Part shown: positions 1 to 64,000 of the stretch, piece after piece
How positions within the stretch are numbered: position 1 is the first letter of the stretch
How the letters are laid out: every line of letters starts with the position of its first letter
Source of the DNA: Candidatus Dadabacteria bacterium
Lineage (GTDB): Bacteria > Desulfobacterota_D > UBA1144 > Nemesobacterales > CSP1-2
Direction of reading: 5' to 3'
DNA: 64,000 bases
Assembly (NCBI GenBank): GCA_963805855.1
Contig: CAWDVW010000007.1
Span: forward strand, 576,001-640,000
Program-made: the position numbers and the translations under genes
The notes under the pieces: generated by a model
Told to the model about the DNA's origin: nothing
The model's input: the letters and a program-made list of their open reading frames with translations, nothing else
Databases searched by the model: none

Positions 1-312
1 AAGAACTAATAGAGTAATACGACCCAAATGCCAAACGACCAGTGCGGCAAACAGAATACCAAACATGCGGTGGATAAAACGAGTCATGTCAATACCCCCA
101 AGCCTCGTTATAATCCATGCTGACCACCGGGCTTCAAAAAATTCCTGAGGGAGCCCTGTAATCACGAGCATGATAAAAAAAATCATAACCAGAAGGTGCT
201 CTACCCTTTGAAGGAGACTAAATCTTACAAACTTATCTGGAAGATACATTCCCCGCTGCATAAACTCATTTTTGGAATTATTACCTTCTTCAAGATTTAT
301 CTCATCCTTCAT
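1..312 (-). CDS. FdnI/HydC-like di-heme cytochrome b subunit (CbcL/CbcB-like), 3' part beyond window edge
   Basis: Not in the ORF track. Manual translation from ATG at 312: MKDEINLEEG...FVRFSLLQRVEHLLVMIFFIMLVITGLPQEF...GGIDMTRFIHRMFGILF. The RF-x3-QRxxH and IHR motifs are typical of this cytochrome b family. Lies directly downstream of a nonaheme cytochrome. Confidence 0.8.
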   Translation of the reverse strand, partial: MKDEINLEEGNNSKNEFMQRGMYLPDKFVRFSLLQRVEHLLVMIFFIMLVITGLPQEFFEARWSAWIITRLGGIDMTRFIHRMFGILFAALVVWHLGRITLLVL

Positions 313-340
313 TTTATTATCCCTTTGAATCTTTACTCAG

Positions 341-1411
341 TTATCTATTTGTCGCCACACGCCAGACATGAAGCAAGATATGGAGCACTAGCCCGCCTAT
401 GGTAAAAGAAATAAATATCTTATAAAAGAGCTTTATATAATACACGAGGGGAGCCTTGTCAGGGCTCGGTTCGTAGTGAGAAAGCCACGCCCCAGGAAAG
501 TTTGTGGTGGCATCCGGGTGGCATTTTTTACACGTGTGTACAAGATTCGCTTTTAGAACAGGAGAATCTGGGTCACTTACTTTGGTAATATTGTGAACGC
601 CGTGGCAATCGGTACAAACAGGCTTCCAGGAGCTGATATCCTCTGTTTGGCTCTTATAGAATGTAACACTTACCCCATGAAAGTCCTTGAGATAAGTTTC
701 TAAAACCTTAGTCGAGAGCCCATATTTCTTCATGAGTGCTTCATTTGCATGACACTTCCCGCATAGCTCAGGGGTTTTTAACAGAAAGGTACGGGTTCTC
801 GGATCGTCTATATTATGCGCATGGTGGCAATCACTACACACCGGAACGTCCGGGTTGTTTTCTTCAATTAAAGCCCTCCCGTGAACGCTTTTGCTATAAA
901 TTTCGAAGATCCCGGCATGGCACTTCTTGCAGGTTTGGGAAATTCTCGCTTTCGGCCTATCGGGCCTTGTTACATAGTGGGCTCCATGACAATCAACGCA
1001 GACAGGCGCCGCTGTATTTCCATTTGATAGGAGACTGTAATGAATGCTCTCTAAGGTTTTTGTATAGTTGGCAAAATGACACCGTTTACAACTCTGATAG
1101 AGAGCTAAGCTGTAGGCGCGTCTGTTTTCGAGCTCCTTTTCGGGGTGTGGATAATCTGATATGTCGCTATGACAGTCGGTACAGGCCAGTTTGTCACCAT
1201 GAATCGATGAGGCGAAATTACCTGGGTTCACGTAGAGGGACATTTCCTCTTTGCTCGGCAATACAATACTGAGGCTTGGATCACTATGACACGCTAGACA
1301 AAACTCTACTTCCTCTGACAACTTCGCTTCGGGCTCAGCCAGAGCAAAAATGGGAAATATCAAGACCAAATTAACATATATGAAGATCCGCGTCAGCGTA
1401 GCTAAAGACAT
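341..1411 (-). CDS. Nonaheme c-type cytochrome with signal peptide and C-terminal membrane anchor (CbcL c-domain-like)
   Basis: 9 CxxCH motifs (CLACH, CTDCH, CKRCH, CVDCH, CKKCH, CSDCH, CGKCH, CTDCH, CKKCH), N-terminal signal, C-terminal TM helix with His. Confidence 0.9.
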   Translation of the reverse strand: MSLATLTRIFIYVNLVLIFPIFALAEPEAKLSEEVEFCLACHSDPSLSIVLPSKEEMSLYVNPGNFASSIHGDKLACTDCHSDISDYPHPEKELENRRAYSLALYQSCKRCHFANYTKTLESIHYSLLSNGNTAAPVCVDCHGAHYVTRPDRPKARISQTCKKCHAGIFEIYSKSVHGRALIEENNPDVPVCSDCHHAHNIDDPRTRTFLLKTPELCGKCHANEALMKKYGLSTKVLETYLKDFHGVSVTFYKSQTEDISSWKPVCTDCHGVHNITKVSDPDSPVLKANLVHTCKKCHPDATTNFPGAWLSHYEPSPDKAPLVYYIKLFYKIFISFTIGGLVLHILLHVWRVATNR

Positions 1412-1450
1412 CGATGCATCTTTTGGACCTCTTTATCTTATGACGTCATA

Positions 1451-1912
1451 TTAACTTTTATTCGCCTCTTCGCGCTTCTTTGCGATTTCCTTTTCTAGTT
1501 CGCTGATAAGGTCAGGAGCCTCGGGTTTTTTCTCTTCTTTTAGACCCTCCTGAAACTGTTGCCTTTCGCCCCTTTCGGATCCTCTTCGCCACGTGAGGTA
1601 GGCCACACCGGGCATCCAATGCAGCGTAGCTTCTCTCAGCAGGCTCTCCCTTAGCAACCGCAATCCCAGTAGCGCTTTGCTAGCCACGAGGCCCAAAACC
1701 ATCGCAAAGGAGATAAACGGCAAGAAGATCACGTACATTAACCCCATAATTGGTCCCAACGCAATCATGGCTATGGGCTGTATCTTCACGTACCGTTCGT
1801 CACTTGCGCCCGGTAAAGGGTCGCTTTCATTCTCTATAGTGACAAAATCCCTTCGCTTGAGACTGAGATAAATTCCCCTCTTTACGAGTTGATTACCAAA
1901 GTACCTTTTCAT
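1451..1912 (-). CDS. Hypothetical membrane protein
   Basis: Start reassigned to ATG at 1912 (MKRYFG) after a G-rich SD. Contains hydrophobic segment GPIMGLMYVIFLPF. Co-oriented with the cytochrome genes. Confidence 0.7.
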   Translation of the reverse strand: MKRYFGNQLVKRGIYLSLKRRDFVTIENESDPLPGASDERYVKIQPIAMIALGPIMGLMYVIFLPFISFAMVLGLVASKALLGLRLLRESLLREATLHWMPGVAYLTWRRGSERGERQQFQEGLKEEKKPEAPDLISELEKEIAKKREEANKS

Positions 1913-2076
1913 GATTATTACCCCCTTTTTTTTGATCTCACCCTTAATATAGTGAAAGGGGGCTAGTCCTTGCAATAGGGAAAACGCCCTATTTTTAGTG
2001 GAAAAAATACCCTGTTTTTCATATCCGAACGACCTATGCTATATCGAGGCTAAAGTTTATTTTGTCCAGACCTATT

Positions 2077-2409
2077 TTATTTAAGGCTCATCAGATAGGT
2101 CACAAGCGCTTCGAGTTGCTCATCCGTACCTTTAAAAGGCGGTTGTTTCGTATCTGGAATGACGGATTTCGGGTCCTTTAGAAATCCCTTTATCCACTCG
2201 GCATCCTTCCTGCTGCCCACGCCTGAAAGTTCAGGACCAATCTTCCCTCCAACTCCTTCTATCTTGTGACACATGGGGCATTTCATCTCGCTGTATACCT
2301 TTTTTCCCGCCTCAATCTGATCTGCCTCCTGAGCGAATCCAGTAATCCCAAACAATAAAACTCCCACAACACCAACAGCCAGACACGAAAAGATGTTTCT
2401 ACATATCAT
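2077..2409 (-). CDS. Small periplasmic monoheme class I cytochrome c
   Basis: Signal peptide, CPMCH, GG-x-IGPEL, W-x4-LKDPK; GGAGG SD. Confidence 0.9.
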   Translation of the reverse strand: MICRNIFSCLAVGVVGVLLFGITGFAQEADQIEAGKKVYSEMKCPMCHKIEGVGGKIGPELSGVGSRKDAEWIKGFLKDPKSVIPDTKQPPFKGTDEQLEALVTYLMSLK

Positions 2410-2470
2410 TTACCTACCTCCTTAATTTTATTCTGTAATTATGACCCTCTTCACCTTGAACTTTCTTTCC

Positions 2471-3085
2471 TCAATCGTATTTTGATAAGTCGATCTCAAA
2501 CCTCTTTTCCCCCCGGGGTTTCTGGAGAATAAACGTAATCTTTTCATTACCTTTTTTCTTCCCGTAATCAAAGTAGTAATAATTCGCAGCTTTATAAGAA
2601 GGTGATTGCGGCCAAGCAAGGGACGGAATCGCCCAGACCATAGGTTTTACTTCTACAGGCCGAATAACTCTATCCCCTATCTTTATCACACCGCGAATAT
2701 CCGTTGCGAAATTTACATCGTCTCCCAAAAGATAAGCCTTGATATAAAAGCTTTTTGCATTTATTATTCCGGCGATATCCTTTTCGCTAAGCTTTTGGCC
2801 ACGTTTCTCATTGAAAGCTGACAGTAGCTTCAGCAAACTAACCTTAGTAACCACAGCTACGAATTCCTCTTCACCTGATATAGATGGATAGCTGTATTCT
2901 TGTTTTATCTTCTCTATCTCATCCTTGTGTTTCTCACCATAGACGACAGCCTCATTTACCTGCTTCTCCGTCGGGTTTATGATCATAGCCCTGGACGGAG
3001 AAGCAGTAATCAGACTGATAGCTGTAACTAGGAGCCAAGAGATCTTTCCGTTTTTTAAGGCTGAAAATAGACTTATAAAAACCAT
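2471..3085 (-). CDS. Hypothetical exported protein
   Basis: 204-aa ORF with signal-peptide-like N-terminus; no recognised motif. Confidence 0.7.
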   Translation of the reverse strand: MVFISLFSALKNGKISWLLVTAISLITASPSRAMIINPTEKQVNEAVVYGEKHKDEIEKIKQEYSYPSISGEEEFVAVVTKVSLLKLLSAFNEKRGQKLSEKDIAGIINAKSFYIKAYLLGDDVNFATDIRGVIKIGDRVIRPVEVKPMVWAIPSLAWPQSPSYKAANYYYFDYGKKKGNEKITFILQKPRGEKRFEIDLSKYD

Positions 3086-3202
3086 AACTCCTATCCTGTA
3101 AAGTTTTTAGTTAGCTTCACGATCCAGTTTTATCCACTAAGCCAAGCCCCTTTCAGCTCATGATTAAACTTAGAGGGCGGAACCGTATCTTTTGAATGTC
3201 CT

Positions 3203-4198
3203 TTAACCTGTAGCGACAGCCTCCTTAAACCCGACTATTCTCTCAAGGTTTTTCAACACCAAAGTAGCCCCCGGGGTTTGAACAAACATAGCCGCTACAA
3301 GAGGAATTAATACAGTAGTCTCGTTAAACATAAGAACTGCAAGTCCCGCTGTAATGGTAAAGTTCTTTAAGTAACCTCCATAGAAAAACGCCACTCCGTC
3401 TTGATAACTGGAAACCAGCCTTCGGGTTAAAGGAAAGAGAAGCATGGTCATTGCCCCGTAGTATATAATCCAGAGAATCACGATCTTTCCTATAACTACA
3501 GGATATTGGATAATGAACCCAGCTTGAATACTCATAGCACAGAAGATTACGCCAAAAAGTCCAATAGCGGTTAGTAATGGTAACACCAGTTCCACCCTTC
3601 CGTACACCTCCTTTCCGGCAAATTTGGTGAGGCTTAACCGTGTCAAAAAACCGGCAACCAGTGGTACGATAATAACAATACAGATCTTCTTGAACATAAA
3701 GACCGGACTCAAGGCAACTGCCTTTGGGAGCAGAGCCCAGCTTAACAGAGGAACCGCACCGATTGCAATAATGAAACCGACCGCCAGCAGAGTCACGCCA
3801 AGAAGGATGTTGCCGTTACCCAATCCTACCCATCCGGGCAGCATCGCACATGCGGGAACTATTACGGTTAATATCACACCTGTATATAGATAAGTGTCGT
3901 CAGGAACAAAACTTTTTGCCAAAACAACACCCAAAATCGGCGCCACTACCACCTGAAATCCCATACAGGTTAGTATAATCTTAGGCATCTTTACAATATC
4001 GGCAATTCTTTCCACCCTCGTCCTAATCATCATCGGATAGACCATAAGAAAAAATAGGGGAAGAAAAAGGAAACCTAGACTCTTAACCGCTTCCGGCAGG
4101 GTAATACCTACCAGGATAGCGACCGCAATAACTATGACGTAGAGGTAAAAAAGGTTGTTTTTTATAAAAGAATTTACCTTCGTGAATAGCTCAACCAT
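3203..4198 (-). CDS. ACR3 / bile acid:sodium symporter (SBF) family transporter
   Basis: About 10 TM helices; LMVYPMM, PACAM and KNF motifs; AAGGAGG SD. Confidence 0.75.
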   Translation of the reverse strand: MVELFTKVNSFIKNNLFYLYVIVIAVAILVGITLPEAVKSLGFLFLPLFFLMVYPMMIRTRVERIADIVKMPKIILTCMGFQVVVAPILGVVLAKSFVPDDTYLYTGVILTVIVPACAMLPGWVGLGNGNILLGVTLLAVGFIIAIGAVPLLSWALLPKAVALSPVFMFKKICIVIIVPLVAGFLTRLSLTKFAGKEVYGRVELVLPLLTAIGLFGVIFCAMSIQAGFIIQYPVVIGKIVILWIIYYGAMTMLLFPLTRRLVSSYQDGVAFFYGGYLKNFTITAGLAVLMFNETTVLIPLVAAMFVQTPGATLVLKNLERIVGFKEAVATG

Positions 4199-4542
4199 TT
4201 TTCCCCTCCTTTTACAATTAAATTCCCCAGTCGAAACTCACCTGCCCGCAACAAGGGCAATCTAAATTCTGATGCGTAACTTGAACGCGCATAACCGTGC
4301 ATACTAAAAAACCCCACAACACATCCGCCTTCCCGAAGAGTCCTCGGATACGCCTGGCCGACATTCAGATTGCATCCTTTTCTTCCGAAATTTATATCCT
4401 GAATCTACACTCAACATTCCTACTCCGATCTTCAAAGCAACCACCCAAACGATAAAACCTCCCAGAGTTGAATTTAGGCTAATTTCCCGGGGATTTATTC
4501 CCCCTTTCTCCAAAAGCTCAAACTTCCTATTGTCCCCAATAT

Positions 4543-4559
4543 TGCAAATTCTATGCCAA
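4543..4559 (-). promoter_or_regulatory. Sigma54 promoter (-24/-12) toward the ACR3-like gene
   Basis: TTGGCATAGAATTTGCA on the minus strand, GG-N10-GC. Confidence 0.75.
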
Positions 4560-4771
4560 AAAGGTTCCGAAGTTATTTAGAAATTCGAAATTACTCAACT
4601 CTTTTGAAATGTGTTCCATTTTCTGACACCTTACACCTAAATTGGGTTTTTTTTAGAATACGGACTCAGTAACTCATCCAAGCAGAAAAAATAATTATCC
4701 TCATGTATTTTGGACAGCTTTGGTTTAATTCCAATTAAGCTCGAACATGTTTAGAAGAATTTTAAGAACAC

Positions 4772-4788
4772 TTGGTACGAATTTTGCA
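4772..4788 (+). promoter_or_regulatory. Sigma54 promoter for the ferredoxin-fusion/gltA/frhB-like operon
   Basis: TTGGTACGAATTTTGCA, GG-N10-GC, about 30 bp before ATG 4818. Confidence 0.7.
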
Positions 4789-4817
4789 ACTGCGAATATA
4801 CTAATGGAGTTACACAT

Positions 4818-5153
4818 ATGAACCAAATAGATCAAGTTTTGCAGGAAAAAGAACCTAAGAGCACTGTCTGGAGTGGAATAGGCCAAAAAGCCCGAGGTAA
4901 AAATGTCACCATCTCTTTAAATGAGGAATTTTGCAAAGGCTGTGAGATATGCGTCGAAATATGCCCAAATAAATGTGTGGAGATGAACGGGGCTTACCGA
5001 ATGGTAAAAATTCCCAAAGGAACGGAGCGATTAAACTTAAGCGCCCTTGAAGCGGGGATAGAACTGGCACTAGAAGCTTATGATAAGGTCCCGCCCAATG
5101 CTGCATACGCTGGCGATAAAGTACAAGGCTTGGGCAAGGACTTCGATGTCTAA
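4818..5153 (+). pseudogene. Chimeric remnant: 2-oxoacid:ferredoxin oxidoreductase delta (4Fe-4S) N-terminus fused to gamma-subunit-like C-terminus
   Basis: Only one CKGCEICVEICP motif, then KIPKGTERLNLSALEAG, which resembles the KorC/PorC C-terminal helix. Confidence 0.55.
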
Positions 5154-5232
5154 CCACTTAACTCTTTATTCGTTATTTGCAATATCGAATTTTTGCAGGT
5201 CATAATAATATATAGTCAAAGGAGGGATTATA

Positions 5233-6522
5233 ATGGCTAAAGATGGCTTATCCATAACTGATAATCGTACCGGCAGTAGTTTCGAAATCCCGATAACTCA
5301 GGGGACGATTGGTGCTATGGACCTGAGACAGATCAAGGTCTCTGACGATGACTTTGGACTCATGAGTTACGACCCTGCGTTCGGGAATACAGCGAGCTGT
5401 AAGAGTAATATTACCTTTATCGACGGAGATAAGGGTATTCTGCGCTACAGGGGATTTCCGATTGAGCAACTGGCAGAAGGAAGCAACTATTTGGAAACAG
5501 CCTTCCTACTTCTGCATGGAGAACTCCCTTCCAAATCCGAATATGAAGAATGGATATATGATATAACCCATCATACGTTTATTCATGAAAATATCAAAAA
5601 ATTCATGGAGGGATTCCGCTATGATGCTCATCCGATGGGTATGCTTTTAAGCACAGTTGGAGCACTATCAACCTTTTATCCAGAAGCTAAAAATATCTTT
5701 GATGAAAACGTACGTAAAAAGCAGATTCATCGCCTGATTGCAAAGATGCCAACTCTTGCCGCATTTGCTTACCGGCATGGCCGAGGCTTGCCCTACGCAT
5801 ACCCTGATAATGACCTGAGTTATACCGGCAATTTTCTAAATATGATGTTTAAGATGACAGAGTCAAAGTATAAGCCTAGTCCCGTTATAGAAAGGGCTCT
5901 TGATATACTTTTTATACTCCATGCAGACCATGAACAGAATTGTAGTGCCAATGCCGTTCGCGCAGTGGGTAGCTCCCATGTAGATCCCTATTCCGCCATT
6001 GCGGCGGGTGTCGCAGCCCTTTATGGACCCTTACACGGAGGGGCAAACGAAGCGGCCCTGCGAATGCTAAATGAAATTGGTTCTAAGGATAAAGTTCCTG
6101 AGTTTATTAAGAGGGTCAAAGCCGGTGAAGGTAGACTCATGGGGTTCGGCCATCGCATTTATAAGGCCTATGACCCGAGGGCAAAGATTATCAAGGATAC
6201 TGCTGATCAAGTGTTTGGCGTCACAGGTATGAATCCACTGCTTGAAATAGCACTAGAGGTAGAAAGGATTGCGCTTGAGGATGAATACTTTATTAAGCGC
6301 AGACTATACCCCAATGTGGACTTTTATACTGGTTTGATCTACCAGAGCCTAGGTTTCCCTGTTGACATATTTCCGGTGCTTTTTGCCATTCCTCGGACCT
6401 CAGGCTGGCTGGCACAGTGGGAAGAAATGCTAATCGATAAAGACACAAGAATAGCCCGACCAAGACAGGTCTACGTGGGAAAGGACAAACGTGATTATAA
6501 ACCGATTGCAAAAAGGAGATAG
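5233..6522 (+). CDS. gltA: Citrate synthase
   Basis: ITFIDGDKGILRYRG, LHADHEQN, GPLHGGANE, LMGFGHRIY and YPNVDFY motifs. Confidence 0.97.
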   Translation: MAKDGLSITDNRTGSSFEIPITQGTIGAMDLRQIKVSDDDFGLMSYDPAFGNTASCKSNITFIDGDKGILRYRGFPIEQLAEGSNYLETAFLLLHGELPSKSEYEEWIYDITHHTFIHENIKKFMEGFRYDAHPMGMLLSTVGALSTFYPEAKNIFDENVRKKQIHRLIAKMPTLAAFAYRHGRGLPYAYPDNDLSYTGNFLNMMFKMTESKYKPSPVIERALDILFILHADHEQNCSANAVRAVGSSHVDPYSAIAAGVAALYGPLHGGANEAALRMLNEIGSKDKVPEFIKRVKAGEGRLMGFGHRIYKAYDPRAKIIKDTADQVFGVTGMNPLLEIALEVERIALEDEYFIKRRLYPNVDFYTGLIYQSLGFPVDIFPVLFAIPRTSGWLAQWEEMLIDKDTRIARPRQVYVGKDKRDYKPIAKRR

Positions 6523-6527
6523 ATAGT

Positions 6528-7775
6528 ATGTCTGTTAAAAACGGGAAACAGAAAGACACAGCGCACGATCAGTTCAAACCGACATTTAAGAGAATGATGA
6601 ACCAGGTAGTGGCCGCGGGAAGCTGTTGCGGCTGTTCAATGTGCGTGGTTAGTTGTCCATATGGCGTAATAAAATACGACCACAATTCTACGATGCCATA
6701 TATAGCAAAGCCAATCCTTGGATTTGATTATTGCCCTATAAGTGAGAATATTGGTTGTGATGTGTGTTCAAACGCATGCTCCGGATTGGGATTAGAGCCC
6801 TCGAAGCCGCTAGAACCCGAAGAAATAGACATACGCCGTTTTGGAAGAAAGAGACGCGAAGATGAGCCCTATGGGATCACTCGATTTATATGTGCCACCA
6901 GGAGCGCTGATCCAGGAGTAGTTGCAAATGCACAAGATGGTGGAGCAATAAGGGAGATTCTGAGGTGTGCTTTTGAGGAAGGGATCATCGAAGGTGCCGC
7001 AGTAGCTGGTCCTTCCGATAATCTATGGCTCGAGCCTGTACCAACAGTTGTAAAAAGCGTAGAAGAGCTAAGGCGTACTTCAAAATCTTGGTATACGTAT
7101 TGCCCAACCCCACTGGCCCTTGTCGAGGCCGTAGATAAATACAAGTTAAAGAATCTCGCTTTAGTTGGGGTCCCCTGTGAAATCTCAGGATATGCCGCTG
7201 CCTTAGGAGCGGATACAGACTTTATAACTCCCGACAGAGGTTCAAAAAACGTAGAAAAACAGAAAAAGCACCTCAAGCAATATGTGGATTCCGTAAGATT
7301 GGCAATAGGTCTTTTCTGTACCGAATCCTATGATTACGACGGGTACATGCGTGAATACATAATAGGAAAACTCGGGCTTGATCCTCGTGAAATAATCAAA
7401 GTAAACATAAAGAGAAAGGTTTTTATACACTTGAGAGATGGAACAAGAATTGAAACTGCCCTCGACGAATTAAAGCCTTATCACAGGGAACAGTGTCAAT
7501 ACTGTGGTGACTTTAGCGCTGAGTACGCCGATATTTCAGCCGGCGGTGTGGGAACAGAAGGATGGACAATACTTATCATTAGATCCGAATTGGGAGAAAG
7601 TATACTTAATCGTACCGTGCAAAAGGGGTATCTGCAGGTTAAGAACGCATCCGAGTTTGAACAGTCCGTAAGTCTTTTGAAAAGATTCACCAACAAGAAA
7701 AGAGCAAAGCAAATGAACAACTTATCCCAATTGACGGATATAGAGGCACACGATGTGTTAAAAAGCGCCAAATAA
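6528..7775 (+). CDS. FrhB/FdhB family (F420 hydrogenase/dehydrogenase beta-like) FAD/Fe-S protein
   Basis: N-terminal CCGCSMCVVSCP; AQDGG, VGVPCE, IGLFC, CQYCGDF and ADISAG motifs. Confidence 0.85.
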   Translation: MSVKNGKQKDTAHDQFKPTFKRMMNQVVAAGSCCGCSMCVVSCPYGVIKYDHNSTMPYIAKPILGFDYCPISENIGCDVCSNACSGLGLEPSKPLEPEEIDIRRFGRKRREDEPYGITRFICATRSADPGVVANAQDGGAIREILRCAFEEGIIEGAAVAGPSDNLWLEPVPTVVKSVEELRRTSKSWYTYCPTPLALVEAVDKYKLKNLALVGVPCEISGYAAALGADTDFITPDRGSKNVEKQKKHLKQYVDSVRLAIGLFCTESYDYDGYMREYIIGKLGLDPREIIKVNIKRKVFIHLRDGTRIETALDELKPYHREQCQYCGDFSAEYADISAGGVGTEGWTILIIRSELGESILNRTVQKGYLQVKNASEFEQSVSLLKRFTNKKRAKQMNNLSQLTDIEAHDVLKSAK

Positions 7776-7906
7776 ATCGGGCGATACGTACGTACTTATC
7801 CAGGTGTTAAAGGTTTCTCACAATTAGCTTCACGTTAAAAATTAATTTTTACCTTATGATCATGGTTCAAGATAATGGGTTTAGCTGACCCCGTTTTTTG
7901 ACGAAG

Positions 7907-8704
7907 TTAAGACAAGGATTTCCTATAATTGTGAATCACAAATGCTGAGATAAAAAGAAACACGATGAGGATTCCTCCAAAGATCTTCCTGCGTTTGATT
8001 ATAGTTTCATCGTCCTGTACATCATTTTCGATCTTGTCAAGATCACCTGTAATCGTGCCCGTCTTGTCTATTATCAAGTCTACCGAAAGAACATGTGTTA
8101 AACGGTGAAACTGGTTTCTATTTGCAAAAAGTGCATCTTCAATGCTTTTAGTATCAAAACCCTCTTCCTTAACCTTTTCAATAGTTTTATTAAGCTGGTT
8201 TATCTTCATCTCCGTTCCTTCCATAACAAATTTTATCTTTTTTGCCCGTTCATATGTGTGACACCTTGAGCAATTCTCTTCGTTTATAAGACCCAAGGTA
8301 GCCCTTTGCTGATGGTGAGCGGTATGGCATGTAGTGCAAACTGGGCGTTTCTGCTTCTCGGTTAGCCAATGAGGACTCTTCATATAGTTCTCCATAACTG
8401 CCACATGGCACTTTCCACAGAACTGAGGAACCTCATCTTCTGTAGGGGCCCCAACAAAACCTTCCTCCGGGCCCATCGCGTCCATATCCTGTAAATCAGG
8501 GTTACCACCGTGACAGTTGTTACAAGATATGCCATTTTGTTTATGAATGCTTTCTTGCCAAAGCTCTACAGGCTTTGCCAGGTCATCTCCCATCTCGGTA
8601 TGACAAGAAATGCAGGAGGTTTCCGGTTCTTGGGCAACAACCTGAGCGACAAAAGCAAAGATAAGCAGCAAAAAAGAAAAAAGGAGTAAGTATTTGACAA
8701 ACAT
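7907..8704 (-). CDS. Membrane-anchored pentaheme cytochrome c (bc-type complex partner)
   Basis: 5 CxxCH, signal peptide, coiled-coil stalk, C-terminal TM. Confidence 0.9.
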   Translation of the reverse strand: MFVKYLLLFSFLLLIFAFVAQVVAQEPETSCISCHTEMGDDLAKPVELWQESIHKQNGISCNNCHGGNPDLQDMDAMGPEEGFVGAPTEDEVPQFCGKCHVAVMENYMKSPHWLTEKQKRPVCTTCHTAHHQQRATLGLINEENCSRCHTYERAKKIKFVMEGTEMKINQLNKTIEKVKEEGFDTKSIEDALFANRNQFHRLTHVLSVDLIIDKTGTITGDLDKIENDVQDDETIIKRRKIFGGILIVFLFISAFVIHNYRKSLS

Positions 8705-8716
8705 TTCGTCTCCTTT

Positions 8717-9772
8717 TTATAGAATTTTTCCTAAAACTGTAAGGGCTAAAAAGACCAAAACCCCAAGAATTGCCAGCGTCAGGAAAACCGGCCTTCTTAG
8801 CGGATTTCTTTCACGGCCAACATCGATTAGAGGTAAGAGAATAAGAAAGAGAATTAGCAAAATCTGTATAAACACACCAAGAAACTTATTCGGAATTAGC
8901 TTTAGCATCTGGTAGGTTGCAAGAAAATACCACTCAGGCTTTATATGAGGAGGTGTAAAAAATGGGTCCGCCCGTTCCAAGGCATCCGTTGGGAAATAAA
9001 GCTTCGGGTAAAAGAAGACAAAAATGAAAAGGATCCCGAGGAAAAAGTATATAACCTTCACGTCCTCTAACGCAAACTGGGGCACGAAGGGCACCTTTTT
9101 CACCTCTTCCTTCTTAGTCCCAGGAGGATAGGATATACCCGTTCTCCTCATAAAGAACAGATGCATTGCGACCAGCATTAGAAACAATAAAGGCACGACT
9201 ATGACATGCAGGGTGAAAAATCTACCCAACGTTGCTTGCCCTACACTTTCACTGCCTCTTACCCACTTTACTAGTTCATTGCCAATATAAGGCACCGCAC
9301 TTATCGTATCCGTTGCAACTGTAGTAGCCCAATAAGAGAGCTGGCTCCAAGGAAGGAGATAGCCCGAGAGTGCTGCTAAAAATCCCAAAGACAAGAGCAC
9401 GCAGCCCGAGATCCACTGTAGCTCTCTGGGCTTCTTATAAGAGCCCATAAAAAGAGTGCTCGCCATATGGAGAAAGAGTACAGCTATGAATATGTTCGCT
9501 GCCATCGCATGAACCCTTCTAATTAACCACCCGAATGGGACCCCGTTAGTTATATAGGTGACACTATCAAAGGCTTTGTCTACATCGGGGATATAATATA
9601 TGAGAAGCAAGATCCCGGATATAAACTGGATTAAAAGCATTGCGATGAGTGCGGCGCCCATAGAGTACCAAAAACTCAGATTCGCCGGGACCATATAGCC
9701 GGTGAGATTACTTTTTATTACCTCTCTAATTCCAACTCTTTCATCGATCCAATCAACGATTTTCTTCAACAT
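8717..9772 (-). CDS. petB: Cytochrome b of a Rieske/cytochrome b complex (b6 plus subunit IV fused)
   Basis: GWLIRRVH, GYLLPW-x-QLSYW, LGRFFTLH and PPHIKPEWY (PEWY) motifs. Confidence 0.93.
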   Translation of the reverse strand: MLKKIVDWIDERVGIREVIKSNLTGYMVPANLSFWYSMGAALIAMLLIQFISGILLLIYYIPDVDKAFDSVTYITNGVPFGWLIRRVHAMAANIFIAVLFLHMASTLFMGSYKKPRELQWISGCVLLSLGFLAALSGYLLPWSQLSYWATTVATDTISAVPYIGNELVKWVRGSESVGQATLGRFFTLHVIVVPLLFLMLVAMHLFFMRRTGISYPPGTKKEEVKKVPFVPQFALEDVKVIYFFLGILFIFVFFYPKLYFPTDALERADPFFTPPHIKPEWYFLATYQMLKLIPNKFLGVFIQILLILFLILLPLIDVGRERNPLRRPVFLTLAILGVLVFLALTVLGKIL

Positions 9773-9773
9773 A

Positions 9774-10217
9774 TCAAGCCTCTGAAAGTTTTATTTCATT
9801 CTCCACAACTTTAACACCGTAGTGGGGAAGTGGCTTGGGAGGCGGTCCTGAAATGACGTTTCCATTGGCGTCAAATCTACCCGCATGACAAGGACACAAA
9901 AATATACCCGCGTCCTTTTCCCACTGTACAATACATCCAAGGTGTGTACATACGGCTGAAAAGGCTCTGATCTCGCCCTTATAATCGATGACAACTGTTG
10001 GGTGACCGAAAGCAAGTCCCGTTTTTGATCCTTCTTCTGATACAGCCGACACCATTATGGGTTTACCCGAAGGGTTTACAAAAACCTTTTCTGTCCCGGC
10101 CGTCGATTTCGGTAAAAGGTATGCTACCGTAGGAGGTATCCAGCTTAACGCTGTAAGACCGAATATCCATTTAACGACTGTGCCAAAGAAATCCCTTCTC
10201 CCGATTTCATCGCCCAT
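9774..10217 (-). CDS. Rieske 2Fe-2S subunit
   Basis: Start reassigned to ATG 10217 ([11 protein letters not shown], Tat motif) after GGAGG; CTHLGC, CPCH and GPPP motifs. Confidence 0.93.
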
Positions 10218-10222
10218 GGGGG

Positions 10223-11470
10223 TTACCTCCTTAGTCTTTGATATGTTATCTGCAGTAAAAACAAAACTACCAAAACTGCGGCGAGTAAAGCAAACCAACC
10301 CCATATGCCTATACTTCCTTTCCCAATTTTTATTAATTGTTCATCCTCTGCCATCTCTACCTTCATTATGTTTGGTTCGAGGAAAGGAACCCTGAATTCA
10401 TAATACAAGTAAGATTCAACCAATAGTGTCTCGCCAATTCCTTTCGGAAGAGGAAAGGTAAACTCCTCTCTCCGCGTCTCCTTTGGCCTGATTCGGTTAT
10501 CGCTCTTTACAGACGTAGCTTTTAGAAACATATCTTTAATATTTTCTTCCGGAATCTCTCTTCCCTCCCCATCAACAAGAACTCGTCTGTATACGATCTC
10601 CTCACTTTCAAGCTCCTGTCCCCTGGGGTCGAGAAGTTTAACCGTGAGTATTACTTTACGCGAAGGAATGCCAGTGGGTAGAGAGTGCCCCGCTTCTGCG
10701 TTCGTTACATAGACTACCACCGAGATATGGTCATCGGCTTTTTCGACAACCTGGGTCAGCGTTGCCGCCTTGGTTATATTTATCTGAGAATGTCCACCTA
10801 GAAATTTATGCGCAGTTACATTATGTTGGGTTTTTGCAAATTCAGGATTCACAATAGGGACCCCAAACTCCTCTGGCATATGACAATTCTGACATTGGAT
10901 CCCCTTTTCCGCATAAGGTCCCCGTTTCCATTCCGTATACGTACTCATCACGTGAAATCCATTTTCGTTTACGACTTCATGACATCCGGCGCAGAATTCA
11001 GCCTTTAGGTGGATCTCAGAAAAATGATTCTGATGTCCTATTTCCAAGTCGCTCTTGATTGGACCTCTTTTTACAAAGCCTAGCGCAAATTCAAATGGCT
11101 CTTCCTTACTTAGATCCACGCCTTTTATGGTATGACAAAAATCACATGTAACCCCTTCCTTGGTTATGGGCTGGGTGAGGTTATAATCGCCGGTAACCCT
11201 CACTGTAGGAGCATGACATTTAAGGCAGAATCTTCTATTTTCTTCCCTCTCGACTTCATTATAAAAACCGAGAAAAACAGGGTCGCTGATGGAAGAAGCA
11301 TGTAAAGAATTTTTCCACTGCTTATGTATCATTGTATGGCAGGAGCCACAGACCTGACTCTCTGTGTACCCTTCCTTTTTAACAATGGGATGGTCCGTCA
11401 CGGCTCCTACAGTGACTGTACTAACGAGCAGGGCTAGAAGAACGTTTATAAGATCAGATTTCTTGAGCAT
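10223..11470 (-). CDS. Membrane-anchored pentaheme cytochrome c (c554-like domain plus beta-rich C-domain)
   Basis: 5 CxxCH (CGSCH, CLKCH, CDFCH, CAGCH, CQNCH); AGHSLPTG motif; C-terminal TM. Confidence 0.88.
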
Positions 11471-11619
11471 ACCGGAAAGAGTTTCCTACAAGTAAGACAT
11501 CCTGTAAAGAAAGTAAAATTTTCTATTCAGTCGCCGCAACAATTTCAGACTTAATTTATCTTATTCTACATCAAGAGTCCAGTTCCTATTCAGGCTCTAT
11601 GTTTCATTGTTTCATTGAG

Positions 11620-11636
11620 AGCAAGTTCCATGCCAA
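11620..11636 (-). promoter_or_regulatory. Sigma54 promoter of the pentaheme-Rieske-cytochrome b operon
   Basis: TTGGCATGGAACTTGCT on the minus strand. Confidence 0.8.
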
Positions 11637-11810
11637 TAGCTCACCAGGCCTTAGAATCTAGTCTTTTTGCTCCCACGGAATTGTGGTCATCAGGGAAAGC
11701 AAGTCGACTGTATGAAAATCTGACATACTAAGTGTTTTACCTCTAATAAAACCCCTGTAGCGAACCCTAGGGAAATCGCTAGTTAAACTGTTTTAGCGAT
11801 CTGTAATTCT

Positions 11811-11827
11811 TTGGCACAAAGTTTGCT
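11811..11827 (+). promoter_or_regulatory. Sigma54 promoter of hemA
   Basis: TTGGCACAAAGTTTGCT, 20 bp before ATG 11848. Confidence 0.8.
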
Positions 11828-11847
11828 CAGTGATACTCTTCAAGAAG

Positions 11848-13158
11848 ATGAGATTGGTTCTTGTCGGACTTAATCATAAGACTGCTCCTGTTGAGGTGAG
11901 GGAAAATCTCTATTTTGAAAATTCTTCTCTCGGAGCTGGACTAGATGACTTGCGGCAGAAAGCCGGAATTAGAGAATGTGCAATCCTCTCGACCTGTAAT
12001 CGTGTGGAGGTATATGGTGTAACAGAAAATGAAGACGGCATAGAGGAAATTACACAATTTCTATCCGAATTTCATGGTGTTCCTACACTGAACTTCGCTC
12101 CTTACCTCTATGTTATGACGAGAAACGCTGTTACAAGGCACATGCTTCGAGTTACGTCCAGCCTAGATTCTATGGTGGTGGGTGAACCCCAAATACTGGG
12201 ACAGGTTAAGGATGCTTATAGAATGGCTGTTGGAAAGAAGACCGCAGGGCCTATACTCAACCGCCTCTTCAATCATGCCTTTTTTGTTGCAAAGAGGGTG
12301 AGAGCCGAAACCGGAATAGGACACTATACCACCTCGGTAAGTCATGCAGCGGTGGAGCTTGCAAAAAGAATATTTGACGACCTTTCAGGGAGAAGGGTCA
12401 TGCTCATAGGAGCAGGAGGAATGGGAAAGCATGCTCTGACTCATCTTGTAGCAGCAGGGGTAAGAGACTTAATCGTTGCCAATCGGACAATTGGGCGAGC
12501 CCAAGAGATTACTGAAAAATTGGGCGGTAGAGCGATAAGAATTGAAGAGGCTTACAATTACTTAAAGGAATCGGATATCGTGATTACCGCTACCGGTTCT
12601 AATGATTTTATAATAAAGCCACAGAACGTTCTCGATGCTCTAAAGCTCCGGCGCAATGAGCCCATGTTTATGATAGATATTGGAGTCCCGAGAGATGTTG
12701 ACCCGAGGGTTGGAGAGCTAGAAAACGTCTATCTTTACGATATAGACGACCTTCAGGGTGTCGTAGTTGAAACCTCTAAGATAAGACACGTTCACCTAGA
12801 AAAGGCTGAAGAGATAATTCTTCAAGGAGATACGGGGTTCCATCAGTGGCTCGAAGGGCTTAAGGCCGTACCGACCATCATCTCCATAAGACGACGGTTT
12901 AATGAAATTAAATGCATTGAGGTTGAGAAGGCCTTAAAGAGGTTAGGCAACATCTCGGAAAGAGAGAGGGAGATCATAGAAGGGATGGCATCTGCAATTA
13001 TAGGTAAGATTCTTCATCACCCGGTAACCAGGTTAAAAACAGAGGCTTCTAAGTTAACAGGGGATATCTATGCAGATACGATCAGAGAAATATTTAACCT
13101 TGATGAACAATCCAAGTTACAAGAATACTGCGTAGTGAATTCTGAAAATGAGGTTTAG
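11848..13158 (+). CDS. hemA: Glutamyl-tRNA reductase
   Basis: VGLNHKTAPVEVRE, STCNRVE, LDSMVVGEPQILGQVK, IDIGVPRD; start placed at ATG 11848, downstream of the sigma54 promoter. Confidence 0.96.
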   Translation: MRLVLVGLNHKTAPVEVRENLYFENSSLGAGLDDLRQKAGIRECAILSTCNRVEVYGVTENEDGIEEITQFLSEFHGVPTLNFAPYLYVMTRNAVTRHMLRVTSSLDSMVVGEPQILGQVKDAYRMAVGKKTAGPILNRLFNHAFFVAKRVRAETGIGHYTTSVSHAAVELAKRIFDDLSGRRVMLIGAGGMGKHALTHLVAAGVRDLIVANRTIGRAQEITEKLGGRAIRIEEAYNYLKESDIVITATGSNDFIIKPQNVLDALKLRRNEPMFMIDIGVPRDVDPRVGELENVYLYDIDDLQGVVVETSKIRHVHLEKAEEIILQGDTGFHQWLEGLKAVPTIISIRRRFNEIKCIEVEKALKRLGNISEREREIIEGMASAIIGKILHHPVTRLKTEASKLTGDIYADTIREIFNLDEQSKLQEYCVVNSENEV

Positions 13159-13162
13159 TGGG

Positions 13163-13552
13163 CTACTGTACCTCGCCCTTAACGAGCTCGGAATTGCGAA
13201 TACCTCGAATGGGATTGAATAAAAAACAAAAAATTACGCCCTTAGTATCAGCGAGATTATGAATCCTGTAGGGCTCATTATCGAATATTGATATACCCTC
13301 GCCGCGAAGAAGTTCGTAGTACCTATCACCGACTTCAAATGCCAGGTTGCCCTCGACAATCATGTGAAATGACGCATTGTACCAGAGGTAGGATTCATCA
13401 ACCGAAGATTTCGGCCCTAGTTCTATTGTTAATAACTCAATTGGATCACTTTCGTATATTACACGAATACAGGTTGTTCCTCGCTGAATAGACCTTAAAG
13501 AGTGCCCCTTCTTAAAAACCCGTACATCCGCGTGTTCCATCTTTCTTTCCAC
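13163..13552 (-). CDS. Cupin domain protein
   Basis: Cupin barrel pattern (IVEGNLAFEVG..YELLRGEGISIFDNEPYRIHN); start could be ATG 13540. Confidence 0.65.
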   Translation of the reverse strand: MERKMEHADVRVFKKGHSLRSIQRGTTCIRVIYESDPIELLTIELGPKSSVDESYLWYNASFHMIVEGNLAFEVGDRYYELLRGEGISIFDNEPYRIHNLADTKGVIFCFLFNPIRGIRNSELVKGEVQ

Positions 13553-13967
13553 AAGTGCTTACAATTAAATTATCTACGTGGCAATATCCATACCGAAGCA
13601 TAAGAACGTTCGGGCGAAAAATTGCCCATTTCTAACCGCCTATAATTAAATAGTATTTCTTAAAATCCGAATTCCTGTCAAAGACGGGATTCCGAGAATT
13701 TATAGAGCAGACGATTTCAAAATGAAATGGTTTTTCTCTAATTGACTGAAATGATTGATTTTTACAATATTACAATTTGCAATAAATTCTTAAATATTGT
13801 TCAAAATGCAATATATCAATTTTTTATCACGGCGATAATGAATCACAGCTCTACCGAGCTTTTCTATATTTTAAGCCGGGTTGATTCTAACATACCGTCA
13901 AGGTTAATTTTATTGCGAGTGAAATGGTATTTCGACACACTATCTCAGCATTTTGAATGGATGGTTT

Positions 13968-13984
13968 CTGGCATGATAATTGCT
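13968..13984 (+). promoter_or_regulatory. Sigma54 promoter of the large lipoprotein cytochrome
   Basis: CTGGCATGATAATTGCT. Confidence 0.8.
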
Positions 13985-14098
13985 CCTATATGATGGTTGT
14001 GAACTCAAAAAGAGATACAACAAAATCGAAACGGCTGTCGTCCCATAATTGGTTTTCCAGTGTAGAAGCAATAAAAAAAAGCTTAAAGGAGTAAAAGC

Positions 14099-16585
14099 AT
14101 GGCAAAGGAAATAAGTTATACACTCTTTACCATTTTCCTCTCTATACTAATGTTTAGCATCATTAGCTGTGATGGAGGGGGAGGGGGAGGAGGAGGAGGT
14201 GGCGGAGGATCCAGGGTGGAGCTTGATCAAACCCAGTGCAAAAGCGTGGGATTTGGTGCACAGGCTAATGTTCAGGTGATTGCGCCTGCGAATGCGTCTA
14301 TCGAGTGGACATTCGCCGACTGGCCTGGCAGCGACCCAGAGTTTGGTATACCAGCCCCTAGCCTCACAGGTGCTAATACCGATACTGTGTCCTTTACCAC
14401 GTTTAGTATCGAGGACACTCTAGCCAATCTGAACAGAGGCCTTCGCGACAGATTCGAGATCCTGCCTTTCAGCGCGCAGGAGGTGAACTATATCCTCGAC
14501 GTTAAGGTGAGCTCCGGTGGAAACGAAGTGGAGGAATCGATAAGATGCACGTCCGCTCCTCAGTATGGGGGTTGGGAAAACGAATATATTCCCTTGAATT
14601 TCGATCCCGAAACCGAGACCCTTCCCTTCCAGGCCAACACACATCTAGGACTTCCTGTTTATTTTAACGGGGGAACTCAGGACTCTTACAACTGGTCAAT
14701 TACTAGCAAGCCCGCTGGATCAAGCGCATCAATCGTAGATGCGTCTTCAAGAACCCCTCACTTCACCCCCGACGTAGCCGGAGATTATCAGATCGCAGAA
14801 TCCATGTCCGGAAACAGTTTCAGCATATTCAACGTCAGCGAATGGCTCGGTGTCACTGCGGGAGGAAGCTGCTCTGCGTGTCACTCGATAGACCAGACCA
14901 GATCATCTGACGGCAGAATCATGACGCCGAAATATCAACCATGGCTCGCTACCGGTCACGCAACATTCTTCGAAGAAAGCATTGACGGACAAAAATCCTC
15001 CCATTACAACGAAAGCTGCATATACTGTCACACGGTGGGTTACAACCTGGGGAACACGATCTATAATAACGGGTTTGATGACGTTCAGGAAGTGGTTGGC
15101 TGGGAATTTCCTGCCACGCTTATGCCCGGAAACTTCGATGCTATCCCGTCGGACCTCCAGGAACTGGCGAATATACAGTGTGAAAATTGCCATGGGCCGG
15201 GACAGCGGCATGCTTCTATGGGCGGAGACCCCGATGCCATAATAACGAACTACACAGCTAACGATTGCTTCCAGTGTCACGATGAACCCCCAAATCACCT
15301 TAGAGCTAATCAATGGAATAATTCCCCCCACTCAAAATTTGTGACCACAGGAGATCTTCAAATAAGTCCCCTGGGAGAAGATGACCCTGCACTAAGGGGA
15401 ACCTGTGCAAATTGTCACAGCACAGCCGGCAACGTGATATGGATCAGAAGCGGCGGCGAGCCTCAGGATCTTGTAGACTTTGCACCGCCAGCGGATTTCG
15501 CCGAGCCACAAACGTGTTCAGCGTGCCATGATCCGCACAATGAAGCCAACTGCGAGCACCAGGTGAGGCGATGCAGCAGCTTTACCACCGTTGCCATGTA
15601 TACAGTGCCGGATAGCGTGGGATTGGGCGCAACGTGCTTTGGTTGCCATAACTCAAGGAGACCAATAAGCAACCCGAGCACATTGACAAACCAAAATGAT
15701 GCGCACGCAGCCCTTCAGGGGGACACGTTCCTGGGTGAAAATATGTGGTTTGAAGAGGATGCGCCCGGTGGAGTATATCCAAATTCACCTCATACGACCG
15801 CTACCAAAGAGGCATGCGTAGACTGCCACATGGCCCAGAATCCCGACCAGGACGGCCCCGAGCGCAATAAGGTTGGAGAGCATACACATCTTGTAATTGA
15901 CGAGGAGACGGAATTTGAGAACACGGGTATAGCTCCGACAGCCGATGACCCCCAAGGGTCGGGCTGTCTGTCATCGGGATGTCATGCCACGTCGGCCGAT
16001 ATATTTGAGTTCAATATTCCGCACACTTATGGAGACTTCAACGGCAATGGCATTAGAGAAGGCGTACAGACCGAGGTACTGGGGCTTTTAGACAAACTGG
16101 GAGACGCAATAGGTGAATTTGCGATGGATGCCGGCTGGGATGCCGGTTGCGTTCCGCAAGGGAAACCCACTCCGGTTCCGTTCCACGGAAGGGTAAGGCT
16201 CCTGAAGAGTTGCTGCACCATAGAACAGGCGGAAACAGACGATACCTGCTTTACGCAGCCTGCGGGAATGATCCCCGACGCAGATATCTATAAGGCAGCC
16301 TTCAACTATCTCTTTGTAGAGGAAGACAAGAGCGAAGGGGTGCATAACACGGCTTTCGAAGTCACTGCACTGAGAACCTCATACGAACAGGTCACCGGGG
16401 AGGAGTTCAGTGGGGAAAAGTATCCGCACAGCGAAGAAACATGGCCTGGCGCCCATCCGGGGGTTGTCAAGGCAGATAACGTAGCCAGATGCGTGGGTTG
16501 TCACTTTGCCGGCAATCCGTACGGTGCTCCGTTCCCGGCGCCATTTCCTCTTGGCGTTCCAGTGTGCAGCTCATGCCATCAGTAA
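14099..16585 (+). CDS. Large outer-surface lipoprotein multiheme cytochrome (OmcB/c552-like; 10 CxxCH plus 1 CX4CH)
   Basis: Lipobox IISC then D-G12-S; PKD/Ig-like N-domains; 10 CxxCH plus CLSSGCH; C-terminal AAFNY...GVHN helical motif. Confidence 0.88.
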   Translation: MAKEISYTLFTIFLSILMFSIISCDGGGGGGGGGGGGSRVELDQTQCKSVGFGAQANVQVIAPANASIEWTFADWPGSDPEFGIPAPSLTGANTDTVSFTTFSIEDTLANLNRGLRDRFEILPFSAQEVNYILDVKVSSGGNEVEESIRCTSAPQYGGWENEYIPLNFDPETETLPFQANTHLGLPVYFNGGTQDSYNWSITSKPAGSSASIVDASSRTPHFTPDVAGDYQIAESMSGNSFSIFNVSEWLGVTAGGSCSACHSIDQTRSSDGRIMTPKYQPWLATGHATFFEESIDGQKSSHYNESCIYCHTVGYNLGNTIYNNGFDDVQEVVGWEFPATLMPGNFDAIPSDLQELANIQCENCHGPGQRHASMGGDPDAIITNYTANDCFQCHDEPPNHLRANQWNNSPHSKFVTTGDLQISPLGEDDPALRGTCANCHSTAGNVIWIRSGGEPQDLVDFAPPADFAEPQTCSACHDPHNEANCEHQVRRCSSFTTVAMYTVPDSVGLGATCFGCHNSRRPISNPSTLTNQNDAHAALQGDTFLGENMWFEEDAPGGVYPNSPHTTATKEACVDCHMAQNPDQDGPERNKVGEHTHLVIDEETEFENTGIAPTADDPQGSGCLSSGCHATSADIFEFNIPHTYGDFNGNGIREGVQTEVLGLLDKLGDAIGEFAMDAGWDAGCVPQGKPTPVPFHGRVRLLKSCCTIEQAETDDTCFTQPAGMIPDADIYKAAFNYLFVEEDKSEGVHNTAFEVTALRTSYEQVTGEEFSGEKYPHSEETWPGAHPGVVKADNVARCVGCHFAGNPYGAPFPAPFPLGVPVCSSCHQ

Positions 16586-16626
16586 AGGGACACTGCTGAC
16601 GGCGGTCAGTGTTTATTTTCGAGTAT

Positions 16627-16672
16627 AGGATCAGGGCCCGGTTTCAGAACATGGGTCCTGATCCTTTTTTTT
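16627..16672 (+). terminator. Intrinsic terminator
   Basis: AGGATCAGGGCCC...GGGTCCTGATCCT followed by a T-run. Confidence 0.75.
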
Positions 16673-18074
16673 ACTCTGTGTTTTCTTTGCCGAGCTTTCG
16701 CCAGATTGTGACAGGGGAGATTCCAAGGATCTCTGCCGCCTTAATTCTGTTTCCGCCGCAGAGCCTTAGAACCTCCTCGATATAGCCATCCTCAACCTCT
16801 CTTAATGTCCGGAACCCTTTTTCTCCTAGATCCCTCTTTGCCTCCTTTCCACTATCCGGAGGGGGGATTTCAGTTCCTTCAAAAATTTGCTGTGGAAGGT
16901 GACGAGTTCGGATAAGGCCGTCTTTTTCTGCGAATATTACCGCGCGCTCAATCGCATTCTTGAGCTCTCTTACGTTTCCCGGCCAGTTATAATTGGTGAT
17001 ACGCGCCATTGCCCGTTCAGAAAAATCAAAAATATTTTTTTTCAACTCCTCCGAGTACTTCCTAAGAAAGTGTCTGGCAAACATGGGAATGTCTTCTCTC
17101 TGCTCGCGTAAGGGCGGGATATTTATCTGTACAACGTTAAGTCTATAGTAGAGATCATCACGGAAGTTGCCCTCTCTCACCTCCTGTGCGATCTCCCTAT
17201 TAGTTGCGGCGACTACCCTTACATCCACGCTGATTTCATCCTCTGAACCCACCGTCTTTATCTTTCTTGCCTCCAGTGCACGAAGAATCTTAGCCTGCAT
17301 ATCCTTTTTCATCTCGCTTATCTCATCCAAGAAAAGAGTCCCCCCATCTGCCAGCTCAAAACTACCCTTCTTTGTATAGATTGCCCCCGTAAAAGCACCC
17401 TTCTTATGACCAAAGAGCTCGCTTTCCAGAAGTGCCTCGGGTATAGCGGCACAATTCACTGTTACGAAGGGGTTGTTGCTTCGGAAGCTCTTGAAGTGAA
17501 TTATACGTGCAAGAACCTCTTTTCCTGTTCCACTCTCTCCTAAAATTAACACGCTCGAATCTGTCTCAGATACCTTGAGAGCCAGCTCAAACACTTCATG
17601 CATTTTCTTACTATTGCCGATGACGACATCCTGCCCGTAGAAGTTTCCCAGTTCATCTCTTAGGAATATGCTCTCATCTCCCAGTTTCTTCTTTTGAAAA
17701 GCTCTATTGACAATAAAACGGATCTGATCGGGTTTAAAGGGCTTTGTAATATAGTCTATGGCTCCATGCCGCATAGAGGTTATTGCCGTATCAATCGACG
17801 CATATCCGGTAATCATACAGACAATAATTCTATGATTAAACTCTTTAATTTGGTCCAGTATTTGAAGTCCATCCTGATCCGGGAGACGGATGTCGCAGAT
17901 AACCATATCGTAGGCGTCTGCGCGGACCATTTTCAGAGCTTCATATCCATCATGAGAAGTGCTGACTGAATAACCGCTTCGCTCAAGCGTCTTCTTTATA
18001 GACTCACAAATATTTTGCTCATCGTCTACTACCAGAATCCGTCCCTTGCTCTCTTCCGTATCGCTCATACGCAT
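16671..18074 (-). CDS. Sigma54-dependent response regulator (NtrC/AtoC family)
   Basis: REC domain (VVDDE, CDIRLP), GESGTGKE, ESELFGH, GAFTGA, WPGNVREL, Fis-type HTH. Confidence 0.96.
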   Translation of the reverse strand: MRMSDTEESKGRILVVDDEQNICESIKKTLERSGYSVSTSHDGYEALKMVRADAYDMVICDIRLPDQDGLQILDQIKEFNHRIIVCMITGYASIDTAITSMRHGAIDYITKPFKPDQIRFIVNRAFQKKKLGDESIFLRDELGNFYGQDVVIGNSKKMHEVFELALKVSETDSSVLILGESGTGKEVLARIIHFKSFRSNNPFVTVNCAAIPEALLESELFGHKKGAFTGAIYTKKGSFELADGGTLFLDEISEMKKDMQAKILRALEARKIKTVGSEDEISVDVRVVAATNREIAQEVREGNFRDDLYYRLNVVQINIPPLREQREDIPMFARHFLRKYSEELKKNIFDFSERAMARITNYNWPGNVRELKNAIERAVIFAEKDGLIRTRHLPQQIFEGTEIPPPDSGKEAKRDLGEKGFRTLREVEDGYIEEVLRLCGGNRIKAAEILGISPVTIWRKLGKENTE

Positions 18075-18077
18075 TGA

Positions 18078-19637
18078 TTAACCCTCTATCGAGATAAGGA
18101 TTTTTATATCCGTTCCCGTTACTTGTAAACCTGTCTCGTTTTTGTTTTCATCGCTTGTAGTGCTGTAAATTTCAATCCTCCCACCATGGTCATGAATAAT
18201 TCTGTGGCTAATCGAAAGCCCAAGCCCCGTGCCGTCTCTCTTTGTTGTAAAGAATGGATCAAAGACCTTTTTCTTCAATCCCAGTGGGATACCCGGCCCG
18301 TTATCTCGAATTGAGACAATGATAAAAGTTCCATTAAGGGAAGTCCTGAGGGTCAGGATTCCACGCCCCTGTACTGCGTGAACCGCATTGGCGATTATAT
18401 TCATAAAAACCCGTTGTATTTGACCCGGATCACAATATACCGGAGGAAGATTTCTTGAGAAATCATCGCTTACAACCATTCTTTCGAAGTTCAGACTATG
18501 TCGTAACATATTGAGCGATTCCCCTAGTAGGGAATTTATGTCACAGGGGGTCTTATCAGGAATATTGTGTCTCGAAAAATCAAGCAGTTCATTGATTATC
18601 CGTATGCATCTATTAGTGTCCTCATTGATTTTTTCAAGCTCATTGTAAAGATCGGAGCTTACTTCGACATCTTCCATCAAAAGACCAACGCTCATAAGGA
18701 TGCTTGTCAACGGATTATTGAGCTCATGAGCAACTCCGCCGGCTAAGAGTCCTATCGAGGCTAACTTTTCGGACTGGCGTAGATCCTCGTCCTTTCGCAT
18801 CAATTCCTCTGTTCTCTGCTTGACCTTCTCTTCCAGAGTTCTGCTGTAGTTTTCGATCTGTCCTCTGTACCTTTTAATTTCATCAATCATGGAGTTAAAC
18901 GATTCGGAAAGCTCTCCCACCTCGTCACGCTGTGCGACATTAACATGCCAGTCCAGGTTCCCTTCGATAATATGTTTGGTGCCCCGCATGAGACTACGGA
19001 TAGGATTGGCTATTTTTCGGGAAATGATGTACGCGACGGATGTTGACATTGCTATGACCAATAGAGTAAAGACAAATAGATAGCGAAGAGCCTTACGGCC
19101 CTCCTCGTGCGATTGCGTCTGGAGCAGCTGGACACGTTCAATCAGCGACCGGGACATAAAGTTAAGACGCGTACTCAGAAAGTAAAGTATATTGTTAATC
19201 TCGTTAACTACATTTGTACCCTCGGAGTTCCTTGACGGATTGTCGAGACCAAAGAGCCCTTGGGCAAGAGCCTTCACGTTGCTCACACCGAGAAGAGTAC
19301 TGTTTGCCATTTCCCTTGGCTCCTTTGACGCAAAGTGGCAGGAAGAATTTGCACAGCTGTTTAGTTTCTTATCAACTGTGTTTAATAATCTGTCAAAACT
19401 ATCCCTGGTACGAATATCCTTATTAACAATATATTCGCTCACCGGCATAACTAGGTTTGCAACGGCTATGTTTAACTCTCTGGTCGCCTCAAGGGAGGTG
19501 TTAATTTCCTCCAGCTCGTTATTTATCCCGATGAGTTTGCGAATCGAGTAATAACTGAATCCTCCCAATATAAGAGCTGCCGGTATTAAAACAACCAGAA
19601 AACCGAGCATCAGTTTAGTGGCTATAGTTATCCTCAT
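18078..19637 (-). CDS. HAMP-containing sensor histidine kinase with periplasmic CX4CH motif
   Basis: TM-periplasmic-TM-HAMP-HisKA (AHELNNPL)-HATPase (DNGPG, GTGLGL); periplasmic CANSSCH; start set at ATG 19637. Confidence 0.92.
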   Translation of the reverse strand: MRITIATKLMLGFLVVLIPAALILGGFSYYSIRKLIGINNELEEINTSLEATRELNIAVANLVMPVSEYIVNKDIRTRDSFDRLLNTVDKKLNSCANSSCHFASKEPREMANSTLLGVSNVKALAQGLFGLDNPSRNSEGTNVVNEINNILYFLSTRLNFMSRSLIERVQLLQTQSHEEGRKALRYLFVFTLLVIAMSTSVAYIISRKIANPIRSLMRGTKHIIEGNLDWHVNVAQRDEVGELSESFNSMIDEIKRYRGQIENYSRTLEEKVKQRTEELMRKDEDLRQSEKLASIGLLAGGVAHELNNPLTSILMSVGLLMEDVEVSSDLYNELEKINEDTNRCIRIINELLDFSRHNIPDKTPCDINSLLGESLNMLRHSLNFERMVVSDDFSRNLPPVYCDPGQIQRVFMNIIANAVHAVQGRGILTLRTSLNGTFIIVSIRDNGPGIPLGLKKKVFDPFFTTKRDGTGLGLSISHRIIHDHGGRIEIYSTTSDENKNETGLQVTGTDIKILISIEG

Positions 19638-19937
19638 ATTGATCAAGAAGACGTTTTGCAAGAACGATACCACGGAAAATCGTGTTCGTATCGTGGGTAG
19701 TCAGTTGAAGAATGTTGTAAGGTGTCCTAAATTCAGACGGCACAAATTGATGGTGTCATTCTCATGAAGAGGCTGGTAAGCGACTTCACAGCATATTGAC
19801 CCGCGAATTCTCATTAGCTTCCTACAGGCTTGGCACCGTCACCAATGTGATACACAATCCTCCGCTTCTGCGTCATTGCTAAATTTGCCCTTTGATTTGC
19901 TCAGGATAAGCTCCCAATTTAAAATAATCTCAGAACC

Positions 19938-20013
19938 CGTCATTCCCGCGGACTGTTAGCGGGAATCCACCTCTTTATTTCTGGATCCCCGACAGATATC
20001 CTCGGGGATGACA
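19938..20013. repeat. CGTCAT..ATGACA-tagged double-hairpin repeat (ATTCCC-GGGAAT type)
   Basis: CGTCATTCCCGC-N9-GCGGGAATCCA...TGGATCCCCGA-N9-TCGGGGATGACA; sister copy at 27216-27292. Confidence 0.8.
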
Positions 20014-20351
20014 ACCGGGGGATCCGGCCTCCCGAAAAATCCTGTCCCTGCATATTTCTGGTGGTAGTAAGTCCTAACCCGGGTTTGCTCCCATTCTGTC
20101 TTTGCGAGGAGTTTTATCCCGAAGCAATCTCATTTTTTTCGTTTGAGTTTGCTAGGCCCCCTTCGGGTAGGTCACGAGTCTTGCTCGTGACAAAAAAGGC
20201 AATGAATTAAGAGACTGCTTTTTCGTATGCTTATACCCCGCAGCTTGCTGACAGCTTATTTATATATGAACAGGCTTACTTGCTGATCCTTGATGTAACC
20301 TGTCACAAATCCGGGCTCGATTTGCCTAATCTATTCCCCTCTTCGCCGGAA

Positions 20352-20691
20352 TTAGTTAGCTTTCTTCAGGCTCATCAAATATGCCACCAAGTCCTGTAGC
20401 TCTTCATCGCTCCCTTTGAAAACAGGCATCTTGGCTTCAGGCAAAAGAGATTTCGGATTCCTTCATGTATTTTGTCAACCACTCGGCATCCCTTTTATCG
20501 CCTACATCAGAGAGGTCTCCACCTTTCTTACCGCCACTTCCATCTACCGTGTGACATAGGCCACACTTTTTTGCACTAAAAAGCTCTTTCCCCTTATCTG
20601 CTGATCCTTCCTGAGCCTGGGCAAGGCTACCGCTCATAGCGGAACCCATCAAAATAGCGATCCCAATTATAAGAATTAATATATGCTTCAT
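20352..20691 (-). CDS. Small monoheme cytochrome c (paralog of 2077-2409) with a +1 frameshift near 20458
   Basis: MKHILIL.. CGLCH.. WLTKYMK; removing one base restores (D/N)PKSLLPEAKMPVFKGSDEELQDLVAYLMSLKKAN* ending at 20352; AAAGGAGG SD. Confidence 0.85.
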
Positions 20692-20874
20692 CTCGAACGA
20701 GCCTCCTTTTATAAAAAGATTAATTTTCGACTTCATACCTTCTCCTAACACCCTTCTACATAACCTATAAACCTCGTAATCCATCTATTGTTTCAAGCAT
20801 TAGCCTGATAATTCCCTGCAGCTTGTTACTGGCTATACACTGTCCCTGCTTTGACACACAACCCCACCGTTGTG

Positions 20875-20980
20875 CGTCATTGCGAAATTTGAGAAGAAAA
20901 TTGAAGCAATCTTATCTTTTCTTACTTGTTTTAGATTGCTTCGTCCCCTTCGGCCTGGCTCAGGGTTCCTCGCAATGACA
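20875..20980. repeat. CGTCATTGCGA..GAAGCAATCT / AGATTGCTTC..TCGCAATGACA palindromic repeat
   Basis: Inverted pair of hairpin units; sister copy at 26955-27077; half copy at 20097-20130. Confidence 0.8.
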
Positions 20981-21150
20981 CGATTGACTGATTGTTTAGG
21001 TATTGATACTCTGCCGCCTGTTGCCAGCCTATTTGCACTTTTTTCGTAATAGCTACATTTGCATCGCATGTTTCGTATAAATAAATCTTCTATTCTGAGA
21101 GAGTCATTTGTAAGTTATGGATAAAACTCTTCTTTTGTTTTAAGCCCGGA

Positions 21151-21708
21151 TTACTTCTTCTCCTGCTCCTCTCGCATATGCTCCTGAATCCCCTCCCATT
21201 CCTTTATAGAGCCCGCTGTTATGGGGCTGATAGATGTTGTGGGAATCAGAGGATAAAAATGGACCCCGCTCTTAACGTGGCAGTTAACACAACTAGCATA
21301 GAGCTTTCCGAAAGCGGCCTGAAACACATCCGATTGTTTGGAATCTATCGCTTCGATTAGCCCCGGAAAGTTCGCTGAGAGAAGTCCCTCTATTCCCGGT
21401 CTTCTCGTCGGATCGACGACTGCCGCCTTTTCCAATGTCTCTTTGATCTTCCTTGCTTGGAGGTTTGCATATTGTGTTTTCCCGGTAACCCCCGCTGCAA
21501 ACAACTCATTAAGGCGGATTCCAGTCCACAACATGAGGTCCGCATAGGACGGTTGAACAAGTCCGAGCTCATTTACCTTTTCTTCAGTTGATCCCGTAAG
21601 CCAAGCAGGCAAGGGAGGTTTATAAAAGCCCGTCTCCTTCTTGACAGCTAATCCTACTCCAACAATGAGAAAGGAGATAATGATTGAAACAAATAAGGCT
21701 TTCTTCAT
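21151..21708 (-). CDS. Monoheme helical cytochrome c (cytochrome c'-like, C-terminal CxxCH)
   Basis: N-terminal signal/anchor, helical body, LYASCVNCH near the C-terminus. Confidence 0.75.
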   Translation of the reverse strand: MKKALFVSIIISFLIVGVGLAVKKETGFYKPPLPAWLTGSTEEKVNELGLVQPSYADLMLWTGIRLNELFAAGVTGKTQYANLQARKIKETLEKAAVVDPTRRPGIEGLLSANFPGLIEAIDSKQSDVFQAAFGKLYASCVNCHVKSGVHFYPLIPTTSISPITAGSIKEWEGIQEHMREEQEKK

Positions 21709-21854
21709 ATGACTTATCCTCCGTGTCTGAAATTACTGTGAAACATTGTATCTGGAATCCAGTTAGAATCAAGGATTTAAACACACGATTAAGCCCTGCT
21801 GAGCTGTTCTACCATTTCAAAGCCGTTGCTGGCATATTCTTTAAAAAGTATGAA

Positions 21855-22388
21855 TCAATTAGGCGTAACATGACAATTCTTACAGAGCTTGCTATCTTCG
21901 ACTGGAAGGCGGAGACGCACCTTTGTTTTCTGGGGTAGCCCAATCTTTCCCCCAAACTCAGGGATTACAACTTGGGCTAGAAAATCCTTCTCATGTTTTC
22001 CAAGATTTGCGTCATAGACGACCCTGCCTTCGATGATTCCCTGTGGATGGGGGTCATGACAAGAAAAACACGCAATCTTGTTGTTCTCATCCCCCGGAAG
22101 ACTACTCGATTGGGGAATCGAGTATTCCAAGTGCTCCTTTGATCCGACATGATGAGTTGGCAAATGGCACACCAGACAGACCTCTGACGGTTCAAAGTTG
22201 AGAAGGTACTTAGGCGCCTTCTCTCCCGGCTTAGGCATCTCGGAATGGCAAAAAAGGCAATTGTTTTCATCCTTAGGATTTTGCTCCATCGCCGCGTGGG
22301 GACTTTCTTGAGCTCCGGAAATCGAATACGGAAGCAAAACGAAAACTATCAATACTAATATCTTCTTGCCTCTTAATCTACCTGTCAT
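21855..22388 (-). CDS. Periplasmic tetraheme cytochrome c
   Basis: CLFCH, CLVCH, CFSCHDPH, CKNCH; signal peptide. Confidence 0.88.
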   Translation of the reverse strand: MTGRLRGKKILVLIVFVLLPYSISGAQESPHAAMEQNPKDENNCLFCHSEMPKPGEKAPKYLLNFEPSEVCLVCHLPTHHVGSKEHLEYSIPQSSSLPGDENNKIACFSCHDPHPQGIIEGRVVYDANLGKHEKDFLAQVVIPEFGGKIGLPQKTKVRLRLPVEDSKLCKNCHVTPN

Positions 22389-23004
22389 ATCCGCCTCTCA
22401 TATGGCATTTTTCACAGAAAGACTTAAGCTCGTGACAGTTCCCACATTCTCTGGGATTTGCTCTGGCTTCAATCCCATGAATAAATCTAAAATTCCTGTC
22501 GTGAACCCTCAAGGTGGGAAGATCTCTCCTCTTATGGCAATCTTCGCAGAACCTGGGGCTGTGGCAGGTGTTGCAAAAAGTCGCATCCGCCTTCGCGAAT
22601 ACTGCATGTTTTACTCTCCAGTCGAAGTTATGGTTGGCCGGCATGATATCGCGCATGTTGGTATGGCAAGTGTCACAACTACTCGGTGCGATACTGCCCG
22701 CCTGAGGATTAAAATGACAAAAATGACAGGTTTGTTTACCCGGGACGAGAGCCTCATGTGAAATTTCGGCTCTTTTCTCTTGTTCTTGTTCCTTCGCTTC
22801 TATTACAAAACCCACCGGATGACATACTTGACAGTTAAATCCCTCTTGGCTCAGAACCTTCTGATGCACTTTGTGAGAAAACTTCTGCTGGGGTGTGACC
22901 GGCTTGTTCTTTTGCCACCCCCACTCGATGTCACGCTCCTGCTTGCGGCATCCGTAAAATGCAACGAGAACCAAAAGTGTAATCAAGAAAAGTTTCTTCT
23001 TCAT
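22378..23004 (-). CDS. Heptaheme lipoprotein cytochrome c
   Basis: Lipobox FYGC; 7 closely spaced CxxCH. Confidence 0.88.
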   Translation of the reverse strand: MKKKLFLITLLVLVAFYGCRKQERDIEWGWQKNKPVTPQQKFSHKVHQKVLSQEGFNCQVCHPVGFVIEAKEQEQEKRAEISHEALVPGKQTCHFCHFNPQAGSIAPSSCDTCHTNMRDIMPANHNFDWRVKHAVFAKADATFCNTCHSPRFCEDCHKRRDLPTLRVHDRNFRFIHGIEARANPRECGNCHELKSFCEKCHMRGGYDR

Positions 23005-24302
23005 TTTGTCACCGAGAAATTATAGCTGAGTCCCAAGTCAACTCTCGCGTCCTGATTGAAATCAGGATTCGTATTTAATTCAACATCAGCCCTTAATACC
23101 AGGTTTTTAATAAGAAGGTATTCAAAGCCCATTATGTAGCTAAATGCGTTACCCTTCTGATTGGTTATCTTTTTGTAATTGGCATAGGCAAAGGCGAATT
23201 GTAAATCCAATCCGTTGTAGATCTGTTCGTTTAAATTAAAATTGAGACCAAACGCATGGTCCTTGTCCCCTGCATCGATATAATAAAAACCATTAAACGC
23301 CGTGAGACCGATATCGCGCCAGAAGTCCCACGAAAATCCAAGCCGTGCGATATTCCCGTTTCTGTCTATATCATCAAGAATATGGTAGTTAGAATAGGCG
23401 TAACTGGCTTTAACCGTGAGGAAATTGGCAGGTATTAAGGTCACACCCACCTTGGCCTGATTAAGGCGTCCAACCGAAAAGATGTCATAAATCGGATCAA
23501 GCTGGAATTTTTCCCGCTCCTCATCAAGATTGTAGTTATCGTATTCGAGATTGACGTATAGGGATTTAGTCACTGTGATTCCCAATCCGGCTGTCCCCAA
23601 GCCTAGATTTCCCTGGCCTACATCAATTTCGGCCAGGCCGTAAAATTCTGCGAAATCGGTAAAAGGTATAGCCCTGTTGAGGGAGATATTTACAAAGTTT
23701 CTTGAGGAAAAATCCTGCGGATTATAAAATTGATAGCCGACTGAGAATAAAGCGCCCAGGATCTTACTGGACTTCAATTTAATTCCTGCTGCAGCAAAGC
23801 TTCTGAAAGGTCTCTCGGGCTCAGGCTGGAGATCTTTATCCTGGTACCCGCCGTACGCTACAAGTTCGATTCCGTCCACCGGCTTAAACCTTACCAAACC
23901 GCCGTCGAGAAGAAAAAAGGTGACGCTTTCTGTTATGATCTGCCTGCCTAAACGAACCTCAAACGTATTTGATTTATTAGAATATTGTAAAAATGCGTTA
24001 TAAACATCGAAAGACTCGTCCTCGCCACTGAATATATCCCTGTATCTCATAAAGGTGTTAAAAGAGAGGCCGCTTGATGGGCTTGAGGCATTCAATTCCA
24101 GATACTGATAAAACGGATAGAGATTCTTTCTGCTTCTATCCGGCGGAGTACGAATCGGACTGGGCGCCTGAAATAGAGAAAGGGTGTTCCCGAAGAAACC
24201 TAAGCTTCTCGGACGGACCATCTCTTCCTGGCCGTACCCAGACCTTTCCCCCAACAAGATGATTAGAATTATGAATGATGCGGGTAGAAATGCTCTTTTC
24301 AC
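23001..24302 (-). CDS. Outer-membrane beta-barrel (porin of a porin-cytochrome conduit)
   Basis: Signal peptide; VRLGRQ..LDGG motif; alternating aromatic/hydrophobic strands; ends LGLSYNF; no CxxCH; translationally coupled between cytochrome genes. Confidence 0.75.
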   Translation of the reverse strand: MKRAFLPASFIILIILLGERSGYGQEEMVRPRSLGFFGNTLSLFQAPSPIRTPPDRSRKNLYPFYQYLELNASSPSSGLSFNTFMRYRDIFSGEDESFDVYNAFLQYSNKSNTFEVRLGRQIITESVTFFLLDGGLVRFKPVDGIELVAYGGYQDKDLQPEPERPFRSFAAAGIKLKSSKILGALFSVGYQFYNPQDFSSRNFVNISLNRAIPFTDFAEFYGLAEIDVGQGNLGLGTAGLGITVTKSLYVNLEYDNYNLDEEREKFQLDPIYDIFSVGRLNQAKVGVTLIPANFLTVKASYAYSNYHILDDIDRNGNIARLGFSWDFWRDIGLTAFNGFYYIDAGDKDHAFGLNFNLNEQIYNGLDLQFAFAYANYKKITNQKGNAFSYIMGFEYLLIKNLVLRADVELNTNPDFNQDARVDLGLSYNFSVTK

Positions 24303-24598
24303 TCATCAACTCCGTTATCACCATGACATATAGGACAAGCAGCAAGCCCTTCTTCGTCAACCAGTGCCTGAATATCCTCTAACGGAAGTAGACCCCCGGT
24401 GCGGTCGACCTGATGAATGTCAAATTCCGGGTGGCATGCGAAGCAATCCGAACGACCCCATCCGTCCGGGTGCTCTTCTATTGTAAGAATTAACCCTTCA
24501 GGGCTGTCAAGAATATTGCCAAAGCCTTGACCCTGGTTTTCTTCGCCTACGCAACCTATGATCAATAAAATCAATAAAATCGCCAGTAGGCTCTTCAT
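24299..24598 (-). CDS. Small diheme lipoprotein cytochrome c
   Basis: Lipobox IIGC; CFACH and CPICH. Confidence 0.85.
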   Translation of the reverse strand: MKSLLAILLILLIIGCVGEENQGQGFGNILDSPEGLILTIEEHPDGWGRSDCFACHPEFDIHQVDRTGGLLPLEDIQALVDEEGLAACPICHGDNGVDE

Positions 24599-24615
24599 AT
24601 GATTACCTCGCTAAA

Positions 24616-26779
24616 TCATTGAGGACGATTGATACGTTGATCCGGCGGGAGAAAAGGCAGATGTACCACTTCCACACCCAGAGGCTCACCAACGCCGTGG
24701 CAGTTTATACACGCGCTCTCAGGCTGAGGTCCTCCCAGATGGTTTTCTCCCGTAAGTGCGTCCCCAGCTGCATTGACTCCAAGATTGTCATGACATGCCG
24801 TGCATGTCGAAATAATCGGCGTGGTCGTAAAATTTGTCCAGCTTTCCAGTGTATCGTCAGTCTTTGTAAAGTCGCGTACGATGGTGTCCAGTATGTCAGG
24901 TCCTAAAATACCACGACCGGGGTCTAAAAGATTGGTGGTAGGCAGATGGCATACCTCACAGTCGGCCGTATTGCCCGGGTATAGGAGATCGCTAAAGTTC
25001 TGGGGGTTCCCGCCGAATCCGTAGATAATATAGGGTTTTACCGTCAGGTTCTCCCCTGTATGGATCTTATGGATCATGACCCTGAAATTAATCGAAGCCG
25101 TAGGCATCGCTGCGTCGGCGGGCCTTGTGTCTATGTCGTCGTTAGAGGGGTTATGGCAGAGGACACAATATTCGGTATTATTCCTGAGATTCCCGTGGAT
25201 GCTGAAGTCCTTGGAAAAAGTCCCATGGCAGGCATTACAGAACTGATCCTCCGTGGTATTATCAACTACAATCCGCCTCGGCACGGCGACTGGGTCGGTT
25301 ACAGGAAAATAGAAAACCACATTTTGCCCCGCCTCCTCCACTTCCTCCTGCAGGATAAGATTATTGCCCCCAACGGTTCTTGGAATCCTGCCTTCGATAC
25401 CCACGGCATACGTGCCCGTGCCATTCGGCGGTATCATTCCCTTAAACGTATAAGTAAAGTTTCCCGAAGCATCGGGACCCACCGAGTCTTGCGCCTGTCT
25501 TTCTCGCAAAACATTATCCTCTCCCGGCACGGGTGGTACATTGCCATGATAGTCCTGAATATTATAGTCTGTTGTAGGGCCGGATATCACCAGGCTCGAT
25601 GGAATTCATATCTTTCGGGTCAATAACGTCTCCGGCGTCCGTTTTAATGCTGTAAGTCACAACGGCATGCTCCCCCGGGCCCACCGTAGTCGACCCGGTC
25701 TCAGCACTCCGTACATCCACAATCTCGAAGTTCACCCCCGGGAGGGTGTCTGCCCTGAGCGGGATTGTATGAGCACCTGTCACAGAACGATCAAACTGTG
25801 TTCCAGAATCAGGAATGTGGCAGCCGGAACAATTTCCGTCGTTAAGCTGCACACCGCCGCCGTGGTTTTCTCCGGTGTCAAAGTTGACATCATCATGACA
25901 GGACCCGCAGGCCACCCTGGACGGATCTTCCTTATAGTCATCACTCTGAGTCGCTTGAGATGTATGACATTTTGTGCAGTTCCTTATGTCCTGAGGGAAC
26001 TCGACGTTAGAGTAATCGTGTCCTCCAACCACGTACGGGATTCCAGCCTCAACACTAGGGAGCATCGCCCCCCTGTGAATCTTATGCACCATGACCTTAA
26101 AATCGACGGTGTTGCCAGCGTCGTCAGTCGTCTGAGGGGTATGACATAGCACACAGAGCCTCACATCCCTCCTGAAACCACCGTGTAATGCTAGGGGATC
26201 ATGACAAACATTACAGGCGTCGGTACTCACTACATCCCTGACAACTGTCACCGTAGCTCCCGATGGCACAAAGTCAAACGCGCTGTTCGCAACAAACCTC
26301 CTAGCAACGTTATCAACGGTAGCCTGCCTGTCTGCATAAATACCCACAGTATGAGTTACATCCATCTCATAGCCTTCGGGCAGGACAGTATGAAAGGAAT
26401 ACTCATAAACACCATCACCTAGGGGTTCCAGGGTTCCCTCGTTTGAGTCTTCGGCGGCAGCTTGGCCGTCCTCGTTGGTTATGTAGTCGGTGTATTGGCT
26501 GTCACCCTTTCCAATGAATGCAATAATAAGGCGTATCCTCACGCCTTCAGTGGTCAGAGGGTTCCCCATATCGTCTGTAAGCTTAATGGTCACAATCGGT
26601 CTTCTATCAGGCGGTATCGTGGCATCAAGAATGTCGACTATTAGACCGCTGCCGGTAGCAAGCGGTGGGGGATTTACGCCCCCTCCTCCCCCGTCATCGC
26701 ATCCCACAAGTGTTAAGGAAAATCCCGATAAAATGATAAGTAAGAGATTAAAAAGGGTGTACTTTTTCACGGCTCTCAT
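24616..26779 (-). CDS. OmcA/MtrC-family decaheme lipoprotein cytochrome (about 720 aa), interrupted by a +1 frameshift near 25597
   Basis: Two ORFs with 5 CxxCH each. Motifs RDVVSTDACNVCH, VHKIHRG, FPQD/YPG and GPTTDY are typical of the family. Deleting one base gives MNSISLVISGPTTDY. Lipobox LVGC. Confidence 0.88.
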
Positions 26780-26829
26780 CCTCTCTTTTCAGTAGATATT
26801 TATATTATAAACTTTTATTCTAGTCAAGA

Positions 26830-26893
26830 GGCAATTTTAGTGCCAGGATATTGAAGTTTCTCTATTCTTGCAGTCTCGCAAGAATGGTGCCAA
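26830..26893 (-). promoter_or_regulatory. Two tandem sigma54 promoters upstream of the MtrC-like operon
   Basis: CTGGCACTAAAATTGCC (26830-26846) and TTGGCACCATTCTTGCG (26877-26893), both GG-N10-GC on the minus strand. Confidence 0.75.
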
Positions 26894-26954
26894 TAGTAGA
26901 ACCTTTCGTTATCCCCTGTAATCGGATGGATAACCAAACCCTCTGCCGGAGTGC

Positions 26955-27077
26955 TGTCATTGCGAGCGTTAGCGAAGCAATCTGCAACCCAACTACTGTA
27001 TAGGCCGCTGCAAATCGAAACGCTCTGCTGATTTTGCAGCAGATTGCTTCGGGACTTTTCAGTCCCTCGCAATGACA
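26955..27077. repeat. TGTCATTGCGAG..GAAGCAATCT / AGATTGCTTC..CTCGCAATGACA palindromic repeat
   Basis: Same family as 20875-20980. Confidence 0.8.
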
Positions 27078-27087
27078 CTTCCCGGAC

Positions 27088-27567
27088 TGCCATTGGCGTA
27101 GATGCCAAGTAATTCGGGGACAGAATCTTCATAAGCTTCTCCCTCATTTGTATTAACCTTATTTCTATCTTCTTTGTCTTGATACAAAGACGCAAAAATC
27201 AAGGTTGTCCCCTTTTGTCATTCCCGCGGATTGTTGGCGGGAATCCATGCTTTTTCGCTCTGGATCCCCGACTACCGATTTCGGGGATGACACAATGACT
27301 TCAAGAAATTTAATCCAACTGCAACCCGGTCATCCTGAGCCCGGTCGAAGGATGATTTTAGATCACCAGGTCGAGTAATTGCACACTTCGATGAACTCAG
27401 TGTGAACGGGTTAGGAAGATTTTAACGCGTTCATTCTCGATTATCGTAACGCAATTTTTGGAAGGCCATTAAAGTCATTTTCATTCCAAAAAGCATTAAT
27501 CAAGATATATTTATCCACTAAATCGTATGAATTTTCCCCGAAATATCTAACATCTACAGCAATGACG
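27088..27567. mobile_element. MITE-like element (family of 35041-35374) with nested palindromic repeats
   Basis: Degenerate TIRs; shared internal blocks TTCTTTGTCTTGATACAAAGA and ACGCAATTTTTGGAAGGCC; nested units at 27216-27292 and about 27328-27410. Confidence 0.65.
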
Positions 27568-27732
27568 GTTCCGCGGCTGGCATTGCGAACACTTCGATTC
27601 CTCAGGGCAGGATTGCTCGTGACTATGGGCTATCTCAAGTCAGGGGGCAATTTTAGTGTCAATTTTAGTGCTAACATGGTGAAGCACACAGCATATTTTG
27701 CCTAGCAAAAATCATGCTTGGATCTGAATCTC

Positions 27733-27766
27733 AAAGGCGGCAAGGCTGGTTGGCCTTGCCGCTTGT
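27733..27766 (-). terminator. GC-rich hairpin downstream of the lipoprotein cytochrome gene
   Basis: GCGGCAAGGC-loop-GCCTTGCCGC. Confidence 0.55.
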
Positions 27767-27789
27767 GAACTCTTTAAACCGTATGACTG

Positions 27790-28917
27790 TCACTGGGTTT
27801 TATCGACGAACCCTTCCTCATCTCCGCCCGGGCCGTAGTGGCAGTTGTAGCACCAGCCGCTATCGATGGTGATGTCTGCGGGATCATCCTCTTTTGAGGT
27901 CAAAGTGTCGTGGCAGATCATGCATTGAGCAGGGTCTTCGCCCTCGGTATCACCATGATTGTCCTGCGTGGCCGAGCCAAGAATCCACGTCGATAAAGGA
28001 GGCATAATAGCAAAGGGGAAGGGATGGTTAGTATTAAGGGGTGTAAAAGAAGACACCGGATCCGCCGTGCCGAGCACGTTTATCTCTAGACTTTGGGGAT
28101 TGGTCTTCACGGAGATTAGGACGTAGGCGAACTCCTCTGGGGAGACGTCGGTGCCATCTGAGTACTTAACCACTGGATGTTCGTCTTGTCCTTTGGAGAA
28201 GGTTAGGATGCGGTATGTCGGATCTTCCAAGCTGCCGATGACCGTCGCCCGTAACGCTTCCCCCACAAACTGGTTAACATTTACTGTTGGGTCATCAATG
28301 CGTGTCGGCACAAGATCATCGCCCAGGTCATTCACCTCGATGAAGAAATCGCCCATCGTCACGCCGCTCAGATCAAACACTGCAGTTGTGCCGTCCATCG
28401 ATATGGTTCCCGTCGCGACGACCATGCTATCCGTATCAAGCAGTTCAGCCTTTGTGAAGGATGTCGCCTTGGTGTCTCCGTGGGTTATGCTGGGGTCCAG
28501 GGTGAGCGAAAGTGTGGCACCTGGGGGGGGTGTAGGTGTAGGGCCAGGGGTTGGTGTGGGAGCAGGCGTTGGTGTGGGAGCAGGCGTTGGTGTGGGAGCA
28601 GGCGTTGGTGTGGGTGTCGGCGCTGGTGTGGGAGTCGCAGTCGGCGTGGGTGTCGGACTGACTATCGGGATACACAACCCAAGATCTGCAGAACATTGCG
28701 CATTTTGGAAGAATTGTCCTCCCTGATCTGTACAGTTGTTTTGATCTATATTACCCTGACAAGTTTCAAGAAATTCACAACAATTCTTGCCCCCTTGATC
28801 TCTATTGTCGATGTCACAGCTATACAGTGCATAGAGAGTAAATATTAGTAATGAAAAAAGTAGTAAAAATGTGCCCGACAGTCTTATCCTCTTATTTATA
28901 TTTATTAGCCCACTCAT
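27790..28917 (-). CDS. Lipoprotein diheme cytochrome with Cys-rich N-domain and Pro/Thr linker
   Basis: Lipobox [14 protein letters not shown] linker (18-bp tandem repeats about 28559-28612); C-terminal CMICH and CYNCH. Confidence 0.85.
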
Positions 28918-28953
28918 GGTATTTCCTCCTTGAAAGTTAATTTGCCCGTTCCT

Positions 28954-28982
28954 ATTTTAGACCACGGTATGCATGGTGTCAA
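28954..28982 (-). promoter_or_regulatory. Sigma70 promoter TTGACA-N17-TAAAAT
   Basis: Consensus -35 and 17-bp spacer upstream of 28917. Confidence 0.7.
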
Positions 28983-29053
28983 GAAGCAATTTGAAAAGGC
29001 AATTTTCAGCCCCGATGAGAGACGGGAGAATGTTGACGAAGACCCATCCCCGC
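28973..29053. repeat. 81-bp perfect direct repeat, copy 1 (copy 2 at 32060-32140)
   Basis: ATGGTGTCAAGAAGCAATTTG...CCCATCCCCGC identical in both copies, each about 55 bp upstream of paralogous lipoprotein genes. Confidence 0.9.
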
Positions 29054-29111
29054 GCCAGACTATGGGCTATCCCACCAGCAAGACTGGTGGGCTTATATGT
29101 TATGCTTCCCA

Positions 29112-29260
29112 AAGACCAACTTGGAGAGAGGACCCTGGTGGGCTTGTGGCCTGACCACTTTGGGTAGTTATGTCCCTCTCCAAGCTAATCATGCTCTAAG
29201 TTCCATAGTGTTACGTTCCTGGAGAACCCATATAAGAATAACAGAGCATCGAGGTCATTT
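29112..29260 (+). ncRNA. IS110 bridge RNA (target-binding and donor-binding loops)
   Basis: TBL: stem CTTGGAGAG(A)GGAC/GTCCCTCTCCAAG with guides CTGGTGGGCT and TGGGTAG. DBL: stem ATGCTCT/AGAGCAT with guides CATAGTGTTAC and CATATAAG. All four match flanks or ends. Boundaries approximate. Confidence 0.85.
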
Positions 29261-29288
29261 AAAATCTAATTAATAAGGAGGCATAGAT

Positions 29289-30518
29289 ATGCTTTACTGT
29301 GGTATTGACTGGTCTTGGGAGCAATTAACTTTGTTCATCATAGATGACAAAGGTAATCCGATTAAAGATTTTGTAATCAACAATGATCTCGATGGCTTCA
29401 TGTATGCCCTTTCCACTATTCGTCACCTGTGTAAAGAGCACGAGATCATCTTCGCCATTGAGACCTCTAATCAAAGGGTTATAGACTTTTTAATCAGCTA
29501 CGACTACAAGGTCTATCTAATAAATTCCAACTCTATGGATAAGTTCAGAAAGAGGTATAAGACTTCAGGTGTAAAAAGCGATAGTTTCGACGCATTTGTT
29601 ATAGCAAATGTCTTGCGCACAGACATAAGTACTTTGAATGCAGTCACTGCAGACGATCAACTCACCCAAGAGCTCGGAATCGTTCTAAGGGATAGAGAAT
29701 CACTCGTTGAACTTAAGACGAAACTATCGAATCAGCTCAGAGATTCTCTGCGACAATATTTTCCACAGGCCCTCAATCTATTCAATGATATATCTTGTAT
29801 TGTGTCTCTGCAGTTCTTAGAGGCTTTTCCCACACACTGTGATGCTCAGAAGGCTACAAAGAAACAAATACAATCAGTTCTTAGAGAAAATGGCTATTAT
29901 TCTGAGAAGAAATTGCGAGAGATAACCCGAGTCCTAAGGAAAGAGCACTTTCCTCCAAGAGCCAACTTAATAAGGGCTGAGAAAGAATTTACACTTTTCC
30001 TTGTATCCATGATTAAACCACTAATACGGCAGATTAAGGCTTACGATGAGAAGATTGAGTCTCTTTTAGAAAAACACCCTGATACTAAGCTATTCTTAAG
30101 CCTACCGGGGGTAGGAAATAACTTGGCTGGTGGCATGATATCTACCCTGAGAGATGATCGGTCTAGATTTGACTCAGCTAAACAAATCCAATCCCTAGGA
30201 GGCACTGCCCCCATAACTAAATCAAGTGGTAATTATACGTATACTCAATTCAGATTCAGGTGCAACAAGACCTTAAGAAAAACCCTGCATCAATTTGCCT
30301 TCAGTAGCATTACGAAATCCCTTTGGGCTAAGAATTACTACAACAAAAAGCGTGGTGAGGGAAAAACAAGTTCACATGCTTTCCGGTGTCTTGCTAATGC
30401 ATGGGTTAAAGTTATATTTGCTGTCTGGAAAAACAAAACCGTTTATGATGAGAACCGTCATCTAGCATCTGTTTCGAGACATATGATGTCGCAAGATTAT
30501 GTGTTACCTTTGACATAG
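29289..30518 (+). CDS. IS110-family DEDD transposase/bridge recombinase
   Basis: YCGIDWS, AIET and KSDSFDA (DEDD RuvC-like); SLPGVG and KSSG (Tnp serine); AAGGAGG SD. Confidence 0.95.
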   Translation: MLYCGIDWSWEQLTLFIIDDKGNPIKDFVINNDLDGFMYALSTIRHLCKEHEIIFAIETSNQRVIDFLISYDYKVYLINSNSMDKFRKRYKTSGVKSDSFDAFVIANVLRTDISTLNAVTADDQLTQELGIVLRDRESLVELKTKLSNQLRDSLRQYFPQALNLFNDISCIVSLQFLEAFPTHCDAQKATKKQIQSVLRENGYYSEKKLREITRVLRKEHFPPRANLIRAEKEFTLFLVSMIKPLIRQIKAYDEKIESLLEKHPDTKLFLSLPGVGNNLAGGMISTLRDDRSRFDSAKQIQSLGGTAPITKSSGNYTYTQFRFRCNKTLRKTLHQFAFSSITKSLWAKNYYNKKRGEGKTSSHAFRCLANAWVKVIFAVWKNKTVYDENRHLASVSRHMMSQDYVLPLT

Positions 30519-30574
30519 TGTTACTACCCATTTATTTGTAATTATTTCTTGAATAAGAAAGATTTTGTCTGGAT

Positions 30575-30608
30575 AAAAAAAGGGAGGAGGGTTAACTACC
30601 CTCCTCCT
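30575..30608 (-). terminator. Intrinsic terminator
   Basis: GGAGGAGGGT/ACCCTCCTCC hairpin followed by T7 on the minus strand. Confidence 0.75.
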
Positions 30609-30642
30609 AATCTACTGACTTGAATGTCATTTCAATTGGGTT

Positions 30643-32007
30643 TTATTGAGTGGCTAGGAAGTTAGCAATCGCCTGGACTTCTGCAGGTGTGAGAGAACTG
30701 AGGAATCCCATCCCACCCTTATTCTCGTCAATAGCAGTTTGTATCTGGGACGCGGAATCCCCTTGGACATTTACGCCACTGCTGCCTCCAGAACCATCGG
30801 GACCGTGACACCCAGCGCAGTTAGCTGCATAAAGAGCAGCACCATCCTGAGGAATAGGAGTAGCTGTCGGCATTGGTGTGGGAGTGGCTGTTGGAGTAGG
30901 AGTCGGAGTGGCTGTTGGTGTAGCTGTCGGCGTTGGCGTGGGAGTGGCTGTCGGTGTGGGTGTTGGTGTAGCTGTCGGCGTTGGCGTAGGAGTAGCTGTC
31001 GGTGTAGGAGTTGGAATAGGCACTAGGCCGGATCTCAGTTCACAATCATCCGTATCCACCGAAGAACTGTCTCTTTGATCGACAGCCTGCACGCCGCCGT
31101 CAATTACACAAATTGCAAATGGATCCCCAGATGGAAGAAAGTCCACTATAGAGTTATCTTCAGACAAGACTCCATTATTATCTGCAGTGACGAATATATT
31201 GCCTCCCACCAGAGCCACTGCCGAGTCGTTGGAAGTGCGAATCCCGTTATTACTCGCATTAATCGTCAGTGTTGGTGTCGCAGTTGCGTTAAGATTAACA
31301 TTCGCAGAATCCTGAGCAAGAATTCCATCTTCACAATTGTCGAGTGTAAGGTCGGCTACCACGATGTCGACACTGGAATCTCCCGAAGCTCCAATACAAT
31401 TCTCGCCTTCCCCTTCTACCGTAAGATCGGCGTTCGGTTCATTAATTGAAAATATCCCGCTACCACTCGTTCGGATTACAGGAGAGGTGATGTCAAAGTT
31501 ATCAATTTGCAAAGTGGGCGGATCGACATCTGTAATAAAAGTCAAATCTAAATCGACAGTACTGCTCGAAGTAACATTTATCTGAATACTCGCGCTTTCA
31601 GTAGCCGGTGGAAGAAGTGAAACCGTAATGGTATATGCGCCTCCCGACGGAACGTCGAGAGAATAGTTACCCAAATCATCGGTCGTAGTCGAAGTAACCA
31701 GGGACCCGTTCTGGAAAACCTCGACGAGAACAGATTCGCCCACCTGGGCAATAGAATCTTTTGTAAGTGTAAGAAAATTCTTGATCCTTTCTAATATCGA
31801 AGGCTTTTCCGGCGCTGGCGCATTCATCGCACCAGGGCCAACCACATTTATGGTGCCGACTATCAAAGTCTGACCTTTACCCCCTTGATCTCTGTTGTTT
31901 ATATCACAGCTATATAGTGCAAATACAGCGAGCAATAATAATGAGAAAATGAGTACGGATGCGCCTGATACTCTTACCCTCCTATTTATACTCTTTAAAC
32001 CAATCAC
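30643..32007 (-). CDS. Lipoprotein with beta-rich stalk, Pro/Thr linker and C-terminal monoheme cytochrome c
   Basis: GTG start after GGAGG; lipobox LYSC; (PTPTAT)n linker; GAALYAANCAGCH...GGM class I heme domain. Confidence 0.85.
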   Translation of the reverse strand: MIGLKSINRRVRVSGASVLIFSLLLLAVFALYSCDINNRDQGGKGQTLIVGTINVVGPGAMNAPAPEKPSILERIKNFLTLTKDSIAQVGESVLVEVFQNGSLVTSTTTDDLGNYSLDVPSGGAYTITVSLLPPATESASIQINVTSSSTVDLDLTFITDVDPPTLQIDNFDITSPVIRTSGSGIFSINEPNADLTVEGEGENCIGASGDSSVDIVVADLTLDNCEDGILAQDSANVNLNATATPTLTINASNNGIRTSNDSAVALVGGNIFVTADNNGVLSEDNSIVDFLPSGDPFAICVIDGGVQAVDQRDSSSVDTDDCELRSGLVPIPTPTPTATPTPTPTATPTPTPTATPTPTPTATPTATPTPTPTATPTPMPTATPIPQDGAALYAANCAGCHGPDGSGGSSGVNVQGDSASQIQTAIDENKGGMGFLSSLTPAEVQAIANFLATQ

Positions 32008-32040
32008 GGTATTTCCTCCTTTATATCAGATAATCATTAT

Positions 32041-32069
32041 TTTATAAATGGCGCAATGTATGGTGTCAA
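32041..32069 (-). promoter_or_regulatory. Sigma70 promoter TTGACA-N17-TATAAA
   Basis: Same -35 supplied by the 81-bp repeat; 17-bp spacer. Confidence 0.6.
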
Positions 32070-32140
32070 GAAGCAATTTGAAAAGGCAATTTTCAGCCCC
32101 GATGAGAGACGGGAGAATGTTGACGAAGACCCATCCCCGC
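32060..32140. repeat. 81-bp perfect direct repeat, copy 2
   Basis: Identical to 28973-29053. Confidence 0.9.
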
Positions 32141-32296
32141 TCCACTGTTATCAATTTCTCCGGACTGAGTTCTTCAAATATAATTTTTTTGTAGTATGTC
32201 ATATTTTCGGACAAGCGACGAAGATTGAACTTCGATAATATCACATCTTTTCAGTAAGTTAGATTGTGGTACGAATATTGCGATACACCCTTACAA

Positions 32297-32731
32297 ATGA
32301 ATAGAAAAGGCGAGAGAATAAGAAATGAGATAATTGCGCTCTATGGAAACGGTGTAAGAAAACCCTCCAATGTCGCTAAAGAGCATCCACGACTTTATTC
32401 GAATGCGAGGAAGGTTTTCGGTTCGTGGAAAAAGGCATTAGAAGCCTGCAAAATAGACTACGAAGAAGCAAGAAATCATAAGAAATGGTCGAGGGAAAAG
32501 GTAGCTAACGAGATTAAAAGGTTATACCTAAGTGGTCATACCCTGAGGCCAAAGGATTTAAAGAAAGGCGGAGCAACAAGGCTGATTTCAGCAGCAAACT
32601 ATCATTTTGGTTCCTGGTCTAAGGCTGTTAAGCAGAGCGGTATATACTATTTATTTGAAAGAAACAACAAGAAGACGGATCAGATTGATATATGCTATAA
32701 TCAATTCAGGACAAAGCAGGGCGTTAGATAA
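32297..32731 (+). CDS. Small basic protein with two FGSW-x2-A repeats (homing-endonuclease-associated-repeat-like, putative DNA-binding)
   Basis: LYSNARKVFGSWKKAL and LISAANYHFGSWSKAV; no nuclease domain visible. Confidence 0.6.
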   Translation: MNRKGERIRNEIIALYGNGVRKPSNVAKEHPRLYSNARKVFGSWKKALEACKIDYEEARNHKKWSREKVANEIKRLYLSGHTLRPKDLKKGGATRLISAANYHFGSWSKAVKQSGIYYLFERNNKKTDQIDICYNQFRTKQGVR

Positions 32732-32756
32732 TCCTTGCTTATAAAATTATAAAATG

Positions 32757-32796
32757 GGTGACAGACACTTGTTTACTGAAAGAAGTGTCTGTCACC
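32757..32796. repeat. 14-bp perfect inverted repeat hairpin
   Basis: GGTGACAGACACTT-N12-AAGTGTCTGTCACC. Confidence 0.7.
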
Positions 32797-32815
32797 TGTT
32801 AGAGAGAGTTGAAAA

Positions 32816-33913
32816 ATGAATCACGATAACTTGAAGAGAGATAGATACTTCTATTCAAAACCCATAAACGTATACTTTGAGAGCACAATTGCATGTGACC
32901 TTGACTGTAAACATTGCCGAGCGGAGGCAATACCCGAGAGAAGCCCTTTTGAACTAGATACCGAGGAGGTGAAGAAATTTCTAAGGGATGTGAAGAAATT
33001 AGGCTCTCATCTCATAATATCAGGTGGAGACCCTCTTAAAAGAGAAGACCTGTTCGACATCATCTCCTATGCAAGGGGGATTGGAATTCCAGTTGGAGTT
33101 ACTCCCACGACTTCTCCGCTCGCCACATTCGAAGCTATTAAAAGGATGAAAGATCTCGGGATCTTTGCCCTCGGTATAAGCCTTGATGGCGCGACTCAGG
33201 AATCACAGGATAGTTTCAGGGGAGTTGACGGAACCTTCAATAACTCTATGAGGGTTTTAAATTATGCAAAAGAGCTTAATATTCCAGTACAGGTTAATAC
33301 GACTTGCACAAAAGGGACAATTTCAGAGATAGAAGGAATTTACAATCTTTTAGCAGAAAATTTTTCTCCACCCGTTAGCAGATGGTCAATCTTCTTCCTC
33401 ATACCCGTTGGGAGGGGGAAAGAGCTTGGGATGCCTTCTTCTTCCGAGGTAGAATCAATTTTCGGATTTTTATACAAAAAATCCAATGAGTCTCCCTTTC
33501 AGATAACAACAACCGAAGCCCCTTCTTACAGGGCTTATTTCTTCCTCAAGGAATTTGAAAAAGGTAAAAACAGGGATGAAATAATACACGGGAACAGAAG
33601 AATGGGATTAGGTGTGAGGGATGGGAACGGTGTCATTTTCGTATCCCATAGAGGCGACATATACCCTTCGGGTTTCCTCCCGATTAACCTCGGAAATGTG
33701 AGGGAAAAGAAGCTTTCGGATATCTACAGAAATGATGAGATCCTAAATACACTTCGTGACCCCGGCTTCTACAAAGGAAAGTGCGGAGTGTGCCCATTCA
33801 AGTTTATATGCGGGGGTTCAAGGGCAAGAGCATACGCCGTAAATGGCGATTTCCTCGAGGCCGACCCTCTATGTTACTTTGATGAGGAATACCTGAAGAG
33901 CATAAATTTCTAG
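32816..33913 (+). CDS. Radical SAM/SPASM protein, NirJ/AhbD-like (heme biosynthesis)
   Basis: CDLDCKHC (CX3CX2C), SGGDPL, GKCGVCPFKFICGGSRARAYA, DPLC. Confidence 0.8.
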   Translation: MNHDNLKRDRYFYSKPINVYFESTIACDLDCKHCRAEAIPERSPFELDTEEVKKFLRDVKKLGSHLIISGGDPLKREDLFDIISYARGIGIPVGVTPTTSPLATFEAIKRMKDLGIFALGISLDGATQESQDSFRGVDGTFNNSMRVLNYAKELNIPVQVNTTCTKGTISEIEGIYNLLAENFSPPVSRWSIFFLIPVGRGKELGMPSSSEVESIFGFLYKKSNESPFQITTTEAPSYRAYFFLKEFEKGKNRDEIIHGNRRMGLGVRDGNGVIFVSHRGDIYPSGFLPINLGNVREKKLSDIYRNDEILNTLRDPGFYKGKCGVCPFKFICGGSRARAYAVNGDFLEADPLCYFDEEYLKSINF

Positions 33914-33944
33914 ATTTACGCACTCTAATCCTTTCAACCCTAAT

Positions 33945-34176
33945 CCGGACATCCTGAGCAAGGTCAAAGGATGATTTAAGATCACCAAATGGAGTAATTG
34001 CACACTTCGATGAACTCAGTGTGAACGGGTTAGTGAGATTTTAACGTCTTCGCTTCTGATTTTTAACGCAATTTTTGGAAGGCCATTAAAGTCCCTTTCA
34101 TTTTGAAAAGGATTAATGCAAATCAATCAACTCATGAAATTTTGGAAAATTTGCCCGCAACATATCTAACTTCTAC
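33945..34176. repeat. Partial copy of the MITE-like family including the CATCCTGAGC/CACTTCGATGAACTCAGTGTG unit
   Basis: Strong similarity to about 27328-27557; boundaries approximate. Confidence 0.65.
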
Positions 34177-34308
34177 GATTCCGAATGAGATGAAACGATC
34201 CTCGCCACCCCTGTTTTGATCGGCGATTAGGCAACTCACCTACCTGTTATCGAGAGAGGAGATTGTTTATTCGTAAAATCATGGCTTGCTACCGCCCGTG
34301 TACTTTGC

Positions 34309-34977
34309 TTATTCCTCTACGACATATTCAAACGTAACTGCGCAAGCGGCAATAAAGATCAGATCAAATGATATCAGAATGTGTAAAGCAGAATCGTTAA
34401 ATAGTATTGAATCGCCTTGAAGTATTGACCCTGTTAATTTTACGGAGCTAATTATTACCGGGATCACGATAGGGAAAAGAAGAATAGGAAGAAGAACTTC
34501 ACGAAGCTTCGTATTCAGCGCGACCGCAGAGAAAAGTGTTCCTACCGAAACAAAGCCAACAGTTCCCAGGATTATCACAAGCAAGAGAGGTAGCAGGACA
34601 TCGGTAAAGCTGAAATTAAAAAATAGACTGAATAAAGGAAGGATGATCAACTCGACTATAATAACAAAAATAAAATTCCCAATCATTTTCCCAAAGAATA
34701 GAACGCTCCTGTCAACCGGCGTCAGAAGGAGCCCCATTATGGAATTTCCCTCTTTTTCGATTGCGAATGAGCGACTGAGTCCCAAAACTCCGGCAAAGGT
34801 GAACGAAACCCATAAGATGGCGGGAGCCGCAAATTTTATGACCTCCGTTGAAAGGCTGAAGGCAAAATTAAAAATAACAAGCAACAGTATTGCAAACGTA
34901 AACATGGCTGACAGGAGTTCCTTAGTCCTGAGCTCGATTATTATGTCTTTATAGAGGATCGCAATGATATTTTTCAT
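34309..34977 (-). CDS. ccmB: Heme exporter membrane subunit CcmB
   Basis: KDIIIELRTKE, AILWV, LSRSF..EKE.., REVLLPILLFP; 6 TM. Confidence 0.93.
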   Translation of the reverse strand: MKNIIAILYKDIIIELRTKELLSAMFTFAILLLVIFNFAFSLSTEVIKFAAPAILWVSFTFAGVLGLSRSFAIEKEGNSIMGLLLTPVDRSVLFFGKMIGNFIFVIIVELIILPLFSLFFNFSFTDVLLPLLLVIILGTVGFVSVGTLFSAVALNTKLREVLLPILLFPIVIPVIISSVKLTGSILQGDSILFNDSALHILISFDLIFIAACAVTFEYVVEE

Positions 34978-35040
34978 GTTTCAAACCGATAATCCTGCAG
35001 GATGCCAGGGTATCGTTAAGTCAAGGATCAGTTTCTCATC

Positions 35041-35374
35041 TCATTGCTGTAAATGTCAGATATTTCCAGGCCAGAATCTTTAAACGTATCTTCCTCAGTT
35101 GCTTTAGCCTTATCTCTAACTTCTTTGTCTTGATACAAAGAAGCAAAAATCAAGGCTGTCCAAAAATTTGCTAAAAATCATACACTCCGACTAAAACATT
35201 TAATCCAACCACAACCCGCAAATTTTTTTTAACGTCTTCATTCCTGATTTTCTTGACGCAATTTTTGGAAGGCCGTTCAAGTCCTTTTCATTCTAAAAAG
35301 GACTAATACAAGCTAATCTCCTCACAAAATCGCATCAAGTTTGCCCCCGAATCATATAACATTTACAGCAATGA
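35041..35374. mobile_element. 334-bp MITE-like element between ccmA and ccmB
   Basis: 16-bp perfect TIR TCATTGCTGTAAATGT / ACATTTACAGCAATGA; internal blocks shared with 27088-27567, 33945-34176 and about 63925-63985. Confidence 0.75.
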
Positions 35375-35479
35375 CAGTGCACATGCACGGGCGAAGTAAA
35401 AAATCAGTGCAAAAAATCATTTCTCAACCAATCTTAAATCAAATCCGAAGCACTTAAATTTTAGAGAACATGCCCGCTG

Positions 35480-36202
35480 TCATATGGGTTTAACTACCTT
35501 CTCAAAATATATATCTGTAAATTTGTCATCCTCAAGGTCATTCGTGAGACCTTCAAAGACAAACGTTCCATTACTAAGAATTGCTACTCTATCGCTCAGC
35601 TCAAACCCTTCTGATATGTTATGAGTCGTCATCAATATAGTTCTCTTTTGCGTTTTAAGCAATTTCAGCATCTCATTAAATATTCTGGTCCCATGCTGAT
35701 CCAGACCCGAGTAGGGTTCATCCAAAAGAAGGATTTTAGGGTCATGAACTATTGCCCGCGCTACAGCCAGACGTTGCTTCATGCCACTGGAAAATGTCCT
35801 GACCAGATCGTGCCTTCTATTCTCGAGTCCTACTCTTCTGATTACCTCGGCGGCCTTTTCGTCAGCATTTGAGATTCCATACATCGAAGCAAAAAATCTA
35901 ATATTCTCAAAAGCGCTAAGACTTTCGTATAAAAAGGGCTGATGTGAAATGAAGCCGACAGATTTTCGTATCTCCTGAGGTTCTTTTTTTATATCGTGCC
36001 CTGCTATCAATACCTTCCCTTTTGTAGGCTTGGTTAGAGAGGATAGGATTCTCAGCAGCGTTGTCTTCCCCGCGCCATTAGGTCCGAAAATCGTAAGAAA
36101 CTCCCCCTCTCCGACGCTAAGATCAATGCCGGCTAATGCGTCAAGGCTTCCGAATGATTTTGAAAGCCCCTCGATGTGTATATCGAAACAGGTGGTATCC
36201 AA
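35480..36202 (-). CDS. ccmA: Heme exporter ATP-binding subunit CcmA
   Basis: GPNGAGKTT, FSSGMKQR, LLLDEP; upstream of ccmB. Confidence 0.9.
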   Translation of the reverse strand: MDTTCFDIHIEGLSKSFGSLDALAGIDLSVGEGEFLTIFGPNGAGKTTLLRILSSLTKPTKGKVLIAGHDIKKEPQEIRKSVGFISHQPFLYESLSAFENIRFFASMYGISNADEKAAEVIRRVGLENRRHDLVRTFSSGMKQRLAVARAIVHDPKILLLDEPYSGLDQHGTRIFNEMLKLLKTQKRTILMTTHNISEGFELSDRVAILSNGTFVFEGLTNDLEDDKFTDIYFEKVVKPI

Positions 36203-36354
36203 TTATTAGTATCCTAAACGATAACAAGAAGATAAAAGACTTATGAAAATCAAGAAATAAACAGTGTTCGTAAATTATATTCAGAATACTTACAAATTGT
36301 TATTAATACACAGGAAGATTGTATCCAAAGGGTTGGTAACATGGAAGTCTTTGC

Positions 36355-37386
36355 TCAGCTTTTCAATAATCTCTCTATACCGCCTATACCTTTAACCCAA
36401 TCTGCAAGTTGCCTGAGGCCCTCATCCATATTTACAATTGGCTTGTACCCAATTTCCTGCTTGGCCTTTTCAATACTATAACTCCTGCTTCCTGCGAGCG
36501 CTGCAACGGCAAATCTTGTTAACACAGGGGGGTTTTTGGAATTGACTATTTTGAATAAGATCTCCATTATATAAGCCACGCCATAGGCAATTGAATACGG
36601 TATAGTAAATTTTGGTGCCCATTCTATCCCAACCGCGCCAAGAAGCTTGGTCAGGAATTCAATGTGCTCTATTTTTACACCGTCATTGATAAAATAAATA
36701 TTTCCTCCATGACTGTCGCCTTCTACCGAAAGCACGAGCGCATGAACAAGGTTATCGACATGGCAGGGCGAAACCCATCTGTGTCCGCTCCCCATCGGGA
36801 AAAGGATACCCTTCTTAGCTGCCAGGGCTATTCTCGGCAGTATCACCCTGTCTCCTGCTCCCCACACGTTCGACGGCCTGAGCACAATCGTCTCAAGGCC
36901 GGTCCTTTCATGGAAGCCTGTCACAATCCTCTCAGCCTCTGCCTTGGTTTCATTGTAATGATCGTTGTACTTTTCCGGATACGGATAGCCCTCGTCTATA
37001 TCCTTAATATCGTGCACTTCCCAAAAATCTGACTTCCACACAACAGTTGAACTGCTCATATATATAAACCCCTTCACTCCCGAATCTTTGGACGCATCCA
37101 ATAGAACCCTGGTCGCCTCAACATTCATACTGTAAAAATCTCGCTTGGATCCCCAGTCGGTGACCATTGCGGCCAGATGATATACCAAATCGCCACCCTT
37201 TGTTAAGCTTCTGAGTGAATCATGATCTAAAAGATCTCCGTAGCACAACTCTACTCCCAATTTCTTCAACGGTTCAACTTGACTGGATTTTCTGACCAGA
37301 CATTTAACTTCATATCCCTTCTCAACTAATCTCTCCACGAGCCTACTCCCGATAAATCCAGTGCCGCCGGTGATTACTGCTTTCAT
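36355..37386 (-). CDS. NAD-dependent epimerase / 3-beta-HSD family extended SDR
   Basis: TGGTGFIG, HLAA, YNETK, LRPSNVWG. Confidence 0.9.
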   Translation of the reverse strand: MKAVITGGTGFIGSRLVERLVEKGYEVKCLVRKSSQVEPLKKLGVELCYGDLLDHDSLRSLTKGGDLVYHLAAMVTDWGSKRDFYSMNVEATRVLLDASKDSGVKGFIYMSSSTVVWKSDFWEVHDIKDIDEGYPYPEKYNDHYNETKAEAERIVTGFHERTGLETIVLRPSNVWGAGDRVILPRIALAAKKGILFPMGSGHRWVSPCHVDNLVHALVLSVEGDSHGGNIYFINDGVKIEHIEFLTKLLGAVGIEWAPKFTIPYSIAYGVAYIMEILFKIVNSKNPPVLTRFAVAALAGSRSYSIEKAKQEIGYKPIVNMDEGLRQLADWVKGIGGIERLLKS

Positions 37387-37581
37387 TTGTAGATCTCCAA
37401 AACCCTATTGGGTTCTTTAACGGATTTTTCGTTTCAAAAGATATGATCTAGAACCAACCAGCAAACTCAATAGATTGATTGTGTTTAAAGAAAATGGAAA
37501 TTCACAGATAGAGGCCTTTCCGTTCAGAAATAACTCGATAACACTGATCATCGCATCCTCTTATATCTCGGGAATCCAGAT

Positions 37582-38250
37582 CTAATTTGAATATTTAACT
37601 GAACAGCCGTATGGTTTTGATTGAGTTATTGTGACTGGCTTTCCGGCAAGTATTTCCTCAAGAGCCTGATCAACGTAGTTCAAAGCCTTTCCATCCTTTG
37701 ATCCCCGCGGGTCGTCATCGATCGCTCCCGAATAAACGAGTATGCCGGACGGACCTATTATATACATGTTTGGCGTGGTCTTTGCGCCGTAGAGTTTACC
37801 AACGCTCCCAGAGCTATCATCCAGTATGGGATAGCCAACTTTAAACTTATTGATCCAATTTTGGTTGTCTTGCTTATTCATGTAATGTGTGCTGTTGATC
37901 GCTATCCAAACCACATTCTTTTCTTTATATTTATTCGCTAATGTGGTCATAGTCTTGGAGTCGTAATGCCTTTGGACGAAAGGGCAATCTGGGTTCATCC
38001 ATTCAAGCACGATTATACTATTTTTAATGTCTGACAATTTAACCTCATGACCTGTTTGATCTTCAAGAGTAAAATCGGGTGCCGGAGATCCGATTTCTGC
38101 CTTGGTCTTATTATCCTGAGCGCTTAGACCTAGAATTAATGAGAAAAATATTGAAGTTGAAAAAAGGATCATCTTAATCAGTGAATTCAATTTCATAATT
38201 CCCTCCATGAGTTTATGATACTTTCTTTGACTCTTTTCATCATTTAGCAA
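37582..38250 (-). CDS. Exported redoxin (AhpC/TSA-like thioredoxin fold)
   Basis: APDFTL, EWMNPDCPFV, YGAKTTP, PYGCSVKY; true start probably an internal Met. Confidence 0.85.
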   Translation of the reverse strand: MLNDEKSQRKYHKLMEGIMKLNSLIKMILFSTSIFFSLILGLSAQDNKTKAEIGSPAPDFTLEDQTGHEVKLSDIKNSIIVLEWMNPDCPFVQRHYDSKTMTTLANKYKEKNVVWIAINSTHYMNKQDNQNWINKFKVGYPILDDSSGSVGKLYGAKTTPNMYIIGPSGILVYSGAIDDDPRGSKDGKALNYVDQALEEILAGKPVTITQSKPYGCSVKYSN

Positions 38251-38294
38251 CAGGCTATAGGACTCGTAAGATAATGACTTTTGTCTGCTTGTTT

Positions 38295-39149
38295 TTAATT
38301 CTTAGGATTCCGCTGAAGTGGAATTTGCAAGACAGTGCCATTACGTCTCCCATCCTTGTCCACGTATAATACCAAAGATTCCAGAATATCAGAGTCCAGT
38401 CTTTGACCGGGGTAAACCGATGCCTTGAATCTAATATCGGTCTTATCACTCCCTTTACGAATTTGAATTTTATCAATCTCTAATTCATTCTCTGGTGCCG
38501 GAATCCAATCTACATCCAGCGGTTTTTTTCTCCAGTCAAGCGTCACAGTGATATTTGAATCTGTTTGATCACTGTTCACATCTCTTTCAATAACAGCTAT
38601 AAATGGACTCGTGCCGGGATCGTATTCTATTGGTAAACGTTTTTCCCATTCTTCGAATAACGACGTGTTTATATGAGCTTCCGAATCAGTTGATATAACC
38701 GAGGTTTCGAGATTGCTCTTTCCTGGTATACAAATATCTGAACAACTGGTCCAGCTCACCTCCGCCCTTATTGGTATCGTTTCATAGTTTGAAAGATCAG
38801 ACGGCGCCCTGACTTCGGAAAATAAAAGCAAAGAGCCTTCATAACCAAAGTCCTCAATATCTCCGGGTCGTTTGAAGATCATGGGTATCGGCCACCGAAG
38901 ATCCTGCACAATAAAGCCATCAGGAAGAACAAAATTCACCGAGGTAGGCAATCCGGAATCACCGGGGTTTTTCCAGTATATATGCCAATTTGGTTCAATC
39001 TTAAACCTGACACCTATCTTGAATGTTTCCTCTGCCTTTATTTTCGAAACGTCTGCTATGAGTTCCGATTTAACTGGTGTTGGCAACTCCCCTGCCAACA
39101 AGTTAATCGGTGGAAAAAAATAAACCACAAAAAATATGAAAATCAGCAT
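38295..39149 (-). CDS. DsbD N-terminal-domain protein (disulfide reductase)
   Basis: WHIYWKNPGDSGLP and CSDICIP motifs. Confidence 0.85.
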   Translation of the reverse strand: MLIFIFFVVYFFPPINLLAGELPTPVKSELIADVSKIKAEETFKIGVRFKIEPNWHIYWKNPGDSGLPTSVNFVLPDGFIVQDLRWPIPMIFKRPGDIEDFGYEGSLLLFSEVRAPSDLSNYETIPIRAEVSWTSCSDICIPGKSNLETSVISTDSEAHINTSLFEEWEKRLPIEYDPGTSPFIAVIERDVNSDQTDSNITVTLDWRKKPLDVDWIPAPENELEIDKIQIRKGSDKTDIRFKASVYPGQRLDSDILESLVLYVDKDGRRNGTVLQIPLQRNPKN

Positions 39150-39238
39150 ATTATCTTCACCTATTTAAAAAACCTTTTAACAACCCTGAATCCATCTATT
39201 AAACAAGATGTCTATATCAACCGATTTAAATGTTGACG

Positions 39239-39712
39239 TTAAACCTGATGATACCAATCCTCCGCAGGTACACGTATAGCAAGAACTTCTCCTTCGGCGC
39301 ATTTTATTTGATTTGAAAAGAGCGAGCAACTAACCACGGTTTTTCTACCTTCTGTTTTTGAAATTCTGGCCCTCAGGTCAACAGGCTTATCAATATGTGC
39401 AGGTTTGTGATAGTCAATTTTTAATGATGCTGTAACATACCAAATAAATGGTTCTGTATCCAACCCCCTCCCCTCTTTCCTGTATGCCGCCGCAATGGCT
39501 GTACATACCGAGTGACAGTCGATGACGGTTGCGATAATCCCTCCGTTTAGAATATTTGTGGGACCCGCCATATGCTGCGGGCTTGGTACCCATGTGCAGA
39601 CCGATTCTTCACCTGACCAATAACTTTTCAAACGTAGTCCCTGCTCGTTACCGCTTCCACAACCCCAGCAATTGTTCCTACGAAGATAATCCTGAAAGCC
39701 TCTTTTCTCCAT
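39239..39712 (-). CDS. PaaI/hotdog thioesterase
   Basis: CWGCG..N..GL, LNGGIIATVIDCH, VTASLKIDY. Confidence 0.88.
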   Translation of the reverse strand: MEKRGFQDYLRRNNCWGCGSGNEQGLRLKSYWSGEESVCTWVPSPQHMAGPTNILNGGIIATVIDCHSVCTAIAAAYRKEGRGLDTEPFIWYVTASLKIDYHKPAHIDKPVDLRARISKTEGRKTVVSCSLFSNQIKCAEGEVLAIRVPAEDWYHQV

Positions 39713-39940
39713 TGAATGATCCTCCTCTTGAGATGAGATTAATTTGACTCAGCTTGCACAAAACTCAACTGGGAAGAAAACACGTAATTAATTACCAATT
39801 ATTATCATAGCGAAAGTATTTTTGGGAAATTTACCTTTTTGATATTCCTTTTCACAGAATTATACTATTCCTCTTTATTAAGATATATAATATCAATCCA
39901 AAGATTGTAAAAACCTAGCTGAGCACAGGAGATAATCTAC

Positions 39941-40858
39941 ATGACACCAGCCGATGAAACATTTGATGGGACGTTCCCATTCAGGGCTCATTTTTCCGAA
40001 GTCAACGGTTTTAAAATGCACTATGTAGATGAAGGCGAGGGTGAGCCGATTATCTGTCTCCACGGCGAGCCTACGTGGGGTTATCTGTATCGGAAATTCA
40101 TACCCCCTCTCTCCAAGACAAATAGGGTCATCGTACCTGATCATATGGGATTTGGAAAAAGCGAAACTCCTCAGGATAAAGAGTATACCCTACAAACACA
40201 TGTCGAAAATCTTGTAGGGTTGATTGAAGAGCTTGGCCTCCAAGATATAACATTTGTCGCCCAGGACTGGGGTGGACCAATATGCAGCGCTTACACAGTT
40301 CGCTACCCGGATCGAGTAAAGCGATTCTGCCTCATGAATACCCTTCTCGGCTATGGACCCCTTGTGCCAAATGCTCCAAAAATACCGGCATTACATACAT
40401 CACCGTGGTTTACCTGGGTAATAAAAGGATTAGAAGACGGTTCCTACTATGAGGTGTTGGGAAACTTACGCACGACTACTCTGAGTGTGATGAAGCTGCT
40501 CGGGTTTGAGAAGTCACAGGTCGTGGATCAAGCGTGGCTCAGGGCGTACTCTTCGCCATTTGAGAACAAATCTGAGTGCAAAGGCGCGATAGAATTTCCC
40601 CTAGATGTAGCCCAGCAACGGATACTCAATTATGTAAAAGAGGGGATAGGCGGAATCGACGAGTTACGCAAGAAGCCAGCGATGCTGGCTGAAGGCATGC
40701 GCGACAGAGCCATACCTCCAGCAAGAGCGATCGCAGATTTCAAAATACTCTACCCGACTGGCCCTATAGTTGAGTTAGAAAATGTGGGCCATTTCTGTCA
40801 GGAAGACGCGCCAGAAACCCTAGTCGCTCTGATCCAGCAATTTATTCAAATGACATAG
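39941..40858 (+). CDS. Haloalkane dehalogenase-like alpha/beta hydrolase
   Basis: HYVDEG, LHGEPTWGYLYR, QDWGG nucleophile, GHFCQED. Confidence 0.88.
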   Translation: MTPADETFDGTFPFRAHFSEVNGFKMHYVDEGEGEPIICLHGEPTWGYLYRKFIPPLSKTNRVIVPDHMGFGKSETPQDKEYTLQTHVENLVGLIEELGLQDITFVAQDWGGPICSAYTVRYPDRVKRFCLMNTLLGYGPLVPNAPKIPALHTSPWFTWVIKGLEDGSYYEVLGNLRTTTLSVMKLLGFEKSQVVDQAWLRAYSSPFENKSECKGAIEFPLDVAQQRILNYVKEGIGGIDELRKKPAMLAEGMRDRAIPPARAIADFKILYPTGPIVELENVGHFCQEDAPETLVALIQQFIQMT

Positions 40859-40882
40859 AGAATGAAGAGTCATTGACCACAT

Positions 40883-41182
40883 TTACAATAAGTACTTATC
40901 ATACACTTCCTTGGCCCAGAAAATATCTGTTCCTGAAGAAAGCAGCCCGGTCATCATAATTGTCTCGGCTATCTCTTCTTTACTTATTTTCATGGCAAGA
41001 GCTTTTTTTATGCGAGAACTTGTACAATGAGGGCATCTGCCGTGAACAACTACCGCTACTGCAATCAAGGCCTTTGTCTTCTTATCAAGCTTTGTCTCGC
41101 CCTCGACTGCATTGTAAAATTTCCACCACCCTTCTGCCATCTCAGGGGCATGCTTTTCGAACCACCTCTGATCATCTGCCAT
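40883..41182 (-). CDS. Carboxymuconolactone decarboxylase/AhpD-like protein
   Basis: LDKKTKALIAVAV..CPHC; start ATG 41182 after AGGAGG. Confidence 0.85.
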   Translation of the reverse strand: MADDQRWFEKHAPEMAEGWWKFYNAVEGETKLDKKTKALIAVAVVVHGRCPHCTSSRIKKALAMKISKEEIAETIMMTGLLSSGTDIFWAKEVYDKYLL

Positions 41183-41365
41183 CTTGTAATACCTCCTTTT
41201 TATGTTTTGATATTGTAAAGATTTTAACACATTATATTACTGTATTACCGGGTTAACCTAATATTTAGATTAAATTATATCTGTTTGGGTTCGTGATTAT
41301 AGGTTTATTTAATTCCAGTACATTGGTATGATAATTGACGTGATAAAAAAGCGGAGGAGGTTATT

Positions 41366-41764
41366 ATGCAATTTCTACACACCATGATCAGGGTTGGCGA
41401 TTTGGAGAGATCTATTAAATTTTATACAGAGGTTTTGGGGCTAAAACTACACAGAAAAACGGACTATCCAGATGGGAAATTCACCCTGGCCTTTTTAGGT
41501 TATGGCGGAGACGCTGAGCCATTTTTGGAATTGACATACAACTGGGATACCGATAAATATGACCTGGGTAATAGCTATGGTCACATGGCATTTGGCGTTG
41601 AGGACATTTATGCTGCCTGTGAAAAGATTGAGGAGCTAGGAGGAAAGGTCGTTAGACCCCCCGGGCCTATGAAGCACGGGACAACCGTTATTGCATTTGT
41701 CGAAGACCCCGATTCATATAGGATCGAGCTGATAGAGAGAAAGGAAAAGTCGTCGGCTTATTAA
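41366..41764 (+). CDS. gloA: Lactoylglutathione lyase (glyoxalase I)
   Basis: [36 protein letters not shown]. Confidence 0.95.
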
Positions 41765-41869
41765 GGTTCTATTTCGCCCTAATATACATTCGCAGCGCCC
41801 GTTTCGCGAGCGAGCACGAAGATTGGAACTGATGAGGGCATAGGTCTCGACATAGACCTTTGCGAGAAT

Positions 41870-43210
41870 CTAGTCCTTTTCCTTTCTACGTTCTTTCCAA
41901 ATCCTTTCGAGATACTTCTTTAGATTTGCTTCTTTTCCAATTTCGGTCGGGTCGTAATAGATCCTGCCTTTCAGCTCATCGGGAAGATAGCCCTGATCAA
42001 CAAAATGATCCTCGTAGTTATGAGAGTACTTATAGCCCTTCCCGTATCCCAAATCCTTCATCAGCTTTGTAGGCGCGTTTCTAAGATGTATCGGGATTGG
42101 AATGTAAGGCCTTTCTTCAACGTCCGACATCGCCTTTGATATCGCAATGGTGGAAGAGTTACTCTTTGGACAGCTGGCAAGAAACGTAGTTGCCTGTGAA
42201 AGAATTAAATTAGCCTCGGGCATGCCTACATAATGCACCGCAGTGAAACAGGACGTTGCCAGCGTGAGCGCATATGGCTCGGCATTGCCAATATCTTCGG
42301 ATGCTAGAATGATAAGTCGGCGTGCAATAAATTTAGGGTCTTCTCCAGCTTCGAGCATTCTTGCAAGGTAATAAACAGCCGCATCAGGGTCACTGCCCCT
42401 TACGCTTTTGATAAATGCGGAAATGGTATTATAATGCTCCTCTCCGCTTTGATCATATTTATAGTGTTGTGTTTGATAAGCCTCGCGGACCCTGCTCTTA
42501 TCGATTCCCACCGGCGCTTGCCCCTTGTTCAAATTAAAGGAGATCTCGAGGGCATTGAGCATGACCCTTGCGTCGCCACCGGATAGTCTAATTAATTCTT
42601 CGCGAGCGTCTTCGGCTAATGACACGCCCTTGATAACTTCATCTATCTCCAGTGCTCGTTTTAAGATTCTTTCTAGATCATCCCCGGTCAGGGGATCCAG
42701 TGTATAAACCTGACACCTGGAAAGCAACGGGGATATCACTTCAAATGAAGGGTTCTCGGTAGTCGCACCAATAACAATGATTGTCCCTTCTTCCACGCTT
42801 TTAAGCAGAGCGGCCTGCTGGGCCTTATTAAACCGGTGAATCTCATCAATGAATAGAATCGTTTTTGTTCCTATTTCCAGCGACTTCTGTGCCCGATCTA
42901 CTATTTCCCTTAATTCCTTTACTCCAGATGAAATGGCATTTATTTGAATAAAATCTGCCTTCAGTGTCCCCGCAAACATCCTTGCAAGCGTAGTTTTACC
43001 TGTGCCAGGAGGCCCCCAAAGAATCATGGCGGGGATGGTACCGGCCTTTATCATCTTCCTGATTACACCGTCTTCACCGAGCAAATGATCCTGCCCTATG
43101 AACTCGCTCAGCCCTCTTGGCCTAACCCTTTCGGCAAGGGGAACGGCCGATTTCGGGGCCTTGAATAAGGAAGGAGTATCCCGCTTTAGATTCGAATATT
43201 TCTTTGACAT
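41870..43210 (-). CDS. rarA: Replication-associated recombination protein A
   Basis: PLAERVRP, WGPPGTGKTT, DEIHRFNKAQQ, ATTENPSF, SAFIKSVRGSDPDAA. Confidence 0.96.
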   Translation of the reverse strand: MSKKYSNLKRDTPSLFKAPKSAVPLAERVRPRGLSEFIGQDHLLGEDGVIRKMIKAGTIPAMILWGPPGTGKTTLARMFAGTLKADFIQINAISSGVKELREIVDRAQKSLEIGTKTILFIDEIHRFNKAQQAALLKSVEEGTIIVIGATTENPSFEVISPLLSRCQVYTLDPLTGDDLERILKRALEIDEVIKGVSLAEDAREELIRLSGGDARVMLNALEISFNLNKGQAPVGIDKSRVREAYQTQHYKYDQSGEEHYNTISAFIKSVRGSDPDAAVYYLARMLEAGEDPKFIARRLIILASEDIGNAEPYALTLATSCFTAVHYVGMPEANLILSQATTFLASCPKSNSSTIAISKAMSDVEERPYIPIPIHLRNAPTKLMKDLGYGKGYKYSHNYEDHFVDQGYLPDELKGRIYYDPTEIGKEANLKKYLERIWKERRKEKD

Positions 43211-43397
43211 CTCTCGTTTATAAAAACCCTTGTTGTTAATAGGTTAAATCGATAACACTGAGAAATCAATTTAAGTATTAAAAAGTTTTAGTTCAGGTTT
43301 CTGAGATGTGATGCAGGGAATTCCAGAAATTTTAAGATCCGATCTTAATAGTGAAACCTAACGGCTTTTCATTAAGAAATTAATTCATAAGATATGT

Positions 43398-43422
43398 GCG
43401 GGACAGGAATGTCCCGCCTATC
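43398..43422 (-). repeat. REP-like hairpin
   Basis: GCGGGACA-GGAA-TGTCCCGC-CTATC (ATAG/GTAG-type tag on the minus strand). Confidence 0.55.
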
Positions 43423-43507
43423 GCCCGACGGCATTCAACGCTATTCATAAATATAACAGCCGCTTTTTTTTACTCCGCGTATCATATTTTGATAAATAAA
43501 ACGAATA

Positions 43508-43951
43508 TTACCTATCTCGCTCGTTTGACAATTGAATCGTGTATCTATATGTCCACCAGATAAAAAATAATTGCAGAGGTATCCGAAACAACAAATATTT
43601 AGGCCCATATGCGTGACCGCCAAAAGCAACATGCTTATATGCCGCATAAACGTTGGCCGGAAGAAACCCAACCAACATGAGAATCAGGCAAATACCAGCC
43701 AATCTCCGAAGCCGTGGTACTAATATCCCGATTGCGCCCAGTAATTCTAATACGCCCGTCATATAAATTATCTCAGATTTATATGAAAGATAATCAGGCA
43801 GCATCATCGCCATTTCCTGTGTTTTGTAGAAGTGAGCGGTTCCGGTGAAAATGAGAAGGACAGCCAGCGATATTCGACCCCTCAATCCCTTTTCGACCTT
43901 AATCAAAGCTAGAACCACGTAAGAGACTAATAAAACGGCCAATGTTATCAT
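43508..43951 (-). CDS. DoxX-like membrane protein
   Basis: FTGTAHF, TGVLELLGA, FLPANVYAA, RIPLQ. Confidence 0.75.
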   Translation of the reverse strand: MITLAVLLVSYVVLALIKVEKGLRGRISLAVLLIFTGTAHFYKTQEMAMMLPDYLSYKSEIIYMTGVLELLGAIGILVPRLRRLAGICLILMLVGFLPANVYAAYKHVAFGGHAYGPKYLLFRIPLQLFFIWWTYRYTIQLSNERDR

Positions 43952-44215
43952 TGTCTAGCCATTTAAATATGATTAGCTTAAATGCACTGACAAACAAAAA
44001 AATCAATTATAATTCAATTATGAAGTACCTCATGTTCAATTACAATTCGATTACAATCTCAATACCGGCTTCTTAGAGATCGCTCCCAATCCGCTCACAA
44101 AGAAATTGGTAAACGTATTGACTCCGAACAGTCTAATAACATATCATTACAATTATATTTGGAGCTGAAACAAATTTCATCAAACAACCAATAAGCCAAG
44201 ACGGGGGTAAATAAA

Positions 44216-45910
44216 TTGTCTAAAAACGAAACGAGTACAGTAGGATCGTATCTCGCAACACGCCTGGAGCAGATCGGGATAAGACACTATTTTGCAGTGC
44301 CCGGCGATTATAATCTCATACTCCTCGATGAGTTTCTGAAAAATGAAAATCTTAAATTGATCGGATGTTGTAACGAATTAAACGCCGGTTATGCGGCTGA
44401 TGGTTATGCACGCGCAAATGGCGTTTCTGCAGTAGTGGTTACATTCTCTGTAGGCGGTTTAAGCGCAATTAATGCCATAGCGGGGGCGTATGCCGAGGAC
44501 CTTCCAGTGATCATAATCTCAGGTGGCCCAAACAGTAATTCAGAATCCGAAAATCAACTACTACACCACACATGTGGTGAAGTTCGGTATGGATATGCAC
44601 TCGATATCTTTTCACATGTGACAGCAAACTCAGTCATCATAAGACATCTTAAGGATGCACCGTCACAGATCGACGAAGCCATCTCAGCATGTGTCCGAAA
44701 GCGTAAACCCGTTTATATAGAAATAGCCTGCAACATAGCCAAGTTAGAGACATCATTTCCGAAGAGGCAACGATTTTTTATTAAACATTCAAGCCACCCG
44801 GAAGCTTTAACGGACGCGGTAGAGCATGCGACTTCACTACTCAATAAAGCTTCAAAACCGGTTTTAGTCGCTGGGCCAAGACTTCGGGCATGGGGAGCTA
44901 TTGAATCTTTTCAGAAGCTCGTTGACGTTTCTGGATACGCAGTTGCCGCTATGCCGAATGCGAAAGGGTTTATCCCAGAAAATCATCCGAGCTTCATCGG
45001 TACGTACTGGGGACCGGTGAGCAGCCCCGGAACAAATGAAATCGTTGAATCGGCAGACGCATATTTATTCGCGGGTCCTATTTTTACAGATTACACCACG
45101 AGCGGTTTTACGACTCTGATCAACCAAGAAAAACTGATCAACGCGGAGCCGGACAGGATACACATCACAAACCAAACATATAACGACGTGACACTGGATG
45201 AGTTCTTAACGGCATTAGCCGCTAAAATCAAACCAAATAATGGTTCGCTCAAGGCATATGAACGCATTAAGACCGAATATGCCCCAGAGCCACCTATAAG
45301 GCCTGATAAGCCGCTTACCACACGAAGGCTCTTTAATCAGATCCAGCAATTACTCGATTCGAATTCTGTTGTGATCGCGGAGACCGGTGATTCCTGGTTT
45401 AACGGGATGAAATTAAGGCTTCCGGAGGGTGCGAGATTTGAGATACAGATGCAGTACGGATCGATCGGCTGGTCTGTTGGTGCCACCCTCGGCTATGAAC
45501 TGGGCAGCGCTAAACCATGCCGCGTAATCTCATTAATAGGCGATGGTTCCTTTCAATTAACCGCCCAGGAGGTTTCAACCATGATAAGATACGGATTGAA
45601 ACCCATCATCTTTCTGATCAATAATGGCGGTTACACGATAGAGGTTGAGATTCATGATGGTCCTTACAACAACATTAAAAATTGGAAGTATGCTGAACTC
45701 ATAAATGTCTTTAATGCGGATGATGGAAATGGCTGGTCTACAAAGGTTTCGACAGAGGGAGAGTTGGATAAGGCACTGATGGAGGCATTAACCCACGACG
45801 GAGTAAGTTTCATAGAGTTAATAATCGACCGGGATGACTGCAGCAAAGAGCTGCTTGAGTGGGGAAGCCACGTCGCAGCGAATAACGGGCGCCCTCCGAG
45901 GAATTTGTAG
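44216..45910 (+). CDS. pdc: Pyruvate decarboxylase-like ThDP enzyme (Zymomonas/plant type)
   Basis: [68 protein letters not shown]. Confidence 0.85.
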
Positions 45911-45978
45911 TTCTTCGGGCGACTTCGAGCACCGCTTTTTAATGCGGTGCCACAAAACACCACCTAATACGGGGAGGA

Positions 45979-46662
45979 ATGCTCATGGAACTCTACGATA
46001 TCATGCGTAGTACGTTTTCCGCGAGAGAATTCACGGATGATCCAATTCCTGACCGAACAATATTTAAAATCCTGGACAACGCGCGCTTCGCCCCAAGTGG
46101 TGGCAACAGGCAGGGGTGGCGCGTTATCATAATACGTAGGCAAGAAACGAGGGAGGCGTTAGCAGAGCTAACGATAGCGGCTGCAAAGCGGTATGCAGCA
46201 CAAATAAGAGCTGGAGAGAATCCCTGGAATACCGTAAATCTTACCAAGGTTGATGATCGAACGATTGAGCTCACAGCTGCGCCATCACAGTTTACAAAAC
46301 CGTACCTGCAGGCAGCTGTGGTGCTTGTCGTGTGCGTTGATCTGAAGGTAGTCGCATCTATGGATCAATATTTGAACCGTGTCGGTGTCGTCAGTGGCGC
46401 TTCAATTTATCCATTTGTCTGGAACATATTGCTTGCCGCAAGACACGAAGGCTACGGCGGAACCATTACAACCCTAGCAATTTCAGAGGAACCCAAGCTT
46501 CAGGAACTGTTGGGCATTCCCGAACACTTTGCGGTATCCGCGATTATACCGCTAGGAAAACCGGTCAGATACCTCACGAGGCTAAAGCGAAGACCAGTCT
46601 CGTCTTTTGCGACATTTGAACACTTCGATGGTACACCCCTTACCGACGTTAGGGATGAATAG
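45979..46662 (+). CDS. Nitroreductase family protein
   Basis: REFTDDP, APSGGNRQGW, NILLAAR.EGYG. Confidence 0.88.
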   Translation: MLMELYDIMRSTFSAREFTDDPIPDRTIFKILDNARFAPSGGNRQGWRVIIIRRQETREALAELTIAAAKRYAAQIRAGENPWNTVNLTKVDDRTIELTAAPSQFTKPYLQAAVVLVVCVDLKVVASMDQYLNRVGVVSGASIYPFVWNILLAARHEGYGGTITTLAISEEPKLQELLGIPEHFAVSAIIPLGKPVRYLTRLKRRPVSSFATFEHFDGTPLTDVRDE

Positions 46663-46765
46663 AATTTCAAGAAATTGCGTCATGCAATATTTAAAGAGCA
46701 TGATCCCCCTTTCCTATTCTCAGCTCTGAAACTTATCTGCTGAAATTCAGTTTATTAACTATGAA

Positions 46766-47134
46766 ATGACTAATAAGACGATTCTCCTGTCATCATTAAT
46801 TACGCTGGTTTCACTTGCGATCACATCGTGTTACGCAGCCTACCCCGGTGGATATGGTTATGCAGGAACCGGGGCTCTATACTATTCGAATTCAGGAGCT
46901 TACTACGACTATCCAGGATACTACTACCCATATTCAAGATATCGACATTTTCATGATAAACATGGAAATAGGCGCAATAAATTTTACGGCGGTGCTCACG
47001 ATAGGGATCCGTGGATATCCGATCATGAGCATAACCGTGATTACCATGGGTCAGAACGTTTGCACGAGAGGGGACATCAGGGGTTAAGGAATTCGCACAA
47101 CCGCGGTGATCGTGGGATAGGTCACAGGAGATAA
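46766..47134 (+). CDS. Hypothetical small lipoprotein with Tyr/Gly- then His/Arg-rich tail
   Basis: Lipobox-like ITSC; low complexity. Confidence 0.55.
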   Translation: MTNKTILLSSLITLVSLAITSCYAAYPGGYGYAGTGALYYSNSGAYYDYPGYYYPYSRYRHFHDKHGNRRNKFYGGAHDRDPWISDHEHNRDYHGSERLHERGHQGLRNSHNRGDRGIGHRR

Positions 47135-47405
47135 ACAAAGCATCGTATTTTCAAAACGTAAACGGATCATTTCTTTTTTACAACAGTTAATCCGAGCTAG
47201 ACCTCAATTTGCGATTAATCTCGACCCCATGAACTCCTCATGCTTTTCTTTTAATTGTCGGAAAAAGTTGTTCCAAATTCAAAGTTCAATAATTGGAAAA
47301 ACGCTTGGCTTGGGTATTATCTTGCTGAAGTATTAACTTGTTCAGCAAGTTAAGTTCTCTTGATTCGATCACCCTTATAAGGCTAAGAAATCAAAGAAAA
47401 GAGTT

Positions 47406-48079
47406 ATGATAATTGTAAGGAATTTATCAAAGCACTTCTACGTAGAAAACACTGCTAGATACATCTTGAATAATGTATCACTCGAAATCGAAAAAGGCGA
47501 TTTCGGAATAATTACTGGAAGAAGTGGGGCAGGTAAATCGACACTGTTACACCTAATCGCCGGGCTGGACACACCCAGTAGTGGCGAATGCTGGATTGAG
47601 GAAGACCTTATATCAAGCTTTGATGAAGATAGGCGAGCAGAATTTAGACTGAAAAATATCGGATTTGTGTTTCAAACTTTTAATTTTCTGTCCAGCCTCA
47701 CTATATCTGAAAATATAATGATCCCAAAAATCTTATTGAATAATGACTCCGCGGGTGAAATTAAAGCCCAGATAGAAAACATATCTAATGTACTCGCAAT
47801 TAATCAAATATTAAATCAGTTGCCGAGTGAGGTTTCAGGAGGAGAATTGCAGAGAGCATGCATAGCAAGAGCAATGATTAATAACCCGAGAGTTATTTTG
47901 GCAGATGAACCGACCGGAAATCTGGATACCGAAAACAGGGAAGTTGTCGTTGAATCGTTTAACAAGATCAAAAGTCAATTCAAAGTAACAATTCTGATGG
48001 TTACCCACGACGAAGAAATAGAAAAAACGCTGACGCGATATTTCATTTGAAAGATGGCATCATAAATAAGATTCGATGA
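47406..48079 (+). CDS. ABC transporter ATP-binding protein (LolD/AttE-like), frameshifted in an A-run near the 3' end
   Basis: GRSGAGKST, VSGGELQR, ADEPTGNLD; adding one base at about 48025 restores NADAIFHLKDG..* overlapping the next ATG. Confidence 0.85.
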
Positions 48080-50570
48080 AATACCTCCATCTTATTAAGT
48101 TATTAACTTATAACTACTTCAAAAAGCATTTCATTAAAATCGTTTTTGCAATAATCGGCATGTCCACCGGCATAGCAATTTTTGTCGCTACTAATGTATA
48201 TAAAGAAACGATCTATAATGATGTAAGCAAGAAAGAACGATTAATACAGCAAACGGATGAATGGTTAATAATTTCAGAAACTGGAAGGATTTCAGAGAAA
48301 ATTGTTCAGGAAATTATCGATTTGAAGGTTTTTGATAAAATTGCACCAAAATCCCAGCGAGTTGAGTACATATATGACGATGAGAATAAAACGATTCCGG
48401 CAAGATTTGTGGGTATTGACCTAGATCTCCGGTTCGAAACGATAGGTACCAATCTGATATATTTAGTATTGATGAACGCAAAATTAATGCAGATCCCTGT
48501 TTTTGGCTCTAACTATTTTAAAAAAAGCGGAAGTCTCAAGCTTAGAAACCGACCGACAGCAAATGAGATATTTGTAACAGACACCATTGCTGAAAGCCCA
48601 AACGATTCACCATTTATAGTTACCGATATTGCATTTTATCAAGCGCTGTTCGAGGACAGGGGATGGATAGATGAATTAGGGGTGCATTTTACAGGAAATC
48701 AACTAAGTGGGATTCAAAAATTATTAGAGCAGATTGACCCGAAATTATCGTTAATTAGTCAGAACAAATATCTAGGAAAAAACAATCCCTATCGTATGCC
48801 TTTCGGTAAATCTGCAGCTGTTTTCACTGGTAGCTTTGATAATCAGCATATTACTTATCTATCAGTTTTACGGCTTTATATTGATTGACAGAGAAACGGA
48901 CTTTGCAAAGCTCAGATCATTGGGTATTTCATCGAGAGATATCAAGATTCTTCTCTCAATCGAAATACTTTTCCTGGGACTCATATCTTCGATTTTGGGA
49001 ATACTCGGAGGACTAATCTTATCAAAACTTTCTCTGACAATCATTACGTCCACCGTAAATACCTTTTATTTCGGCGTAGATGCAAAAGACATTCACCTAA
49101 GCTACCGATTAATTCTTATAAGTCTTATCTTGGGAGTAACGGGATGTCTGTTATCGGGCATCCAGCCAGTAATAAGACTTATGAAATCATCAAGACCTCT
49201 TGGTTTTTTGAGTTATACAGCTCCAGCTGGTGGTTCAGAAGGACTTTCTTACATCTTTATTCTAGGTTTGATATTGCTGTCGATGTTATTCATGGCTTTG
49301 AACACATTTCCTTGATTCCTCAAGTGTTACTAACTATCTTAAGCATAATTTTGTTTGCTTTCGGTATGTTCCTCGTATTCTTATCTAATTATGAAGGCGA
49401 CGTCGTGCATCATCGATAAAAATATTGTATCAGCTTTAAAAATAAAAACCGCAGCTTCCTACATAGCAAGAACCTTAGCCAGACAGTCCCTTTTCGTTTT
49501 ATCCTTGGGAATCCTCGTTGGATTTGTGATAAGTCTAGTAATTTTCGTCTCGAGTTTTAGACAGACCATAGAAAACTGGATATACCAGGTAACGCCGGCA
49601 GACCTTTATATACAGTCTGAACTTAATAGCATGCAAAAGCCATTTCCACTGCCGCAAGAGTTTCTGGAAGGTATCAAGAATCATCCATTGGTTAAGAAAT
49701 TCGATACTATAACGAGATATGAATACGAATTTGAAAACACGCCTATACAGATTCGTGCCAGTGATTTTGAAATAATACGGCAAAAAAACCGTCTAAAGTT
49801 CAAATCGCTTGCGAAAGATTTAAGCGAAATCAATAAAGATTGGATCTTAATCTCTGAACCGTTTGAAAACCGATTTGATAAGGGTCTAAATGATGAAATC
49901 ACAATTGTTGGGGATAGAGACACACGAAAATTAAAAGTTATGGGCATTTTTTATGATTATGTAACTGAGAGAGGAGCAATATACATTGATAAGAGATTGG
50001 GTAAGGAGCTTTATTCAAAAAGCTTTGTTAACGGTGTCTCAGTATATGATCTAGAGCCGAATGAAAGGCTTGAATTTGAGCACGATATTCGAACATCATA
50101 TCCGAGCGAAAATATTCAAATAGAAAGTCAGAACAAAATAAGAGAAAGTACGCTTTCTCTTCGATAAGACATTTCGGATTGTGTGGCTTTTGGCAGGGCT
50201 CGCGGTAATAATATCAATCGTAACGATAATAAACTCCACGCTAATGGTTTATCTCGAGCGCGCGTATGAGTTAACCCAACTCATGGCCTTGGGCGCATCG
50301 ACTGGGCAGCTCGTATCTATAATATGGTCACAGATGTCGTTACTAGGTTTCTACTCGATCCCTATTGCCTTTGTTTTTAGTGTGGGGTTTCTAAATATCA
50401 TAGTGAAAACAAACAACGTTTTTTTTGGATGGACTATCGATTTAAATTTCGACTGGAAACCCTATCTGATAGCTTTATTAACGTTATTTACCTTGGCCTA
50501 CGTGACAATAAGATTGACTTTCAAAAAGCTGAAAAATGATATAAAGCTTTACAATTTAAGAAATGAATAA
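48076..50570 (+). pseudogene. FtsX-like ABC permease (AttF/G-like) broken into 4 ORFs
   Basis: Fragments 48076-48888, 48836-49315, 49355-50167 and 50181-50570 form consecutive parts (RSLG, SFRQTIENW..ADLYI, FYDY, FFGWT). Confidence 0.75.
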
Positions 50571-51597
50571 AATCTATTTAATAGTTTGTCTCATAATATT
50601 TAGCACCTATAACGGCATTGCTTTTGGTGAAGATTATGAGAGGGCTATCGATACGAGGGCATGGTCTTTCCGAGGGACCATGGATCGCATCGAAATTTTA
50701 AAACTGAATGGTGGTACTCCACCGGCCACCTAAAAAGTGGTACGAAATTTTATGGGTTTCAGCTGACATTTTTTCGATTTGCTAACCGAGACCTCAAAGA
50801 ACTAGAATCAGACTGGACTCCCGATCAAATCTACTTAACCCACTTTACAATCACAGACGAGAGCAAATCTAAATTTTATAAATATGAAAAAGTAAACAGA
50901 CGCTCCTTGGACTTTCAGGTTCCAGTGTTGACACGCTTCGCGTTTGGAATGGATCGTATCGAGTTGAATTAATTGACGATAATATAGAGATAAAAGCCTC
51001 GAGTCCGGAAACAAAATTGGAGTTATCTCTGAAACAAGTCTCTCCGGTTGTCTTGAATGGCAAGGAGGGTTTAAGTCCTAGAGGGTCTAAAAGTGGCCAG
51101 GCTTCTTATTACTATACAATACCTAGATTAGTGGGAGACGGGATTGGATTTAACGATAAACTAGGCAAGCCCTTGGATGGATCATGAGTTTTTCACAATT
51201 GATGAATCTGAGCACCAAGGTTGGGACTGGTTCGCGGTTCAGTTTGAGGATCAATCTTCACTTATGGTTTACCAGCTAAGAAATAAAAATGGCAAAAAAA
51301 CTAACTTCTCCTCGGGAACTTATCTAAGCAAAAATGGCAGAAAACTGATATTAAACGCCGACGATTATACTCTTATTCCGGTCGAATATTGGAGAAGCAA
51401 TGAGACCAATGTTGACTATCCAATAAAATGGAACATAAGCATTTAAAAAATGGGTAATTGATATCTTCGCGAATCCCACAATAAAAAATTAGGAATTGGC
51501 ACAAGCGAAGTTAATCAATCTGAATTATTGGGAAGGTCGATGCACAGTTACCGGCAGCCACGATGGTCAGGCATATGTCGAGCTTGTTGGGTATTGA
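50563..51597 (+). pseudogene. AttH/CrtC-like lipocalin-domain protein, multiply frameshifted
   Basis: PRDHG.H..FKTEWWY.TG, ASYYYT, WMDHE, GWDWF, YPIKW and YWEG...YVELVGY* in different frames, plus an in-frame TAG. Confidence 0.75.
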
Positions 51598-51694
51598 CTC
51601 TTAGCGCAGTCGCTGGGGTCTGCCCTGAACATTATACTTGAGAAAATTGTGACAAAGGAAAAAGAGGACTAACTTTTTCAATTCGGGTTGTCAA

Positions 51695-51955
51695 TCACTC
51701 CTCAACTATTTTATATACCTTATCTCCCTTTCTCACTTTTTCGGATACCTTTACCCCGATACTGTCTCCTTGCTTCGCCTCTGTAACAGATTCGTGTTCT
51801 ATCTGGATCGAATCTACCGTTGACTTAAAATCTGTTGTATGTCCTTTAAAACGTATCGTATCACCTACTGACACCATACCACTTGTTATCTCCACAGCGG
51901 CTACCGATATTTTGCGAAAGTAGTCGGAGACATAACCAATCTCATTTTCTTCCAT
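51695..51955 (-). CDS. EF-Tu domain-2-like small beta-barrel protein
   Basis: IGYVSDYF.KISVA, VGDTI, VDSIQIEH, GDSIG, VRKGDKVYK. Confidence 0.75.
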   Translation of the reverse strand: MEENEIGYVSDYFRKISVAAVEITSGMVSVGDTIRFKGHTTDFKSTVDSIQIEHESVTEAKQGDSIGVKVSEKVRKGDKVYKIVEE

Positions 51956-52602
51956 AGCTAACCTCCCCTTCCGTGTTAAAACATATGTAACAAATTATCT
52001 CATTAAATATCAATGTTGTTAAGTCTTCGCCTTTACAATTTATAGCCTTACATTCGTTTTCATAATCTACAAGCTGCTTCCGCCACTTAACCTAATTTCC
52101 CTTTATAACTTCTTTTTCTTAATACGAGAGGGAGCCCTTCCATCCTTTGATTGAATGAAGGACCATGGTAAACGGGATATGATCATCGAATTTAATGGGA
52201 AGTGGGATAGGTGAGTGGAATAATGCAAAATGCTAATCGAAACCTACAAATCAAATACAAAACCGATCACACTGAGTTTATCGAAGTGTGATTGAGAAAA
52301 AGCGAGCGGGTCGGGGTTTGCTTATTTATTTGTTAAGCTTTTTCGTAATGCATCCGCATTTTTTCTCGCATGGTCTTGTCGAGCCGGCCCCGGAGCGACG
52401 TAAGTGGTTCACCCTTCGACAGGCTCAGGGTGAACGTATTAAAGATTTTAACTTCCATTCCTTTCGACGAAGTCTCAAATACCATCTCGAAAACGAAATC
52501 CGAAGTGAATTCAAGCTAACCTCTTGATGGATCACAGGTAGAACCTGTACTGAAACCCTCATCGGGAAGCTTTCGGGAATGACGATTGGTGGTGGATTGG
52601 GG

Positions 52603-53109
52603 CTACTTATTTTCCACTGACTTCTCAAGCGAAGGTATAATATCCGTGTGATGGCTGATCATCTTCCACTTTCCTTCCTCCAGCCGGAATATGTTTGTCG
52701 CTCGAATATCAACTGTTACAGGCTTGCCATCAACATAACTGGTTCCGCGTTCGTAGTTGTGAGTAATACCGATCTTATCTCCTACGGTAATATGCATATC
52801 TTCCGGGTTTACCTGACCTCCTAATTTAAGTGCTGCCTGCTCCTCCCAGGCGTTACGGACTTGATCCCATCCGATCAGGATACCCCCCTGCGGTCCAAGA
52901 TATGTTACGTCAGGAGCGTGTGACCATAGTTCGATCATTGTAGAGACATCGCCCTTAAACATAGTGTTAAGCGCCGAATAGAACTGCATCGCCGCTTCCT
53001 TAACCCCCTTCTCTGATTCCGAGGAGAAAGAGGACTCAATATTAATGAACATAAAAACAAGCACTAATAATAACAATCCGGCAATCCTAACAATCCTTTT
53101 ACCTTTCAT
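52603..53109 (-). CDS. SnoaL/NTF2-like exported protein
   Basis: FYSALN, GWDQVR..W, RATNIFR.E.GKWKMISHH. Confidence 0.82.
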   Translation of the reverse strand: MKGKRIVRIAGLLLLVLVFMFINIESSFSSESEKGVKEAAMQFYSALNTMFKGDVSTMIELWSHAPDVTYLGPQGGILIGWDQVRNAWEEQAALKLGGQVNPEDMHITVGDKIGITHNYERGTSYVDGKPVTVDIRATNIFRLEEGKWKMISHHTDIIPSLEKSVENK

Positions 53110-53287
53110 ATCAAGCCTCCTATGTATTATTTAACATAAGAGCCGAACCACTCGCCTCTTTTAAGAGTTGATTCTGGCACTATTTTAAATAATGGATTTT
53201 TACATCATATACCTGCTTTCCAGTACTATCAAGTTAATTTACCTTTATCGCTCCTGTTGTTATAAATCTCCTCTTCGTGATACAACA

Positions 53288-53517
53288 TGTCATCTCGAGT
53301 ACTTCGTTGAACTCAGCATAAACTCCTGCGAGAGATCTTGTAGTTACATAGGTAGAAGCGAAAGACAAAGGAAAGATTTCTCGCTCCGCTCGAAATGACA
53401 AGGCTATTCGATATGGCAACTTTTTTTCTGTCATCTCGAACGCATGTGAGGATCTCATAGTTAAGTCGGAAAAAGCAAAAACAAAGGAAAGATTTCTCAT
53501 ATTCATTCGAAATGACA
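53288..53517. repeat. Two tandem TGTCATCTCGA..GAGATCT / AGATTTCTC..TCGAAATGACA units upstream of GIY-YIG
   Basis: Units at 53288-53400 and 53429-53517. Confidence 0.85.
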
Positions 53518-53597
53518 GATGGTATTCGAATTGACAACAGGTCAAATGACAATGGCGGGATTATACTTAGTTATAGACGCATAATGGCGTAAAGGCT

Positions 53598-53894
53598 ATG
53601 AAGGAACACATTTACTATGTTTACATTACAACAAACCCAACCAGGAGCACCCTGTACGTCGGTGTAACGGACGATATAGGAACAAGGCTTCAACAGCATT
53701 ACGAGAATCGGAGTAATCAAGAATCCTTTGCTGGAAAATACTATTGCTACAATCTCGTATATTGTGAAGTGCATGAGGACGTTGTGGGTGCTATAGAGAG
53801 GGAAAAGGAGATTAAGAAATGGAGGAGAGAGAAAAAGGTGAAGCTGATTGAAGAACAAAATCCGGATTGGAGGTTTATGAATAACGACATTTAA
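53598..53894 (+). CDS. Small standalone GIY-YIG nuclease
   Basis: YYVYI..N...TLYVGVT....R..QH, AIEREKEIKKWRREKK..LIE..NPDW. Confidence 0.92.
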   Translation: MKEHIYYVYITTNPTRSTLYVGVTDDIGTRLQQHYENRSNQESFAGKYYCYNLVYCEVHEDVVGAIEREKEIKKWRREKKVKLIEEQNPDWRFMNNDI

Positions 53895-53949
53895 TAGATG
53901 TTCTCCTGTCTTTGTCAGCTCTTCCGCTTTCCCCTCAACACGTTTCCCC

Positions 53950-54007
53950 TGTCATATCGAGCCTATAAAACATGTCATCTCGAACGCATGTGAGAGATCT
54001 TGTAGTT
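53950..54007. repeat. TGTCAT-tagged repeat downstream of GIY-YIG; left arm of the 39-bp inverted repeat (53969-54007)
   Basis: AACATGTCATCTCGAACGCATGTGAGAGATCTTGTAGTT is the reverse complement of 60421-60459. Confidence 0.85.
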
Positions 54008-54199
54008 AAGTCAGTCAATACAAGGGGAAATGACGGATTTCCCATGGAGCCTGTACTTAACTGCATCTGAGTATTCGAAGTGGGGGATCGATAATGCATT
54101 CCTCGCCAGCAAGACTGGCGAGCTACCCATTAATTTTTTGCTTGAAAGTTTAAGTGGAGGCCAGCCCATACTTAATTTTCCCGCTTTGCAAATTTCTAC

Positions 54200-54231
54200 T
54201 TTACAAATAATATACTACAGTGTAGTATATT
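54200..54231 (+). promoter_or_regulatory. lexA promoter (TTTACA-N17-TAGTAT) overlapped by a palindromic candidate operator
   Basis: AATATACTACA-G-TGTAGTATATT (54209-54231) covers the spacer and -10. Confidence 0.7.
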
Positions 54232-54252
54232 GTATTGTTAAGGGTTTTTGCT

Positions 54253-54855
54253 ATGAAGGGGTTAACCAATATCCAGAACAGCGTTTTAACTTTCATTAAA
54301 AGGCATGTCGATGCCGGACTGCCTCTTCCTTCGCTTAGAGAGATTGCAGGTCATTTCGGATTTGGGCATACAACGGCAAGGTTTCACCTAATGGCGCTTG
54401 AAAGGAAAGGCTTTATTAAGAAGCGCCGCCAGAGAGTGAGTGACTATATGATCGCTGAAGATCGTTCTGATATTCCAAGCACGTTTGATCTGGTTGCAAC
54501 AATTCCCGCGGGAACACCCCTGGCCATATTCGAGGGTACAGAGGATACCTTCACGGTTGATAAAAACTTTTTTGGAGGCGGTCAGCTGAAAGCCGTCTAT
54601 ATCTCGGGCGATAGCATGAACGGGGATTCAATCTCCGACGGGGATATAGGAATAATACGGCTCCAAAAGGATTGGAGTAAACGCGACATCGTGGCAGTGA
54701 GAGTGAATGGCGACGAAATAACCTTGAAACGGATCAGGATAAAGAAAAATATCGTTGAATTAATACCTTCCAACCCGGAATTCCCCGTTCGAAGGTTTCC
54801 GGCGGAAGAAGTCGAGGTTGTCGGCAAGCTGGTTGGAATAATCAGAAAAACCTGA
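54253..54855 (+). CDS. lexA: LexA repressor (cassette-associated)
   Basis: wHTH PSLREIA.HFG, Ala-Gly site IPAG, catalytic GDSM and TLKR. Confidence 0.92.
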   Translation: MKGLTNIQNSVLTFIKRHVDAGLPLPSLREIAGHFGFGHTTARFHLMALERKGFIKKRRQRVSDYMIAEDRSDIPSTFDLVATIPAGTPLAIFEGTEDTFTVDKNFFGGGQLKAVYISGDSMNGDSISDGDIGIIRLQKDWSKRDIVAVRVNGDEITLKRIRIKKNIVELIPSNPEFPVRRFPAEEVEVVGKLVGIIRKT

Positions 54856-54902
54856 ACCAACCTAAAAAAAGCGATGGGGTTTTTTGACTTTAGGACTTAA
54901 AA

Positions 54903-55529
54903 ATGGATGCTCTGGGAGAGAAGTTAAATCACCAAGAGATTTGGAGAAGATTAAAGTCCGGGGATTTTCCAATTAAACCCGATGCTAAGGTAATTCGCAC
55001 CGGAATCTCTGAGCTGGACGAGATCTTTTCCGATGGCGTAAAACCTGGAAAGCTGATTGAGTGGGGGCTCCCCCAGGGAAGAAACGGTCGTATTTTACCC
55101 ATACTTTTTTTAAGAAAGGAAATTCCTCTCACAATCTGGATATACGCCGATTTGGGTCTGGACATCTATGCGCCCGCATGGGCAAGCCACGGCATAGATC
55201 TGAGAAGAATCTTCTTCGTAAAATGCGACGATCCCGTTAAGAAACTCAAACCCATATTCCTGGATAACACCTTTAAAGTCATCGTAATTGATTCACCCAA
55301 GAAATTTTCGAAAGGCGATATCTCCTTTATATCTGTCCGGGCCAGGGCGAACAGGCAGATCATTTTTCTGATCAGAAATTATTTCTTAAGCCCCAGGATC
55401 GGAAACCCATTTGCCCACATACGTGTAAATTGCTCACGAAACGACAGAGGTATCTATTCAGTAAATTTTATCAAGGGAAAAAATCCAAAAAGACTTCTTT
55501 TATCAAGCTCGAGGTTTTTCAATGAATGA
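54903..55529 (+). CDS. imuA: ImuA-like RecA-fold protein
   Basis: TGISELDE..DGVKPGKLIE, YAPAW..GIDL.R, VIVID; located between lexA and imuB/dnaE2. Confidence 0.7.
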   Translation: MDALGEKLNHQEIWRRLKSGDFPIKPDAKVIRTGISELDEIFSDGVKPGKLIEWGLPQGRNGRILPILFLRKEIPLTIWIYADLGLDIYAPAWASHGIDLRRIFFVKCDDPVKKLKPIFLDNTFKVIVIDSPKKFSKGDISFISVRARANRQIIFLIRNYFLSPRIGNPFAHIRVNCSRNDRGIYSVNFIKGKNPKRLLLSSSRFFNE

Positions 55530-57042
55530 TACAGGCATCGCAAAGGTAATCGATTTAAAGACCTTCTCAACGGACGAAAACTGTCCATACTTCGGTGCAT
55601 TTTATTGTGAGATGGAAAAGGCAGGAAAAGATATATTTTCCCTTACACCACGGGTTATGCAGTGGGATGAAAACACATGGTTATTTGATTTAAGCCCCTG
55701 TAGAAATTTTTGGGCTATTCAGAAGGAAAAGGAAGGAAAAAATCTTTATGAACTCCTTGAACAGATACTGAATAACTCTTTTGAGAAAGGATATCTCTCG
55801 GTTTTCGGAAACCATCCCTGGCAGTGCCTGTTGTTTCTCGATTTCTTACTGGAAAAAAAGTCGAAAGGTCTATTTTCGTTAGACACCCTTCTAAATAGAA
55901 AGATCTATGAAAGTCTTTCATGGGATCACTGGTTTGAGCCTCTTGGTATCCTTTCCGACCATCTCAGTTATCTGAAGGTCAAAGGGTTTAAAGAATCACA
56001 ATTCCGCTCCAAGCAGACTCAGTTGAAGCGTTTCATCAAAAGAATGAACCTCCGTGGACCCTTTGATTTGAGCCAGGCCGATGTAGCCTCGATCGAAAGG
56101 AGGTTTTCCGGATGGCTTGGAGAGATCTGGGCATGGACGTTTCATGGTTTTTTAGAAGATGAAGAAAAAACTCCTGATCTGTTCAAGTCATCAGAAAATC
56201 AAATCGATCTGGGTTCATTTCCCTGGATCCCGTTTCGGATAGAAGATCCTCCCAGAGCCATCAGACACCTGGAATATCCGGTAAACCGGTGGGACGTTAT
56301 TGAGCCTCTCCTTATCGAGGATCTTTCTAAATTATGTGCCATGAAATCATGGTCTGAACAGGAACGGGTAAGCTCGATGATCTGGGCAATTACCCTATAC
56401 AATCTGGAGGAATTGAAATTAGAGCTCTCATTTCGAAACCCTTATTCACTCCACATGGACTCTCGAAATAATTTTAAGACTGCTCTATACCAGGCCTACT
56501 ATGCCTATATGGGGCTCATGGATAAATTAAAGGCCAGAGACACCGATTTAGACCTGCCTGAAGAAATTCCCTTTGTTAGCTGGGAAGTTGAAATAAACGA
56601 ATGTCTTTATATCTCTCCTCAAACCATGGAATTAATCTCTATCGAGAATGGCGGGCTAAATTACAAAGGAGTTTTGGATCTACAGAATAAGATCCCCCTT
56701 CCCATAGAGTCCTATGTAGTCGTGCCGGACTTCACTGCCGACCTTTCGTTCAGACCAGAAGAGTCAGGTGGTAATACTTTCAAATATGATTTTTCACTCA
56801 ACCAGTGGATAGAGGCCTCATTAAACAGGCCCTTTTTCTATTACAGAAATCCCCTGCCCATAACGAGTCCACCGGATTTAAAGCCGAAGTTTTTAGAAAG
56901 GACAAGCAACGATTGGTGGACGGGTGAGAATTTAATGGACATGACCAAGGACTATTTTCTCGTAGAAGATCGAGAGGGAAGATTTATCTGGGTTTTCAGG
57001 GATAGCTCAGGGGTATGGTATAAACATGGCATCTATTCTTGA
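55522..57042 (+). CDS. imuB: Highly divergent ImuB-like protein
   Basis: C-terminal WW..DYF.VED..GRFIWVFRD..G.WY.HG motif; overlaps imuA and dnaE2. Confidence 0.65.
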   Translation: MNDTGIAKVIDLKTFSTDENCPYFGAFYCEMEKAGKDIFSLTPRVMQWDENTWLFDLSPCRNFWAIQKEKEGKNLYELLEQILNNSFEKGYLSVFGNHPWQCLLFLDFLLEKKSKGLFSLDTLLNRKIYESLSWDHWFEPLGILSDHLSYLKVKGFKESQFRSKQTQLKRFIKRMNLRGPFDLSQADVASIERRFSGWLGEIWAWTFHGFLEDEEKTPDLFKSSENQIDLGSFPWIPFRIEDPPRAIRHLEYPVNRWDVIEPLLIEDLSKLCAMKSWSEQERVSSMIWAITLYNLEELKLELSFRNPYSLHMDSRNNFKTALYQAYYAYMGLMDKLKARDTDLDLPEEIPFVSWEVEINECLYISPQTMELISIENGGLNYKGVLDLQNKIPLPIESYVVVPDFTADLSFRPEESGGNTFKYDFSLNQWIEASLNRPFFYYRNPLPITSPPDLKPKFLERTSNDWWTGENLMDMTKDYFLVEDREGRFIWVFRDSSGVWYKHGIYS

Positions 57043-60000
57043 AAGATACGGACTCCACGAATGGCTCTGCAAGACCAATTTTAGTTTTCTCATAGGTGCA
57101 TCTCACCCACATGACATCGTTAAGACCGCCTCCGATCTTCAATATAGTTCGATTTGCGTGAATGATTTTGATGGAGTATATGGTCTAGCGCGAACATACA
57201 GAGAGCTGGAGAGACTTAAAAATGAGGATGAGAACAATAACTTAAAATTAAACTTCGGTGCAGAAATTCATTTTTCGGTCGATCACGACAAGCCCATACT
57301 CCTGCAGGATACACTGGTTTTAGTTGCCAAGGATTGGGAAGGATATAAGAATCTTTGTGAGCTACTTACCTATTCCCACAGAGACGGCAAAACTTACGCA
57401 AATATACCCTTAGATTATTTGCTCTCTGCCAATATTTCTGGTCTCTTTGCGATCCAACCCATGAGAGGGCTCATCAGATCGAATGTAGAAAAAGAGTCCT
57501 TTTATAATTTATATTCCCATTTCAAAGGCGAATTCTACTTTGCAATCAGTAAGCACTTTCACAGGTCAGAGGACAGGTGGATTCGCCCGACAATAGACCT
57601 TGCCACTAAGATCGGGGCGAAATGCATCCTAAGCCAGGATGTGTTCTTCCATAACAGGTCCCAAAAACCCATGAGTGATTTACTCCATGCAATAAGGACA
57701 AACAGGACTCTAAACACGTGTAAGGAACATTTATTCCCTAATGGAGAAAGGTGCCTCCACGACATAGAAACCATTGAGCGATTTTTCTGCGACCTGCCTG
57801 TATTTGAGGAAGCGATAAAACTTTCCCACGAATTAAATGAGCAATGCTCCTTCAGCTTTTCACAACTAAGGTACCAGTACCCTAAAGAAATGATCCCCCA
57901 TGGCTATACGGCTCAAAGCTACTTAGAGCATCTAGTCTGGCAGGGTGCCAGGAGGCGGTTTGAAAATAACATCTCTGAAAAGATCCGTAAAAGCCTTACT
58001 CACGAACTGGACCTTATCGAGAAACTAAACTTTGCCGATTACTTCTTGACCGTGTGGGATATTGTGAGCTGGGCCAGATCAAAGAATATACTCTGTCAGG
58101 GAAGAGGCTCTGCAGCCAACTCAGCGGTCTGTTTTGTCTTAGGGATTACCGAAGTTAATCCGGATTTGTTTGATTTGCTTTTTGAAAGGTTCATCAGCAT
58201 GGAGAGGGGCGATCCTCCCGATATAGATGTAGACTTCGAGCACGAAAGAAGAGAAGAAGTTGTTCAATACATCTATAAAAGATATGGCCGTGATAGAGCG
58301 GCAATGGTAGCAAATGTCATTACATTTAGGGCAAAGGGTTCCATGCGTGCGGTTGGAAAGGCGCTGGGTGTTAGCGAAGAGCTACTTGGGGAAATGTCAA
58401 AGCTTGCAGACTACAAATATTTTCTCCGGAGCAGAACACGGGATATTATCTCAGAATTGAATAAGGGTGAGAATAGCAATAATGCTCCTAAGAATTTTTC
58501 ATGGAAATTATGGGTTGAGCTCTCGGAAAGATTGCGAGGGTTCCCAAGGCATCTCGGCATTCATTCAGGCGGCTTCATGCTCACCGATAAGCCTTTGAAT
58601 TATCTGGTTCCTCAGGAACCCGCATCGATGGAAAACAGGACAGTGGTCCAATGGTGTAAGGATGATATCGAAGGATTAGGATTTTTTAAGATTGATATTC
58701 TCTGTCTGGGGATGCTCACCGCAATTAGAAAGTGCTTTGAGAGCATTGAGGAGAAATATGGAAGGAAACTAACGTTATATAGCATTCCTGAAAATGACCC
58801 CGCAACATACGAAATGATCCAAAGGGCAGATACAGTAGGCACCTTCCAGATTGAGTCGAGGGCCCAGATGTCCATGCTTCCCCGTCTTAAGCCGCGATGT
58901 TTTTATGATCTCGTTATAGAGGTGGGTATTATCCGCCCTGGTCCTATTCAGGGAAAGATTATTCATCCTTACCTCGCGCGGCGAGAAGGGAAAGCACCCG
59001 TTATTTATCCCGATGAAAGGATGCGCCCTATCCTTTCCAGAACCCTCGGCGTCCCTATCTTTCAGGAGCAGGCCATGAGAATTGCGATTGACGTGGGCGA
59101 TTTTACCCCCGGCGAAGCAAATGAGCTCAGAAAAAATATAGGCTCGTGGAATGTAAGAGAATTCAAGATGAACCTAAATCCCTGGCTTGAGAAACTCAAA
59201 AGGGGTATGGAGAGGAATGGAATTAAAAAAGAATTCATCGATCAAATTCTCCGTCAGATGAGGGGGTTCGCACATTACGGTTTTCCCGAATCGCATGCCG
59301 TTTCGTTTGCGTTACTGGCGTATGCCTCCAGTTACCTGAAGTGCCATCATCCCGCGGCGTTTTTCAATGCTGTCCTAAATTCACAGCCTATGGGATTTTA
59401 TCTGCCGCATGCCCTATTACAGGCAGCCCAGAGGAACGGGATTATGATTCTTCCCGTTTCCATCAATGAGTCAGATTGGGACAATAAGCTGGAGAATATC
59501 TCGAGCGAAAGCCGAAAGTTAATTTATGGTATACGTCTTGGATTCAGGCTCGTCAATTCACTTTCTAAATCCGGTTGCCAGGATATGCTAAAGGTCAGGA
59601 AGGACATTGGACGTTGGGAAAGTTTAGATCATTTCTTAAAAACAACCCAGGTTTACCGGGATGATTTTACGGCTCTTGCCGCAGCCAATGCCTTCGGGGA
59701 GTTTGGGATCAACCGTTCAGAGGCAATCTGGAAAGCCGAAGCTGCACCCTTCCGCAGGCTTGTTGATATTGAGGGCCGAAAGATTGACTGGAATCACGAA
59801 ACCAAGATGCAGCAGATCCAAAGGGATTTCCATTCTTTCAATACAAGCCTGGAAGAGCATCCTGTTAAAATTGTCAAACAAGACAATTGGCCCTACAGGA
59901 TACCGGTCAAGAGCCTGGTGCTCGCTGAGGATTTATCATCCAAGAGAAGAAACAGCATTGTCTTGACCTTTGGCATGACCCTGGTGAAGCAATCCCCCGG

Positions 60001-60289
60001 CTCTGCCAAAGGGATGGTTTTTATAACCCTGGAAGACGAGACGGGTTTCATAAATCTCGTGTTCACACCTAACATTTATGCGAAGTATTATCACATCGTC
60101 GAGCGCCAGCCCTTTCTATGCGTAGAAGGACAGCTACAAAAGGCAAGTGACTATCATTCTATACTGGTGAGGAAGCTTTTTGAGCCGAACCTGAATCAGA
60201 ATGTCGTTAAAATAGAAAGAAAGGAAGAGCGGTATGAAAAGGTTGAGAGCAACATGACAGAATTGATCAAGCCGCGAAGTTTTATGTGA
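57026..60289 (+). CDS. dnaE2: Error-prone DNA polymerase DnaE2 (ImuC)
   Basis: TNFSFL.GAS.P, QGRGSAANSAVC, PPDIDVDFEH, PRHLGIHSGG, FQIESRAQM, YGFPESHA, AKGMVFITLEDETG. Confidence 0.95.
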   Translation: MASILERYGLHEWLCKTNFSFLIGASHPHDIVKTASDLQYSSICVNDFDGVYGLARTYRELERLKNEDENNNLKLNFGAEIHFSVDHDKPILLQDTLVLVAKDWEGYKNLCELLTYSHRDGKTYANIPLDYLLSANISGLFAIQPMRGLIRSNVEKESFYNLYSHFKGEFYFAISKHFHRSEDRWIRPTIDLATKIGAKCILSQDVFFHNRSQKPMSDLLHAIRTNRTLNTCKEHLFPNGERCLHDIETIERFFCDLPVFEEAIKLSHELNEQCSFSFSQLRYQYPKEMIPHGYTAQSYLEHLVWQGARRRFENNISEKIRKSLTHELDLIEKLNFADYFLTVWDIVSWARSKNILCQGRGSAANSAVCFVLGITEVNPDLFDLLFERFISMERGDPPDIDVDFEHERREEVVQYIYKRYGRDRAAMVANVITFRAKGSMRAVGKALGVSEELLGEMSKLADYKYFLRSRTRDIISELNKGENSNNAPKNFSWKLWVELSERLRGFPRHLGIHSGGFMLTDKPLNYLVPQEPASMENRTVVQWCKDDIEGLGFFKIDILCLGMLTAIRKCFESIEEKYGRKLTLYSIPENDPATYEMIQRADTVGTFQIESRAQMSMLPRLKPRCFYDLVIEVGIIRPGPIQGKIIHPYLARREGKAPVIYPDERMRPILSRTLGVPIFQEQAMRIAIDVGDFTPGEANELRKNIGSWNVREFKMNLNPWLEKLKRGMERNGIKKEFIDQILRQMRGFAHYGFPESHAVSFALLAYASSYLKCHHPAAFFNAVLNSQPMGFYLPHALLQAAQRNGIMILPVSINESDWDNKLENISSESRKLIYGIRLGFRLVNSLSKSGCQDMLKVRKDIGRWESLDHFLKTTQVYRDDFTALAAANAFGEFGINRSEAIWKAEAAPFRRLVDIEGRKIDWNHETKMQQIQRDFHSFNTSLEEHPVKIVKQDNWPYRIPVKSLVLAEDLSSKRRNSIVLTFGMTLVKQSPGSAKGMVFITLEDETGFINLVFTPNIYAKYYHIVERQPFLCVEGQLQKASDYHSILVRKLFEPNLNQNVVKIERKEERYEKVESNMTELIKPRSFM

Positions 60290-60363
60290 ATCAGGCTCTC
60301 CTGCCCCGAGCTTAGGCGAAGCATTGGAAATGACAACTTTTTTCCTGTCATCTCGACCAGTCT

Positions 60364-60459
60364 TGTCATTTCGAATGAAAATGAGAAATCTTTCATTTGT
60401 CTTTTGTTTTTCCCCGGCTCAACTACAAGATCTCTCACATGCGTTCGAGATGACATGTT
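60364..60459. repeat. Inverted copy of the GIY-YIG-associated repeat unit; right arm of the 39-bp inverted repeat
   Basis: Reverse complement closely matches 53429-53517; 60421-60459 is identical to the reverse complement of 53969-54007. Confidence 0.85.
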
Positions 60460-60713
60460 GCATAGGCCCGTGATCATAAGAGTGGCCGAAATGACAAAAC
60501 GCAGTCACGAGATGGCTTTCTCAAGGAGCCTGTCCTCTATCTAAATGAAGCGAAGGGTGAGTCAATAAGCAAATAAACAAAGCCTGAGCCCGAGCTTTTA
60601 TTTCGCCCCGCAAAAACTGGAGCCTTACTTAATTGCGTTCTTCATGAAACCGAACCGCCAAAGGCTCTAATTGACATATCGGGGGCTTACCTAAAAACTT
60701 ATCAATCAATCTT

Positions 60714-61283
60714 ATGGATAGGAGAACCGTTTTGATAGAAGCAAGTGTAATTCCAGCATTACTGCTGTTATTATTCGGCATCAACAGTTTAGCTGAATCA
60801 AAGGATGAACCTGAAACCGTCGAGCGAGTCGATTTAGGACGATATGCGGGGCTCTGGTATGAAATTGCAAAAATTCCGAATCGCTTCCAACGAATATGTC
60901 ACAGAGACACTACGGCTAATTATAAACTTCGGGATGATGGACGCATCTCAGTTTTGAACAGATGTATTGACAAGGAAGGCAACCCAATCGAAGCCAGTGG
61001 ACTCGCGAAAGTAATAGATTCTGATACAAATGCCAAATTAAAGGTTAGCTTCTTCCGTATATTCGGGATTCAGCTTTTCTGGGGTGATTACTGGATTATA
61101 GGACTCGGATATGATTATGAATATGCAATTGTTGGACACCCAGCTAGAAAGTACGGATGGATACTTAGCAGAGAACGACAGCTCTCTTCTGAAAATCTTG
61201 AGGAAATATATTCCATTCTTAGAAACAGTGGATACAATCCAGATGATTTTGAATTTACAGTCCACTCTAAGACAGGGCTTTAG
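60714..61283 (+). CDS. blc: Bacterial lipocalin (Blc family)
   Basis: VDLGRYAGLWYEIAK.PN.FQ, KLKVSFF, GDYWII, KYGWILSR. Confidence 0.88.
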   Translation: MDRRTVLIEASVIPALLLLLFGINSLAESKDEPETVERVDLGRYAGLWYEIAKIPNRFQRICHRDTTANYKLRDDGRISVLNRCIDKEGNPIEASGLAKVIDSDTNAKLKVSFFRIFGIQLFWGDYWIIGLGYDYEYAIVGHPARKYGWILSRERQLSSENLEEIYSILRNSGYNPDDFEFTVHSKTGL

Positions 61284-61823
61284 CACGAGCATAGGCTTAA
61301 GTCATTTGCCAATTAAGAAAACACTATGCGATTCATACTTTCAATCGTCTTAAAATGATTATCTCTTTTTTTGAGTAGATTTAATGTCAATAATTTGTTG
61401 GAGAGGGGAATTAATGGGGACGCATGTACTAGCTCACTAATTCGGTAACTTTTTGCGACTTATCAGTAAGTGATTCATTATTCGTTCAAAAAAGGTTTCT
61501 TAGATCACTTAATTCAAAAATGAAAATCACAAATTTAAGATAACACACTACTTAGACACACAATTATTTGATTAAATAAATTATTATATGGTTTTTAGAG
61601 ATAAAAGTTCAGCTCCTCTATTTGTTAAATTAAGATTTCTTCGTTATTGGAAAAGAGGGACATAATTACTGAGCATCTACAACGCAACCCTTTAAAAGCG
61701 AGCATAAACGGTTTCTGGCATGCATATTGACTTAATTACAAAGGGCCCGGTATTTATTCCCGATTAAAATTGAAAAAAAATAGATACAATCTTGGAGCTT
61801 CGCTATTATTAGATAGTTTCTTG

Positions 61824-62192
61824 TTAATCTGCCAATTGATTTTTAAGCCAGGATTTTATTGAATCATTTATTGGGTAGCGACCGTCGGTCTTAATATTGC
61901 CTCCCGCTTCTGTAATTGCTTCCTGGATCATTTGTTCGGGCGTCTCAATTATTTCAGCAATGAAGTCGCCAGAACCATCTGGATAGTTTTCATACAGGTA
62001 GAGTGCGGTTTGAAGATTTCTTACTTCTATAAAAAAGTAGAAACCGACCCTAGCTTGCATCTGCCTCTCAATCTCTTCGATCTCTTCTCGGGTTTCATTC
62101 CCTTTCCGCCTTATCCTCTCGCGTGGCTTCATGTCCCAGTTAATTTGAGATATTAGGGCTTTCTCGTTTCTAATGTCCACAAGTGTTTTCAT
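61824..62192 (-). CDS. Hypothetical protein (possibly DVU0772-like)
   Basis: INWDM.P.E and G.YPI...IK.WL..QL resemble that family from memory; GGAAGCGAGG upstream. Confidence 0.55.
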   Translation of the reverse strand: MKTLVDIRNEKALISQINWDMKPRERIRRKGNETREEIEEIERQMQARVGFYFFIEVRNLQTALYLYENYPDGSGDFIAEIIETPEQMIQEAITEAGGNIKTDGRYPINDSIKSWLKNQLAD

Positions 62193-62262
62193 CTGTAATT
62201 CGTCCTCGCTTCCATGATGGATCCTCAGTATTTATGAACGAAATTAAAGGGGACGCTACCCT

Positions 62263-63378
62263 TTAATTAAGAAGTTCATCGATTGGAGTATAATCATAAC
62301 CGAATGCTTCAGCTACACCTTTGTAAGTCACCTTACCTCTAACAACGTTAGCACCACGTTTTATTTCACTGTTTTCCTTCATAGCCTTTTTCCACCCTTT
62401 GTTAGCAATCTCCAGGGCGTATGGCAAAGTGGCATTGGTCAAGGCAAGGGTTGAGGTTTTGGGCAAGGCACCCGGCATATTTGACACACAATAATGCACA
62501 ATGCCATCGATATTGTATATGGGATCGGCATGAGTTGTCGGCCTCGAAGTCTCAAAGCATCCACCTTGATCGATAGACACATCTACTAACACGGCACCTT
62601 TCTTCACCATTTTCAACATTTCACGTGTTATGAGTTTCGGAGCCTTTGCTCCGGGAATAAGGACTGCTCCCACAATTACGTCAGCTATTGGGAGAAACCT
62701 GCGAATAGTGGCCGGCTTAGACATCAAAAGGAAGCAATTACGAGGCATAATGTCACTCAGATACCTAAGGCGATCAAGGTTCTTGTCTAGGACATAGACT
62801 TTGGCTCCCAAACCGCATGCAGTTTTAGCAGCATTAGTTCCAACGACACCACCTCCTAGAATTACTACAGTGCCCGGATCGACTCCAGGTACACCCCCCA
62901 AAAGTATACCCTGCCCCCCGTGTTCCATTTCCAGATACTTCGAGGCCTGTTGAATCGCCATCCTTCCCGCCACTTCACTCATTGGTGTTAATAGGGGCAA
63001 AGTACCATCTTCCTTCTGGATAGTTTCGTACGCGATATTTACAGATTTTCTCTCAATTAAGGTTTGTGTTAATTCTTCAGATACAGCCAGATGAAGATAG
63101 GTGAAAATAATCTGGTCTTCTCTTATGAGCCCATATTCGGAAGGCTGAGGCTCCTTAACATGCATCACAGTCTCGGACCGACCATAAATTTCCTCTGGAC
63201 CTGCAACAATTTCAGCTCCATGCTCGACATAGCTGGCATCCTCAAATCCGCTGCTCACACCGGCGTTGCTCTGAACCAGCACCACGTGTCCGTTCTGGAC
63301 CATGAGTTCCACTCCACCCGGAGTCATCGAAACACGATTTTCTTCAGTCTTTATTTCCTTTAGAATACCAACTATCAT
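62263..63378 (-). CDS. ald: Alanine dehydrogenase
   Basis: KEIK..ENRV, FTYLHLA, LPLLTPMSEVAGR, GGGVVG, DQGGCFETS, HYCVSNMPGA. Confidence 0.96.
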   Translation of the reverse strand: MIVGILKEIKTEENRVSMTPGGVELMVQNGHVVLVQSNAGVSSGFEDASYVEHGAEIVAGPEEIYGRSETVMHVKEPQPSEYGLIREDQIIFTYLHLAVSEELTQTLIERKSVNIAYETIQKEDGTLPLLTPMSEVAGRMAIQQASKYLEMEHGGQGILLGGVPGVDPGTVVILGGGVVGTNAAKTACGLGAKVYVLDKNLDRLRYLSDIMPRNCFLLMSKPATIRRFLPIADVIVGAVLIPGAKAPKLITREMLKMVKKGAVLVDVSIDQGGCFETSRPTTHADPIYNIDGIVHYCVSNMPGALPKTSTLALTNATLPYALEIANKGWKKAMKENSEIKRGANVVRGKVTYKGVAEAFGYDYTPIDELLN

Positions 63379-63442
63379 TTTTGGCCTTCCTTATCAACCT
63401 AATTTTCTTATTTAACGATCCTGACTACCCAATCTTAAATCA

Positions 63443-63772
63443 TTACTCACTGGAAGCTTTAGTATCGAGAAAAGTCTCAAATGTTTCCAAATGGCTCGGC
63501 TTGCTAAATGCCTCTTTAGAGAGCGTACCGCTCTTAGCATGACCCTTTTTGAAAGCATCCGAATTTACCCAATTATTAAAATGCTCCTCTGTTTGCCAAA
63601 ACGTCATGACTACATAGGGTTGTTCAGGTTCTTGGGGTCGTAATACTAGATTGCGTATAAAACCTCTCATTTCGTCTACTGCATGAATCCGATTACGGAA
63701 ACGTTCCTCAAATTTAGGAGCATATTCCGGGCTTACGAAAATTCGATTCATAGTAACAAACATGATTTTCAC
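63443..63772 (-). CDS. ABM-family monooxygenase (IsdG/HmoA heme-oxygenase-like)
   Basis: MNRI.V, FEERF..R, T.W.....F..W..SDAF..GH (Asn/Trp/His triad positions). Confidence 0.8.
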   Translation of the reverse strand: MKIMFVTMNRIFVSPEYAPKFEERFRNRIHAVDEMRGFIRNLVLRPQEPEQPYVVMTFWQTEEHFNNWVNSDAFKKGHAKSGTLSKEAFSKPSHLETFETFLDTKASSE

Positions 63773-64000
63773 CTCATTGAATGGAATCAGGAGAATTTAT
63801 TATATCATAGGAAAAGAATATCTTCTGTTTGAGGAAGGGGATGCACGATGCAGGATACAGGATACGGAATATAACTAGTAGGGTGGCCAGCTACGTGTGG
63901 GGTCGAGCTTAATCGGGGATCAATTGTTCTATTTCTCATTTTCTCTGTCTTGATACAAAGAAACAAAAATAAAGGTTTTCCAAACCCTGTCATCTCGAAC

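Follow-up and report, generated by a model that had tools for sequence, protein, structure and literature searches.

The window analysed here is a 64,000-nt stretch of contig CAWDVW010000007.1 (positions 576,001 to 640,000; assembly GCA_963805855.1) from a Candidatus Dadabacteria bacterium. At 29092-30523 it holds an element of the IS110 group, 1432 bp long (a 1430-bp body at 29094-30523 plus one CT), and all features described below lie on the forward strand. The CT core is present in the sequence at both junctions; the crossover point is ambiguous within the 2 nt of the left copy (29092-29093), and the right copy (30524-30525) is seen both in the sequence and at the joint of the empty site. 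Immediately to the left stands the target hairpin of a REP-like host repeat (29071-29091, with an 8-bp stem and a 5-nt loop), the 3' arm of which is the left target. The right target, ACCCA (30526-30530), continues this host repeat, which reads CTACCC after the hairpin. No inverted repeats of at least 20 nt were found in 28800-32400.

The gene of the element (29289-30518) is preceded by the ribosome-binding site AAGGAGG (29275-29281), which is conserved in the alignment of relatives, and stops only 5 nt before the right core. It encodes a recombinase of 409 aa, in which the open reading frame, Pfam, alignment and a structural model identify a RuvC-like DEDD domain, an enlarged coiled-coil region and a Tnp domain with Ser313-Gly314. 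Pfam finds DEDD_Tnp_IS110 (PF01548) at residues 4-159 (E 3.3e-31) and Transposase_20 (PF02371) at residues 267-351 (E 4.7e-17). Residues D7, E58, D98, D101 and S313-G314 are invariant among 9 close relatives; in a wider set of 33 relatives, E58, D98 and D101 never vary, whereas D7 shows at least 90% conservation. The four acidic residues align with D11, E60, D102 and D105 of IS621, and S313-G314 with the Ser-Gly at chain residues 243-244 of IS621, which are S241 and G242 in the numbering of the published structure (PMC11208158). A Foldseek comparison of the AlphaFold model (pLDDT 90.0) with the PDB puts IS621 first (8wt6_D; E 1.7e-14, TM 0.75 on the target), and its first ten ranks consist entirely of chains from IS621 or ISCro4 (E 1.7e-14 to 4.3e-13). 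An earlier note on this DNA, made from the sequence alone, had described an intact 409-aa recombinase; these data bear it out, and every string and coordinate given there reads correctly in the sequence. The alignment of 9 sequences (A2) seeded the related loci used below, the wider alignment of 33 (A1) being without the conserved stretch. IS110-family matches in 21 of 101 genomes of the same order share 23-28% identity and were not used as relatives.

The predicted bridge RNA and its guides

Upstream of the gene, a bridge RNA of about 146 nt is predicted at 29113-29258, with its 5' end placed from the -10 box and its 3' end from a closing helix. This helix would pair GACC (29114-29117) with GGTC (29254-29257), as in the MFE fold; in a segment-swap test, the 5' and 3' segments of the same locus gave -8.46 kcal/mol as against -6.36 when swapped, with 12 of 5000 permutations as good. 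Within it lie a target-binding module at 29120-29184 (outer stem 29120-29133 with 29172-29184, inner hairpin 29146-29158; helices 1-4, 86-98% of cells paired) and a donor-binding module at 29190-29251 (outer stems 29190-29202 with 29240-29251, inner hairpin 29215-29227; helices 5 and 6, 87% and 100% of cells paired). The single-sequence MFE fold shows both stem/internal-loop/hairpin modules but pairs part of loop 1 too, and it is not unusually stable (z = -0.91; 33 of 200 shuffles at least as good). The two modules, which the earlier note had read from this one sequence, are established instead by a consensus fold of 15 relatives, in which 16 of 21 pairs show compensatory changes and 94.9% of cells are paired. 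With partners slid, this value falls to 45.9-52.6%, and none of 500 shuffles reaches 94.9%. A larger alignment of 80 distinct rows has 94.6% of cells paired and 19 of the 21 pairs covarying; excluded from the RNA alignment (A3) were L115, which has an insertion of about 90 nt, and L035, a near-duplicate of L034. The covariance model (R1) matches 92 of 100 relatives' loci, always on the strand of the gene, and in 7 of the 8 misses the contig carries less than 100 nt ahead of the gene. In Rfam 15, no family matched the RNA region, the best overlapping hit being caiA at 18.5 bits against a cut-off of 55.5. A separate Rfam 15 match, sraA at 30522-30616 (30.5 against 56 bits), corresponds to the terminator that belongs to the adjacent gene. 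Among the assembled contigs of RNA run X20, none covers 29113-29258; two contigs of 151 nt both lie inside the gene and are possibly DNA carry-over.

Each internal loop carries two guides. In loop 1, the left target guide (29135-29144) is identical to 8 nt of left flank plus the CT (29084-29093), and the right target guide TGGGTAG (29161-29167) is the reverse complement of the CT plus 5 nt of right flank (30524-30530). In loop 2, the left donor guide (29204-29214) is an 11-mer identical to 30514-30524, that is, the last 10 nt of the right end and the C of the core, which is the only core base with which it pairs; the right donor guide CATATAAG (29229-29236) is the reverse complement of the CT plus the first 6 nt of the left end (29092-29099). 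The 5' sides of the loops are thus sense to the top strand and the 3' sides antisense, as in IS621. Guide matches are 9/9 for the left target, 7/7 for the right target, 10/10 for the left donor and 8/8 for the right donor. In 200,000 shuffles of 29107-29288, the four guide words, in that order, were seen 13, 1775, 9 and 932 times; taken as independent, these counts put the joint probability near 1e-13.

The guides also change with the flanks that they match. Across 15 loci, the left target guide agrees with its own flank at 5.92 of 8 positions and with the flanks of others at 2.68, and the right target guide at 4.14 of 5 as against 1.43. A larger set of 79 loci, in which the right end was located in 74 and the left end in 73, gave 4.17 of 5 against 1.52 for the right target guide (41 distinct pairs, with 30 different 5-mers) and 6.20 of 8 against 3.76 for the left (61 distinct); the own-flank sums were reached by none of 10,000 permutations. 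A CT core is seen at 69 of the 74 right junctions and at 69 of the 73 left ones. The left end was taken as the site nearest the RNA, a rule that corrects L034 and mislocates L117; no left flank was found for L118, L119, L042 and L045 in the first search, which contig starts or longer leaders explain. An initial measure, the longest common substring between leader and 3' end, separated own from other loci weakly (mean 7.02 against 6.53) and was replaced by the alignment-anchored guides. In a distant clade at 33% identity, the match between leader and 3' end contains mismatches. The assignment of loop 1 to the target and loop 2 to the joined ends, as well as the long donor matches of 11 and 8 nt, stand as the earlier note had them, and the guide-target covariation across homologs that it had proposed looking for is found in the 15 as well as the 79 loci.

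A further putative contact is the handshake, a concept taken from the IS621 structure paper (PMC11208158). The U at the target-loop position (29168-29169) is able to pair with A at 30523, the donor base immediately preceding the core, and this pairing with donor position 7 is Watson-Crick in the window element and in 14 of 14 loci. In the donor loop (29237-29238), the A cannot pair with target position 7 (G at 29091); this position is paired in 10 of 13 loci and unpaired in 3, which include the window element and L117, the latter probably through its mislocated left end.

Proposed cycle, element ends and alternative readings

The left end of the element contains a candidate extended -10 box, TG plus one base plus TATGCT (29098-29106), and the right end a candidate -35 box, TTGACA (30510-30515), which lies in the last codons of the gene and overlaps the left-donor sequence. 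When the ends are joined at one CT, TTGACA stands 17 nt from TATGCT (29101-29106), with the TG at 29098-29099; the hexamers, the spacing and the TG are all present as previously noted. No promoter-like site was called at 29098-29106 in the integrated state. The same -35 hexamer occurs at the same offset, the only one considered, in 14 of 71 relatives, and it is not conserved in distant relatives.

These features suggest the following cycle, in which transcription, circle formation, catalysis and present activity are inferred. Excision would yield a circle that links the right end to the left end through a single CT, setting the right-end -35 box 17 nt from the left-end extended -10 box. The resulting junction promoter would drive the bridge RNA of about 146 nt, folded as two stem-loops with an internal loop in each, and then the recombinase message. 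The host target, which is the 3' arm and tail of the REP-like hairpin repeat, would be paired on both strands by loop 1, along 8 nt to the left of the CT core, the core itself and 5 nt to its right. Loop 2 would do the same for the joined ends of the element, with 10 nt from the right end and 6 nt from the left end on either side of the core. A recombinase tetramer, with DEDD and serine active sites, would then exchange strands at the CT core and so insert the circle. That the element is probably active, as the earlier note had it, is an inference of the same kind: neither a circle junction nor a transcript of the RNA was seen among the assembled contigs.

The ends 29092 and 30525 are confirmed independently of the guide matches by a second copy, by the empty-site word and by a contig skipping the element. 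The genome (3.1 Mb) has one full copy and one truncated copy; the second copy lies on another contig, is 100% identical to that in the window over 961 nt, and has an identical left junction. A search of the genome for the predicted empty-site 15-mer gave exactly 2 perfect occurrences where 0.0058 would be expected, with 9 sites at up to 1 mismatch and 17 at up to 2. One metagenome contig (run X2) joins 29091 to 30524 and skips exactly 1432 bases, with 2 ambiguous letters at the joint; its shorter side has 21 letters and its depth is 2.6, and because the target is a repeat, we regard it as weak support for the empty site. Occupied and empty sites differ by exactly 1432 bases with 2 shared letters, such that there is no target duplication beyond the core. 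In the same-genus genomes G001 and G002, a search for the orthologous empty site returned only fragments of 66-86% identity, mostly from the repeat-rich coding part, and no usable intergenic orthologue. The earlier note had also suggested mining reads for the two junctions; among assembled contigs, the empty site was recovered in this one contig and the circle junction was not.

Taken together, these data make it very probable that 29092-30523 is an intact IS110-group insertion sequence that works like IS621: its anatomy, conservation, covariation, ends and target repeat are all present. It is, however, also conceivable that the element is of this same kind and that this copy is no longer mobile, being stranded or decaying, with RNA and protein intact by recency and not function. 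We consider this unlikely. The host repeat has 16 genome copies at up to 3 mismatches, of which only 2 are occupied, and the 14 similar hairpins that are still free, 2 of them with a perfect 15-nt site, would fit an immobile copy, as would the presence of just one full and one truncated copy across 3.1 Mb, and a donor-loop handshake base that is unpaired here but paired at 10 of 13 loci. The circle junction was not found among the assembled contigs of public runs, in which rare forms are invisible. However, for IS621 it has been reported that genomic loci express little bridge RNA and that excision works less well than insertion, and the absence of a circle is then what one would expect. Moreover, loss of mobility sits poorly with two copies that are identical over 961 nt, with an intact open reading frame and all catalytic residues, with the perfect match of all four guides and with the existence of a contig without the element at the 29091/30524 site; in addition, a 95% relative (L033) occupies another site of this repeat type.

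The 5' region might instead be only a leader whose structure controls how the recombinase message is translated or how stable it is, in which case its agreement with flanks and ends would be coincidental. The RNA does abut the ribosome-binding site, no separate terminator was called between RNA and gene, and the fold energy is unremarkable, yet four coincidental matches are hard to reconcile with a joint chance of about 1e-13, with loops that change together with the flanks across relatives using at least 30 right-target 5-mers, and with stems that stay paired through compensatory changes; this reading is exceedingly improbable. It is also very improbable that the mobile unit is larger or otherwise bounded than 29092-30523, for example by including the hairpin, which both copies have, or an 89-nt block (28969-29057) that recurs at 32056-32144. 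Upstream of the hairpin the sequence differs between the two copies, and the hairpin is found 14 more times without the element; the 89-nt block is an upstream region common to two tandem paralogous genes, and the skipping contig omits exactly 1432 bases.

Relation to known bridge systems

IS621 of Escherichia coli targets REP sequences, and the element resembles it in inserting beside a repeated extragenic hairpin. Both have a recombinase with a RuvC-like DEDD domain, a coiled coil and a Tnp domain with a catalytic Ser-Gly, and both carry the RNA in the left end upstream of the gene, with the target loop first and the donor loop second. The CT core is also shared, as is a putative handshake position in the target loop. 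In Durrant et al. 2024 (PMC11208160), the 5' loop sides of IS621 pair with the bottom strand and the 3' sides with the top, and the junction promoter has the layout which sequence matches suggest for the element; the structural comparison draws on Hiraizumi et al. 2024 (PMC11208158) and PDB 8WT6-8WT9. The recombinase is, however, longer (409 aa against 326 aa) and shares 18-19% identity with that of IS621 in the fold alignment, with sequence similarity detectable in the Tnp domain only (E 3e-07). Its predicted coiled coil (helices 124-157 and 225-262) would have an extra helical segment at 159-217, unlike that of IS621. The RNA, at an estimated 146 nt, is shorter than the 177 nt of IS621. For the 5' stem-loop described in IS621 (PMC11208160) there is no space here, with the -10 box reaching to 29106 and the first stem beginning at 29120; only about 7 nt separate this stem from the predicted RNA start (about 29113), and part of them forms the closing helix with 29254-29257, which would join the two RNA ends, unlike in IS621. 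The left donor guide has 10 nt plus one core base, compared with a typical 8-9 nt in the same paper (PMC11208160), and the donor-loop handshake base is unpaired, again unlike IS621. The IS621-type architecture proposed in the earlier note holds for domains, fold, two-loop RNA, polarity, CT core and guide-flank covariation and fails for the 5' stem-loop. These differences from IS621 are modest.

The ISCro4 / IS622 bridge recombinase is reportedly treated in a 2025 preprint by Perry et al. (10.1101/2025.05.14.653916). It has the same fold as the protein of the element (PDB 9T56; E 7.2e-14, TM 0.76 on the target) and is its best sequence match in the PDB (E 1e-08). With 341 aa in the PDB chain, ISCro4 is a protein from which the element differs in the same ways as from IS621. 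IS1111-group elements with seekRNA share the recombinase family and the RNA-guide principle with our element, and in them the guide RNA lies downstream of the gene, whereas here it lies upstream. The term seekRNA appears in a review (PMC13604230). Reports on ISPpu10 and ISPpu9 of Pseudomonas putida describe an IS110 element of which every insertion is at a copy of one intergenic repeat (10.64898/2026.03.19.712850; PMC12288879), and the GC-rich stem-loop described on the 5' side of that target can be likened to 29071-29091. For ISPpu10, the hairpin was reported as a structural gate to insertion (10.64898/2026.03.19.712850); by analogy, the hairpin itself may gate insertion here. Natural retargeting may also be seen between two sister hairpins of one composite host repeat, of which the window element uses one and the 70% relatives L034 and L035 the other.

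It is possible, although we hold it only tentatively and consider it somewhat unlikely, that the clade is a distinct structural variant of bridge systems, with recombinases of about 405-415 aa that have an extra helical segment in the coiled-coil region, an RNA without the 5' stem-loop that is closed by a terminal helix, and a 10-nt left donor guide. Should specificity or the handling of the RNA be altered by these differences, it would be worthwhile to try the clade as an editing scaffold. The suggestion of a candidate new programmable ortholog holds only in a weak sense, as the element is one of thousands of such orthologues. The first description of the bridge system, in 2024, already included an analysis of thousands of orthologues (PMC11208160); no new question is opened by the present element, which is a clean but ordinary new example of a known RNA-guided system and not a new system.

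In summary, the element is a well-documented natural example of the RNA-guided recombinases, a class that genome engineering now makes use of. The sequence directly shows its target, donor, core, putative handshake positions and host repeat, and the small clade to which it belongs shows natural changes of guides. For the host, an uncultured sediment bacterium, one intergenic insertion is explained and the element is tied to a REP-like repeat family.

Guides and targets of the element and its relatives

The guide, end and promoter strings of the earlier note were all present in the sequence as described. The left target guide (29135-29144) repeats the 10-mer of flank and core at 29084-29093, and the right one (29161-29167) reads as 30524-30530 in reverse complement. 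In the second loop, the left donor guide (29204-29214) is identical to 30514-30524, and reverse-complementing 29092-29099 gives the right donor guide (29229-29236). The target guides match the flanks at 9/9 positions on the left and 7/7 on the right and the donor guides match the ends at 10/10 and 8/8, the left donor guide reaching only the C of the core. These four words occurred 13, 1775, 9 and 932 times, respectively, in 200,000 leader shuffles, for a joint chance of ~1e-13 if independence is assumed. In both loops, core included, the 5' side has top-strand sense and the 3' side is antisense, which is the polarity described for IS621 by Durrant et al. (PMC11208160).

Covariation between guides and targets across homologs, which had been proposed as a check, was borne out. 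Guides vary in step with flanks and ends in the five closest relatives, and in one relative (L040) the left target is entirely different and the guide matches it. For a wider test, donor guides were used to locate the ends and target guides were then scored on the resulting flanks. Among 15 loci, the left target guide scored 5.92/8 on its own flank (n=12) versus 2.68/8 on those of others and the right target guide 4.14/5 (n=14) versus 1.43/5 (0/20,000 permutations reached either observed value). In the 79 loci that combine an RNA match with an intact gene, the left guide scored 6.20/8 (61 distinct pairs) versus 3.76/8, with four registers permitted for own and other pairs alike, and the right guide 4.17/5 versus 1.52/5; neither value was reached in 10,000 permutations, although all of these permutation tests overstate significance because the relatives are not independent. 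The right guide formed 41 distinct pairs, of which 22 were perfect, covering 30 different 5-mers; given such target diversity, the guide-flank signal among the relatives is clear. A right end was located in 74 of these loci and a left end in 73, and the core was CT at 69 junctions on each side. Handshake positions, a concept set out in the pertinent section of Hiraizumi et al. 2024 (PMC11208158), were also scored. In the target loop, the base following those that bind the core pairs with donor position 7 in 14/14 loci, and its counterpart in the donor loop pairs with target position 7 in 10/13. The three unpaired cases are the window (A versus G) and two relatives, L033 and L117, in the latter of which the left end is probably mislocated.

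Structure and proposed promoter of the bridge RNA

Both stem/internal-loop/hairpin modules claimed for the leader were seen in a single-sequence fold, whose stability was unremarkable (z = -0.91; 33 of 200 shuffles at least as stable). As this fold is no more stable than shuffles, the RNA structure rests on comparative evidence. One architecture emerged when the window leader was aligned with those of 14 relatives at 37-95% protein identity; L115, with a large insertion, and L035, a near-duplicate, were left out. The RNAalifold consensus of these 15 leaders upholds the two modules, with 21 pairs in six helices and compensatory changes in 16 of the 21; 94.9% of cells form pairs, against 45.9-52.6% when the 3' partners were slid by 1-3 columns, and 0/500 shuffles reached the observed pairing values. 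A covariance model built from the alignment gave a match at 92 of the 100 loci, in every case on the gene strand just upstream of the gene, and seven of the eight loci without a match have <100 nt upstream on their contig. In 80 distinct rows, aligned by fitting to this model, 94.6% of cells were paired and compensatory changes were found in 19/21 pairs. The target module consists of an outer stem (29120-29133 with 29172-29184), an internal loop and an inner hairpin (29146-29158), and the donor module of outer stems (29190-29202 with 29240-29251), an internal loop and an inner hairpin (29215-29227). A short helix (29114-29117 with 29254-29257) appears to close the RNA by pairing its 5' and 3' ends, the end segments scoring -8.46 kcal/mol with their own partners versus -6.36 when swapped (12/5000 permutations as good).

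Three other loci differ from the window. In L115 (474-706), a ~90-nt insertion separates the target and donor modules and the RNA model matches in two pieces. A 37% relative, L122 (2397-2705), has two extra matches 3' of the stop codon. One is a complete copy with both modules and the other a target module alone; both precede right-end-like sequence and are reminiscent of the Ssr9 copies of ISPpu9 as portrayed in part of PMC12288879. In L120 (2208-2792), the 120 nt after the recombinase stop contain no right end, and another ORF begins 5 nt past this stop; it may be a passenger gene of an enlarged element (compare preprint 10.64898/2026.08.14.744561).

The proposed junction promoter has the expected sequence match: a -35 box (TTGACA, 30510-30515) would lie 17 nt from a -10 box (TATGCT, 29101-29106), itself preceded by TG (29098-29099), if the ends were joined at one CT. 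No promoter-like site was called at the left end in the integrated state; this is compatible with a junction-dependent promoter, yet is no evidence for one. Neither a circle junction nor a bridge RNA transcript was seen in the contigs of public sequencing runs. In IS621, the bridge RNA is weakly expressed from genomic loci and excision is less efficient than insertion, according to the sections of Hiraizumi et al. 2026 on these points; hence, a missing circle is uninformative. Two 151-nt contigs of a metatranscriptome (X20) lie on the plus strand within the recombinase gene (29552-29702 and 29792-29936) and may be DNA carry-over.

Element ends, second copy and target repeat

The left end is confirmed by a second copy in the host genome (9 contigs, 3.11 Mb), at 922159-923118 on the minus strand of contig C5 (locus L002, 1501-2460). 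Across window positions 29084-30044 this copy is 100% identical; it shares the hairpin and the left junction, and its upstream sequence differs. Its bridge RNA region is intact, and it stops at about codon 251 and is thus without the Tnp domain. The break is followed by TTACCCG, which is close to CTACCCG, the host repeat's right half; recombination with a half-site nearby could conceivably have caused a deletion (compare the half-match preprint). Depth over 29024-29991 was roughly double the level seen elsewhere in the element in two public runs (X1, 8.28 versus 3.7-4.4; X2, 10.5 versus 4.08), consistent with a genuine truncated second copy.

The predicted empty site, a 15-mer, occurs exactly twice in the genome against 0.0058 expected, with 9 occurrences at <=1 mismatch and 17 at <=2, and these sites form part of a REP-like repeat. 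Sixteen genomic copies of its 21-nt hairpin (29071-29091) were counted at <=3 mismatches; the element follows two of these, and CTACCC follows nine of the other 14. Among public-run contigs, one from a salt-marsh metagenome (X2) joins 29091 to 30524, skipping 1432 bases, with two ambiguous letters; at a depth of 2.6 and with a shorter side of just 21 letters, this contig is weak support for the ends. Across the genome (for example at G000:C2:690494 and C5:428330), the repeat has a composite build, with two sister hairpins that have a common loop, each then followed by CTACCC on its own strand. Two 70% relatives, L034 and L035, are inserted beside the sister type of hairpin and carry a correspondingly different left target guide. 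The window element and these relatives are a case of natural retargeting inside one repeat family. ISPpu10 likewise targets a repeat with a stem-loop 5' of the insertion point, as outlined in a section of preprint 10.64898/2026.03.19.712850.

The element sits in an intergenic gap and disrupts no gene, with the terminator of a 454-aa gene (30583-30607, minus strand) on one side and an 89-nt promoter-bearing block upstream of its 375-aa paralogue on the other. These tandem paralogues (27790-28917 and 30643-32007, minus strand) are secreted proteins with Pro-Thr-rich linkers and CxxCH motifs; their upstream blocks (28969-29057 and 32056-32144) are 98% identical and include a minus-strand promoter of near-consensus sequence. 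Five further IS110-family matches were found in the genome (G000:C2:79951, C2:116675, C7:152424, C7:641182 and C5:482038); three of these score identically (363-aa frames), one of them ~1.2 kb past the right end of the window.

Recombinase and relation to IS621

The 409-aa recombinase was recovered as claimed, from an ORF at 29289-30518 with DEDD_Tnp_IS110 (3.3e-31) and Transposase_20 (4.7e-17) domains. A large protein search found 102 relatives at E <= 1e-20, nearly all with both domains, the closest being 93% identical and the next ones 70-56%. Residues D7, E58, D98, D101, S313 and G314 do not vary in nine close relatives and align with D11, E60, D102, D105, S241 and G242 of IS621, as named in the relevant passage of Hiraizumi et al. 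(PMC11208158). Sequence similarity to solved structures was detectable in the Tnp domain only (ISCro4, 1e-08; IS621, 3e-07). An AlphaFold model (pLDDT 90.0) matched IS621 and ISCro4 chains over the full length at Foldseek ranks 1-10 (E 1.7e-14 to 4.3e-13; TM 0.75-0.78 on the target; 18-19% identity). In this model, the extra length is a helical segment (159-217) between long helices at 124-157 and 225-262.

The element probably works like IS621. All family-level tests of IS110 bridge systems that gave a clear outcome were passed, and to this extent the IS621-type architecture of the earlier note stands; the one narrow IS621 feature that failed is the 5' stem-loop, for which the window RNA has no space. 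Durrant et al. (PMC11208160) reconstructed IS110 insertion sites and circles in their thousands. The element adds a correct and well-documented but ordinary example to the IS110 bridge systems already known.
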